DNA from: Setoptus koraiensis
Lineage: Eukaryota > Animalia > Arthropoda
Reading direction: 5' to 3'
Assembly: GCA_048013815.1 (NCBI GenBank)
Contig: CM106585.1
Span: 10,292,001 to 10,356,000, forward strand
DNA length: 64,000 bases
In this document: positions 1 to 64,000 of the stretch, piece after piece
Layout: the number at the start of each line of letters is the position of its first letter
Position numbering within the stretch: position 1 is the stretch's first letter
Position numbers and translations under genes: made by a program
Notes under the pieces: generated by a model
What the model was told of the DNA's origin: nothing
Database searches by the model: none
Seen by the model: the letters and a program-made list of their open reading frames with translations, nothing else

Positions 1-341
1 ATCATTCAATATTCAAGAGCTCAAATCATTCTAGCCCTCGCACAATGGTGCGCACTGCACAATTTGGTTGGTCAAGCTTGAATCTGTGCATACTTTCGTA
101 TGAGTCCGGACAAAGGGCCACTAATTGGTATAGCTGAATCTCCCGTCGTAACCTGGCCAATGCGCGGTAGCACTCTCAGTGATCATGGGAGATGAAGAGA
201 ATCATCTGAGGATATATATATATGGGGTATTGATTGATAAAAGAGAAATAAGCTTCGCATTTGAAGTTTTAGTTACAGATGCTGATCTATCTAATTCTTA
301 TTTTCAATGATCTTTTATTGAGTGTCTGAATGTTCCGCACA

Positions 342-580
342 GTCTCGATTCTTTTCTCTCTAGGAGGCTCTCCCTGGGAGTGTATCCTCTATTGACTATT
401 TGATTTCAGTATTTTATGCAACGTCTTGCGCATGGGAGATTGCCTTTTGTCCAGATGATTCGCCTCTCGCAGCTGAACAGCTGAAGGAGCACAAATTGTA
501 GTGCGTCGAACGATGCACAGAATGCACACTTATCACACTTTGTGATATTTGCGCACATTCTGACCATTTTTGTTGTGTTG
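342..580 (-). repeat. Dispersed ~230 bp repeat, copy 1 (inverted relative to 5700-5922)
   Basis: Reverse complement aligns by eye to 5700-5922 (shared GGAGGCTCTCCCTGGGAG, TTGCGCATGGGAGA, ATGATTCGCCTCTCGCAGCT, GCACAGAATGCACACTT) with substitutions and indels. Confidence 0.85.
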
Positions 581-1527
581 TAGCTGCTGACATTAATATT
601 ATATTTATGGTGGACGCAGCGCACAAAGCGCACACTTGGCGAAAAGTGTACACAATGTGCGTAACAAAATTCTAGGGGGCGCTCCAAAGCGCACTCATAC
701 GCCGTCCTGCCTATTTCTATTATTGTTGTTGTTAGTGCTATTGTTATTATTAGTACTATTGTTATTATGAACCCATAATAACTCGCCATTACTGCATCTC
801 TATATTGATTCAAATACAAACGAACTGAACTATTTGGGCATCACAGGAACATCGTTGGTATAGTACAATCAAGTTACTATCATTGTAGATAATCATTTTC
901 ACAGCAGCTCTCCCATATATTAGCATATAGAGAATAGATAGGAAAAAATACGACGCATCAGATTGGGCGAAACATATCATAGGAACAAAGAAGATTGTTA
1001 CTCCGATAGGCAAATCAAAAAGATAGAAGGTCAATCAAAATTGGCTATAGATTTCAATTGGTCAATGGAACAAATTTTTCATCACTGCTGACATCAATCG
1101 GCCTGAAATCGCACACAAATTGCAAATTTACACCTATGCAATCAATTTAGTGTCTGACCATTGGACAATATTATCGGATCGTATTTGTCTCGCTGAATGT
1201 CTTTCTACCTCTGACTTTCACTATTTGGGACACTAAATCAGGGTAGTGTCCACAAATCTATATGTACACTACAATTGATTAGGAGATATTATGTATATTT
1301 GAATTGAACATAGTTACGATCGCTTTATTACTACATAACTGATGTGCCACATATAGATTTTTTTTTTTTTAGGAATAACCAATTGTAGTTAAGACGAGTT
1401 AAAACGAGAACAAATAATAATAGAATTTCGCTCAAAGCCATAAAAAATCAAAGTCATCTACAATCTAGGCAACTACTTGCACAGAGAAATACAACAATAA
1501 CATCGTACAATTGCACACAGCAGTTAG

Positions 1528-2432
<905 letters not shown>

Positions 2433-2709
2433 TAGTTTAATATCTGATTGTATCATCTATGTTATACAATGTAGAATATCAACACGACAACGCTTGATTG
2501 ACGTTTAATCCCAACTTTTTCCCCTATATAGGACGAACTCATAATAAAATTTATTAATTTCACTGGACTAATGAGCTAATAAGCTATCGCCAGATGTTGT
2601 CTTTTGATTCTCGTGAATAGTATGGAACAGTTCGGGAGCGCATCTCTCAAATTGTTACATTTACTTGAGTCCAGATACTGATACTTAAGTCAAAAAAAAT
2701 TAAGCACTT

Positions 2710-2724
2710 GTGGGAATTTCCCAC
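2710..2724. promoter_or_regulatory. Palindrome GTGGGAATTTCCCAC containing a Rel/NF-kB-type site (GGGAATTTCCC) and CSL-like GTGGGAA half sites
   Basis: Perfect odd-length palindrome ~1.3 kb upstream of the DUOXA ATG; function not shown. Confidence 0.3.
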
Positions 2725-4019
2725 TGCAGAGGATGCTGATTTTGTACTTGCATGTGTTACAAGTCAGTGCAAAACTCAAATTGGACTCAACTAACGAACC
2801 TAGTCTCCAATACCGAACGGCTGCTTATGGGTCTATTAATTCACTATGACAGGTCTTCATAACATGGAAATCCCAATTGTTGCAGGGGAGTACTGTATGA
2901 CCACGCATTCTATCGCGATACACATGTAGCGTGGAAGCGAGAACCATGCTGCCTGAACCCTGATCTAGTAATCGCGAGCAAGCTTATCTAACACGTTCAT
3001 AATCGTAGTTACACGCTTATATAATAGTAATCATGAATCAGTAATTTTGTATTGTAATTGATGGATTAGTAATGAGCTTTGAAGTGATAATGAAATCGAC
3101 CCAAACCATTTGCGTCTGTTCTCTTGACTACGAACACAACTGCAAGTCAATTGTTAAGTCGTTTTAAAATGACGCGAGAGTCCCATTTGCGTCAAACAAT
3201 CTATCATGTATTTCTAATACTGATCATTGATTTCCATAAGTCGTGTATCGTTGTAACTCATTCGCTTGCCCAAGCTTTATCTATGCGAAGCTCTTGAGAC
3301 TTGTTGTTACAACTATCCTCTCAACACTCAATCTTGCCCTTCTAAGCTTAGATTGTTAACTTATGTACTCAAGCGAAACTTGTTACATGCGTCCATGAAT
3401 CCACGCTGAATCAATTATGTTGGCGAAGAATTAACGTTAGTGAGAATAGACGTTACTAAAGAGTTATTATTTCTTCGACATCCCAAACTATCGAATACAA
3501 GTATCTTTAGAACAGCGTGCGTCAATAGAGCAGTTGCGTAAAGTAGAAAGCTTACTTCATCATTCATCCATGCAGCGAAAAACACACGAAAGCTAGGCTT
3601 ACAACATAAGCCTACCTCGCCATTCTGTGAGTAGGTCACTAGCGAATGCAACAAGTTTCCATGTTGAACTTGTGGCAGTCTATTGCCAAGCTATACAAAC
3701 CTATGACGCAAAGCCGAACGGGAGAGTGCCGTTATCTCGCTCAGATAGATGTAATTGTTTAGCACACAAGATGCAAATACCGTTATGATGCAATGCACAG
3801 TTAAACCACATCCCATTTCGGAAAACATAACGTGTGTGTGTGTGTGGCTATCTTCCGGGTAATAAGATCAAAATAAACTTCCCACCGGTATATATACATC
3901 GACCGGACCGGAACAGTTATCAAACGACAACATAACCTCATCAAAATAACATCGAAGAAAAAATCAACACAACTTTTCCCAATCAACAATACAACTAATA
4001 ACATCATTACATAACAATC

Positions 4020-5060
4020 ATGTCACCAGATAGTACCAACCATAATAGCGGTCTCGCAACAGAGTCTGATCCCTTCATGAACAGTCAAGGTCCAGTTGTG
4101 TACATGTCATCAAATCGCCTGCCCGCCATAGAGGATGTCAATCAAGTTCTGTTGTACATTCTATTCACAACACTATTTGTATCATTAATAATTGTGGCGC
4201 CCGGGATGAGAAAAAATAAAATGACAACTTTAACTAGCCTTGCAACAGCCATACTACTTGGTGCCAGTATTCTACTATCCCTGAACGGAACCTCTTGGCA
4301 TGTCGGTGAAATAGATATCAACGCTCCCTACAGTGCACTTACCATGAGTAAAGTCTCCGGAAGAGTTGGTGTCAAGATAGGATTGTCATCAGTCAATGTC
4401 ACACTAGTGGGTCACCTAATGGCCCCAAAGAATGTCGATGGCTCAGGAGTAATAAATTTCAACGAAAGATTTACTTGGAATCAACCAGATCAAATGGACC
4501 TAGAATATAGACAAGCGTTGAAACGAGGCCTACCTTATCCAATATTGACCATTGCAGAGTATCTCAGCCAGGATTCAGATGGCTTCAATTGGGGCCGCCA
4601 GTATAGACTAGCCGGATATTATACCAGTATAATGTTGTGGTTTTCATTGGTTAGTTGGATAATAATGCTATTCATGATGTGCGAAATTCCTCGCTACTTC
4701 CCCTACTTGATAAATTCAACAGCTTTACTGATGCTCTCGGCAGTAGCACTATACTCATACCTCATACCATCTAGTATGACACAAGGCAGTAGTATGGCAG
4801 CGATAACATTTGAGAATGTGGCCCTCAGATGCCAGTTTGGTGCCAACTTTTGGTTGACAACAATTGTTGCGGCTCTGGCTTTATTTGCTAGTTCTCTCAC
4901 CATAATCTATCAAATGGCAGCTCATCGAAAGCCATCTGCTTTTGACAAGTCCAGTCAAACAGGTTCTAGCAATAGCTCAACCTTAACACTTGTGGATGGC
5001 TCTCCACATATCAGTGAGAAAAAATCACAAGTGACACATGTGATCATTCCGATGAACTAA
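4020..5060 (+). CDS. DUOXA1: Dual oxidase maturation factor (DUOXA/NIP/moladietz-like), intronless, 346 aa
   Basis: Multi-TM protein with WHVG, NERFTW, GLPYPILTIAEYL, WGRQYRLAGYY motifs. Confidence 0.92.
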   Translation: MSPDSTNHNSGLATESDPFMNSQGPVVYMSSNRLPAIEDVNQVLLYILFTTLFVSLIIVAPGMRKNKMTTLTSLATAILLGASILLSLNGTSWHVGEIDINAPYSALTMSKVSGRVGVKIGLSSVNVTLVGHLMAPKNVDGSGVINFNERFTWNQPDQMDLEYRQALKRGLPYPILTIAEYLSQDSDGFNWGRQYRLAGYYTSIMLWFSLVSWIIMLFMMCEIPRYFPYLINSTALLMLSAVALYSYLIPSSMTQGSSMAAITFENVALRCQFGANFWLTTIVAALALFASSLTIIYQMAAHRKPSAFDKSSQTGSSNSSTLTLVDGSPHISEKKSQVTHVIIPMN

Positions 5061-5153
5061 CTTAGTACATTCAAGTGGGTCATCTAGTCAATATTTTAGG
5101 AATAAATGTAGTAATTAAATAAATTAATCAAATCAATTTCTTGAATATAACAG

Positions 5154-5630
5154 TCAAAGAACACTGTCGCTCTTTATTAATAACATGTAAAGCCTAGACG
5201 AGTGACCACCCTGTTCGTCGGGTATCCTGAATATTTTAGTGATTGTTTCAAATGCTGGATTTGTTTTTAACCACTGTCTCTTGATTGATTCGCCAATGTA
5301 TATAGTATTTTCTATTGCCAAATTAGAACCATATAGCAACAGGCATGAAACAGCTGAACTGTCTTCACTCAAAATTGTCTCAACTTTGAGATTAGGTCGA
5401 TCGTTTGATTTTATAAGGAAAGCTCTTATTCCTTGGGTATTATCACTCAGTCTCGATCTTAGAGCATTGTCGAACGGTTTTATCAGATCATTGACGCCCT
5501 CCGACAATTTAAACTTGGCAGTTTCTTGCTGATCGCCATCCAGGCGTAGCGGCCTCTTGCGTTTCGTTGCCGATTTGACCTTTTTTGAGTTACGTCCATC
5601 ATTGGATTTTGATCGGTGTCTTTTGCCCAT
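5154..5630 (-). CDS. Alba-domain protein, RNase P/MRP subunit RPP25/RPP20-like, 158 aa
   Basis: Basic NLS-like N-terminus; LLYGSNLAIENTIYIGESIKR resembles the Alba core (G-x-G-x-AI..AE..KR) and ends in LYMLLIK like I-x-I-x-LSK. Confidence 0.55.
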   Translation of the reverse strand: MGKRHRSKSNDGRNSKKVKSATKRKRPLRLDGDQQETAKFKLSEGVNDLIKPFDNALRSRLSDNTQGIRAFLIKSNDRPNLKVETILSEDSSAVSCLLLYGSNLAIENTIYIGESIKRQWLKTNPAFETITKIFRIPDEQGGHSSRLYMLLIKSDSVL

Positions 5631-5699
5631 GAAAAGTGGATAGTAATTGCAATGAATTATAATGAAATATTGATATAGACAAATATTGATTGTACACCG

Positions 5700-5922
5700 T
5701 ACAACAACAATGGCCGGAATGTGCGCAAAAACAGCTGCAAAAAGTGTGCATTCTGTGCCTCGTTGAATGCGCTAAACTGGCAATTTTTTCTTCTTCAGCT
5801 GTTTAGCTGCGAGAGGCGAATCATACGGACAAAAAGCACTCTCCCATGCGCAACAAAACATTGCGTCAAATATTCAAGACAGCCTCCCAGGGAGAGCCTC
5901 CCAGAAAGAAAATAATCGAGAC
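5700..5922 (+). repeat. Dispersed ~220 bp repeat, copy 2
   Basis: Homologous to reverse complement of 342-580. Confidence 0.85.
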
Positions 5923-6147
5923 ACTTCTCTATTTATCAATCCCTTATTTACATGATGATCGACGATTCTCTTTATGTGCCATATCCACTTACAATATCCC
6001 CACTTGTTAGAGTGCTCCCCCGCGCATAGAGTAGATTCTACTCCACTAATCATTATTCGGCTCTTTTTCCGACATTATCATCATAGTCATTATAGCATTA
6101 CAATATTTTAATTGGACTGTATTCAGCCAAGAAGCGAGGATACAATC

Positions 6148-8559
6148 ATGGAATTGATAAACGATCTAGATCATCTCATCATTGATTTGGAGTCAAGTGA
6201 TTCTAACAGTGTTGCCTTAGTATTGCGAGCCATTTATCACGGTGACGAGCATGAAAAATTCATGAAAAAACTCGAGGCTAGAATTAAGAATCATGATAAA
6301 GACATTGAGCGTATGTGTAGTGATAACTATCAAGGATTTACCGATTGCATACACGAACTGTTACAAGTGAGGCCCAAGGCCGAAAGTTTAAAACGTGAAA
6401 CCATGGACATTAATTTCGAATTGATGCGCTCCACCGATATTATACAACGCAAAGCCGAAGACTTGATCAAATCGCGCAGGATATTGGTAAACTCAAAGGC
6501 CAGCATAGAATTGTTACAAAATTGTTTACCTGTACTAAATCAATACTCCAAGTTGAATACACAATTAAAAGAACAGAGATATTACACTGCTTTGAAGACT
6601 CTCGAATCATTGGAAAATGATCACTTGCCCACGGTGGCGAATTATCGTTTCGCCCAAGGCATCAGCAAGGAAATACCTCAATTCAGAGAATTAATCAAGG
6701 AAAAATCCACAACAGATCTTAAAGATTTTCTTGCCAACATTTTGCATGCGAGCCAACGGATAGGCGAAGACGATTTGAAAAAATCAGCCAAGCTTCAAAA
6801 CTTAGACGACTATTCCGATCTGTTAGGCAACGACCAATCGCAACAAAACCAAACAGATAAAAACCAAAAAAGAGCATCTCACAAGAAAGTCAAGGCACCC
6901 CAACCGCCCATTCAAAGTGCTGAGGACTCCATTGATTTCACGCCAGTCTACAGATGTTTGCACGTGTTTACATGTCTTGGCTCAAGAGATCAATTTGATA
7001 AATATTATCAGGAGCAACGCCAGAAACAATCTAAATTAGCATTCAATCCTCCTTCAAATATGAGCCAATCCATTTCTTCCTATCGCGACTATTTCAGTTC
7101 TGTTGTAGGTTTCTTCGTCATTGAGGATCGTCTCATGGGCACAACATCTGGTTTAATCAAGCAAAAATACATCGATGACTTATGGAATGACGCTGTACAA
7201 ACAATGACAACAACCTTGAGCGAACAGTACAAGCTCTGTACTGACGCTTCTTTAATGCTTAAAATCAAACGGCTCATGATGCTATTTATTTATACAGTTA
7301 GAAACTATGGCCACAATACCGATCCACTGACCAATATCTTGATAGATATCAGAGATCACTACAATGAAATATTGAAAAAGCAATGGCAAACAATATTCGA
7401 AGATATATTCAAGTCAGATAATTATCATCCTCTAGAAGCCAATAACAATGAACAATATCTCCAAGCAGTGGGAAATTTTAGTCTGTATGAAATAGACGGG
7501 GATAATTTTCCAAAAAAATTTCCCTACTCACCATTGGTGCCAAAAGTTGATAATGAAGTCAGAAAGTTTATCGAGCAGTCTCTGAAATTCTCTCAGGATT
7601 TGAGCAACTCGCAGGCCGAAGATATCGTCAGAAAATCTACTTATCAGTTATTGAATGACATTCTTGGAGGATGCTTATCAAATTTAATTCATAATCCTAG
7701 TCTCAAACTACTCCAACTAATACAAATAATTATCAATACTAATTTCTTAGAAGATTCATTGAAATTATTCGACGAACACATAACATATCAAGTCAACAAA
7801 TATATGGGCTCTGTTTATGATCATGAAACAGATCATACTCAAACTACAAATCAATTTAGATTGCAGGGCAAGTCTATGTTCAAAAATGCTCGAGCTGATG
7901 CCATCACTCAGATCCACAGAAAACTGGAAGATCAAATAGATCAATTTTTAAGTTTAGCTACTTACGACTGGACCATGACCGAGGCTACAGGACAAGCCAG
8001 TAGCTACATCTCAGATTTAATCGCTTGGCTGAAAAGTATTTTCCAAGCTTTCACTAATTTACCTCAAGAGATCGCCCAAAGTGCCTGTATGTCGGCATGT
8101 AAGTATATCGCTCAACAACTTCGCAATATGATTCTGTCTGATGAAATCAAATCCATATCCATAGGAGGACTGGAACAATTCAATCTGGACTTGATTCAAT
8201 GTGAGCACTTTGCCGGATCTGAGCCGGTCAAAGGATTCAAAGAAGGAGATTTATCAATGACATTTGCTGAATTGCGACAATTGTGTGATTTATTTCTATA
8301 CAGCGACTATTCAACATACATCTCAGATATGGGAAAGCAACAGAATAAGTACCTTCGAGTGACAACAGCAACAGCATTGAATGTTGTAGAGAAAATACGC
8401 GAACATGAAGGCAAAAAACACGTGTTTGGTTTGATGAAGAATGATCGACAAAAGTTGTTGGAATCTTTTGCTAAAAGTTTACGTCAGTTGCAACAGCAAC
8501 AGCAAATTCAAAATCAACAATATCAATATTCAAAAGACAAACATTTATTGCAATCTTGA
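6148..8559 (+). CDS. EXOC6: Exocyst complex component 6 (Sec15), intronless; first ATG 6148 (track ORF opens at a TTG at 6112)
   Basis: RIKNHDKDIERMCSDNYQGF, DFTPVYRCLHVF, FSSVVGFFVIED, QQFNLDL-type motifs, FAELRQLCDL. Confidence 0.95.
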   Translation: MELINDLDHLIIDLESSDSNSVALVLRAIYHGDEHEKFMKKLEARIKNHDKDIERMCSDNYQGFTDCIHELLQVRPKAESLKRETMDINFELMRSTDIIQRKAEDLIKSRRILVNSKASIELLQNCLPVLNQYSKLNTQLKEQRYYTALKTLESLENDHLPTVANYRFAQGISKEIPQFRELIKEKSTTDLKDFLANILHASQRIGEDDLKKSAKLQNLDDYSDLLGNDQSQQNQTDKNQKRASHKKVKAPQPPIQSAEDSIDFTPVYRCLHVFTCLGSRDQFDKYYQEQRQKQSKLAFNPPSNMSQSISSYRDYFSSVVGFFVIEDRLMGTTSGLIKQKYIDDLWNDAVQTMTTTLSEQYKLCTDASLMLKIKRLMMLFIYTVRNYGHNTDPLTNILIDIRDHYNEILKKQWQTIFEDIFKSDNYHPLEANNNEQYLQAVGNFSLYEIDGDNFPKKFPYSPLVPKVDNEVRKFIEQSLKFSQDLSNSQAEDIVRKSTYQLLNDILGGCLSNLIHNPSLKLLQLIQIIINTNFLEDSLKLFDEHITYQVNKYMGSVYDHETDHTQTTNQFRLQGKSMFKNARADAITQIHRKLEDQIDQFLSLATYDWTMTEATGQASSYISDLIAWLKSIFQAFTNLPQEIAQSACMSACKYIAQQLRNMILSDEIKSISIGGLEQFNLDLIQCEHFAGSEPVKGFKEGDLSMTFAELRQLCDLFLYSDYSTYISDMGKQQNKYLRVTTATALNVVEKIREHEGKKHVFGLMKNDRQKLLESFAKSLRQLQQQQQIQNQQYQYSKDKHLLQS

Positions 8560-8607
8560 TACCGTACAACTCAAGCTCTCAATTAAATGTTTAAATAAAA
8601 TTTAAAA

Positions 8608-10500
8608 TTAAGATATAACTATATCGTTGTTATTGATTGCTAATTGTTCCTCCAGCCAGATGTACCTTTCCATGAGTGGTCCATAGATTTTTTCACTATC
8701 GGCAGCAGGTTCGGATATAAGTTTCAGTGTTTTTTCGTGCATCTTACCAAACATTGAAACAAACGAAGCCTTGGCTGTGTTATCTTGTAACATAAGCGCG
8801 TATTTTGCCATATAGGCAGTACCGAGACATGCCGAGTTTGGTGTGCTCTGAATATAGACAGGTGCGTTGAAAATATCGGCAATCACATCTAATATGGCTC
8901 TGTTAGCTGAGGCCCCTCCTGTTACGAGAACCCTTTTAATGGTGCCTGCACCAAGTCCGAGCTTCTCACTGTGATGTCTGAGTCGCATAAATTGTCCCTC
9001 GACACACGCCCTTATCTCTATATCGGCTGAATCGAAACCTTTGACCCTCTGATCACGTTCGTTGTAACGATGATCGCCAATACATAATGGATAGATTTCG
9101 CGTAAATCAAAATAAAATCCAATATTGCCAAAATTTCCTCTTGGTGTGCTGTTTAATTTATCGGAGAAGATCTTCCAATCAGAATCAGCATAAATGTCGC
9201 GTATACGTTCTCTTGTTTTTGATCCATTCTTGAAGCAGATTAGACCCATGAATTTGTCACTATCAATAGGATTAACTAGAACGTGTCCATTGAGGCCGGG
9301 TGTGGCTTCCTTCAGCCAAAAGAAGGAAGTATCACTAGTTCCCAAGCTGACAACAACCTCATCTATACCCACGCACATTCCCAATAACGAACCTGGGTTG
9401 TCGCCAGTGAATGATACTATTTTACAATCAGATTGAAAATTGTGGCGCTCAACAAAATACTCAGATATAGAGCCTATAACTTCATTTGAGTTGACAATGT
9501 TTTCACTTTCTTTGTCTGCATCATTATTTCCAGTTAGCTTTAGTCTGAGATCCGATGGGCCGCATCCGTTAAGACACTCCTGTGACCATTGGCCTTGTTT
9601 TATATCTAATAGATTCATACCAGAAGCATCGCTTATATCAAATGGGGCATAATTGCCACAGAATAGTGTCGCCATGAAGTTACTGATCAGTGTTATTCTT
9701 TCGCTCATGTCATACACATCTCTGGCTTTATTGTAAATCTTCGCAATTTGAGGTCCTGTGAACCTTTCATAAGCTCTCGATCCGGTTATTGATGCTAGCT
9801 TTGATGAGCCACCTACCTTAGATTCAAGTTGTTTACATTCTACGCCAGTACTCGAATCCATCCATATTGGTGTATCGTGCAACGAAAAAGCGTCGCTGAG
9901 TTGCTCACTTAGTTGCATGTCTGGATTCAATGAGGCCAGAACCTTCTCAGAATTATGCTTCCAGTAGACACTGCCATGTTGTTGAGCACAGCCCGAGACC
10001 GAGGCCACCATAGAGAAGTCAAGTCCATCCGACTTTAATTTTTCCAAACACAAATCAAGAGCTTTCACCCACATCAAAACAGGGGAAGTTACCCTATTCT
10101 CCTCATCTTTGTGTCTATTTGCTCCACCAATGGTGCTACATAAGTTAATGAGTCGTTAACATGTCATAGCGTTAGTGGAACAAATTACCTCATTTGTTTC
10201 ATGTTGAATTTCGATGATGTACTCACTTGAATTCTGGTAAATCCAAATCAAAGTTGACATGCACATGATGCTCTATCTCGAGTGTGTCATTTATTACAAT
10301 AGCTTTCAGCTAGAAAAGGAACAAGAACATTAATCGATCAAACATGTACAGCCAGTTAGTTCGGTTATCCTTAATTGTTCACTCTGCTCAATCTGACCTA
10401 CCTGTTGAGTGCTCAAATCGAGCCCTAAATATTTCTTGTTTTCACTATTATTTTCATGGATCTTACTGAGGTTATTACATTTGATTTGTGTCTTAGTCAT
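8608..10500 (-). CDS. XYLB: Xylulose kinase; exons 10500-10402, 10309-10227, 10135-8608
   Basis: YLGLDLSTQQ|LKAIVI, DLPEFN|TIGG..VTSPVLMWVKALD, GCAQQHGSVYW, TGSRAYERFTGPQI, TGGASANRAI; two canonical GT-AG introns (92, 91 bp) keep frame. Confidence 0.95.
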
Positions 10501-11450
10501 TGCTGCGGACTATATTTGGTACCATTCAGTTGAACAATAGGACGGAGCTTTTTCGTGTTTTCCTGTCTGGATCGAGATTGATGTGATCTATGTTACTAAT
10601 TTGAAGTTGCCGGTGAGTTTTCGAAGTGTTCAAATTGAAAATTTTGTTACTCGTTGGAATCTCACTTGATAGTTTGATTTAAAAATGAAAGAGCTAAGAT
10701 AGATATGATTTATATGCCTAGTGTCATAGTCAAAACAGGTTATTAATGAATAGTCGAGAGACTGTCGAGACTATACTTTCGTAACAAAAAAATGCGCATT
10801 TTCAGTGAGCTGAGGTTTATTTCATTCTCGGGATAAATTTATGCCGCTCCTTCAACATGGCTTATCGAATCAGATAACAAAATTTGATCGTGATTGATGA
10901 GATAATGAAGACAATGCACGATGACTAAAATAAGTAACTACTTGTTTTGACTATTATGGCATATAGCTTGTAGCTGACAAAAGCTGACAATCTTGGTCAA
11001 CAGACGCGGCAAGTCTGCGTTACGAGATACTCCTGCTATCAACTTTTTCGTTTGTTTATTTTGAATTTGAGACTGTCTGACTGTGCAATCACACTTTTTA
11101 TCTGGATATGATCATGTTATGTAATCATAATCAGTAGGCTTTTATCCTCGAAACGATTTCTATTCTGAGGTACTGACGTGCTCGCTAAGGTTCTCGATAA
11201 AACTTGATCTGTGTGAACTCAACAAGTTTTTTTTAACTATACAGAAAGCAATAAATCTCTATTATACATCTAAAATGATCTTGCGTAAGTCTTTCTGTAC
11301 TGAAAACTAGACATTCTCTACTGTTGTTGATTAATCGTTTATAACCTGACTGGAAAGTGTCTTTTGTCTATGTCAACTAGTTTGGTATCAGTTGATTTAA
11401 CTAATGTTTTCCTTTCTGACATATGTGACAACCAGATCAAGGACACAATA

Positions 11451-11458
11451 TATCGATA
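11451..11458. promoter_or_regulatory. DRE-like element TATCGATA
   Basis: Exact match to the arthropod DREF-binding core-promoter palindrome, ~100 bp upstream of ORF 11550. Confidence 0.3.
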
Positions 11459-11549
11459 CGTATATATACTCATTCGAAACTTGATGATTTCTCACACATA
11501 GAGCAAACAATTGAATAAAACCGCCTACAATACTAATCAAACTGGAAGA

Positions 11550-12005
11550 ATGTCGCGCTTAAAGGAACAGTTCATCAATAAGTGGATCCTCTTGTTATCG
11601 ATCTCTATAGTTTGGTTGATAACATTCAATGTCATTGATAATAATCTACTTGTGTCGAGTAAGACGCTCAGCGCCATGCTGATGCTTCAAAGGACATCGG
11701 TTATGAGGTTTGTATCAATCGATATCGTTTTGCAACACTGTGACTATCATCTCATTACAGTAATTATCATCATGTTCATTCTTATTACCAGATTTTGTTA
11801 TCAACCTGGAGATCCACCGGCTCAACAGGTAGCACCTATTAGTAGTCAATGTGTTTACTGCAATAAGAACATGTTTGATTACACTCTGTTACAGTGTACC
11901 GGTTTATCGGCCGTCACTCAAAACATCAACACAAGCCAAGCATTTTGCATCATTACGCAATGCTTAGAACAAATAAGAGATCAGATGCCCGTTCTATTGG
12001 GCTGA
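11550..12005 (+). CDS. Possible small membrane/secreted Cys-containing protein (orphan); possible in-frame 102 bp intron 11659-11760
   Basis: ATG 11550, hydrophobic N-terminus, GTAAGA..TTACAG pair of locally typical size, upstream DRE; no family recognised. Confidence 0.3.
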   Translation: MSRLKEQFINKWILLLSISIVWLITFNVIDNNLLVSSKTLSAMLMLQRTSVMRFVSIDIVLQHCDYHLITVIIIMFILITRFCYQPGDPPAQQVAPISSQCVYCNKNMFDYTLLQCTGLSAVTQNINTSQAFCIITQCLEQIRDQMPVLLG

Positions 12006-12612
12006 CCGATAAATGATTGATGTAAGAAACTCATCAATGGTACCCCCAGACATATGATCTGATTATAATTGACATGAACGAACAAGTTCAACATTGCATC
12101 GCTTTATTGGTTAAGCTTTGTTTGGACTCCATAAGACACCCAATTGGAGTTGTGACACTAACAGCTAATAATCTCGTTAGCAAACTAACGTCACAACTGT
12201 CCCACACAAAACAAAAACTTATCACAACTTGATCTACTACTCAATTTACGCCGTAACAAGTTGGTCTAATGACAATGCCCTCGAAACTTGAAGCGATTTC
12301 GAGTGCTCATTTTGGCGCCAAGTCTAGCAGTCAGTTTTCACTCTATTGTCGATTCTGTTATGCACTGCTATTACGCACAGCGTGTTTCTCTCAGGCAGAT
12401 TTCACAAGGAGAGATTCAGGTTGTGCCGCAAAATGTGCACAGATTACAACCTGCGCAAAAGTAACGTATTTTCAGAGCAAACAATAAAGGCTGCTTTTGA
12501 GAACCATTGTTATTTGAGGCGATTTGAATCTTTCACTAACATTTATTCTGTTATCCGGCAACCATTCACAATTTAAATTTATGTCATATATTCAAACTTC
12601 CCGTCATACAAA

Positions 12613-13002
12613 ATGAAAATCGACAACGAAATAAATAAAATCAGCGAGGAGTATATTCCAACTTTGGATCTTGTGGACAAGCCTCTCACTATAGAAACAA
12701 GCGAGCGAATCTTTGATCTGACACGAGAGGTTAAGCGACTCAAGAAACTAAACGATCATGACGAGAGGAAGATCGAGAAGAATAAAACTCACATCAAGGA
12801 ATCGAAAGAGACGATTGCAAAAGGTGATGATCTGATTAGTTTGCTCACAGATCAGTACGAGAAAAATGTGACGAAATATAACGCGGAGAAAGAACTTATA
12901 GATGCCACAATTGAGTTTTGGAAACAGATTCTCCCTAGAAATCAAGAATTGTTACAGATGATTTTGAAAGAAAATGAAGCATTTATTAATTATCTCCAAT
13001 AG
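12613..13002 (+). CDS. Hypothetical 129 aa K/E-rich coiled-coil protein
   Basis: AAAATG start context, protein-like composition with heptad pattern, stop 11 bp from UBR3 stop; no family recognised. Confidence 0.6.
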   Translation: MKIDNEINKISEEYIPTLDLVDKPLTIETSERIFDLTREVKRLKKLNDHDERKIEKNKTHIKESKETIAKGDDLISLLTDQYEKNVTKYNAEKELIDATIEFWKQILPRNQELLQMILKENEAFINYLQ

Positions 13003-13013
13003 ACCCTGGGGCA

Positions 13014-16000
13014 TCAATGGGCTTCCTGGAGGAATATCCAGCGCTTCCCTCTAGTGTGATCAAAGCTGTGTGTCAGCCATTGTTGTTCCAGTAAATTGTA
13101 TCGCTCTTGAACTAAAAATAGAGGCCTCCCTCTCTTTAGACCATTATCCTCTTCACCATGTGAGTCTAGGTAAACACTTCCCCATATGCAAGCTCGGTTA
13201 CCTCTAATAACAATTATTGACGATGAGTGTACTGCCAGGAACAGGGCCGTGTTCGCACCACATAAGAGAGAATGCTGCAAATAGAAAAAAAATGGAGATT
13301 AGTGGACCTGTTGAGGAAACGAATTACGAAAGGCTTATAATTAACGACTTATCCAAACACTCACCTCTGATGCTACCTGACGCCTGTGGGGTTTGTCTTT
13401 GCAGCAGCTATTCCTGAAGCAAACGGGAGCTCCACAAACTAGGCATATCGCCACATCCTTTGGTACAGATGAACATAATGAACATTTCTTGCGATAGTAA
13501 AACATGAATATATCATTAAAGTTATGTGGCAACTTCATCAAAGAAGGTCTGTGCCAAATAAGAGGGCGTCTAAAAAGTAGCGTTCTCGCCGTAACTATGT
13601 ACTCTGTCGAGAACCTATTAAATTCACATGACCAAGATTTAATCAGTAGACTTGGATTCTCAGTTGACCAACTAAGACAATCAAGGATGCTTAGATTTCT
13701 AGAATCTCCAATGATTCGAGACGAAGTGTCCGCCACTGAACTTCCGAGTTTCAAACATTTGGCAAGACTTTCAAATTCATTATCTATTGCTAAAGAATCC
13801 AAATCATCATTTGATGTAGCTGAATCCGGTAAAAATTCTTTGTAAAGATGATGCTGTAACAGGGCCGCTATTCGTAAGAAAGGCAAGCAAGTCAATTTGA
13901 GTCTTGATTCAATACATTGCAAATCTTCATCTGTGAGGCTCTTTCGAAAGGATCGCTTATCTCTCGAATCTCCCCCAATTATCCAATCGTAGACCCCAAA
14001 GTTGATAGGCGGCTCACTATCCATCAGACAGTCGTAGATTTGACTATTCACTAGAGCCAGTAGGTGGATGAGAGACTTTTGAATGTTGATAGTTGATTCT
14101 TCAAAAGAGTTTTCATCCAAAGTGTTGCCAAATTCATTCGAAGTACCGATAATGGTTGGTCTGCAATCTGGGCGCATGTACGCCAAAAGTAGACAAACCG
14201 ATTGAGTGGCACAGAGATTGAATAGTATTTGAGTAATACATGAGAAATAAGTCTGATCCACAATGGCTGGTGATATCGCAAATAGTAACTGCAACATGAT
14301 GGCTATTGGGTCCTTGAGTAAGAGAGGCACCTCACTACAGACAGGTTTTATGTTTAGGCTATCATCATCTGAAGTAATGTTGGTTAGGTGGGACCAGACT
14401 TGATCAGTGGCATACCAATGGTCCGATATGAGCGTCCTTGCGTTTAATGCCAAAAAATGAAACAGTGGCACTAGATAGGTAAAATTGTAAGATGGTGTTA
14501 GATAAAAATTGTCACAGATTTTTGGTGAGCTGACTATAGTACAGTTTTAGAGATACTTACCAAAGCAGGGCTTCTTACTGCCACACGGTGATGCGTTACA
14601 TAAGTTCACCACAACCTCACATTCTAGATTAGTTCGAGCTATTGATGCCAAGAACAAAAACAAACTATGCATACTAGGATTCGCCCTAACAGACCGGTAT
14701 TGGGCTAATGTAGCATTCGTTAAATCAGAACAAAAAGCTGCTGATGGCTTCAGGTCGTCATGATTTGGTGTATGCTTGTTGGACAACAGATTTGCTACTT
14801 GACAACAGATAGCCGATAAATCATTGTGGGCAACTAAAGCGCTATCTTCACTGACGATCGAATGTGAATGTACGATCGGTAGGACAGAGTTTGCCAACTG
14901 TCGACATACAGGACACGCGAACTCACCAGGATCGAAGTTTCTCGATCTTCTGTCTTCTTGGGTGTCCATGGATTTAATATAACTCTGGTGACATTTAATG
15001 TGCAAAAAATGACCACATGATTGAATGTGAACACCACCAGCAACTCCTATATTCAACGAGTCAAGCCAAGAATTTTCAACGAAATGTTCACTCAGCGTGT
15101 CTATTCTTCTTTCCGTATATTTAGCGAAAGTTTCCTCTTTCAGACCTTTACAGTCATATTCCTCGCAAGGTAACTGGCGATCTCTTTGTGGCCTCAAGTG
15201 AGCATGGCCAAGTACAGAAGTTGACTGCAGCAAGACAACCTGACCAAAAGGATTACTTGGTTCGCTGGGGCCATCATTTCCGCATATGCAGCATTCATAG
15301 TCTATAGAAGAGGTTCTTTTCGGTGAGTCATTATGTGTACCACTGGGGACATTGGATTCTCGCTGTCCTTTTTCATTTCGTTCTTTCGTCCGTTCACTAG
15401 ATTCTTCAGCATGATTGTTCGATGAGGGCTGGTTGTCATACTTTTTCAAAAAGGCCTTTTGTTTCGAAGCAAACTCGGCCATCAGCTTGTTTTGATATTC
15501 TTTTGCTTTGCGTCTCTTATCTTGCTTGGTAAGTATTTCTCTCGGGCTCGTGTGACCTGCATCTGCACAAATTGATGATTTTTGAGATGAGCTCTGGGCG
15601 CTGGTTGACGAAGCAGTTGTATCCATAGCATTATCTTGACTGCTAAGGTCGGATCTAGCTTGACGATCTTGTCGAAGACAACTCTCCGACTCTTGATTCC
15701 ATATCAAGCTAGACATTATCTCCGTCTTTTTTCGTATATCCGCCCTCGAAAGACACACTAAATCAAGAATCCTGCCTACGAAAGTATCTCCGCCTCCTAT
15801 TACCAAATTCTTTTCAACCATTGAGGTAGCTGCATCAATATTGAAACGATATGAAGACGCTCGTTGCGTCGACTGAGAGTGTAATCGGAGCAAGAGAGTC
15901 AGAATGCTTTCGGTTGTGCAATTATTGTGGCAGTCATGATATGAATTACCCTCAGCATTCATTCTTTGTGTTTGACTTGGTTTTTGCTTAATAGAACTCT

Positions 16001-19000
16001 GTTGAATTGGCCGAGATGTTTGGTTTGGAATGGGTCCACCAATGCTTAAATTTGATGTTGTAGCCGCTTGTGTCGTCTGGGTTGTATAGTGAGTTCTCTC
16101 GGGAGGTCGACCGCCACCGCGTCTGGCCACCTGAGGAAATCTGTACCTACCGACTCGTTGTATGCCTCCTCTACCTCTTACAATGTTGTTTTCTCTAGCT
16201 GAGCTTGTAGCAGTTGGGCAATTGAAGAAATGATGATATCTTTCATGAATAACTTCTTCCGATGTACGATTCTCTGAGGTTGATCTTTCCAACGCAAGTG
16301 GAATCAAGCGACCCATAATCGACGGTCTCGATTCAGTTTGTTGCTGGGACGACAATGCTGAATATGGTCGCAATGATGTCGAAGAAGACGCTGAAGATGA
16401 TGTCGTCCTGTATAAGTTATTATATTCTAGACTGCTAGGTGTACTTTCTACGTTACTAAGAGAAGATTCAGGAGGTAAAGCTAAGGACAACTGTTGATGC
16501 GAAGTATCATCAACAGGAGGAGGCAGAGCAAGGCGCTCTTCGATGGGTGGAAGCTCTAGAATCTGTTGGCTGGACTCTATGGTCAAAAAAGGATCTATTT
16601 GCTGAGGGTCTTCATTTGTCATATCAACATCGTCAATATACGCCTCCACCGAATTATATGGTGCATTTTCCGCACCCTCTGTCTCCATTGGCACAACAGA
16701 TTGTTCTGGGGCATCATCGGGGAGCGTGCTTGTCTCCCTTGATCTGTTGGTCAAATTCCTGCGAGAGGCAAGTATAGCTTCAAGAGCGTTGAATCGACTC
16801 AAATTTATTGAGGATTGATCAACTGCGTTAAGTAATTCAATGTCGATATTATCCATGGATTCTGTCTGAGATTGGCCATCTTGATTAGTCGCTTGATTGA
16901 CTGTAGCATTATTATTAAGCATGGTTACGAAATTCCTCAAAGCTTCAATTCGAGCTCCACTGTTATCACTATTGTCTGGCAATTCTTCAACTGTCGCATT
17001 CTCTGTCTCGCGACAAGCAGGTAATTGTATAACAGGGTTGTTTGTTCGGTTCATATCACATTCAGTCTCATCTCCACTATCGGAGGATTCATCTGTCACT
17101 AAACCAACTACGGTGGAAACTGTGGATTCTTCAGGAAGAATTGATTCCACGCTCACGAGAGGTAGATCTTTTGATCTAAGCTTAACTTGGTTTTCTTGTT
17201 CAACCATTGAGAGATGAAGTGCTTCGTCTTCAATCATAACTATCATATTGTCTATCACACTTTCGAATGGAAACCAAGTATCAAAATTGAGATCTATTGC
17301 CGAACGAACTGTTGGCATTTTTTCATCTGACGCAGACAGATTGGAATTTCTTTGGTTGTATCGCTTCAACGGGCTTTTGATACATAACCTATGTCCCAAA
17401 ATTTGTTCCATTTGGCCATTTATTACTACTTGCGTTATTTCATGATACTCCAGTGTAGATATAAATGTTCTAGAACTGTGACGCTTCGATTCTATGACAT
17501 CACCGTCAGTTTTGTTAGGATTGTCAATAGAGACTCTGCAAGCCAAGTAAAGAAGATGGATTGCGTATGCCAGCAAGTTATCAGTTACATCAGTCATGTA
17601 GACTGATTTATACAGAATATTGTATATTGTTCCTAGGAGAGTGTTCGATCTGAGAATTGGTTGAAGGTTGATACATTTGTTGATGCACAGCGACGGTGGT
17701 ATTCTGAATGGTGGCCATACAGAAGTTGATTGCGAGCTTTTATCAATCTTTCCAGTCCTTTTGCAATGTTGAAAAAAACGCTCAAGTGACATCTGATAAT
17801 CCCTTCGATGGTAAGCTCGATACATCACGTGAGCCGGATCATATTCAGTATCCCATATTTCTTCTTTCAGAGAGTACGTTCCTTGATGAAGATTACCGCC
17901 AATGTCGTGGGTAGGTGGAGTATATTTTGTTAGTTCTTCCAATAAAGCTTCGAAAACATCGTCGTTAGTTGTGATTAATAAACCACCTATATCAGGTAGC
18001 ATGTTGACTAGATGAGAGTAACTAGAGTCACTCACTGACACCAAGGCAACCATTTCTTTACGTATGCGGTCCTTATTCGTTACATCACAGTCAATTTGCA
18101 GTGTAAGAAGCTGAATGAGGAAGGCCAATGAATTCTCTATCATTGGCATCACTTGTTCGATGGAGATCTTGAAACCATCAGAAGGTTTAAATTGATCCAC
18201 TGACTTGCATTCAAGGCTGAACCATTCCCAGATGTGAAACCTTTCGAAAACTGTCCGCACAAAGTAGTCAGGATCTAAATTTGAGGCACATAATCTTAAT
18301 GCGAACATATCCAAATCAATCGTCGAATAACAATACGCACAATGAATATAAGTCATGGCTTGGCTAACTATTTGCATCCCATTTCTTGTCCACAGATTAC
18401 ACCTAATCTCATGATATAAAACAATGGCTTGCAAAGGGTTCATCATGAGTGATAAAAAGAAGTCTTTGCATTTTGAAATGACTGAATTGTCTGAATCACA
18501 TTCGCTTGGCAATATAGACGGTATATTTTGTACAAATACAGCATTCCTTATGGTTGCAACAAACATTCGATGTAAGGGTAAATGAAAGCTAACAAGATAT
18601 ATATTTGGTTCCCTAAATACTATCCTCCCCATTCGTTTAAACCATCTTCTCAGCGTTGCTACAAAGAACTTAGATAGTTTTGTTGTGAGATGCCCTGTTG
18701 ATGGATCCTTCAAATGTGATAATAGCGACCACAAAGGCGTGAGACAGAAATCAGATTCAATTGTAAATATCGTAGAATAGGTGTTATTTTCGTAAAGAGT
18801 ATAATCAGTTAGTTCACGAAGATTTGGGCTCATAGTCTGAAAGTAAGCCACCATTTCTATCCAAGTTTCCAGCAAATTATCGTCTTGCAATAATATAGTA
18901 GCAACAGAGTAAAATTGTAGAAGGGCGTTCAAATCTTCAGTAAATGAGTTGAAGTGACGGTCTCTCATTATAGGATCCTCACAAGAAACAACTAATGGTG

Positions 19001-20315
19001 AAGATCTCATTGTTTTGGCTAGTGGATTAGCTCTAAGTATTCCCCTTGAATTGATTGCACCAGTACCTCTTACACCTCCTATAACAGCCACAAGAGAATA
19101 AATTAATGTATGTAAGGTGTGACAGTTTTCGCATAGCATCCTGCTCAGTTCTTCGTCATTATAAATTTGGACGGAAATTTGTAGCACTCGCCTAGTCAAT
19201 TGATCGAACGTATCTCTAGGTAAACGTTGTGGATGATCATTCAGATTTGTAAGCATTGTGACCATCCTTGGATAAAGATTAACAAATGTTTGGGCGAATG
19301 TTTGTCTGTAACTAGCGTTCATCAGGAAACCCAATAGAATACAGACCAACTTTTGAGGGAACTCATAGACAACCACCCAAAACATTAGTTCCTCTATGAA
19401 GCAGGTATGCTGTAGTTCATCGTTAAATGATCTCAACTGTGTCAGGCATTTTGGATCTATTCTATATGGCTTGACTGGGAGGAGATTCTTCCTTTCCATG
19501 GCATAACTTCTCAGTCGTTCCTTGAAAAGATCACTAATGTCTTTTTTTGGATGGTTTTCATATTCACTTAATTGACTAGTGTAGACACTACTATTTGTTA
19601 ATGCATCAATCATGACTTTTCTTATTACTTCGCCTCGACTAGCCAATTTATGCATAAATTCTAAATAACAATCTATCTCTTGAATCACTTCTTTAGTTCC
19701 TCTTCGCAATTCTATCACTAGTCTATGTATAATATAAGGCATAGATTTTTGAGCCACGCATATCAATTCAAACGGAATAGACTCTCCGTCGCGTTTGGCC
19801 TCGGCGTTATTTCCATGATTCTTACAATGGCCGCTCTCGTTGACGATGGAATATCCGCAATCACAGGCGCCACCACTACGGGATTTAAACATATTGTAGT
19901 CGTGGCCCTCATGATCGCCATTTCTAAAACAATCGGCACATAAAGACATACTGGGTGAAAAGCTGCATGTTCTACATCGATAGGCGACATAATTTGTTGG
20001 CCAAGCATAACCGCAGTGTCTCTCTGCTCTATATTCCTTGAGGATATTCCAATAGTCTTGGTGGTCGCGACCGCCAGCAAACATTGGCGTTATCCATTCA
20101 ATGAATGTTTCAGGCGGATATCTGGGATCTAATGTGAGGTCAAGAATCTTCTTTAACAATGGCGTCGGCTCATATGTACCCAATTCTTTCCTCAGTTCGA
20201 TGCACTCCTTAACGATGGCCTTGGCGACATTCTTCCTGCCATGCGGTTTCATAGATTTTTCTATATTAGATAACTCTTGTACTGTGTTGTAATCGTTGTC
20301 GCTGATGTGATCCAT
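13014..20315 (-). CDS. UBR3: E3 ubiquitin ligase UBR3; exons 20315-14561, 14470-13365, 13274-13014
   Basis: UBR-box ([40 protein letters not shown]), RING-H2 (CCIC...[10 protein letters not shown]...[13 protein letters not shown]), C-terminal [22 protein letters not shown]; two 90 bp GT-AG introns. Confidence 0.95.
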
Positions 20316-21211
20316 GATGTGACGGATGATGTTGTTTGGGATAAAAGAATGATACAACGATGATGTTGAGAATTTTCACATAGAAATAGAGAGCTAGCTG
20401 ATGTAAAGTAATAATCGGTTGAGCGGATATCTTGTGGCTGCTCTGTGGTATGATAAGACCAGTATGATAATACTAATAATAGTAGTAGCAATAGTAATGG
20501 TAATAAGATAATGATATCAATTGATTCGATATTTATAATTATAATAATGGCTAATAATAGTAGTAATAATGATAGTGATAATAATAATAGTGGCTATCAT
20601 CCAACATACTGGACAGATGATGTCCAAATGATGCTAAAATGCAAAGATATCTACGTGAATTTCCTTGGGTGATGATACTGATTGATGATTGATTTCTAGC
20701 CACAACTATGTTGCAGATGTTCTTCGAGATAGATTCTGCGATTCGGGGTGTGGAGCACACGTTGTTTGTTGTTGAATGTTGCTCACAGGCGACAACGAGT
20801 CACTTTAAAGCGCCACCTACCGTAGGTGAGTTGTGTGCTCCGATTGAGCACACAGCTATCATCACAGAGGCAACTTTTACGCACACTGTTCCTATTTTAC
20901 ATTTACATTTGGCAATGTCACACAAGTCATGACTTCGTGTGCATGCTATTGCTAATCGCAACGTGCAATGGTGAAAACTTTCACGGCTTCCTCGCGCCAA
21001 ATCGCCATTCAAGTTGCGCCCCATTCTACACGTATTCAAGTCTAAAACAGCTGTTGTCGACACGTTACAATCGGTGTCTGGTGTGGCTTTTCATTTCATA
21101 AGAAAACTGGCTTCAAATATAAATTCACGCTGTACACTCCGCCATGATAGTACATGCTGCCACGGATACAGCCAATCAAGTCGCCATTGTTGACATCCGC
21201 CGAGGCCGAAA

Positions 21212-24009
21212 ATGGATTTCAGTTTCCCTTACACACCATACAATATCCAAGAGGAACTCATGAGAACCGTCTTCAATACGCTGGACAACAAACAGGTTGG
21301 CATATTAGAATCACCAACTGGAACAGGTGCGTCTCACATCTTGTGTCTCCACAATGATAACTCTTTCTGCTCACCCAAATAATTTCTCTCTAATCTGAAA
21401 AATATCCGATCTGATTAACTCCAGGCAAGTCCCTCAGTCTCATATGTTCTTCGCTTACGTGGCTGAGAAAGCACCAGGCCGAGCAGAAGCAAAATTACCT
21501 GATTTCCATAAGCAAGTTGCAGGCACAATTGGATGATTTGAAAAAACAGGAAAACGATGAAGGCAAAGACTGGCTCGAGTTGCAGCTCGAGAGTCAGACA
21601 ATCGTCAAAAAAATGGAAGATCATAAGGTGGCATTGAAAAAAATCGAGGACTTCGAGAGGAAGGATCAGGCCAGAAGAACTAACAAGATAAATATGATTG
21701 AACAAGAACGAAACGTTGTTATCACTAAACCTGATGGTGCAAGAGGCAAAAAAAGACAATTCAACGACGACGAGCCAGATGATGATAATGATAATCTAAT
21801 TGTAGATCTACCCGAAAATGTCGAAACAACTAATGAAGACAGTATGGATGGTTATGAGCAACCGGAAGAGGTGAAACCGAAAATATACTACGCGTCCAGA
21901 ACACATTCCCAACTAAGTCAATTTGTGAATGAGGTGAAAAAGACACAATTTGCAAACATAGATAATGGTCCGGTCGTTAAGGTTGTCTCATTAGCATCGA
22001 GAGCAACTCTTTGTGTAAATCCAAAAGTCGTCAAATTAAAAGATCAGAATGCAATAAATGAGAGATGCAAGGAGCTTCAGAAGGAAACTAAGCCAATCAA
22101 CAGGTGTCCGTTTTTGCAGAAAGGAAGAATTCAAAAACTGCAGGAGGATATACTTGGACAAGTTCAGGACATTGAAGAGATAACCTCCAGAGGTAGATAT
22201 CATGGGGCTTGTCCATATTACGCTTCAAGGGCTGCATATTCGGAAGCTGAATTAATTGTTCTTCCCTACAATAACCTATTCCATATGCAGACAAGAAGTG
22301 CGTTGAATCTAAATTTAGAAGATAGTGTTGTGATTGTCGATGAAGCACACAACATTCTAGAAACTATCTGTTCGATACACAGTTCTCAGTTGAGAGGAGC
22401 TCAGCTAATTGAGGCCCATTCAATAATTTCTAGATATTATGCTCGATATCACACCAGGTTGAATCCGGTTAATTCTAAGAACATAAAAAACATTGTTCAC
22501 TGCCTCACAGTTCTCATTAGGTATATGAAGAATCCGACTAAGTTAATCCAAGGTGATACCACTATATCAACTGACATCACAACCGTTACCCATGTCACAC
22601 CCCAAGCCCAAATGGTTAATGTTGTCGACTTCATTGCACGCGCGAACATTCGTGATTTTAATATATTCGACATGGTCGCTTTTTTTAAAAACAGTCAGCT
22701 AGCAAGGAAACTTTTGGGCTTCACAAAAAAAAATTCTGATCATGACCTTACAATGGATATCTCCAAATTGGATGGAACCAAAAAGGAAACCAAACCAACT
22801 GGGACGAAAGCATTTCTATCGAAGATGCTTCAAAATACTAAAAATAATTCTTCAAATAAAAGACAGAAGAAGGGTGACGCGAAGAGCCTAAAACAAGAGA
22901 AGCCAGTCGTTGTCAGAGAGGAGCAGACCAAATCAGGTTCTCACTCAGATCTGAGCTTGAGTTTCTTGCAGGGCACTATCACAGATGATGACATTGTATC
23001 TTATCCAATCTACTCCGTCATAGAGTTTCTTCGTTCTTTGTCTTTCTTAGCGCCGCAAGGAAGAATACTCGAGCATTTGGATGCTGACATCAAACGCTCA
23101 GTAATCAAGTTTTTACTGATTGAACCCTCAAGTCAATTCAAAGGCATAGTAGAGCAAGCAAGATCTATAATTTTAGCTGGAGGCACAATGCAACCCTTTG
23201 ACGAATTTGTTGATCTATTATTCAGACCGCTGAACATCAAGAAAGAGCATATAGTTTTATTTACGTGTGGTCACGTTATACCTAGAAACAATCTCCTTGT
23301 TGGAACTATGGCTCGAGGTCCATCAGCGAAGATTTTTGATCTAAGTTACAAAGGAAGATCAAAAGCGGAGACACTCGAAGAGTTAGGGAGAGCAATCGAG
23401 GACATATCCAAGATCGTCCCAGGGGGCTTAATCTGCTTCTTCCCATCTTACGACTATGAACAGTTGTGCTTTAAAAAATGGTCGACATGTGGAATAATCA
23501 AGTCGATCGAGACAAAATATAAGCGGGTATTCCGAGAGCCGAAGACCTCAAATCAGTTGAAGAGTGTTCTCGATGAGTACGCAAACAGTATATCAAAGGG
23601 TCGCGGTGGTCTCTTGCTAAGTGTTGTGGGTGGTAAAATGAGCGAAGGTATTAATTTCAACGACGATCTGGGAAGATGCGTAATAATGATCGGCATGCCC
23701 TATGCAAACTTAAAATCTATTGAGCTTCAAGAAAAGATGCGATTTTATGATGCCAATTCTTGCATACCTAAAGCCGGTCAGATGTACTATGAGAATCTCT
23801 GCCTAAAAGGCATCAATCAGTCGATAGGTCGGGCTATACGACATCAAAACGATTATGCTGCAATCCTGCTTTTCGACCAACGATATCAAACGAAACAAGT
23901 TATCAGGTCTAATCTGCCCAAATGGATCGGCTCTTCATTGAGAGATTACAATGAGTTTAACGTCTTATTCTCCGATCTTGAAAAATTTTACAAATCAAAA
24001 CAAGTATAA
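21212..24009 (+). CDS. DDX11: DDX11/ChlR1 Fe-S DEAH helicase; exons 21212-21326 and 21425-24009
   Basis: [15 protein letters not shown]|GKSLSLIC across 98 bp intron, [62 protein letters not shown]. Confidence 0.95.
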
Positions 24010-24225
24010 CGGAGAATAAAAGTGGAATAAATTTATTAGTTTTTATCAGAAAAAACTACACATCAACAAGTATTTCCAATCATTCTAGTATCGATCTGCA
24101 TGATTTGTATTACCTTTTTTTCCAAAATATTAGCTTGTCTAGTAATTTTTCACACAACAACAGCAGTTGGGCCCATCAGCCTTAACTTCGAACACCTTAC
24201 TGACATTACTCTCGGCTAGATCTTT

Positions 24226-24486
24226 TCAGTTAGATCACGAAGATTTGAGCTCATAGTCCGAAAGTAAACCACCATTTCTATCCAAGTTTCCAGCAAGTTA
24301 TCGTCTTGCAATATTAGCAACAGAGTAAAATTGTAGAAGAGCGCTCTTATCTTCAGTAAATGAGTTGAAGTGACGGTCTCTCATTATAGGATCCTCACAA
24401 GAAACAACTAATGGTGAAGATCTCATTGTTTTGGCTAGTGGATTAGCTCTAAGTATTCCCCTTGAATTGATTGTACCAGTACCTCT
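24226..24486 (-). pseudogene. Duplicated internal fragment of UBR3 (copy of 18805-19070)
   Basis: Near-identical direct copy, 261 vs 266 bp, with a 5 bp frameshifting deletion and several substitutions. Confidence 0.95.
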
Positions 24487-24948
24487 CACTAAGAAGTTTA
24501 GGATCGAGTATGATACAGATTTTCATCTAGGTTTCAACAGTCTGATCGACTTACGTTTATCGGTTGATGACGCGAAATAAATTCAAGTCACGATATCCTA
24601 GCTTGATGAGATCGCTGATTTCACTTGGTGTAACAGACTGATGAGCACGCAGACTTTTGCAAAACTTACCTCCAGATCTTGATGAGATGTCTGATCGTTC
24701 TGAGCTGCAATGTTCATGTGGATCATCTGAATTAAACACGTAGGCATTAAATAATCAGTAGGCATTGACTCAGACAGAAGATTTAATCTATTGCTGAATT
24801 GAAAATTTTATGATCGCAACACGGAGTTTTATAATCGGAATTGACATTGTCGAACGATATCCGAAACAAACTTTCACTTAAATTAATCAAATCAATTTAA
24901 ATTATCTCAATTAACTGTTTCCATCAGATCAGTCGGACAAAGTGAACA

Positions 24949-26007
24949 ATGTCTAACAAAGTGACCCAAGAGCTGGAGTTCGATATTGATTATGGAGTTA
25001 TAGCGGCAAAGGTATGGAACAAACCAACTAAAGGCTGCAAAAAAATCTTGGCTGTTCACGGTTGGACAGACAATGCAAATAGTTTCGATAAACTGATACC
25101 GCTACTTGAGCATCCTAATGGTATTTATGTGTTGGCCATCGATCTACCTGGCCATGGGAAATCATCAAAATTGCCCAATAATGTGCCCTATTCTGATTTA
25201 CATTTCATCTCTGCAATTCGTTATTTCGTGCGCTCAGTTGGCTGGAATAAAGAAAGTCATTCCAAGACAAAATTTGAAGATGACGCAACAACGAAATTAG
25301 ACCAATTGACCATTGACGAAAATAAAACGAATGATGATGATGATGATAAATATATACTGCTGGGTCATTCATTGGGTGCCGGTTTGGCGACATGGTATGC
25401 ATGTTTCTTTCCAGAAGATATAGAACAACTGATTGTGTTGGACTTTTTGAAATCGCCAACACTACCATTAGTTGGTTTGCTACAACAATTGGCCACTAAC
25501 ATGGACACGTTAATTCAGCAGTATTCAGCCCCTACTGATAACGGTGCGAAAGCGATAGCTACAAAAGATGATATAATTTATCTGATCATTTATGGACATG
25601 AGGAATTTAGTCAAGCACGTTTACAACGAGATGATGCGATGTGTTTGTTTGCTCGCTGCAGTGAGCCAGTTCCAGGTCAAAAAGAGAAGTTTTATCTAAT
25701 GAATGAACCAAAATTGGGTATCATGTTGGATTATCACGATAATGTTGATTTCATGAAAAATCTTGGCAACGGCCTTAGTTGTCACTGCGTGCAAATAATG
25801 GCCAAGAGAGGCTTGTACAATCCACGCAAAAAAGACGCTTTGACAAGCGATTTTAATTGTCTGAAGGATTGTATGGAGGCCAGCTGTAAAACATTTCATT
25901 CAGTATGGTTGAATTATTGTGACCACAATTTGCACATGGCCAATTCGGGCGAAGTTGCTTCGATCATAAACGATGCTTTGTTAGAACCGGGAAGCTTGGC
26001 GGCATGA
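24949..26007 (+). CDS. SERHL: Serine hydrolase-like alpha/beta hydrolase (SERHL/kraken family), intronless, 352 aa
   Basis: HGWTDNANSF, AIDLPGHGKSS, nucleophile elbow GHSLG, C-terminal HNLH. Confidence 0.85.
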   Translation: MSNKVTQELEFDIDYGVIAAKVWNKPTKGCKKILAVHGWTDNANSFDKLIPLLEHPNGIYVLAIDLPGHGKSSKLPNNVPYSDLHFISAIRYFVRSVGWNKESHSKTKFEDDATTKLDQLTIDENKTNDDDDDKYILLGHSLGAGLATWYACFFPEDIEQLIVLDFLKSPTLPLVGLLQQLATNMDTLIQQYSAPTDNGAKAIATKDDIIYLIIYGHEEFSQARLQRDDAMCLFARCSEPVPGQKEKFYLMNEPKLGIMLDYHDNVDFMKNLGNGLSCHCVQIMAKRGLYNPRKKDALTSDFNCLKDCMEASCKTFHSVWLNYCDHNLHMANSGEVASIINDALLEPGSLAA

Positions 26008-26169
26008 ATTTGATTGATAATAAACACATTCGTAATTAAAGGTAGATTAATTGTTGCAATTGTCACTGCTGCTGCAGCAGGGCCCCTGTATCTTTTATTC
26101 TCTTGCTAAGATCATGAAAGATCATGAATTTACAAATCAAAACCTCTAGATAGAATAAAAATCTTTTGT

Positions 26170-26541
26170 CTAAATGTCGTCGGATGACGTGTCAAGAACA
26201 ACTTTTTCTCCTGGTTTGAATGCCGGCATGCCCCTGTAAGGACAAGAGGCGCATCTGAAGGCATCGCCCAAATAGCAGCTACCGCATGACGATGTAGATT
26301 TGCCGTTTGTGGCGGCCTCTCTGGCTTCTTTGGCCTCTTGGTCCAGTTGTTCGGCTAGACCGCATGTACAGTTGGCACAGGCCTTCTTGGCCTTAGATGT
26401 GGGTGCACATTCTTTCACCTCTGGCTTCTGTTTGTCCGCCTCGGTGAGGATTTCGTCCTCTTTTACCAGTTGTTTTTCGCTAACGGGCCCATCCTCGGCT
26501 AGTTTTTCGAACAGAGCACTATCATCCGGATTGACAGCCAT
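26170..26541 (-). CDS. CIAPIN1: Anamorsin/Dre2 Fe-S cluster domain only (~123 aa from ATG 26541)
   Basis: C-x8[10 protein letters not shown] and [29 protein letters not shown] motifs; no methyltransferase-like N-domain seen upstream. Confidence 0.9.
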
Positions 26542-28698
26542 TAGTATAAATGATATTTTGTTGAATAGATTGGACAATTTTATATATTACACTTATAAAC
26601 GTTGTGGGTCACACGTTGTTGGCAGTCGGGCATTTGTTTGTTTGTGATGCCGTGATCAGCTGTAAGTGCCATAATTGGCGATGGCTAGAGAAAACTTCGT
26701 CCACAAGAGTGCGCTGTTGCCTTGCGGCCGCTGCCTGGACTGCGCTGAGAACAGAGGCATTGATTTAGCGGTTGTTTCAGTCACTAGATGGCGACTGATA
26801 TGCAATTCAATCAATTATTGTATCAGATCTTAACTTTAAGCTTAAATATTGTAAAACGGATCCGGGGGCAAAAAGTGGGGATAGCAAAGGTGAGTTGCAT
26901 GTGAATGTTCATCTCTGGCTGGTTGCGTATAGTTTGTTTGTTTGATTGTGTTGCTGTCGGTGTTTAGAAACAGTTTATTTTCATCTCTCATTTGATTTGT
27001 GTTGTTCCAATGAAACACTACATCACTGGGTGCCATGTTGAATTGCAGCGACCCATGTATTTGTATATGAGTGAACTAACTAGCAAGCAACTAAATCAAA
27101 GAAATCAATTTCGTCTAATAGTGTCTAATACTGCCTCATAGTGTCTCATGGCGTCTATCGATGAGCAGATAATGTGCAGATAATGCTCGCAACGACAGCG
27201 CGCATCGCCAGCCATCTACGCAACAATCAACAGTTATCAACTATCAACTTGGCTCAACTACAGTGTAATTGTGTAATTCAAGGTGTGATTATCAATCTAG
27301 TGGCATTGTCTTGCAAGAGCATCAAGCCAACGTGAAGCATTTCGCAACTTGCAGATTCAATTAAGCAAATCAGTGGCATCGCCGAATATCGCATCACAAT
27401 TACAGAGAATACAAATCAAAAATTAAGATTAATAGTGACCATTTTTATAGAGAAATCAAACTGCAATTCAAATTCCAATTGCGACATCGATTCAAGTTAA
27501 TTGACAAATGCGACAGCAAGCCAATTGCGCCAACAATCAAGTGACCATCAGAAACAAGCTACCTCCACCGGCCCCAAGGCAACAATTTTGAAGGTACGTA
27601 GATCTAGGGGTATTTTTCGTTGTTGCTAAGTGTCGCGTTGTTATTAACGCGTTTTATTTCAAAGTATGTTAACGCTTACGATATTTGGCCATTATTTTGA
27701 GCAAATTTTGCGCAAATAATCATCAAATGTTGTGTATATTTAGAGCCTCGAACGTAGCGCATGACAGCGACGTTTATTAGCTAGCCGAGTAGTAGATCAC
27801 TATTTTTAATCATTTGGTAAATTTTCATTTCATAAATAAACTACTCACATACATAAGTAATAATGTTTTTTGTTTTTAGATTGGTTGCAAGTTATATTTA
27901 GTTATACACATCGATTTTGTGTCATAGCCAGTTATCATCATTGTATAGCTCACCTGTTAAAAGTTATAAGGCTGCTCTGGTGTCAAGTGTAAATGCATGA
28001 CGCGGTGCGTTGATAATGGCGATGATCATCATCAACGCGCTTTAATGCCACGCGGTGAAATGGTTCACAAATGGTGGCTCGGCGGATAAATTGGTGACAA
28101 CAACAATTATCTGTTGCCGATGAACACAAAACAAGCACAAACTTAAATTGTAAAGTGCCAAAGTGTGTTCGATGTGTGTCGCAATCAATAAATTAAAGGC
28201 AGCTCTTATGTATGATGAGGCATAGATAAGATATAATAGCTAACATGCCAATCGATGCAATAGATAAGGTGACAGGTTGATTGTGTTCACGTAAATTAAT
28301 TAGCAGATAGCGTATCTGTATCAGTTGTGTTTTGTTTCATTGCTACACTTATCTCCAACAGAACACAACGCAATAATATATCATCTAATATAATATCTCG
28401 TTGTCGCATTGTTTTTGTAGTTTTGTAGCAACAGTTAATAGTGTCAATAATGATTACCTATGACAATGATGCAAAACGTAATGATTGAAATAAATCAACA
28501 ACAATTATTGCGCCACCGATCTACGGGCACCACCAATATGGCGATAGAAGCAGCAGTTGCCGGCTTATTGTGAGCCGGCACTGGCTGCTGCCGATGCATT
28601 TTCATTTCATGCCAATTGCAGCAACAAGTGTGCATCGCCTGTATGCAACAGATCTCGTAATTAAGATTAATTAGTCCATACAGGTGATTGTCGAGAGG

Positions 28699-28737
28699 CA
28701 TAGAGCCCTCACATAGAGCCCTCACGTAGAGCCCTCA
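28699..28737 (+). repeat. 13 bp tandem repeat x3 (CATAGAGCCCTCA)
   Basis: Direct reading. Confidence 0.9.
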
Positions 28738-30319
28738 TTCGAGCCGGTGTGTCTGGGCATGCGAAGGCCGCTGTGTCGGCTGGATCGGCAGCCGGGCATT
28801 GAATAATTATCCATCACGATGCTAAATCGCCGGGTTATGTAGTGTAGTGCAGTGCAGTGCAGAATTGAATTTATTCACATTTGAATTGAATTAAATATAA
28901 CGCCAGCCGGCCACTACCAGCATCATTCAATTAACCTATTGCCGTGGCGCAGTCGCCGGCTTGTTGCCGGCAATCGCATATGCCCACCAGTGAATTAATT
29001 AGTCTAGTTTATTGAGCGGCAATCCGACGCGTCAGCCGGCTCGTAGTTGGTTGCTGGTAATTACACAATGCGCGCATATCACCGACAATCAATAACCATC
29101 TCGCTGCGTCTTGTCGGCCCAAGGCACAGGCTAATTAGTGGCCGAGCGCAGCGCCCAACTGATAATATAACATGATGATATAACATACAAAAATATAACA
29201 AAATAATATAGCATGCCCATCAATCTGGTCCAGTCTGGTTGATATATTATGTTTGCGAGCGTTTGTGTGCAGAAATATCTCCGGCCCGAACAATCAATTA
29301 TTTTCAGCGGCCCACTTGTGGGTGTTTACCGGCATTTATGAAATGAAATTAGCTGTCAAGTTAGCTGATATATGTAGCTCTCATCTGATTTGTTAACATT
29401 GCTGCTCGTGCCGTGTGCGTTCAAATAATTGCGTGAGCTAGACATTGTTTAGTTAGTGTATCTAACAATGATTGCAAGCTGCAACACAGTTAAGTGTGCA
29501 ATATATCTGGCGAAACCCAATCAATCGGTGAGCGATTGGACAGCCAGTGATGGCGCTTGATCTATTGAGTCGTTAGTTTGTTTAGTTAGTGGTTTGATTT
29601 ACGGCGTCGATTTACGGCAAAGAAAGAATCCAATTTAATGCGATCCGATCCGATCCCAACCGAACAGAACCGATCCAATCTGATCCGAACTGAACTGAAC
29701 CGATCAAATGAAATCCGCTGCCATCCAATCAAATGCGCGAGCTTGATAACGAAACAAGTCTAGAACAAACAAGCCAGCCAGCTGACGGGTGGGACGTCGA
29801 GCCGATGATTAGATCATTAAACAACAAAGAAGATTCTTGTCTATGCGTGGCTGTTATGTTGACTCACTCACTCACCTGAATTAAAGCTCTTCCTTAAATG
29901 TGTTTATTGTGCCAGTGCGACTGATAATAAGAAATTAGTTAGTTAGCTCAAGTTGGTTAGACGCCAGAGAGCGAGCAGAGCGAAGAGAAAGTCACGTTTA
30001 AGGCGACGATCATATAGAAAATAATGACGATAATTAGCCAAAAAGATCAATTGTGTTGTTGTTGGGCGAACCACCAAGCTCACCATACCACATACCGAAT
30101 ACCATGTTGTGTGTGTGTGTGTGTGTGCACCACAACAAGTTACATAAATTCAATTCATTGCAAACATTCATTACATTGCCGGCAGTTGGTCGATTCGTCG
30201 ATTGGATTTGATTTTATTCGAGCGTCTAACACTGTCTGTGGCTCGATCGCCACCCAATTCAATTGTTTGTGTTTGCAACAACCTGTCTCTCTCTCTCGCA
30301 GCGACAGTCACTCTCAACT

Positions 30320-30356
30320 GCTGGCTCACCTGTGCCAGTATCACAGGTGAGCCAGC
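30320..30356. repeat. Perfect 15 bp inverted repeat with 7 nt spacer, each arm holding a CACCTG E-box
   Basis: GCTGGCTCACCTGTG-ccagtat-CACAGGTGAGCCAGC. Confidence 0.9.
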
Positions 30357-31969
30357 CTTGTCAGCATACGCGTTATCCCATCGACTTCCTCGGCGCCCTT
30401 CACTCGTGTTGTTGCTGTTGTTTGTTGATTGGCTGACAAGTTCGCTGGCAACTAGTGAGCTCACAATTTGCGACTACCACACTCACAGCCACATAAGCGA
30501 GTCAATGTTAGCACGAGACTTTTAAAACTTAAGTCGGCTACAAACAATAAGTCACCTGTTCGAAGTTGTGCCAATGGTGTAATGTGATAAGTCACTGATT
30601 GCCTGATTCCGTCAATGCCATTGTTTGTTGGTAAGTGTGTATGACATCGCAAACAATGGCAACGCCAACAGCAGCTGATAGTGATGTATTGCATATCAAT
30701 CAAAGATAATTACTTGATTTAATTTATAATTTGTTTGCGCGCGATTTATAATTTACAATCTCATCACGGGATGCCTGCGCTGAGCAAATGATTATTGAAC
30801 AAGTTATGAAATCTCGTTATATTATCTGCTGGCTCGTCTTGTTAGTTGGTTGGTGCACACAGAGCCAAAATTAACTTTTACTGGTGACTTTAGCGGCTGG
30901 CGTGCCCACCGACAGCAACAGCCGACATTTGCTCACCGGCTCACATTTGCAGTTGCTTGGCAGTTGTTTCCTCCTTGCTAGGCACTCGCACACTATCCCA
31001 GCATCCACTATTCACATGTCCGGCCGGAAGTGGCGCCAAGTTAAAATGTGTGCCCCTCGTCGCTGGATAACAGGGGATATATTTTGCACTGTCGATGCGA
31101 TGACAGTTCACTGTTGGCCTGGTGTCGGACCAACAGTGACGTGCGTCGGGCCCAATGCTGTCTCGACGAGGGGCACTGTTAACATGCGTTGATATAATGA
31201 CATGTTGTTGCATCAAATTGAATGTTATGTAATGTTGCGCAATTGTGTGCGAGAGGGCGAGAGGGCGTGAGAAAATGAATTGGACAAATCGAGGCGCAAG
31301 CAATTAGTCAATCGGAGCATTAACTGAGGACGAGACGGGAGATTTGCCATTGGCGTGTCATTCGAATTTGGAATTTCTAATTTGTTACAAAGCATGGCGA
31401 TCGCGCGCATGCTCTGGTTGGTTTGACGACAGTGACGGCGGCCAAGTTGTAAAACATTTAATTTTAATAAATTGTAACAGAATTCGAACAATTCAATGAA
31501 TGTTCATATTGTGTGAGTGTGTAAACGCAAACAGGGTATTAATTTGCATAAATTGTCATTTGTGTGTGTGACGACAGTGTCGTCTAGTTGGTGTCGTTTG
31601 ATGTCAACAGCACGAGTCGCTAGTTGATGGCATGGCATGGCATGGTTAACGGCAACGCTAATGAGTTGTGAGCCAATGTTGATCATGAGAAAACAACTCT
31701 CGCTATCTATGCCTACTCTCACAACTAGTACAGCCGACCCGACAGGTGATGATGCCTGTGTTTGCGCTCTGATAATTGTTCACAACAATTATCAAATGAC
31801 ACAAGAAGAAACACAGCGCTAAACTAACAATGTGAATCGGACCAATTGTGTTTGCAACAGCGAGTGTGACAAGCCAGAAACAAGCCGAAACAAGCCAGAA
31901 ACAAGCCAGAAACAAGCGACAAGCGAGCCACCAGCGAGCAACCAAACTAATTTTGAAAGTCCAACAACA

Positions 31970-32042
31970 ACATCAACAACAACAGCGGCGACAGCGACAA
32001 CAGCGACAACAGCGACAACAGCGACAACAGCGACAACAACAG
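31970..32042 (+). repeat. Simple repeat (ACAGCGACA)n / CAA-rich
   Basis: Direct reading. Confidence 0.9.
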
Positions 32043-32470
32043 TGACATGCAGCGACAAACGCAATTGTCGTATTCACGCACGAGCACGCAATCAATTAAG
32101 CGGCGCCAGTGGAGCTCATTTAGAATGCATCTATCATTTAGTCACTATGGCAACGACTGTGGCTGAAACAAACCACAACAACTGGTTTGTTTCAACAGTA
32201 ATTGTGGCCCCCATGCAAATGAGTGTGCCGTGCGACTCTCGTTGGCTGGCAGTGTTTGCCGTGGCAATGGGCACTGACTGTCAGTTGTCACTGACAACAC
32301 TGACAATACATTGTTGCCGTGTTGTCACACAAAACTGCTCCACTTTGCCTATCAATCACGTAATTGTATACTGCCGACACTGTCATCGTCCGACGCTAAC
32401 CGATGCGATGCGCTCGCACGGCCCACGATTGTCAATGGAAGGCCAAGTGACGTGTGTGTGTTTAGTCTGC

Positions 32471-32720
32471 GTTATTGTCCACCTGTTAACTGTGGGCGCG
32501 TCGTGTTTGTTGTTGTCGTCAGTTGATTGTTTGTCGGGCTCGTTGTCGTCGCGCTGTCGTCTAGCTGGCCGCTTCCCGTCCGCTGTGGGCCGCTCACCGG
32601 AGAAGGTCGCGTTGCGCAACCGCCAATCAATTTCGGTCGCCGCGAATTTCGAACCTAGAATGGTGATTAGTGATGGGAGGAGCTAGGAAACCGTTGCTCC
32701 CCGATTTGCTCCCTCCTCCC
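32471..32720 (+). repeat. Segment E (host-like flank plus left end of hAT MITE), duplicated at 45293-45541
   Basis: GTTATTGTCCACCTGTTAAC...GCTCCCTCCTCCC nearly identical at both sites. Confidence 0.92.
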
Positions 32721-32853
32721 GGCCGGGATCCAGCTCCTTGCTTCCCGTGGGGAGTAGGGAGCAGCCCTCCTCCCCGTAGCTCCCCCTGGCACTACCTTTC
32801 GCTGTATTAGTTCAAGAAAGGAACGCAAGGGGCGCTCTGAAAATGCCCCTTGC

Positions 32854-32907
<54 letters not shown>

Positions 32908-33080
32908 AACTACGTTCAGATCGGGCACGGGGAGCTAGGGGGAGCATGAGGGAGCTAGAGAGAGCAAGGGGAGCAGGGGAGCTAGGGGGAGGAGGGCTGC
33001 TCCCTCCTCCCCGCGGGGAGCTACAGCTCCGGGGGCTTGTTCCCTGCTCCCGGCCGGGGGGAGGGAGCTCCCCCATCACC
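32668..33080. mobile_element. Non-autonomous hAT-type MITE, 413 bp
   Basis: Termini TAGTGATGGG / CCCATCACCA, 8 bp TSD ATGGTGAT (32660-32667) vs TTGGTGAT (33081-33088), subterminal GGGGAG/CTCCCC repeats, central (CT)~25. Confidence 0.8.
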
Positions 33081-33599
33081 ATTGGTGATGATGTATCGGA
33101 TAGTAATCGGATATTTACATGAAACTTTGGTTCCTCGAGGTAGCAATACTTTATGAAGACTGAAGAATTGTAGTCTGTCTTCGCAAGATCTTCCCCTTGT
33201 CGCGCTATCCATACATATGATACACTTACTGGGGTCGGTCAAGCTGGAGGAGGCGATAGGTAGCGATATCTTGCTCGCTGAAGTATCTGACTGAAACAAA
33301 GGGTCGTTTTCGTCGTTGCTCGATGTATCTTCGAATTCTCTAGAAGCTTCATAGTCTTCGATGGTAGATGAACTTACGGTTGGTGTATGACTTGTGCTTG
33401 GCTGAGGTGCAGTAGATGTTGTTCTTTGAGCGGCCTTGTTCCGAGTGGTGGGCCCATTCATCAAATCCTGTCGAATAACTAAAGCTGAATCAATTTCATT
33501 CTTCAATTGTGGCAAATAGTAAGGCTTCTTCTCGGGATAAATGCGTACAAATCGACGATGAACGTATCCTTCTATTATATTTGATGTGCTACAGTCGGC

Positions 33600-33870
33600 T
33601 TGAATACACTCGCGTGCTGACCATATGTCGAAGGTGAGAGCGATGGCGGTTGTGGCTTCCAATTTCTTCGCAATCATGCCCTGCAATCTTAGGCGGCTGT
33701 TGTTCATCACTGTTGACACCTTACGACGATCGATAAGTTTGGTTTTTGCATTTAGAGACTTGCAGAAACTCAAAAAAGCGGGTAATTCGACGAGAGAATA
33801 CGATAATCGTCCTTTAACTACAAGTTTAACCAGCCTATCGGTAACCAAGTCATCGCTGAACATGAACACT
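33600..33870 (-). pseudogene. hAT transposase remnant (region up to first catalytic Asp)
   Basis: LSYSLVELPAFLSFCKSL..LIDRRKV...KKLEATTAIALTFDIWS resembles hAT P-x-S-x-VE..GF / T-x-D-x-WS. Confidence 0.7.
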
Positions 33871-33949
33871 GTATCAACTACACTGAACTCGCCGTGGTTT
33901 CTATGCCAATGATTCTTGAGTACAGTAGTGCTTTTCGATTTGGCGAAAG

Positions 33950-34775
33950 TCTTCGTACAGTTTCTCGCCCTGCACTTCCGTACGACGACACCTTCTTCTG
34001 TTTCCAGATTGACATAATGCGTGTTAGTCCAATCTTTGCGTCCATCCTCTGATTCAAATGTAGTTTCGGTCGTGGCATTGGAACTCTGAAACCTATAATG
34101 TTCGAATATTCGGTGACAAGATCGTTGCGAGCTTTCTTAATGTTCGCTCCTTGATCGGTAATAATGGCTGCGATCTTATCAGAACCTATATCTTCAACAA
34201 CTTTCATCATCAACCTCTTGATGTAGTTTGAATCGTGTTTCGCACTGCTATGATCCGTTACGCAAATGCCTAGTGGGCAATGCAAAATCCACGACGCATC
34301 CAAACACGCTCCTTCATCGTATATCGGACCAAAAATCAAATTCCAATGATACTGTGCCGGAAGAATCAATCACCATCTGTTTCAAATGGTTATCGGCTTG
34401 CTTCACGAACCTTGGTATGAGCGATTCCTTTACTTTATTTCTGCTCGGCGGGAAATCATTCGTGTTGAGGGATCCGAATATCTCCTTAAGATCGTCGGAG
34501 CTATTATCTAGAGGGAGAGCTTTCCGCACAATATGACGCATCCACTTTTCATCCAGTGTCTCTCGTTTTGTTGGTAGATTCACTCTACATTTCATCAGAT
34601 TCCTCTCGCGGACCGACATACGAGGGCATTCATCCATCAAGTGTTTTATAAATCTATCCTTCTGATACGACAACCAGGTTTTTTTGCATTTCCTGCATTC
34701 TCCGGACAGATGTCCTTTACCATTACCAGGGTCGAACTTTCTTACGTATTTAGCAACGTCAAATATTTCCTGGGT
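33950..34775 (-). pseudogene. Second, different hAT transposase remnant (BED finger, LEFDFWSD, DUF659-like IITDQGANIKKA), frameshifted
   Basis: ECRKCKKTW..RFIKHLMDEC BED-type finger; VVEDIGSDKIAAIITDQGANIKKARNDL. Confidence 0.75.
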
Positions 34776-34850
34776 TGATTGTGTCGACTGAGTCGAGATG
34801 TCTTCTTGACTGACGTTCTCATTATTCTCTTCCTCAGTATCACTCCCCTC

Positions 34851-35655
34851 GTTCTCTCAACCTGCCCCCTTCATTTGCACAGTGTTGATCAGGTTAATAG
34901 CATTGTAACAGATAAGTATGCATTTTTGAAACTCAAATCTTCTATTCGAAGAATTGTCGTTCGAAGAACTGTCGATAGAAGAATAGTCATTCGAAGAATT
35001 GTCACCGACCCGCCAGCGAGTGTTGCAATCATTGAAATGTCAAGAGAATATTGCAACCACCGAATGGGTGCGGGATGGTTGCTATCATTGAAAGTTCAGT
35101 CGCATGTTGTGATATAATACTACCTCGTGTTCTTCAATATGACTGCCGTCTCTTCTTGTATCGGTGCCCAGTTAAGCTAGAAGTTAAACTTTATTCTGAG
35201 AATAAAGTGGATCTTTTACTACATAACATATCGTATAAATCGTATTAAATAAAACATTATAGCCCACCAGTTTCTGTGGTTGTTCACACTCCTCATCATC
35301 TTCCTGGGATTCACTTGGAGTGTTAGACTGAGACTCAATCGATAATACTGTCGCTAGTTCAGCTCCCCTTGAATTTGTCAGCTCATTCTCTCCCTTTCTC
35401 GCTTCTTCTGTTAGTGATTGTAATGTGTGGCTATAATACACACATAACATTGCAATTCAGAAAAAGTGAGCAAGGGCACATCGCACGAACCCATTGATTC
35501 GAGCCAGCGCGACCGTATATGCTAGCCATGTATCGGCTTCGCGCTGGCTTCGTATCGGCTCCGAACGAGTCTTTCACATAAATATGTTAGTATATAAACT
35601 TGTGCGCTTGTATGCAGCATGGGCTGGCCAGATTTGCGAGAGCTGATTATGCGCG
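34851..35655 (+). repeat. Composite repeat copy 1, modules A (34851-35439) and B (35440-35655); lacks the LTR/tRNA insert
   Basis: Near-identical to 43622-44546 and 48773-50029 apart from the insert. Confidence 0.95.
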
Positions 35656-35671
35656 TGTCGAGCCAAAAATA

Positions 35672-37831
35672 CAGGGTGGAAAGGGACTTCTTATGTTCCG
35701 TGTGCATCTGCACAATAAAACAATGCTTCTGCGCTTTACCTGCTCGCCGTCACAGAGCCGTCTCTGCTCGCACGGCGGGTAAGGTACGCAAGGTAGGTGG
35801 GGGGGGTGTAGATAGGTGCTGAGGGTAACACTGCTGGTTGGTTGAGGGTACACAATTGATTTTATTGACATTCAAATGACCAAACCAAACAACTCAATTC
35901 AAATATTCTATCCGATCCGGACAGGTAAGCGCGGCTTGGGCCTCGACCTACCGCCTGTCACCGGACATTGGCTACAACGCTGACATGGCGGACACTTCTG
36001 GCACTGAGGGCACTTCTGGCACTGGGGGCACTTTTGTCTCCTGCACTTCCTTCCACCACGCTTTTCGTCGGGTTTATCGTCCTCTTCCTTCTGCCTTTTG
36101 TCACAAAACTCTGTTATATTTCGCAAGGCCTCCTCTTTGGTAACACATACCTCTGCGGACCTCTTTTCTCGCGAAGTAGTCTCTGGACAATGGTCAATGT
36201 TGCCGTCATCCTCATCGGCCTCATTAGGTTCCCGCTCCTCAGATGCTCTCATATCATCTATAGTATCCAGGTCAAGCGACGCCACAGCTCTTAAGAGTTC
36301 GTCATCAGATGAAAGCCAGTTTAGATCCTCGTTCTTCCTCTTGTTCTCGACGGCGAAATCCACCTGTTTACCCCCCAGCTCTCGTGTATAATAAAGTCGA
36401 CGCATAAAACCTGAACGAATCGAATCGGCTAGCATTTTTTGAGGTACAGAATTGAACTCCAAAATAATTCGACTTTTTAACTCTTCCAAGTCTTTGTAGG
36501 CAAATCTCCCTTGGTATATCTTGTTCTTCATGTATCCCCATAAAAAAAAGTCCAGAGGGTTGAGATCTGGGCTATACGGTGGCCATTCAATGAACTTTGA
36601 CTTTTTGCCAATCCAGTAAGGGGACTTAGAGTTGAGGAACTCTCTTGTATTGATTGCAGTATGCGGCGGGGCACCATCTTGCATGAAAACCAGCGAGCCA
36701 TTCCTAAATAAATTGTTAGTTTCACGGTCGTTGAATAGGACCTCGTTTAACATCGCAACGTAGGTTTCGCTATTCACCCTGCCATCGAAAAAGAAAGGAC
36801 CCCACCTCTTATTGACTGAATAACCACACCACACCATCACTTTTTTCGGCCCGAGCCTCTTGCTATCATACACATGCCCAGGGTTAGAGTTCGACCAAAA
36901 AATAGTGTTGTGTTTATTCGCGATGTCAACCAAGCTGAAGATTGCTTCATCAGAAAAAACAATACGATCGATAAATGTGTGATCTTGATTTTGGTTAGTT
37001 TTTTGTGCAATAATGCCGGCAAACTCCAGTCGATCCCCCTCGTGATTCATAATCGAGTGTAAAGTGCGGAAATGGTACGGTTTCAATTTCAATTCATTCT
37101 TCAATATTTTAAGCACGGTAGTGTGGGAGAGACCCACAACATCGCCTATTGTTCGCGAGCTGCTGGATGTCTGCCCATCAGATGCTAAATCTCTAACTCG
37201 TGCAACCATTTCAGCGGTGATTTTCCGTGGGGATGGTCCCCTTTTACCTTGACGCGTCTGAATTCCATAAGTAAAGAGATAGGTTTTGAAATTTTTGAAG
37301 TCAAGCTCGGTCGGTAGTCTGTCGATATTCAATTCTCCGAGTTGTCTTAATTCCTCAATGTTTTCATGGGTCGAGCATATGTCTTCTCCATTAAGTGCAT
37401 AGATATAGATCATTTTGGCTTTCTCTACGGCAGTGTATGCTGGGTCAGTCCATCTTGGCAAAAGGACGGCCAAAAGGAGACAAATTATTAAATGATGCAT
37501 TAGAATTGAAACAATAAATCGAATGATAACAAATTGATAATGATTTAATATTTAATTGATATTTATTTGATAGTAAATGGACAAATAACAAATAGCAAAT
37601 AACCAATAATGACAAATCATTTCCGACTCAGCAGCATGCTCTCGATACCCTACCCCAAGACCGAGCGGTTGGCGTCTAATAGCATAGCACAAAACACGCC
37701 CCACAAGCACAAAAACGCACACGAAGCAGAAAATTAGTTAGCCAAGATAGACGAATTGCGCTCAGAAAATGCTCTACCTTCCACCATACAAAATTTTGCT
37801 CACGGCACATAAGAAGTCCCAAACCACCCTG
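35672..37831 (-). mobile_element. Tc1/mariner superfamily element, DD41D (rosa/Visitor-type), 2160 bp
   Basis: TA TSDs (35670-71, 37832-33); ~31 bp imperfect TIRs CAGGGTGG(AAA/TTT)GGGACTTCTTATGT(T/G)CCGTG. Confidence 0.92.
35908..37500 (-). CDS. DD41D transposase, uninterrupted 530 aa ORF with long acidic and Cys-repeat C-terminal tail
   Basis: HTH (SSRTIGDVVGLSHTTVLKILK), VFSDEAIF, FMQDGAPPH, WPPYSPDLNPLD; 41 residues between second and third Asp by my count. Confidence 0.9.
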   Translation of the reverse strand: MHHLIICLLLAVLLPRWTDPAYTAVEKAKMIYIYALNGEDICSTHENIEELRQLGELNIDRLPTELDFKNFKTYLFTYGIQTRQGKRGPSPRKITAEMVARVRDLASDGQTSSSSRTIGDVVGLSHTTVLKILKNELKLKPYHFRTLHSIMNHEGDRLEFAGIIAQKTNQNQDHTFIDRIVFSDEAIFSLVDIANKHNTIFWSNSNPGHVYDSKRLGPKKVMVWCGYSVNKRWGPFFFDGRVNSETYVAMLNEVLFNDRETNNLFRNGSLVFMQDGAPPHTAINTREFLNSKSPYWIGKKSKFIEWPPYSPDLNPLDFFLWGYMKNKIYQGRFAYKDLEELKSRIILEFNSVPQKMLADSIRSGFMRRLYYTRELGGKQVDFAVENKRKNEDLNWLSSDDELLRAVASLDLDTIDDMRASEEREPNEADEDDGNIDHCPETTSREKRSAEVCVTKEEALRNITEFCDKRQKEEDDKPDEKRGGRKCRRQKCPQCQKCPQCQKCPPCQRCSQCPVTGGRSRPKPRLPVRIG

Positions 37832-37945
37832 TATATGTTTGCTCTTCCCGAGCTCGAGCATGAATGCCCTTTCTTTATTTTGTTATTGTGCAGAGATTAA
37901 AATGGGGGAGGGGTTGTCAGCAGTTCATATTGCGCATGACACGCG

Positions 37946-38580
37946 CATGAGTGACGCATTAGTCACAAGAGGAACGATGATCGCCAAAAGTTTGCAAAGT
38001 TTGAGCCCGATTCAAAAGCAACGACAAGGCCCGACAGATCAGACGAGATGTATCGCGCGATATCCACACGTAAACTGCGGCCAAACTGTGATTTCGTTCA
38101 TTACTGGCCAGCGGTGGGATCATTTGCGATGTCTGGCGATGCCCGGCGATGCTGCCGGCGCTGATGAGCAACGGGCAACATTAATTGTTCAAACTATCAA
38201 ATTACTAATCATGGCCGCCGCCTCAGTCGTCATCTCAGTCGTCATCTCGGTCGCCGTCTCAGCGAGCATCAGCGGTCGTGGATTGTGATTCATAGTGACC
38301 ACTGGCTGCTAGTGACCACTAGTGACTCACCGGCACATATCGGCTGCACAAGGTTGCAGGCAACATCACGTTGCGTCGTGAACTCTCTCAATATATCGAC
38401 GCTTCGTCAACGCACCAAACAACAACAACAACAACACTCGAAACTTTTATCCGAGCAACACTAGACTTACCTGTCGACTTTGTTACACACTCGGCGCACT
38501 CACAAACAGAGGACAGCAAATTGAGTGAGACGAGCTTAAACGGCACCTGAGCTGTCGAAATTTCATAAAATCTCAAACTA
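37946..38580 (+). repeat. Composite repeat copy 1, module C
   Basis: Near-identical to 44547-45160 and 50030-50660. Confidence 0.95.
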
Positions 38581-39900
38581 TTTGTGTGTCCATACTCGGG
38601 CTCGGATTCGTCGCTGCTGCTTTCTATGTCGTCGTCTGATATGTGATCATCAGTCAATTCTAGAGTGTCACCAGATGTTGCATTCTTGATTTTTCTACTT
38701 TCATCGTATTCGATGAGATATTGCTGGAGATTCGGTCCCATTTCGATAGACAATTTCTTGATTATATTTTTCAAAGCTGTTGCTCCATCATTGAAGGTAG
38801 AAATGGCCAAGTAAGTTGCTGCTTCCAGTGTTTCTTTCCCGCTGAACGTCTGTTTGGGTGCGTATTTCCATGCTAAAGAATTCAACGATTCGTTACAATT
38901 CTGTGTAAATCCTCCTGTGCAATTTCTCAGAAGCGACTAGCTGCTAAATTTGTCAAACACCTCTTTGATTTTATCCCATACACATTGAGGGGGCGTTTTA
39001 GGATGATTGCAATTTGTTTGTTGAGCTATCGCCCTGTTGTAGGAGCACCAAGATGTGACACCGGTCGGACAAAGATGGTGTTTCGGATTTTCATCTGTGG
39101 ATGATTTGTGAAGAATTATCCTATCTATGTCAGACTTCATTTGCTCCACTGAATCGGGATTCGATCGTATCGCATGGCCACAGAAAGATGTCAACTCCAC
39201 AATAAGACGCTCAGTCAATCTTCCCTTTCCTTTGATTCCTTTCCCATCGGCCAATTTACCAGCTGCTCCTTTTGTTTTGTGTAATCTGCGTAGCCAAGAA
39301 CCCATACGTTTGGCAACGTGATTCAAGCATTCTTTCTTTCTAACTTCAAGTCCATCGTACGGGTTTGATTCGACCAATTGCTTGAATGATTTAGTGTCGC
39401 TGTCCCCAATGTAAATACCATAGCGAACATCGTGTAATTCTTCTGACCGGTGAAACATCTCGACGATAGCTCGGGGCTCCATGCTTCCTGCAGATCCGTT
39501 ATGATTAGCTTTACATTTCTCTTTGTGTTCCATTTGCCATACTTCAAAATCAGACTCATTCATGTGCTTTCCGTAGTAAGAACACTTCCGACAGAACGAA
39601 TTCTCGATAGAAACATCCACGATCTTCCTCGATTTATTCCCGCAAAGCGTAACGATTCCTTGGAGAGAAGAAAATCCACGCTTTCTCCATGAACCATCGC
39701 CGGATACTGCGACGATTGAATTTGCGGTCAAATCCTTCTTTTCTTGGATTGCATTTCTCATGGATATCTTTGCTACTTCTTCTGTTGCATCAACTAACTT
39801 CTGGGTATGCTCTAAATAGCTCTTTGCATTGATGGGCCTAGGTAAATCCAACATTCCACAGAACGTCTCCAATCCTTTATGTCCGTGACCAAGAAGCCGG
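38580..39900 (-). pseudogene. Mutator-like (possibly Kolobok-type) DDE transposase, central and C-terminal part, one in-frame TAG at 38937-38939
   Basis: VSGDGSWRKRGFSSLQG, HNGSAGSME..MFHRS, YIGDSDTK, KKECLNHVAKRMG, GKGRLT, HHLCPTG..SWC, TQNCNESLN..W...PK. Confidence 0.85.
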
Positions 39901-39901
39901 G

Positions 39902-40781
39902 TATTCTATACAAGAGCGCCACACTCCGATTCCAATGAAACTCAACACACGGGGCCCGCAGGGCCCGACAACAATAAATTCGAAGGTCCGGAAGTGCGGA
40001 AACTTCCGGTTCTGGTTTCAAGAAAAATCAAAGATATAAGCTTGAAACTCAGTATACAGCCTGCTCAGAGCATGTCAAAAACTAAAGTGTCAATTTCAGA
40101 TCTGAACGACTTCCGGTTCTTATAATACTGCCGTTACTCTTTTGGAAGAGGCATTTTCACATGTGTTTGGGGGAGTTGACAGGGAACATTCTGATCTTCC
40201 ACTTTTGTTCGTGTATGGATTGCAGTCATGTGAGCGGAGGGTAGAGGGCGTAGCCCGATACCCGAAGCGCTCATCAACCCTACTCGTAGGGTTCCCGTCG
40301 CACGCAGTCGTCGCGGGAGCGACGACGGAGATGTGACGGCCTCCAAAATACGAGGCCGCAGGCCGAGTTTTCAGATCAAACGCAGACTCATCGCCCAGCG
40401 ATGCAAAGCTCAAATCTGCAAAAGTAAGCTTGTCTGCAGAGGCCCCATCTCTTTTGGTCGCCGTAAATGTTTGTTTCCTACGCCCTGGCACGGACCACTT
40501 TTGCTTGATCTCGGGGTCACTATCTTCACCACAAAAAGTACCCATACTGGGTCGCAATGAGTTGCTCCACCCTGGAACACCCATGCTACCCCAAAAAAAT
40601 GCCCCGAAAAACGCTCGCGGTCGTTGGGTATTGAGAAACGCCCACTAAGCGGTACCTCGGTTATCTCGGGAACGAGGAATTTCCGCACTTCCGGAATACT
40701 CAATCTGGTATCAAGGTACAATACCCCAGCTGAAAATACCCAAAAATCCCCGAAAAAAGTGTGGCGCTCTTGTATAGAATA
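39902..40781. mobile_element. Non-autonomous TIR element, 880 bp including terminal TA
   Basis: Perfect 24 bp inverted termini TATTCTATACAAGAGCGCCACACT; inverted subterminal CCGGAAGTGCGGAA / TTCCGCACTTCCGG; no recognisable ORF. Confidence 0.8.
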
Positions 40782-42625
40782 ACCAAGTTTTCCTGTTGTC
40801 AACTGTCCCGACATATACGCATGGGTCGGCCTTAGTTGGCGATAAGCCTATGTCCGATAGGATCTTATCGAACTTTCCATTCCAGCAGTTTGGGCTTTGT
40901 TTAAGGCCGTATAGGCCTTTGTGCAATCTAAGTACTTTCCCTGGTGGGCAGGCTATACCGTCCGGCGGAGTCAAGTAGAGCTCTTCTTTCAGCTTGCCGT
41001 GCAAAAAGGCAGTTTCTATATCGAACTGCAACATGGTTAGTTTTTCCTGTATAACGATCGAGAGGAAGACTCTGATAGAGTCAGGCTTGGCGACAGGCGC
41101 GTACATGTCGTCGTAATCTACACCCTCTACTCGATTGTATCCGCGGGCGTAGAGTCTGGCCTTAAATCGATCGATTTGGCCATTTGGTAGAACTTTGACT
41201 TTGAAGACCCAGCGGGCTGTTAGCGGTTTTTTTCCACTTGGTAGTTGTGCATGTGACCAGACTTTGTTATCTATTAGTGATTTGATTTCACGCCTAATGG
41301 CGTCCGACCATTGTTTCCCATTCTTGCTCTTTATTGCAGTATTGTAATTGGAAGGCTCCAAGTGAGCACAAAAGTTAAAGAATCCGCTGATTCCACCCCT
41401 AGACTCTTTTACAATATGGTTGTGTCCGCTGAATTGCGAGTTTTGAGCCACGAAATTTTCCCTAGTCTGGATCAGATTGGATGATTTTTTGACTATTATT
41501 CATCTCGGACGTGTCAAGGACTTTCGATATGGTTGTTTCGTCTTCTACGAACGTGACCGGTTGTTCGTGTTGTAGCTCGTCAGTGATGGAAATTAAATTT
41601 GACATGTCTTGGGGTGCTGTTGAATGCTGGGTGATAGGTATGGGCGATGGTAGAGATGGTTGTGGCGATTCGTGTTGTTCGCGTAGGTCATCTTGATTTC
41701 CTGATCTGAAGGTCGTTTGCAGCAGTGTCTCGCTGGTATCTTGTAAGTTAGTGTCCGTTTCGTTGACGATTTCGGAGCGATGTGGGACGAATGCTACGCA
41801 ACAGCTCGTGACTATTTTGTTGTACGAGGGTATGTAGCATCGGTATGTATTAGTTCTGTCTGTATAGCCTACGAGGTAGGCATCCACTGTTTTTGGATCA
41901 AATTTGCTACGAGCAACAGTCTCTAAAACTTGGATTTGGCGTCCGAAGTGGTGGATGTGTCCCACATTCGGTTTTCGGTTAAACCATTTTTCGAAAGGGG
42001 ATTTGTCTCGTTGGGTGAACGAAGTCGATCTGTTTAACACGTAGATGGCGGTGATGGTCGCTTCGGCTCATAGTGTGGGAGGAAGCTTCGATGCGTTGAG
42101 GGCTGTCCTGGCGCTCTCCAGGACGGTCCTGTTCGACCGCTCAGCTAGGCCGTTTTGCTGCGGCGTGTACGGTGTGCTGAGGTCGAGGGTGGCATGTTCA
42201 GAGGTGAGCGTGGCGCTTCGTCTTCCTTTTCGTCTAGCAAGTCGTTCCACGCTCGTGCCTGGACTACCATTTGTTCGTTATCTTGACTTATTTCTGGAAT
42301 CTCTAAGTAGTCAGCTTCCTTGTAGATGACGTATTGCAGTTTTCTGGTGCGAATGAGTCGCGTCATGTGGAACTTCCACTCGGGATAATTGTCGCCATTG
42401 AGCTTGGTGACATTATTGATGGTAGTTCTTGAGGTTTCGCCACGGATGGCCACTGCCATTGTCTTCGGGATTTTCCGCTTGGTGGTTGTCTTTTTTTTTT
42501 GAATATATGAACTCTCGCTACAGGCAATTTTTGGCTGTTAACCTGTTGATGTGAACACGCGCTCACAATCCTTTGTTGTGATGTACACACCTGATGCGTC
42601 ATCGCCATTGTCTGTGAACATCACA
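40782..42625 (-). mobile_element. Decayed, internally deleted Ty1/copia retrotransposon (gag fragment, integrase C-part, RT)
   Basis: KLNGDNYPEWKFHM (gag); TPYTPQQNGLAERSNRTV (IN); ARWVFKVK..RFKARLYARG, QFDIETAFLHG, GLYGLKQSP (RVT_2); LTR-end-like TCAACA|GGTTA at ~42544; stops and frameshift. Confidence 0.9.
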
Positions 42626-42706
42626 CCGATTGAACACGCGCTCAAAACAGTCATTCGATACATCTCATTCAAACGAAGCGGATCAAATCAACAAAATTAT
42701 CCAAAT

Positions 42707-42950
42707 ATGCCGAGAAATTATAAAAGAAAGAAGATACCTTTTAGGGGCAACCAATATACCAGAAAGAAATATATTGTTATGGACCAGAAGCTGCTGCAGC
42801 GAATATGTTACGATGTCCCAGTTGAGAATAACATGTCGAAATCGAAGTAAGCGATGTCATTGAACTATCTTGCAACATCCAGCTAAAATGTGCTGATTGT
42901 GGTTGCATCGGTAAGATCTATTCATCAACAAATATGAATTCTTTCTGCAA
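42707..42950 (+). pseudogene. Degenerate N-terminus of a Mutator-like transposase
   Basis: MPRNYKRKKIPFRGNQYT start and later LKCADCGC..IYSS, typical of the N-terminal part of the family at 38580-39900. Confidence 0.45.
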
Positions 42951-43245
42951 TCAAATGAAGATTATTAGATCGACTAGGCGCCATTAGTAATCGCACATCC
43001 GGGATTGTATTCTGTGCAGATAAATTTTGCACAGAAATTATTTCAAATCTACCGCGATCTGCTAGGAAAACAGCTTGTATCTTGTGAACTAAGAGTGATA
43101 GTGTGCTGAAACCAGCTTAATTCGATGTAAAATTAAATTCTCTATCCAAATAAAGCAACTTCAAAAAATACAGGGTGCACCAAAAACTGAGCCTACCTTA
43201 GCCCCTTAAAGGAAGGGTGATTTTCTCCCAGCGCGGGAGATCGAT

Positions 43246-43260
43246 CTCCCCCCATCACTA
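43246..43260. mobile_element. Isolated hAT-family terminus CTCCCCCCATCACTA
   Basis: Exact reverse complement of TAGTGATGGGGGGAG at 45491-45505. Confidence 0.55.
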
Positions 43261-44198
43261 CGCTAACAAGAAGTTTTGAGAACGGCGCCCCCTCACTGCG
43301 CACTGGAGGGGGGGGGGACGCGCATAATGCTTCCAATGTGCACCGATGTTTTAAGAAATATCCAACAGAGGCGCTGCTCAGAATTCGTCCAACGAAGAAT
43401 GGAGTGCAGCGCTGCCCTCGCGGAGCTTTTGTAAACTAATCTAAGTGCACCAGAAAAACATATGCTTGCTTAAATCGCACAATTCGTGCAAAAGCAAGAT
43501 TTTGAGCTTGTTTAGCGCCACAGTACAACACAGGCACACAATACTACTTTTCACTATCTGTGCTTCTGTGATGAGCAAGTGTTTCTGTGCATACGCCACT
43601 TGATCCTCACACCCTATAGTACTGCCCCTTTCATTTGCACAGTGTTGATCATGTTAATAGCATTGTAACAGATAAGTATGCATTTTTGAAACTCAAATCT
43701 TCTATTCGAAGAATTGTCGTTCGAAGAACTGTCGATAGAAGAATAGTCATTCGAAGAATTGTCACCGACCCGCCAGCGAGTGTTGCAATCATTGAAATGT
43801 CAAGAGAATATTGCAACCACCGAATGGGTGCGGGATGGTTGCTATCATTGAAAGTTCAGTCGCATGTTGTGATATAATACTACCTCGTGTTCTTCAATAT
43901 GACTGCCGTCTCTTCTTGTATCGGTGCCCAGTTAAGCTAGAAGTTAAACTTTATTCTGAGAATAAAGTGGATCTTTTACTACATAACATATCGTATAAAT
44001 CGTATTAAATAAAACATTATAGCCCACCAGTTTCTGTGGTTGTTCACACTCCTCATCATCTTCCTGGGATTCACTTGGAGTGTTAGACTGAGACTCAATC
44101 GATAATACTGTCGCTAGTTCAGCTCCCCTTGAATTTGTCAGCTCATTCTCTCCCTTTCTCGCTTCTTCTGTTAGTGATTGTAATGTGTGGCTATAATA

Positions 44199-44329
44199 AG
44201 GACTTGTACTTGCTAGGATTCGAACCTAGACACTTGAATATACGTTTCAATGCTCTGCCAGTTAGGCTACAAGTCGGTTCCTTTATCACTGTAGACTATG
44301 TCCCTTATATGCATACCCTGTCCGTTACA
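44199..44329 (-). mobile_element. Solo LTR of the tRNA-bearing TRIM
   Basis: Same sequence as 49379-49509, same outer flanks as the complete element at 49379-49812. Confidence 0.8.
44205..44276 (-). tRNA. tRNA-like sequence (GTA at anticodon position, Tyr-like), probably a TE-borne pseudo-tRNA
   Basis: A box TAGCCTAACTGG, B box GGTTCGAATCC, anticodon stem TTGAA/TTCAA with 7 nt loop ACGTATA, T stem CTAGG/CCTAG; only 5 of 7 acceptor pairs and non-canonical loop bases. Confidence 0.7.
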
Positions 44330-45292
44330 CACACATAACATTGCAATTCAGAAAAAGTGAGAAAGGGCGCATCGCACGAACCCATTGATTCGAGCCAGCG
44401 CGACCGTATATGCTAGCCATGTATCGGCTTCGGGCTGGCTTCGTATCGGCTCCGAAAGAGCCTTTCACATAAATATGTTAGTATATAAACTTGTGCGCTT
44501 GTATGCAGCATGGGCTGGCCAGATTTGCGAGAGCTGATTATGCGCGCATGAGTGACGCATTAGTCACAAGAGGAACGATGATCGCCAAAAGTTTGCAAAG
44601 TTTGAGCCCGATTCAAAAGCAACGACGAGGCCCGACAGATCAGACGAGATGTATCGCGCGATATCCACACGTAAACTGCGGCCAAACTGTGATTTCGTTC
44701 ATTACTGGCCAGCGGTGGGATCATTTGCGATGTCTGGCGATGCCCGGCGATGCTGCCGGCGCTGATGAGCAACGGGCAACATTAATTGTTCAAACTATCA
44801 AATTACTAATCATGGCCGCCGCCTCAGTCGTCATCTCAGTCGTCATCTCGGTCGCCGTCTCAGCGAGCATCAGCGGTCGTGGATTGTGATTCATAGTGAC
44901 CACTAGTGACTCACCGGCACATATCGGCTGCACAAGGTTGCAGGCAACATCACGTTGCGTCGTGAACTCTCTCAATATATCGACGCTTCGTCAACGCACC
45001 AAACAACAACAACAACAACACTCGAAACTTTTATCCGAGCAACACTCGACTTACCTGTCGACTTTGTTACACACTCGGCGCACTCACAAACAGAGGACAG
45101 CAAATTGAGTGAGACGAGCTTAAACGGCACCTGAGCTGTCGAAATTTCATAAAATCTCAAACTTTTTGTGTGATGCTGCCAGATCGAAGCCGCTGCCGCC
45201 GCCGCCGCTGCTGCGATCCAATCCGATCCGATCGAAACATAAACATATGCGATACGTATGAGATACGTATGAGATACGTATAAGATGGTATT

Positions 45293-45640
45293 GGTTATTG
45301 TCCACCTGTTAACTGTGGGCGCGTCGTGTTTGTTGTTGTCGTCAGTTGATTGTTTGTCGGGCTCGTTGTCGTCGCGCTGTCGTCTAGCTGGCCGCTTCCA
45401 GTCCGCTGTGGGCCGCTCACCGGAGAGGGTCGCGTTGCGCAACCGCCAATCAATTTCGGTCGCCGCGAATTTCGAACCTAGAATGGTGATTAGTGATGGG
45501 GGGAGCTAGAAAACCGTTGCTCCCCGATTTGCTCCCTCCTCCCGCTCCCGGTCCAGCTCCCCGTGGGGAGGAGGGAGCAAGATTCGGGAGCTGTAGCTCT
45601 CCGCGGGGAGGAGGGAACAGCCCTCCTACCCCTAGTTTAG
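45293..45640 (+). repeat. Second copy of segment E followed by a variant hAT-MITE left end
   Basis: Identity to 32471-32720, then GGGGAG-rich sequence related to 32983-33028 in reverse orientation. Confidence 0.85.
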
Positions 45641-45686
45641 TGAGTAAGTAAAGTGCAAGTTTATTTGTGAATATCAGTTTTATATA

Positions 45687-45908
45687 AAGGGTGGTCGCAA
45701 AATACTTTACTTTTGAACTGAAAAGGCTACGCTAGCTTCCACAGTGCATTTTTCGTGCAGCTGATTTCGACTTTCTGTGCAATTCTCATCGAGGACAACC
45801 GAAGATAAGGCGACACAATGTCGGCACAGTGAGCACACGAAAAATACAATGTGGAGGCGCTAGCGTAGCCTTTTTAGTTTACAAGTAAAGTATTTTGCGA
45901 CCACCCTT
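45687..45908. mobile_element. Tc1/mariner-type MITE, 222 bp
   Basis: TA TSDs; perfect 24 bp TIR AAGGGTGGTCGCAAAATACTTTAC extending imperfectly to ~55 bp. Confidence 0.9.
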
Positions 45909-45929
45909 TACATGGGGTGTACAGAGAAG

Positions 45930-46721
45930 TGATCATGCACAGAAAATGGAGATGCCCGTTTCCGTTTTGTGTGCGAGTTCCTCAATCTTGGAATTTATTT
46001 TGTTGCCGGCTTTGTGGAGCTCCATGCTGTAGTTCACCACTCGGTCTCGGTTTGGACGATTTGGACTTTCTGCTTCATGAAGGTTCCCTTCGTTATCTTT
46101 TGACAGTCCTCTGGCACAAATAAATCTTTTATGTTTGAAGACCGTAGATGAGTGCAGTCTACACCAACAATTAAGCTGTTAATAATCTCATCATTTGAGA
46201 CTGGATGCATACAACCTGAGCTTTTATTTTGCATCATGTACTCAGGTCCGCGATACCTGAAAGTACATACCTTGTAGTCATGGATTGCTGTATAAAAGAA
46301 CGGTTTTGCTCTGTAGATTGTAACGAGATGATCTATCTTAGGCAAGGTTAATTAGATATATAGGTGATTGTCTCGCATAACTATCTTAAGTATTTTAGAG
46401 TGGCGCAAGGTAGCCTCGTTAGTTAGGTGCGCAAGATTGAAGATCTCTAATAGAATAGTTGGCACTTCACTGTTTGTTGTCAGTTTCCCTTTCAGTTGGA
46501 GCAGGCGTAGTTTATACTCATGAATAGCTATGAGAGCTTGATGCAAGGCGTCTTGCAGTTGTGGTTGCGCTGCAATTATATGACCTACTTTTTCTATTCG
46601 GTCCTCTAGTTTATCTAATTTAGCCGATATGCGCTCATTGGCGAGAAGTAACTTACGTTGTATAGTGCCGACATTGTCGTTCATCTTCGTTACCAATTCA
46701 TTGCGAACTCTGTTCTTCATT
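45930..46721 (-). pseudogene. env-like fusion glycoprotein remnant, C-proximal part
   Basis: Heptad-rich NELVTKMNDNVGTIQRKLLLANERISAKLDKLEDRIE, then across an in-frame TAA (46352-54) LTLPKIDHLVTIYRAKPFF and Cys-spaced region. Confidence 0.45.
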
Positions 46722-46722
46722 C

Positions 46723-47469
46723 GGGTACTCTGTTTGGCATATTTGTTTGTCCAAGCTTGCAACTTGAAAGCGAGGTCGAACGGAACCCGGCCAGATCGAG
46801 GGCCCCGCCCACTCGACCCCCAGCCCACGGGAAACAATCCTTTCCCGGGATGCGGGACGGCCCGTAGGGCCGTCACGAGGCAGGCCGTCAATCGTCCCGC
46901 CGTCGGCCTTCGGCCGACGGCGTGGAAGGTAGGCCGGCCTATGCGGGTGGGCCGAAGGCCCACCCGCACATCGTGGTACTTCCTGAGGGGCGCGGCCCCG
47001 AAGTGCGTGCTCAGAATCCCGTCGATGATCCAGCGCCTCTATGATTGATCAACCGTAAAAATATGGGGGTATACCCTTTATTGATTATTGTTCTTCATCA
47101 GATCTATTAGTGCCACGAACGGGTCAATTCCTGTGCGTATACATTGGCAGCGCAACATGTATTCGGTCATGTGCTGGCTAATGTCGTCGATCTTGATCCC
47201 GCCTGAACTGAATTTCCGCCGAAGTTCCCTCCAGGCTGATTCGATCCTCTGGGTATGCGTCCCGTCATCGGCTACGAACTCATGTTTGTGGCACACGGTC
47301 TTGTGGGTGTAGCCGTGAGTACTCAGGACTTGATAGGCACGCCACTCAGCGGTGTGAATCTCCGTGGGCTGGGGGTCGAGTGGGCGGGGCCCGCGATCGG
47401 GCCGGGTTCCGTTCGACCTCGCTTTCAAGTTGCAAGCTTGGACAAACAAATATGCCAAATAGAGTACCC
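46723..47469 (-). mobile_element. Internally deleted Merlin (IS1595/ISXO2-like) element, 747 bp
   Basis: 108 bp TIRs (46723-46830, 47362-47469; 3 mismatches) starting GGGTAC; transposase C-terminus IHTAEWRAY..GYTHKTVCH..FV..DGTHTQRIESAW..HMTEYM at 47078-47361. Confidence 0.85.
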
Positions 47470-47762
47470 GATTCGCGTTGATTCTCGGACCGGAAGTGCT
47501 AGATATGGAAAACAACGAATGTCTCGAGATCGGGTTGTTAAATTTTGTTTTTTTCTGCTGTCATCACAGAGAGTAAATTGTAAGCTGTGTGATCATACCA
47601 AAATTCATGGTCTAGAACTTCTGTGAGGCCGATAAAACTGATTTTTCGATATCTCCGGAAGTAAAAATTTCCGCACTTCCGGACTATCATATTTGTATTT
47701 GGGAGCCCCTTCGGGGCCCCTTTGTGAAGTTTCGTTGGAATCGGGCTTGGTACGTGTTAGAT
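47470..47762. mobile_element. Terminal fragment of an element related to 39902-40781
   Basis: TTTCCGCACTTCCGGAC...GGGCCCC...AGTTTC.TTGGAATCGG...TAGATA parallels the reverse complement of 39902-40010. Confidence 0.65.
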
Positions 47763-48210
47763 ACAACACCCGCTCCTCCTTTTCCATGTCCTCTACTTTG
47801 ACTGTTGCTGCAATACTTGTAAAGATGCTGGTAACTGCCACAACAGTGGCAAACGAGAGGCCGCCATCTCTGGCAATCCGAGTATTGTCGCTGGCGATCT
47901 TCTTCCAGTTGTCTATAACATCCACCTTGAATCGTTGCGAGCATGCTTGCATTAGCTTGTTGTCCAAATTGTTCAATCCGGTAAGATTCATGGACACATA
48001 TTGACATTGATCAATGAGCTCAACTCTGACATGTTCGTCAATTTGTCCACTGATGTAATATGTGTCCTCCTTCATCCAGATGATAGGGTCATCTACATCA
48101 AACACGTGTCAATCCATTTGTGCAATTAGGGTTGTGATAATACATACCAATGCAATAAAAGTCATGTTCAGTTTGCCTAACATGGCAATCCTGAGTTGGT
48201 CTAGTTCCAT
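47763..48210 (-). pseudogene. env-like fusion glycoprotein remnant, N-terminal part
   Basis: Signal-like MTFIALVCIITTLIAQ, in-frame TGA 48109-48111, N-glycosylation sequon NLT, RIAR followed by hydrophobic GGLSFATVVAVTSIFTSIAATV. Confidence 0.45.
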
Positions 48211-49384
48211 GTGACGTAGACAGGACGGCAAATTGCAGGTTTTGCATGTTGGTGTCCAATTCTTTAACTCTTTATTTTTGGGGTACTATGTACTTTTTCG
48301 TTATATATTCAATCTCGAACTTTGGCTTTTAACCTTTTGTAGTTTTATATAGCGTGTAGCTAGTTTTATTGAATATATATGAATGTAAGTATAAGTTGGA
48401 GTGAATATATATGATCATTGTGCATTTGTATATATAGTTGCACAGTTAGTTATTAAAACGGCACAGTAAAGTATAATGCAGGCACAAGGTGAATCCTGCT
48501 CACATGTCAGATTGTGAACGTGTTTTGTTGGTTTTATTCAGTTGGTTGTTCTTTGCTGGTGAACTTTCTAAACGCGAATGATTGACGAATCGATTGGATC
48601 AACGAAAACAGATTATTGGGAGAATGGACACAACTTGTTTACATGTGAAAAGAAAAACAGTTTTCAACATGCTTCGATGATGTGATTGGTCAGACAGCGA
48701 CTTGTCTAACTAACTATCACTCGTGTTTTATTACTATCTTAAGACATAATAATTGACGCTAACTACTTGTGTCGCTTCTCTCAACCTGACCCTTTCATTC
48801 GCACAGTGTTGATCAGGTTAATAGCATTGTAACAGATAAGTATGCATTTTTGAAACTCAAATCTTCTATTCGAAGAATTGTCGTTCGAAGAACTGTCGTT
48901 CGAAGAACTGTCGATAGAAGAATAGTCATTCGAAGAATTGTCACCGACCCGCCAGCGAGTGTTGCAATCATTGAAATGTCAAGAGAATATTGCAACCACC
49001 GAATGGGTGCGGGATGGTTGCTATCATTGAAAGTTCATTCGCATGTTGTGATATAATACTACCTCGTGTTCTTCAATATGACTGCCGTCTCTTCTTGTAT
49101 CGGTGCCCAGTTAAGCTAGAAGTTAAACTTTATTCTGAGAATAAAGTGGATCTTTTACTACATAACATATCGTATAAATCGTATTAAATAAAACATTATA
49201 GCCCACCAGTTTCTGTGGTTGTTCACACTCCTCATCATCTTCCTGGGATTCACTTGGAGTGTTAGACTGAGACTCAATCGATAATACTGTCGCTAGTTCA
49301 GCTCTCCTTGAATTTGTCAGCTCATTCTCTCCCTTTTCTCGCTTCTTCTGTTAGTGATTGTAATGTGTGGCTATAATAAGGACT

Positions 49385-49456
49385 TGTACTTGCTAGGATT
49401 CGAACCTAGACACTTGAATATACGTTTCAATGCTCTGCCAGTTAGGCTACAAGTCG
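49385..49456 (-). tRNA. tRNA-like cassette in 3' LTR
   Basis: Same A/B boxes and stems as 44205-44276. Confidence 0.7.
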
Positions 49457-49687
49457 GTTCCTTTATCAGTGTAGACTATGTCCCTTATATGCATACCCTG
49501 TCCGTTACATCCCCCCGCTTTAAATATTGTCGTCCTCGACAATTACATTATACCCCCACAGACTTAGGGTAGTTGGCGACCACAGAAACCAACTTTTATT
49601 CTTTTTTAGAGTTCTAGGGCAGAACCTCCATGTAATGAACGGACAAACGAGGGTATCTCGGGGTAGTTCTATATCTGAAAAAGTACT

Positions 49688-49759
49688 TGTACTTGCCAGG
49701 ATTCGAACCTAGACACTTGAATATACGTTTCAATGCTCTGCCAGTTAAGCTACAAGTCG
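49688..49759 (-). tRNA. tRNA-like cassette in 5' LTR, followed by T5
   Basis: A box TAGCTTAACTGG, B box GGTTCGAATCC, TTTTT (49682-49678) a few bases downstream. Confidence 0.7.
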
Positions 49760-51600
49760 GTTCCTTTATCAGTGTAGACTATGTCCCTTATATGCATACC
49801 CTGTCCGTTACACACACATAACATTGCAATTCAGAAAAAGTGAGAAAGGGCGCATCGCACGAACCCATTGATTCGAGCCAGCGCGACCGTATATGCTAGC
49901 CATGTATCGGCTTCGGGCTGGCTTCGTATCGGCTCCGAAAGAGCCTTTCACATAAATATGTTAGTATATAAACTTGTGCGCTTGTATGCAGCATGGGCTG
50001 GCCAGATTTGCGAGAGCTGATTATGCGCGCATGAGTGACGCATTAGTCACAAGAGGAACGATGATCGCCAAAAGTTTGCAAAGTTTGAGCCCGATTCAAA
50101 AGCAACGACAAGGCCCGACAGATCAGACGAGATGTATCGCGCGATATCCACACGTAAACTGCGGCCAAACTGTGATGTCGTTCATTACTGGCCAGCGGTG
50201 GGATCATTTGCGATGTCTGGCGATGCCCGGCGATGCTGCCGGCGCTGATGAGCAACGGGCAACATTAATTGTTCAAACTATCAAATTACTAATCATGGCC
50301 GCCGCCTCAGTCGTCATCTCAGTCGTCATCTCGGTCGCCGTCTCAGCGAGCATCAGCGGTCGTGGATTGTGATTCATAGTGACCACTGGCTGCTAGTGAC
50401 CACTAGTGACTCACCGGCACATATCGGCTGCACAAGGTTGCAGGCAACATCACGTTGCGTCGTGAACTCTCTCAATATATCGACGCTTCGTCAACGCACC
50501 AAACAACAACAACAACAACACTCGAAACTTTTATCCGAGCAACACTCGACTTACCTGTCGACTTTGTTACACACTCGGCGCACTCACAAACAGAGGACAG
50601 CAAATTGAGTGAGACGAGCTTAAACGGCACCTGAGCTGTCGAAATTTCATAAAATCTCAAACTTTTTGTGTGATGCTGCCAGATCGAAGCCGCTGCCGCC
50701 GCCGCCGCTGCTGCGATCCAATCCGATCCGATCGAAACATAAACATATGCGATACGTATGAGATACGTATGAGATACGTATGAGATGGTATAAGTATGGG
50801 CATAAATATATATAAATATTAATACAAATACAAGCGAGCACAAATCGTGCGCTCAGTGTGATCAATGGAGATCACATTTCGTCGATGAATCCGCCTTTCA
50901 CTCTAATTAGAGTGTGCCCATCAATCAGCGCCAATATTGCCATTGTCCGCCATGGTCTCATCAGGCCAGTCACGACTTGCAGGCAACAGCGCCACCACCG
51001 ACAACAACTGCGCTTTTGGCTAAAACTCTGGCTACAACTGCAACTCTGGCTCTCGCCTCTGCTCGGGCGATTATCTATGCACTCTCAAGTGGAGAGGCTC
51101 AAGTCGAAATTATAATTATTGTTGTTATTATGCAACACTACTTAATTTGCGCTGCTCGCCAATGGTCGCCGATGACCGCCGATGGCTTCGATGGCTTCTA
51201 TGGGGCCGCCGATCCGCTCGATGCTATCAATATTTAGATTAATATCACTATAATTATTGTTGGACGAGCGCGGAGACGGTCCGAGTAACAAGGTCGCTCA
51301 ATTATAAGTCGGCGCTTCATCAATATCTTGTCCGTAGCTATCGGGCGCCAGATGAGAGTTCATTTCCATCCATTTGCACAGCAGAATATTGTTGTTGCTC
51401 GACAACAGCAGCAACAGCAACAACAACAACAACTCGCTCGGCAAGACGTCGGCCCGATATAGACGTTTAGACGAAACGTAGCTCGGGCGAGCAGCGCCGG
51501 AGCACGGGATATTAATCAACGAATTGGTCGCCCGTTGCGCCGCTGAAACAAATCGATCGAGAATTAGATTTAATCAAGCCGCATTGTTGTTCTTGGCCGG

Positions 51601-51680
51601 AGCTGCCCCCTCGCTGATGAAGCTGCCCTCTCGCTGATGAAGCTGCCCGCTCGCTGATGAAGCTGCCCGCTCGCTGATGA
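51601..51680 (+). repeat. 20 bp tandem repeat x4 (AGCTGCCCGCTCGCTGATGA)
   Basis: Direct reading. Confidence 0.95.
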
Positions 51681-53619
51681 TGCTGCCGATGCGCCTCTCC
51701 TTGATTAAGAGTCATCATCTCGCACAAAAAGATTATTAATGATAATAATAATAATAATGTCCATTATTGATTGATTTCTGCATCTCTTTAAATCGACACA
51801 CACACTCCTCCATCGCCACAAACAGCTGTTCACCTGTCCGGCTCTCTATAACAGAGACTCTATTAGTGTGTGTCGCTGTGTTAAGTTTCCACCTGAGTCA
51901 CTGTATTTTTATATATTTCATATGTATTTCTGTGTATAAATACATACAGAAATGCAGTGAGAACGTACAGCGATTCGAAGCAACAAGTCAATGGGAGGAA
52001 GAACAACAGCAACGGCAACGCCAACAAGTTAATCTGGCTGCCTGGCGGTGTCCAACTGGGCACAGTTCAAATGAGTAATCATTTTTTGCTCGCTTCTCTA
52101 TTTGATTTTATCTGCTCGCTCGTTTCTTTCGCGTCGCCTCACCTTGGTCGCACTCGCCAAGGTCAGCTCGCTCTCTCTCTCTCTCTCTATAGTGCTGTCT
52201 CTGTCGAGCTGTCTCTGTTTCTCGCTGCTCGTTCTCACGCAACAAGTGCATGCATTGTTCTTCGTGCTCGTAGTTGCTGTTAATCAATAAACCGAACGAT
52301 CGGCCACAGATCGAGAGAACTCAATTAGGACAATCGTTCGTCTTGGCGATATTAAACGATCCGATTGTCCGATTACGTGCACGCCGCTTGATCGATTGGG
52401 CCAAACTCTCAACTGCAGCCACTCAACTCTGTGCCCACATATCACTGATATCATATCAGCGATGTCGAGCGATTTCCAGTCGCAATTACGCCCATACGAG
52501 CTAACATAATTATTGCGCAACCGGCTAATTGGTACGTGTCGACAATACAATATCAATAGCACGGCGCGACTATCGGCGTATAATACAATTATGGTCCGTC
52601 ATGGGGCCAGTGCCTCATATCGTCTCTCTATCATATCCGCCGGACGGTTGGATCGATTATCTGTATATATAATTTGTCGTATATAATAATGTCAAAATAC
52701 AAAATATGAGCTGAGAATCGCAAACAAAACTATTCGCAAATCAACAAACATCCCGCCAGTGACATTTCGACACGTACACAGCAAGACCCAGAGGCAGTCA
52801 GTTGCAAGCATAGCTCATAACTTGGCTGCTGAGCGTCACTTTCAAAAATGAGCCACCAAATCGAGCTTTTCACCTTGTGAGCAAGTGCAACATTTCGAGT
52901 TCAATCAAAAGTTGTATTATTAATGAGCAAATCTATCATTCAGAACGATTTGGCCGGCATTGTGTGGCAACGGCCGCTGAACGATTTGACTATTTCGGAT
53001 AAGTTGGGATAATTTTAGAGAAGAAGCAAGACGAGCAAGCCCTAATTAAAAACAGCAACAGCAGACGCTGTCGCTCGGCGAGAACTCTCCACGATAATTA
53101 ATCATCAAACTTATATATTATATTATATTTCAGCCATCGATGATGGAACTGGCCACAGCGGGCGCCCTCAGTGGTTCGGTTGCAGTTCGTAGAGTTTGTT
53201 TTGTCTGCAGAGTTTGTGCAAATGGTGTGCGTATCCCGAAAATGAGCCAACCAATCTGATGGACCGACCGCCACCAATCGGCGTTTCTCTCGGGGCGCCA
53301 TCTAGACAGCGGGCCGAGAAGATTGAAGTTTCGAGTTTTGGGCTCGCAATTGTCGCGATTGTGCCACTTGTTACGATCGAGACGATTCTTGCGATTGAGC
53401 CGATTCTTGCAAGCGGCAACTATCATAGGCGACTGGCAAGCAAAGAGCGACAACAAGCGGCAACATGATGCGAGTGGCCGCCAATCGTTTTTAAGTGGCT
53501 CACCGGCACTTCCGGTCGACCAAACTGCACAAACTGTGCCAGTGGTGCAATGTCGCCGGCAATGTCACCGTTTGCGGCGCTGTGCGCAGTGTCACCACCT
53601 GTTGTGTGCCGCTAGTGGT

Positions 53620-53672
53620 CAGCGGTCGGCGTGTTGTTGCGGCCAGCGGTCGGCGTGTTGTTGCGGCCAGCG
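53620..53672 (+). repeat. 24 bp tandem repeat x2 (CAGCGGTCGGCGTGTTGTTGCGGC)
   Basis: Direct reading. Confidence 0.85.
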
Positions 53673-54929
53673 GACGCAGGTAGCGATCGGGACGGACCGC
53701 GTGTCTTCACGCATGGTTGCGCGCCTGACAAGAGCGCAAGTGCCGAGGGAGCCGGCATGTCGGCGGTGTTGTTCGGCCGGCCCGACAGCGCCGACTGCCG
53801 GCCGAATTCTTCTCGGGCAGGCTGCGCTGTTGCCTGCGACTGTCGACTCGAGTTACTACATTGCAGAGATTCCATTGAGATTGGCACTTGTGAGGGCGAC
53901 TGGCGGCGAGAATCGGCCCACGATCGGGCCGGTTGCGGCCTGTGAATGGCGGCCGAGCACGAGCGAGCATTTGATATCTGTCCGAAGATATCAAATTTCA
54001 ATAGTGACGCCCGGCCGCGATATTGCGATAGCTGCAAATATTGCCGAGAGAGAGCCATTGTGGCCTGTCCGGCGCTTGACAAGATGCGCTGAGCGCGGTT
54101 GATGAGTGGACTCGCCCATGACGGGCACTTGATTGGCGAACACGACCCATTTAATTGGCCGCCAGTCGCTGGCTCTCTCGCTCTGCCTCGAATGGGCATG
54201 CTTGATTGGACCGACTGGCCGGGGTCAATTAATTAGCAGCGGCAGCGTTGCCACATTCGCTACGTCGCGCATCAAATTTGCAGCGAGTGCAGCGAATAAT
54301 GATCCATTATATGTAAATATCTCTCTCTCTCATAAATGTATAACATGATTGTTGGCAGAGTTTGGCAAATTTTGGCAGCGGCAGCACCTTCGCGCTAGCA
54401 ACGTTTGTCCTGTTGAGCTGGCACTGGCAGTGATGCAACTGAAAACTAATTGCTCTGCGCCGGCTAATTGGAAAAATGTTGCTTTTCATATTGTTTTCGA
54501 CACACGGCGCTTGTGAGAGCAGCGTTTGTTTGCTTCGTCTGTCTGCCGGGCAACAGGTGAGACGGCGCTCACCTGACGAGCGCTTGTGCGGCTCGAGAGT
54601 CGGGCGAGCGCTTGTGCGAGAGGGCAGTCGCGACTCGCGAGAGACAAGTTGCGAGCCGAGAGAGCAGTTTGATTTTGAGCGAATTTGATAGGTGAAGAAG
54701 CGGCGAAAAATTGTTGCTGGCATGGCCAGCTAACGAACATGAAAACTATCAAACTAATCAAGGCGAAAAGTTGATCAGTGAGTGATGATGAACTTTGTTG
54801 GCCATCAACTTGATTAGTTGCTGTTGTTGTTTTGAACCCTCGCTCTGCTCGCAGCGTTCGCAGATTCGCAGCTTGCGCTGGCAGACTGAAGTGGCGCATT
54901 CGCAGGTTGCAGTCGCAGATTCGAGACAG

Positions 54930-55000
54930 ACTCGAGCGTTCGAAGGCTCGAGCGTTCGAAGACTCGAGCGTTCGAAGCGGACTCGAGCATGCGAAGACTC
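54930..55000 (+). repeat. ~16 bp tandem repeat (CTCGAGCGTTCGAAGA) x3-4
   Basis: Direct reading. Confidence 0.85.
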
Positions 55001-56284
55001 GCAGACGCGAGCACAAGCAGAGGGAGAGGGCCAGAAAAGAACACTTCGTTAATTCTTCTGCTCGGCCGGTGTGTGTGTGTGTGTGTGTAGGCCACGAACT
55101 TGCATCGCTTTAATTATAATTATCATCGGATTGCTATTGACGAGGCTGGCTGTTGTGCGTTGCAACGAGCAATGACGAGCCGACTCAATCGTCAGCCTCT
55201 TCAAACACACAAACACATTCGTTCCGGCCCGGCGTGGCTTCTTCGGCGTTCGCCATTCTTTGCGCCGCTCCGGCGACCATTCTTTGCAGCAGCTCGCCTT
55301 TGCAGCGCCACTCAGGACAAACATGCCAGCAACGTTTATTATTGAGCAATAATCAACAAGTTTGATTATTGATCATAATCATATTTCGTTGCTGTTGCAC
55401 TTGAACTTTTGTTTGTGGCATCCTTTCTTCCTCCTCTTCTCCTTCTTCGTACTCTTCGTATTCTTTCGCGCTATTCGTATCCTTCGTATTCTCTCGCGTT
55501 CTTCGCATTCTGCGTATTCGCAGTCGCATCCTCATTCTTATCAGCCGACTCTCTCATTGGCTTCCCACTCCAGCGCTGTCTCACAACAGCAACAGCGACA
55601 GCAACAGCGCAACAAGTGCAACAGCCGACTCTTTGCATAAACAGCAAGCTGCGAATAAATATTAAAGAGCGCAGAGAATATTCTAATCGAACTTTAACTT
55701 TATCCTCATCTCGAGCCACAACGAGCTGTTTGTGAAAAGTCCGGCCGGCGATGCGCACACAGCGATTCGATAGTGGCCATTGTTGGCACTGCGCAGCTTA
55801 AAAAACGTTTAAAACGTTGCCCATGGTGATAACGCAACCAGCTCACCTGTTGCCGAGATTGGCGAAATGGTTGGCGGCCAATGAATGACAAACTAACTAA
55901 CTCGCTGTGAGTGACATCTGTTTGCGTGTTGCTTTGTTTGTTTGAGTTGTTGCTGCTCGAAATTCGAATGCACTTGTTGTTCGCTCGTTGTTCGCTCGTT
56001 GTTTGTGTTGTTGTTGTGTTATTGTTGTGCTGTTGTCGTTGTTGTGCTGCTGTCGTTGTTGTGCTGCTGTCGTTGTTGTGCTGCTGTTGTTGCGTTTTGT
56101 TGTAGTTGTTTGTGTTGCTGGTGCTGCCGTTTGCGGTGCTGGCGCTGGTGTCGCTGTGCGCCGACAAAGAATTCAACAAGTGTGAAATGGCTACTTTTGT
56201 TGTTGTAATTGTTGTTGTAGTTTATGTGTTGCTGCCACTGCGCTTGCGGCCAATTAATTTCGCAGCCACCGCCAGCCACACAAG

Positions 56285-56365
56285 CCACATAGGCCAGCGA
56301 AGTAACATAGGCCAGCGAAGTAACATAGGCCAGCGAAGCCACTCAGGCCGGCGAAGCCACTCAGG
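56285..56365 (+). repeat. 18 bp degenerate tandem repeat (CATAGGCCAGCGAAGTAA / CTCAGGCCGGCGAAGCCA)
   Basis: Direct reading. Confidence 0.8.
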
Positions 56366-59300
56366 CCAGTGCGAGGGCTCGCGAAAGGCCGAGCGGGCCG
56401 CCGAAGCCGGCCGAAAACAGCCATTGAAGCGGCCATTGAAAGAATGGCGCCCATTCGAATGTGGCCAACAATGAAATTTGCAGCAGCTTGTTTGCGGCCG
56501 TCGCCAGCTCGCCGCGCTCCGTCCGACGGTGCGACTGTCCGGCGGTGCTCGTCGTGTGCGCGCTGGCCGGCATTTATTTATTTTTGCCATAGTTATTTGT
56601 TCGTATTATCATTTATTTATTATTTAATATATATTATCATCGCGTTATTAATGAAGTGAGCGCAGTGAGCCAAGTCACACACGAACACACATGCCAAGGG
56701 ATGCAAAGAGTATGCAAAACACCACCGACAAGCCCCGAGCCAATGCCAACCAGCGCTGATTGGGGCGCTAATTAATTGGTAATTGTAATGATTATCATAA
56801 TAAAGCAGCACACACTTAATTGATCTGAACAGGTCGAAGCCCGAAGCGAGAGGTCTATTGCCACTGCATGCACTGATAATGGCAGCTCGCTCGATTATCA
56901 TCATTAACTAATGATAATGATCGGCCTGGCGCTGCCATCGTGGTCGTGGTCGTCATGGTCAAATTAATGTTAATGCCACTCGTTGCCACTCAAGCTGTTG
57001 CTGTCGCTGTTGCTGTTGCATCATACAACAACTTGTATGAGCCAGTTCGCTCTATTATTCCGACTGCCATTTCAACTGCCCTCACAACTGGCGCCAAATT
57101 GACTCAATCAGCACACCATCCAGCTCGCCTCGTTACGCAATAGTGCGCGCATCAGTGCGAGTGTGAGCTTGTTATATAATCAATGGTGAGCTCACCTGTC
57201 GCCTCGAGTACAATGCCGGCCGACGCCACTTGTGTGACTGGCAACAAGTGTGCAGCAGCAGCAGCAGCAGCAGTGGCTAGCACTGGCAGCAACCATAATT
57301 AGTCGTCGCCGCTTAATTACATGACCGTCAGGCGCTTAATTAGCCAGCAGCAACCTATAAACATTGTATGTGCAAAACTTGTCGCCTACCTATTCAATTA
57401 AGCGACACATTAACGTTAAGTGTTACACGCCACAAACAACAAATTGCTGCCGCTGCCGCTCGTTTGTTTGTTGGCCTGCCTATAAAGCAAGGGGCAAAAT
57501 TCATTAATTACACTTATAGGCCACACATGCCCGTTTGTACTCACCAGTGCCCGCCAATTGCGCCTGTCTTAATTAATTATTATTTTAATTGATTAAGCAT
57601 TTTTAATTAAAACTTTTGTTTCGAATGCGCTGCATCGTTTGCTGCGGTCGCTCTAGCCCGTCGGCCGCGGGCCAGGGACGTTTGCTCGACGTACAAAATC
57701 GCGACGTATGAAATCTCGACAATAAAATTTCTCGACGGACATTTTCGTAATTTCGAGAATTCGCATTTCCAATAACATCTATTTGCCCTATTTCGGTCCT
57801 TAATATAAGTGTAACCACCGTCACTTGCCTCCCATTTCCCCCTTTTGGCTGATTGTCACTCTACAATAGACATTATTGTTGCTTGAACTGGCTGAAGAAC
57901 TTGTTGAAGACATTGTTTGAACTAACAAATTGTCAATTAGACTAGATCTGACTTGACCAGCTAATGCAAATGATTCAAATGAGATTTGAATTCTCAGATC
58001 CAATCTTTCAATTTGAAAGAATGAAACATGAATTGAAACAAATATGAAAACTACATCTCGTGAGAGATTGTTTTCTTGCATCACTGAAAGATAGTAGCAA
58101 GATATTGACAACTAATTTGTAACTGTTGAAATTGATTTGATTCTCATGAGAGATTGTTTTCTAGCTTCTCTAGACAGTAGTAGCATAGATAGATTAAATA
58201 ATACAGTTCTCATTCTCCATCCGCGTGACCGGTAAACAGAGAGATAATGAGGCGAAAAAAAGCTTTGTCGAGATTTCGTACGTCGAGATTCCGACCCAGA
58301 CCAGTCGGCCGCACACCGAATGCTGCTTCGTCGAGTGCAAGTTGCTGCAAACACTTTCGCCGTTGCTCATTTGGCCTCACAATTTCTCGCCTAGCCTCAC
58401 GATTTCTCGCCTGGCCTCAGAACTATATCGAGCCACAAACACCGCGGCGTGAAACGAATGGCGCACCGGTTTGATTGGCGCAGCCAACAATTAAAACTGT
58501 TCGTTGGTCCAATTCGCTCATGTTGCGCCTAGCTCAAGTGGCGCTGCAAGTGGCGGCCCGACAGTTGATAACGACAAGTGAGCAACAGTTGGCCGAAGTG
58601 GCCGAATTGGTACAAATACAATTATAAATATAAATACAAATCGCCGAACGAATGCGTTGGCCCAATTCGACTCGGCACTGTGTGTTTGCATGGAAGCGGT
58701 CAGTTGCATGCAAACACACAGCGCGATTCCGATGGCCAAACGGAGCAGAGTTGGCCGGTGCAAAATGCACTCCGATCGCCATTGCCAAAGGAGCAATTGC
58801 CAGAGATGGACAGAAGATGCCACTCTCACAGGTGAGTCAGCTGAGCCGAAGTGGAGCCGAGACAAAGCTCGATCTCAGGCGAGCGCTGTGAGTGCAAGTC
58901 GCTGAGCTGAGTCGCACACTCGAGGCCACTGCGGCCACTATGGCCACACCACCGCGGCCACCGCAACACACTGACCACAGGAGGTAAGAATTCGAAGGCT
59001 TTGGGAGCTTCGTTGGGGCTCGCTGGTCGGCGCCGTCCTATTGAGATTTCTCTATGAATAATGACGCTCGAGTGTTGGCACTCGAGTGCACGGCCACGTT
59101 GTGCCGGCCCTCGGTTCGTGCTGGTCAGTTGGTCGCTTGTTTGGCCGCGACGTTGGCCAACTGGCGTTGCGCAAAACAAACGAACACTCCAACGATCGTG
59201 TGTGTGTGTGCAAAAGAAGCGAGAACAACAATTCGCATTGTTCCTTCGAAGCTCACCTGTGCTCGCACTCGGTTGTTGCCGCAGTGGTTGCCGCAGTGGT

Positions 59301-59907
59301 TGCCGCTGTCGCTGTTGGCGCAGCGGCCGGCATAAGTTGAAATTTCAATTTTAATTACTTTTTTCTCGACTTCCACCGAAGCGCCGCGCCGCAACGCGCG
59401 TCATCTGGCCAAATTAATCAAGCAAAATCGTTTTATCGTCGTTGTGCCCGGCGCTGTTTGTGCAAGCTGGGCCGCGTTTGCACCGCGGCGACTTGTCGAG
59501 CGCATCGTCGCCGGCCGGCTGACCGGCAATCATTTTTCACATACTTTTATGCGAAAATAAAACTATGACAGCAATCGGTTTGAAAGCCATAAATGCGACC
59601 ATCGGCAGCGCTGAAACTTTCGTCGTTTTATTTCCACTGCGTGCTGGTCGCGGTCGAGGATTTAACGTGAAAATTTGCTCCAAACAGCAAACAGGCAAAA
59701 TAAGCTTTCGGCTGCGGCCTCCGCTCGCGCAAATCCCTGAGGCGCCGGCTCTGAGCAAGCACTCAGGTGATCGCGTCACATGACGATTTGAGCACTCGAT
59801 GATATTGCACTTGAGACCGCCGAATCGGCGCTCGAGCGATGCGAACGCAATATTAACGAGTTATAACACAATATTGAGGGCACGTGCTGGCTCGTTTATG
59901 GTGTTTG

Positions 59908-59966
59908 CATTATCTCATTATTTTGTACTATCACATTATTTTGTATTATCTCATTATTTTGTATTA
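59908..59966 (+). repeat. 18 bp tandem repeat x3 (TATCTCATTATTTTGTA(C/T))
   Basis: Direct reading. Confidence 0.85.
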
Positions 59967-60712
59967 TCGCATGGTGTGTATTGTAGCCTACAATTAGTAG
60001 GGCCCGATAGAAATACATACATAAATGGCATTGTTGGCATTTATATATAGTATGGCATTCAGTGGTGAGTCGCACAAGAGAAAAGAGTTTGCGACGAGCG
60101 CCAATCGAACAGGTCGATTCGAATGCGAGCTGCGATTAGAATGGCGATTGTCGGCTTCTTCCACTCTAATTGGGACTGGGCACTCTTATTCGGCCACTGG
60201 CGATGCTGCCAATGAACGAGCCGAACAATTAATTGCGAATGGCCCATGTTGGCAGCCAAGCCAACAACAATGAGCGCAACACAACAATACGCAACAATGA
60301 TACTCGCCAGCTCGCTCGGGCAACATCAAATCAAGTAGCGGGCTTAGTGAATCGAGCAAGTTGCAACATTTAAACAGTTGAACGTTGATCAACTCGACAA
60401 CAAGATTTGAGATCGGTGGTCATTCATTTTGCATTTGCACTTGCGCCACGATAATCAAATGATGAGCACGATGACGCAAGCATGTCGATTCTTTGTTTGT
60501 TGCTGTTCTTTTATCTCTGTTTCTCTTTTTGTCTTGCTTCGCTGTCTTGTCTGTCTCATTTCTCTGTCTGGCTGTTGCAGTTGCAGTTGCTGTCGAACCA
60601 CCTGTTGAGAATTGTTGTTTCCATGGTGTGTTGTTGGTTGCAATTGGTTAGTTGTTATAAGCAGTCGCTCGTTTGCCAGTGATAATCTCTTTTGTTTTGT
60701 CCACTTGTTTGT

Positions 60713-60783
60713 ATGCAACCAACAGCAACAGCAACAACAACAGCAACAACAACAGCAGCAACAACAGCGGCAACAACAACAGC
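60713..60783 (+). repeat. (CAA/CAG)n microsatellite
   Basis: Direct reading. Confidence 0.9.
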
Positions 60784-61300
60784 GTCTAAACGCTGACCAA
60801 CACACTTTGTTGCACACTCTGCAACTTGCGTCCACCTCTGATACTATAAATAAAAAACAAATGACCGCCACCATAATACTGTTTGCATACAAACGTATAT
60901 ACATATGATAATAATAAACGTCTTGCGGTTGACAATACACTGATAACACACTAATGACGCATCATGCAAAAGAAGCATCAATTTAACTTTGTATCCAGTT
61001 TAACATTACAATCACAGCAAATGCACAACATCTACAGCTCGATAGCTGGCAAAATAGATGTACAGTGCTCTAGATTTCGACCGGTATTTCGCCACAATCG
61101 ATACATTGTTTGCCCTCGGCCCTTCTCACTGCGAGCTCCTCACTGGCAGCTTCTTGCTAAGAACTTCTCACTATCAACTTGTTAGGCGCTTCGGCAATCA
61201 CAATCGAAGGTCAACAGCAACTCGAACGATCAAGTCGACAATTGTTGCGAGTCTCGATGGATGCTCGCTCTTGTCAGAGACTCACAAGCACCAATGCCAG

Positions 61301-61349
61301 TGTTTTATAATGTACAAACTTCATCTGTACTTTATGATTCTTTTATTCG
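61301..61349 (+). repeat. 49 bp direct repeat, copy 1
   Basis: TGTTTTATAATGTAC(A/C)AACTTCATCTGTACTTTATGATTCTTTTATTCG, one mismatch to 63679-63727. Confidence 0.92.
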
Positions 61350-63607
61350 ATCTGACTTAATCACTGTGCAACCATTCCTTTTATAGTCAACACCCAGAGG
61401 CCAGAAACAAAGCGCTCGCCGGAGACACAGTCAAACAATGGGTGCATATGTAAGATATCGATTGTATGATATTATGTAATCACGTCGGAATAGGAAATTG
61501 CCGAAATGTTGTGGCTGCCCAATGCCGAGGTCCGTGCTCAATGGACAGCGCTCAATGGACAGCGCACAAACGCGGCTTTTGTGTTTGTTTTTCGGCGCGT
61601 CGCCGCGTTTTGTATTATCCGATTCCATTTTGTAGTCTGCTGTAACTTGCATTATGTTTATCATAGCTGGCTGGCATTATTTGTATCCAGCGATGCACGA
61701 CACCTGTTGCTTTGGGTGCAGCTTCGCTCCTTTCCAAATCGGCAACCAATAACGAGACGCAAAAAATTTGCTGCTGCTGCGATCGATTGATCGGCCAGGC
61801 TCATTAGAGCGTACAAGCGAGCGAGCTGGCAGCAACAATGGTTGCGGTCACTGTCTAATTATCCATTTGTTGTTGTTGTTGTTGTTGCTGTCTTGGTCGT
61901 TGTTGTTAGTGATGCTGCCGCTGTTTGTTGTTGGCGTTGTTGCGCAAGCATTTGAGCTTGCAAGGCTCGCTGCCGGATCGGCATTTCTCTCGAGATTCGG
62001 GCCGGCAAGCGAGCTTGCATGTTTTGGCAAGCGAAATTGCGCAATCGCCGCAATGTTGTTGTCGATACGGCCCGCCAATCGATTGGGCTGGCTGGCAAGC
62101 TCACCGGCCCGACCAAACGGCATCCAAACGCCGACCAAGCGGCAACCAAATGGTAGCCGGAAGCGCCAGAGCGCCACATGAGGTGACAATCGACCATTAA
62201 TCAGTTGTTGGTTTGGCCGCTGTGCCACACAGCTATTCGCTATAAGAGATCAGTATGTATTAGGTATTGAATGAATAAAGACCTATAGAAAAAGTATACG
62301 AAAAGGCTTTGCCTAACAAGCACGCTGACTGTCGGGCAACAATGAGCGCGAGGCACGTACTTTTGAACGAGCCAACAATGCTCGCTTGCCATTATCAATT
62401 TGCAGCTAGCGAGCGACGAAACAACTAATTACAAACCCTTTACCCTGTCTGTCGTTGTTTGATGAGAGCGAGCGAGTTGAGTTTTAGATACGATAGAATA
62501 AACATATAAGTAATATAAGAATACAACAGAGCGAGAGAGAGATTTTTCATTATTATCATTATTTTTTTAAGAGAAAATTAATATCGAAATTAGAATTAAA
62601 AACGAAATTACCGTCATTGCGTTTAGTGTGTGTGTGTGTGTGTTGGCAGTGTGTATATTTAGACGCCGACACAATTAAAGATAATGTTGTTTGCCTAGTG
62701 GAACGAGAGAGCCGCCAGCCTGACAGACGACGATCAGTGTGGGAAGGACAAGCCGACGAGCTCAGGTGAGCTGAGTCACTTGAGTTTTGCTGATAGTTTG
62801 CCCGAAACAGCGGCTATTAGTGTTAGCGAGCAGTAGTCTATCACTGACAAGTGAACGCATGAATTCAATTATGCCTATTAGACATTTGTTCGGTTTGTTA
62901 CGTAACAATTGTTGCACCAGTCGCAGCTAGTCAACTAATTTTAGATATCAGATATTAGTCAGATATTAGTTATTAGATATTAGATGTTGGATAGTGGATA
63001 GTGGAGTGAATGTGAGGCTGACAATTGGAATGCAAGAGTGAACGCAAGAGCGAGAGTGGCTCACAACAAGTTGTTGTTCTTGATCGCGCGTCGATTGATC
63101 GCGCCACTCACCTGTTGTGACTCACAACTTGTGAGAGAGAGACAATTCACAATTGAACGAATTGGACAGGTAAACCAGGTATTTGTTGGCCTTTATCTAG
63201 ATGTAACGACTCGTCGTGGAACAATATCAACAAGCAATTAAAAACAATGCTTATCAGTAGCGATAGGTGGTGCTGCTTATAAATAACAACCATGATAATA
63301 GTAATCATGAAAATAATAATAAAGAGTCAATCAACAAACAATTGATTTACATGCGAACTGCACCAAGCGCTCGGCTGCCGCTCAACATTTCGCCCCATTG
63401 CCCCATGCCTTTTGGGCACTTTTGGGCTGTTGACACTGTGGGTTTTTTTGCGCTCTCGGGCCCCTTGCGCTCTCTGAGTGACCGATGTGCGGCAGATGTG
63501 CGTTATCTGCAGGCTCAGTGAGTTAGGTTGTCGCTAGATGTCGCTTCTTTTCACTCGGGTACCACTCGGGTTTCACTCGGGTGGGCCACACCCAGGCGCC
63601 CAGAGGG

Positions 63608-63727
63608 GCGGTCGCTCGTACGGGTCGCTCGTACGGGTCGCTCGTACGGGTCGCTCGCACGGGTCGCTCGTATGGGTCTGTTTTATAATGTACCAACTTC
63701 ATCTGTACTTTATGATTCTTTTATTCG
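63608..63727 (+). repeat. 13 bp tandem array (GGGTCGCTCGTAC x5) followed by copy 2 of the 49 bp repeat
   Basis: Direct reading; one more GGGTCGCTCGTATGGG unit at ~63759-63774. Confidence 0.9.
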
Positions 63728-64000
63728 GTGAGACCCAAGTTCGATGAGTGAGTCAACAGGGTCGCTCGTATGGGCCGCGCGCAGGGGGCGGTGCGGCCGC
63801 GCGGGCAGTAATGAGCGGCTGGCAACTACTAATTAGTAATTAACATTTTAGTTTGTTGGTGCTTGATCGCTCGATTAGATTATGATGATTGGATTCCATT
63901 AGATCTCAATAGAACATTGCGAGTTGATTGGATTTTAATTTTTTGTGTAATGTGCTGCTTGCACTGTGTTTTGTTGTAGCCGTTTCAGAGTGCTCACACC

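Follow-up and report, generated by a model that had tools for sequence, protein, structure and literature searches.

A miniature LTR retrotransposon lies at positions 49379-49812 on the minus strand of the window, the 64,000-nucleotide stretch of Setoptus koraiensis contig CM106585.1 analyzed here, and each of its LTRs carries a tRNA-like unit. Such a pattern lies well outside what chance would produce, and the 182-bp unit is found at four other loci as well. We consider the element to be probably a non-coding LTR retrotransposon of the Helenus type (TRIMp3), resident in the genome of an acariform mite; the interpretation proposed in an initial annotation is thereby supported.

Architecture and insertion site of the element

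Sequence reading and a repeat search place a complete 5' LTR of 182 bp (LTR-A; TGTAAC..ATTACA) at 49812..49631 on the minus strand. It starts with TGTAACGGACA and ends with TGTCCGTTCATTACA, its terminal inverted repeat is imperfect, and it contains a TATAA box at LTR positions 21-25 (49792-49788). The PBS, TGGAGGTTCTGCC(C), abuts this LTR (49618..49630) and is followed by a non-coding stretch (49522..49617), which matched only itself in the assembly, and by a G-rich PPT, AAAGCGGGGGGA (49510..49521), which abuts the TGTAAC of the 3' LTR. Counted from PBS through PPT, the interior is 121 bp long, too short to be protein coding. The LTR, adjoining PBS, interior, and PPT are all where the initial annotation had placed them. 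Its second LTR does start with TGTAAC at 49509 but proved to be incomplete: it is 131 bp long (49379..49509), lacks the last 51 bp, and stops at LTR position 131 (49379), the first T of the T-run. This flush end at the first terminator T, as if at a transcript end, fits a Pol III genomic RNA. The 3' LTR differs from the 5' LTR at LTR positions 65, 116, and 129, and the repeat search of the window returned a direct repeat of 135 nt (97% identity, spacing of 303 nt). The element measures 434 bp as found and would measure 485 bp if its 3' LTR were whole.

The initial annotation had also proposed that the PBS pairs with tRNA-Gln over 13 nt with two G-U wobbles. The primer and the length were upheld, but the wobbles were not, since the 3' end of the host tRNA-Gln(UUG) (..GGCAGAACCT), once CCA is added, is a perfect complement of the PBS (13/13). 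The absence of a matching host tRNA, which that annotation had listed as an argument against its own reading, is thus not observed. The genome search located the host tRNA-Gln(UUG) genes at C1:23495440-23495511 and C2:10271980-10272051, and the same PBS is used by at least 10 other LTR families of this genome.

The window element is part of a locally triplicated segment, in which one segment carries the full copy, one a solo remnant, and one an empty site. The solo remnant (44199..44329, minus strand) has the same flanks and truncation point, shows one difference from the 3' LTR, and contains an Rfam tRNA match at 44205-44275. The empty site (35431..35460, minus strand) reads ..TTATGTGTG|TATTATAGCC.., with the junction between 35439 and 35438, and it fixes the element/host junction at the 49379 end. 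Because the flank alignments overlap by 1 nt relative to the empty site, the window copy has no TSD. The possibility that the flanks are a dispersed repeat was rejected, as there are three local copies only. On our reading, this atypical copy inserted flush at the empty-site junction, with no TSD and with its 3' LTR already short of the final 51 bp. Duplication of the segment followed, and LTR-LTR recombination then reduced one duplicate to the solo remnant.

Both LTRs contain a tRNA-like unit

The tRNA-like sequence claimed for both LTRs is indeed present. In the 5' LTR, the unit occupies 49688..49759 on the minus strand; Rfam tRNA (RF00005) scores 39.3 bits at 49688-49758, and of the two units of the element, ARAGORN calls this one only, as tRNA-Tyr(GTA). 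The unit of the 3' LTR (49385-49455, minus strand) matches Rfam tRNA with 35.7 bits. Scores in all LTR-A copies range from 35.7 to 41.9 bits, above the gathering score of 29. By sequence reading, the 5' LTR unit has an A box, TAGCTTAACTGG (49752-49741), and a perfect B box, GGTTCGAATCC (49709-49699), and the T5 run that had been claimed to follow it lies 8 nt past the unit, at LTR positions 131-135 (49682-49678). The A box, the perfect B box, and the T5 run are common to the LTR-A copies.

A functional tRNA gene was ruled out. The anticodon loop is ACGTATA, with a C at position 33 and a U at position 37, the acceptor stem is bulged in the Rfam alignment, the cloverleaf is thermodynamically weak (z = -0.83), and the closest of the 59 host tRNAs compared belongs to another isotype (Arg-ACG, 53/72 identical), a match too weak for a host tRNA parent to be named. 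The unit is a decayed tRNA derivative, and we infer that it does not decode. The explanation that the initial annotation had set against its own, a regular host tRNA gene swept into a tandem duplication at this locus, could account for the ARAGORN and Rfam calls and for the location in a triplicated segment. However, the whole 182-bp unit is found on both contigs with 4-bp TSDs, the interior is bracketed by a PBS and a PPT, and the host tRNA-Tyr(GTA) gene is intron-containing and unlike the unit in sequence. The C33 and U37 residues, the identity of 53/72 to the best host tRNA, and the scores of 36 to 42 bits for the LTR units versus at least 53 bits for the 63 listed host tRNAs also contradict it. 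The dispersed copies with TSDs refute this explanation, to which we assign practically no chance.

LTR-A is dispersed in the genome

In the genome search, in which copy counts are lower bounds, LTR-A was represented by five full and two truncated copies with 96 to 100% identity. The four full copies beyond the window element are 98 to 99% identical, with both contigs represented, and three dispersed solo LTR-A copies carry perfect 4-bp TSDs (TTCG, CATG, and CTTG). The initial annotation had suggested looking for paired copies with TSDs; the 4-bp TSDs were found, at solo LTRs, but there is a single paired copy in the assembly. Targeting of tRNA genes was rejected, no other tRNA being present within 1.5 kb of four LTR-A insertions.

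The tRNA-like unit lies within an LTR in seven of its eight copies. The genome search returned one stand-alone relative only (C1:8853728-8853813), which is 80% identical, lies outside any LTR, and spans exactly the tRNA-like unit and T5; it keeps the A box, the B box, and T5, and its anticodon arm is decayed. Probably, what was captured was a discrete transcription unit of the Pol III type. A relative extending from the 5' end of the unit to T5 would be expected had template switching brought a Pol III transcript into an LTR. No SINE family with this tRNA-like head was found in the genome search, and a tRNA-derived SINE was rejected given the location of the unit within an LTR in 7/8 copies.

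A second copy of the 121-bp interior was not found in the assembly, the genome search returning the self match only. This uniqueness would be expected if the window copy were a one-off internal-deletion derivative, with LTR-A coming from a larger element and the interior resulting from an accident of deletion or incomplete cDNA capture. The missing TSD and the truncated 3' LTR of the window copy point in the same direction, and the only other LTR-A associated with an interior, the C2 hybrid described below, has a 540-bp gypsy-derived leader. However, the genome search revealed neither an autonomous LTR-A element nor LTR-A joined to coding sequence, and in blastn comparisons with the other Gln-PBS elements fetched, the similarity of the interior was confined to the PBS and PPT ends. 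Moreover, the interior also occurs in contigs of sequencing runs, with 3 substitutions and a 2-nt deletion in X4 and 1 difference in X7. The X4 contigs flanking the window element are nevertheless identical to the window, which suggests that the X4 interior variant is a second, diverged copy. Taken together, we find a one-off deletion unlikely. It also counts against a Helenus-type element, our preferred reading, that the only LTR-interior-LTR copy in the assembly has a unique interior, lacks a TSD, and is truncated in its 3' LTR. This one copy and the variant from another sequencing run are the basis for a putative propagating miniature family.

A hybrid element links LTR-A to a gypsy-type family

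Because the element encodes nothing, it must presumably be copied in trans, and the likely helpers would be Ty3/gypsy-type elements residing in this genome, whose primer is the same and whose PPT is similar. The PPT/LTR-A junction has two occurrences in the genome, namely the window element and the C2 hybrid, and the 19-nt PPT/LTR junction is identical in both. The C2 hybrid is about 1 kb long, is flanked by the 4-bp repeat CGTG, and consists of a 5' LTR-B, a Gln-type PBS, a 540-bp leader, a PPT, and a 3' LTR-A. Its leader is 81 to 89% identical to the leader of a degraded coding element with a 5' LTR-B.

This element, L040, is the sole LTR-B coding copy and encodes a CCHC zinc knuckle, an aspartic protease, a reverse transcriptase, and an RNase H; the zinc knuckle, protease, and reverse transcriptase form an 881-aa open reading frame, past which the coding sequence is in pieces, beginning with RNase H. 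A 3' LTR of L040 was not found within 9.9 kb, its LTR contains no tRNA-like unit, and an intact helper of the linked LTR-B family was not found in the genome search. LTR-A and LTR-B have no LTR-wide similarity.

Unlike LTRs within one TSD are impossible by standard reverse transcription. The C2 hybrid could arise if, during plus-strand strong-stop transfer, synthesis moved from one to the other of two RNAs that were packaged together and have the tRNA-Gln PBS in common. The hybrid, with its unlike LTRs inside a single 4-bp TSD, fits co-packaging.

Possible roles of the tRNA-like unit in transcription

Most likely, the tRNA-like unit would supply the start and end signals of the element RNA and thereby form its R region. 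Transcription could be started either by Pol III or by Pol II about 30 nt after the upstream TATAA box. The unit might also be a passenger without any Pol III role, in an ordinary Pol II LTR where it is simply part of R. The TATAA about 30 nt upstream of the 5' end of the unit is consistent with a passenger, as are the weak fold and the T5 just past the unit, at which most Pol III transcription from the 5' LTR would terminate, short of U5 and the PBS; this T5 and the weak cloverleaf count against our best explanation as well. On the other hand, LTR-A contains neither AATAAA nor ATTAAA, and the 80%-identical stand-alone copy has kept its A box, B box, and T5 while its anticodon arm decayed. Apart from T5, moreover, the element has nowhere in its sense strand four or more consecutive T, but this scarcity is not significant as evidence for Pol III, since 40% of shuffles likewise have no other T4 run. 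Finally, PMC10886601 describes transcription of Cassandra, the analogue that has been validated, as beginning in the 5S unit of the 5' LTR and ending in that of the 3' LTR. We regard a passenger as a real possibility, though we lean against it. The stronger proposal, in which Pol III makes the genomic RNA, the unit serves as its working R region, and the family is co-packaged with a gypsy helper, appears to us distinctly improbable.

Comparison with known elements

The initial annotation named Helenus as an analogue, and this is the right class. Kojima (2024; PMC10886601) defines Helenus, or TRIMp3, non-autonomous LTR retrotransposons of 311-1263 bp, hosted by fungi, six animal phyla, and one plant, with arthropods represented by chalcidoid and cynipid wasps only. 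Those of animals have 4-bp TSDs and gypsy partners. Multiple independent origins are argued for what is a structural and probably polyphyletic class, and Pol III transcription was left unvalidated (PMC10886601). The mite element likewise is a short LTR-interior-LTR element with tRNA-derived A and B boxes in each LTR, in a unit unlikely to decode, and with a PBS complementary to a tRNA 3' end, a PPT, solo LTRs, spurious tRNA gene calls, and a presumed Ty3/gypsy-type helper. It shares the 4-bp TSDs, at three solo LTRs and as CGTG at the hybrid, while the window copy has none. Its membership is set by this structure and not by sequence homology to described families. It differs in its acariform host, in its very low copy number, and in its primer, tRNA-Gln, which is not among the primers in PMC10886601. 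The host genome is very compact and intron poor, and its transposons are scarce.

Each LTR of Cassandra, one of the plant TRIMs, similarly contains a unit that is a small-RNA gene, Pol III promoter and terminator included. However, that unit is a 5S rRNA, whereas the element described here has a tRNA-like unit, an animal host, a 4-bp TSD, and an unrelated lineage; Rfam gave no 5S match in the window, only tRNA, unlike what characterizes Cassandra and Ajax. With tRNA-derived SINEs (SINE2), the element shares a decayed tRNA-like head with A and B boxes, the lack of coding capacity, and the use of borrowed enzymes, but SINEs lack LTRs, a PBS, and a PPT and depend for their copying on LINE machinery, whereas the mite unit resides inside an LTR. 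The Ty3/gypsy elements (Metaviridae) of the same genome, LTR-B among others, have the same TGTA..TTACA ends, tRNA-Gln PBS, CGGGGGG-type PPT, and 4-bp TSD; these elements differ in that they encode or encoded gag, protease, and reverse transcriptase/RNase H and in that their LTRs have no tRNA-like unit.

As for the novelty claimed for this kind of host, mites and arachnids are not mentioned in PMC10886601, but arthropods were already represented there by wasps, and the novelty is thus one of host group only. One practical consequence is that LTR-A units called as tRNA-Tyr by standard tools are false tRNA genes in genome annotation. The element extends TRIMs of the Helenus kind, with small-RNA-derived LTRs, to chelicerates and mites. 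This genome offers a possible source locus of the tRNA-like unit, a perfect host-tRNA primer match, a hybrid through which the family is connected with a helper of the gypsy type, and an empty/full/solo series at one locus, making the material on origin and mobilization better here than for most described families.

Structure of the miniature element

The miniature element lies on the minus strand at 49812-49379, exactly where the initial annotation had placed it. Reading of the sequence delimits a 5' LTR of 182 bp (49812-49631; hereafter LTR-A) that starts with TGTAACGGACA, ends with TGTCCGTTCATTACA and is directly followed by the primer-binding site (PBS) TGGAGGTTCTGCC(C). The interior, from PBS through PPT, measures 121 bp and closes with the PPT AAAGCGGGGGGA, after which the 3' LTR-A copy begins with TGTAAC at 49509. 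A repeat search of the window recovered the LTR pair as a 135-nt direct repeat (97% identity, 303-nt spacing), and the element has no coding capacity. Each LTR-A contains a tRNA-like unit, whose A box TAGCTTAACTGG, perfect B box GGTTCGAATCC and terminal five-T run (T5, 49682-49678 in the 5' LTR) are as first described.

LTR-A is a dispersed LTR family

We searched the 48.7-Mb assembly (two contigs of about 24 Mb: C1, which carries the window, and C2) with the 182-bp LTR; all genome-search counts are lower bounds. Besides two copies of 135 nt within the window and a partial match at 79% identity, at least four further full copies were found at 98 to 99% identity, one on C1 and three on C2. Flank inspection showed that three of these are solo LTRs with perfect 4-bp TSDs (TTCG, CATG, and CTTG), one of them inserted into the LTR of another family. 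The fourth is directly preceded by an identical PPT and is therefore a 3' LTR. No other tRNA occurs within 1.5 kb of the LTR-A copies elsewhere in the genome. LTR-A is a genuine LTR family: it has dispersed copies, and the three solos carry 4-bp TSDs, but the window copy has none.

A pattern search for tRNA 3' ends returned two host genes ending in ..TCGGCAGAACCT, both called tRNA-Gln(UUG) by ARAGORN, and TGGAGGTTCTGCC is the perfect complement of the last 13 nt of this tRNA plus CCA. The earlier assignment to tRNA-Gln was hence right, but the two wobble pairs it included are absent. The same PBS directly follows a ..TTACA or ..CAACA LTR end in at least 10 other LTR families of the genome (L044-L053 of assembly G000, e.g., C1:17334750, C2:961965, and C1:2614428). 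tRNA-Gln(UUG) is the dominant primer among the LTR elements sampled in this genome.

Contigs of DNA-type sequencing runs were compared with window positions 49200-50000. The interior was unchanged in X1 (from the same sample as the best-matching run), carried three substitutions and a 2-nt deletion in X4, whose flank contigs are identical to the window, and was spanned in X7 by a 261-nt contig running from the 3' LTR start through PPT, interior and PBS to the 5' LTR end, with one difference. X6 contigs contained the flanks and LTR parts and not the interior. The miniature form therefore also occurs outside this assembly, including at least one diverged version.

The tRNA-like unit is distinct from host tRNAs

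The Rfam tRNA model scored the two window LTRs at 39.3 and 35.7 bits (gathering score, 29) and also matched a third window site, 44205-44275. Full LTR-A copies elsewhere reached 40.6 to 41.9 bits and were called tRNA-Tyr by ARAGORN, which within the miniature element called only the 5' LTR copy, as tRNA-Tyr(GTA). The covariance-model scan proposed in the initial annotation thus places all full copies above the tRNA threshold. For genome annotation, LTR-A copies called Tyr-GTA by ARAGORN and exceeding the Rfam gathering score represent spurious tRNA genes, with false calls at 49688-49759, 49385-49455, 44205-44275, and four loci elsewhere.

As a comparison set we used the best 63 tRNA loci of the genome and ranked identity among the 59 intron-less ones. 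The nearest was tRNA-Arg(ACG), identical at 53 of 72 positions; an intron interrupts host tRNA-Tyr(GTA), and its sequence differs from that of the unit. Moreover, the anticodon loop ACGTATA puts C at position 33 and U at position 37, and the acceptor stem fits the Rfam tRNA alignment only with a bulge. Judged against these loci, the unit is not a host tRNA. The possibility of an ordinary tRNA gene caught in a tandem duplication is likewise contradicted by this low identity, by the presence of LTR-A on both contigs and by the TSDs of the three solos. The minimum-energy fold of the 5' LTR copy is not a cloverleaf (z = -0.83). By established tRNA rules, the unit should not decode. Most units of Helenus (TRIMp3), the class of noncoding LTR retrotransposons with a tRNA-derived LTR unit, were likewise judged unlikely to decode (Kojima, PMC10886601).

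A stand-alone relative of the unit, single copy and outside any LTR according to genome search and flank inspection, lies on the minus strand at C1:8853728-8853813 (L008:1501-1586; 79% identity by genome search, 80% by blastn). The similarity begins 2 to 3 nt before the 5' end of the unit and ends just past T5. The relative retains A box, B box and terminator but not the anticodon arm, and its Rfam tRNA score is 17.1 bits. Because the limits of homology are those of a Pol III transcription unit, we infer that the unit joined the LTR as a discrete small RNA unit, the capture route also put forward for Helenus (PMC10886601). The stand-alone sequence may be the source locus.

At 49107-49123, some 250 bp downstream of the insertion, 17 nt of host sequence match the 5' end and A box of the unit with 1 to 2 mismatches. 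This flank is common to all three paralogues (the others near 43.9 kb and 35.2 kb). It could be a chance match or an old relic.

A hybrid element links LTR-A to a gypsy-type element

An element of ~1 kb on the minus strand at C2:12800763-12801764 (L009:264-1265) combines two LTR families. Its 5' LTR belongs to another family (LTR-B, starting with TGTAGCGCTC) and is followed by the PBS variant TGGAGGTTCGCC, ~540 bp of leader without ORF, the identical PPT and, at the 3' end, LTR-A. It is flanked by CGTG on both sides, a 4-bp repeat. Standard reverse transcription does not yield unlike LTRs within one TSD. By analogy with retroviral replication models, the hybrid would stem from intermolecular plus-strand strong-stop transfer between copackaged RNAs with a common PBS; a 4-bp flank match has a chance of ~1/256.

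The leader of the hybrid is 81 to 89% identical to that of an element at C2:~595-601 kb, which has LTR-B at its 5' end, the same PBS, and ORFs for a CCHC zinc knuckle, an aspartic protease, a reverse transcriptase and an RNase H fragment. The domain order is of the Ty3/gypsy type. From RNase H on, this copy is broken up, and a search of 9.9 kb did not reveal a 3' LTR. No intact autonomous partner of the kind anticipated earlier was found: the gypsy-type coding element linked through the hybrid is degraded and bears LTR-B. Other copies of LTR-B follow ACGGGGGG, which resembles GCGGGGGG of the miniature. The miniature and the LTR-B/hybrid elements have only the PBS end (about 20 nt) and the PPT end (14 nt) in common, the same kind of relation as between a fungal Helenus and its Copia partner (PMC10886601).

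We propose that tRNA-Gln would prime reverse transcription of the miniature, with gypsy-type enzymes acting in trans. The unit would form the R region whichever polymerase is used (U3, ~1-52; R, ~53-135; U5, 136-182 of LTR-A). TATAA occurs at LTR-A positions 21-25, about 30 nt before the unit, T5 at the end of the unit is the only run of T4 or longer in the element, and AATAAA and ATTAAA are absent from LTR-A. Pol III could make a genomic RNA only by reading through T5 of the 5' LTR, which makes it fair to expect, as initially suggested, mainly a short tRNA-like RNA from this polymerase. The plant TRIM Cassandra, with its 5S unit, is the validated analogue for a small RNA unit in LTRs. Its transcripts reportedly begin within the unit of the 5' LTR and terminate within that of the 3' LTR (PMC10886601).

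History of the window copy

By genome search, the flanks of the insertion occur three times, all in the window and nowhere else. Flank comparison identified one empty site (35439/35438, ..TTATGTGTG/TATTATAGCC..), one paralogue with a single LTR fragment (44199-44329) and one with the LTR-interior-LTR form (49379-49812). The right junction is the same at both filled sites: LTR position 131 (..AAGTCCT) directly abuts TATTATAG. One T is the whole overlap between the flank alignments; hence, there is no TSD and no host bases were lost. The solo fragment differs once from the 3' LTR and, at the three positions that distinguish the two LTRs of the miniature (65, 116, and 129), carries the bases of the 3' LTR. 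In the simplest order, a single insertion into one of two preexisting paralogues would have been followed by duplication of the filled segment and by LTR-LTR recombination in one of the duplicates. Capture of an incomplete cDNA by end joining would account for the flush junctions better than integrase-mediated insertion and later deletion of exactly U5 plus TSD. The cut of the 3' LTR falls at the first T of T5; microhomology with the T/A-rich host site could explain this position, as could a more specific cause.

The local triplication covers 34860-38610, 43620-45200, and 48800-50700. Its spacings are unequal (8760/5179 and 6601/5483 nt), indicating other insertions between the copies; these include a DDE_3 (Tc1/mariner-type) transposase ORF at 35908-37500.

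Host and relation to Helenus

The window has long uninterrupted ORFs for eukaryotic proteins, namely a DEAD_2 helicase, Sec15, and a UBR-box E3 ligase (1,936 aa). For Sec15, the closest named homologues come from the acariform mites Dinothrombium, Tetranychus, and Halotydeus (48 to 51% identity), with other arthropods next. The genome, very compact and poor in introns, is probably that of an eriophyoid-type mite (compare PMC7738191).

Judged by its sequence, the miniature corresponds to the structural definition of Helenus/TRIMp3 (PMC10886601), with which the LTR-A family shares a presumed gypsy-type partner and TSDs of 4 bp, the length seen in animal Helenus. The arthropod hosts in the published table are only chalcidoid and cynipid wasps, whereas the present host is a mite; mites and arachnids go unmentioned in that paper, and the primers named there do not include tRNA-Gln, to which our PBS corresponds (PMC10886601). 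A full-text literature search on the class names returned no later report from mites. The kind of element is already known, as Helenus; the host group and the tRNA-Gln primer lie beyond the hosts and primers named in that paper.
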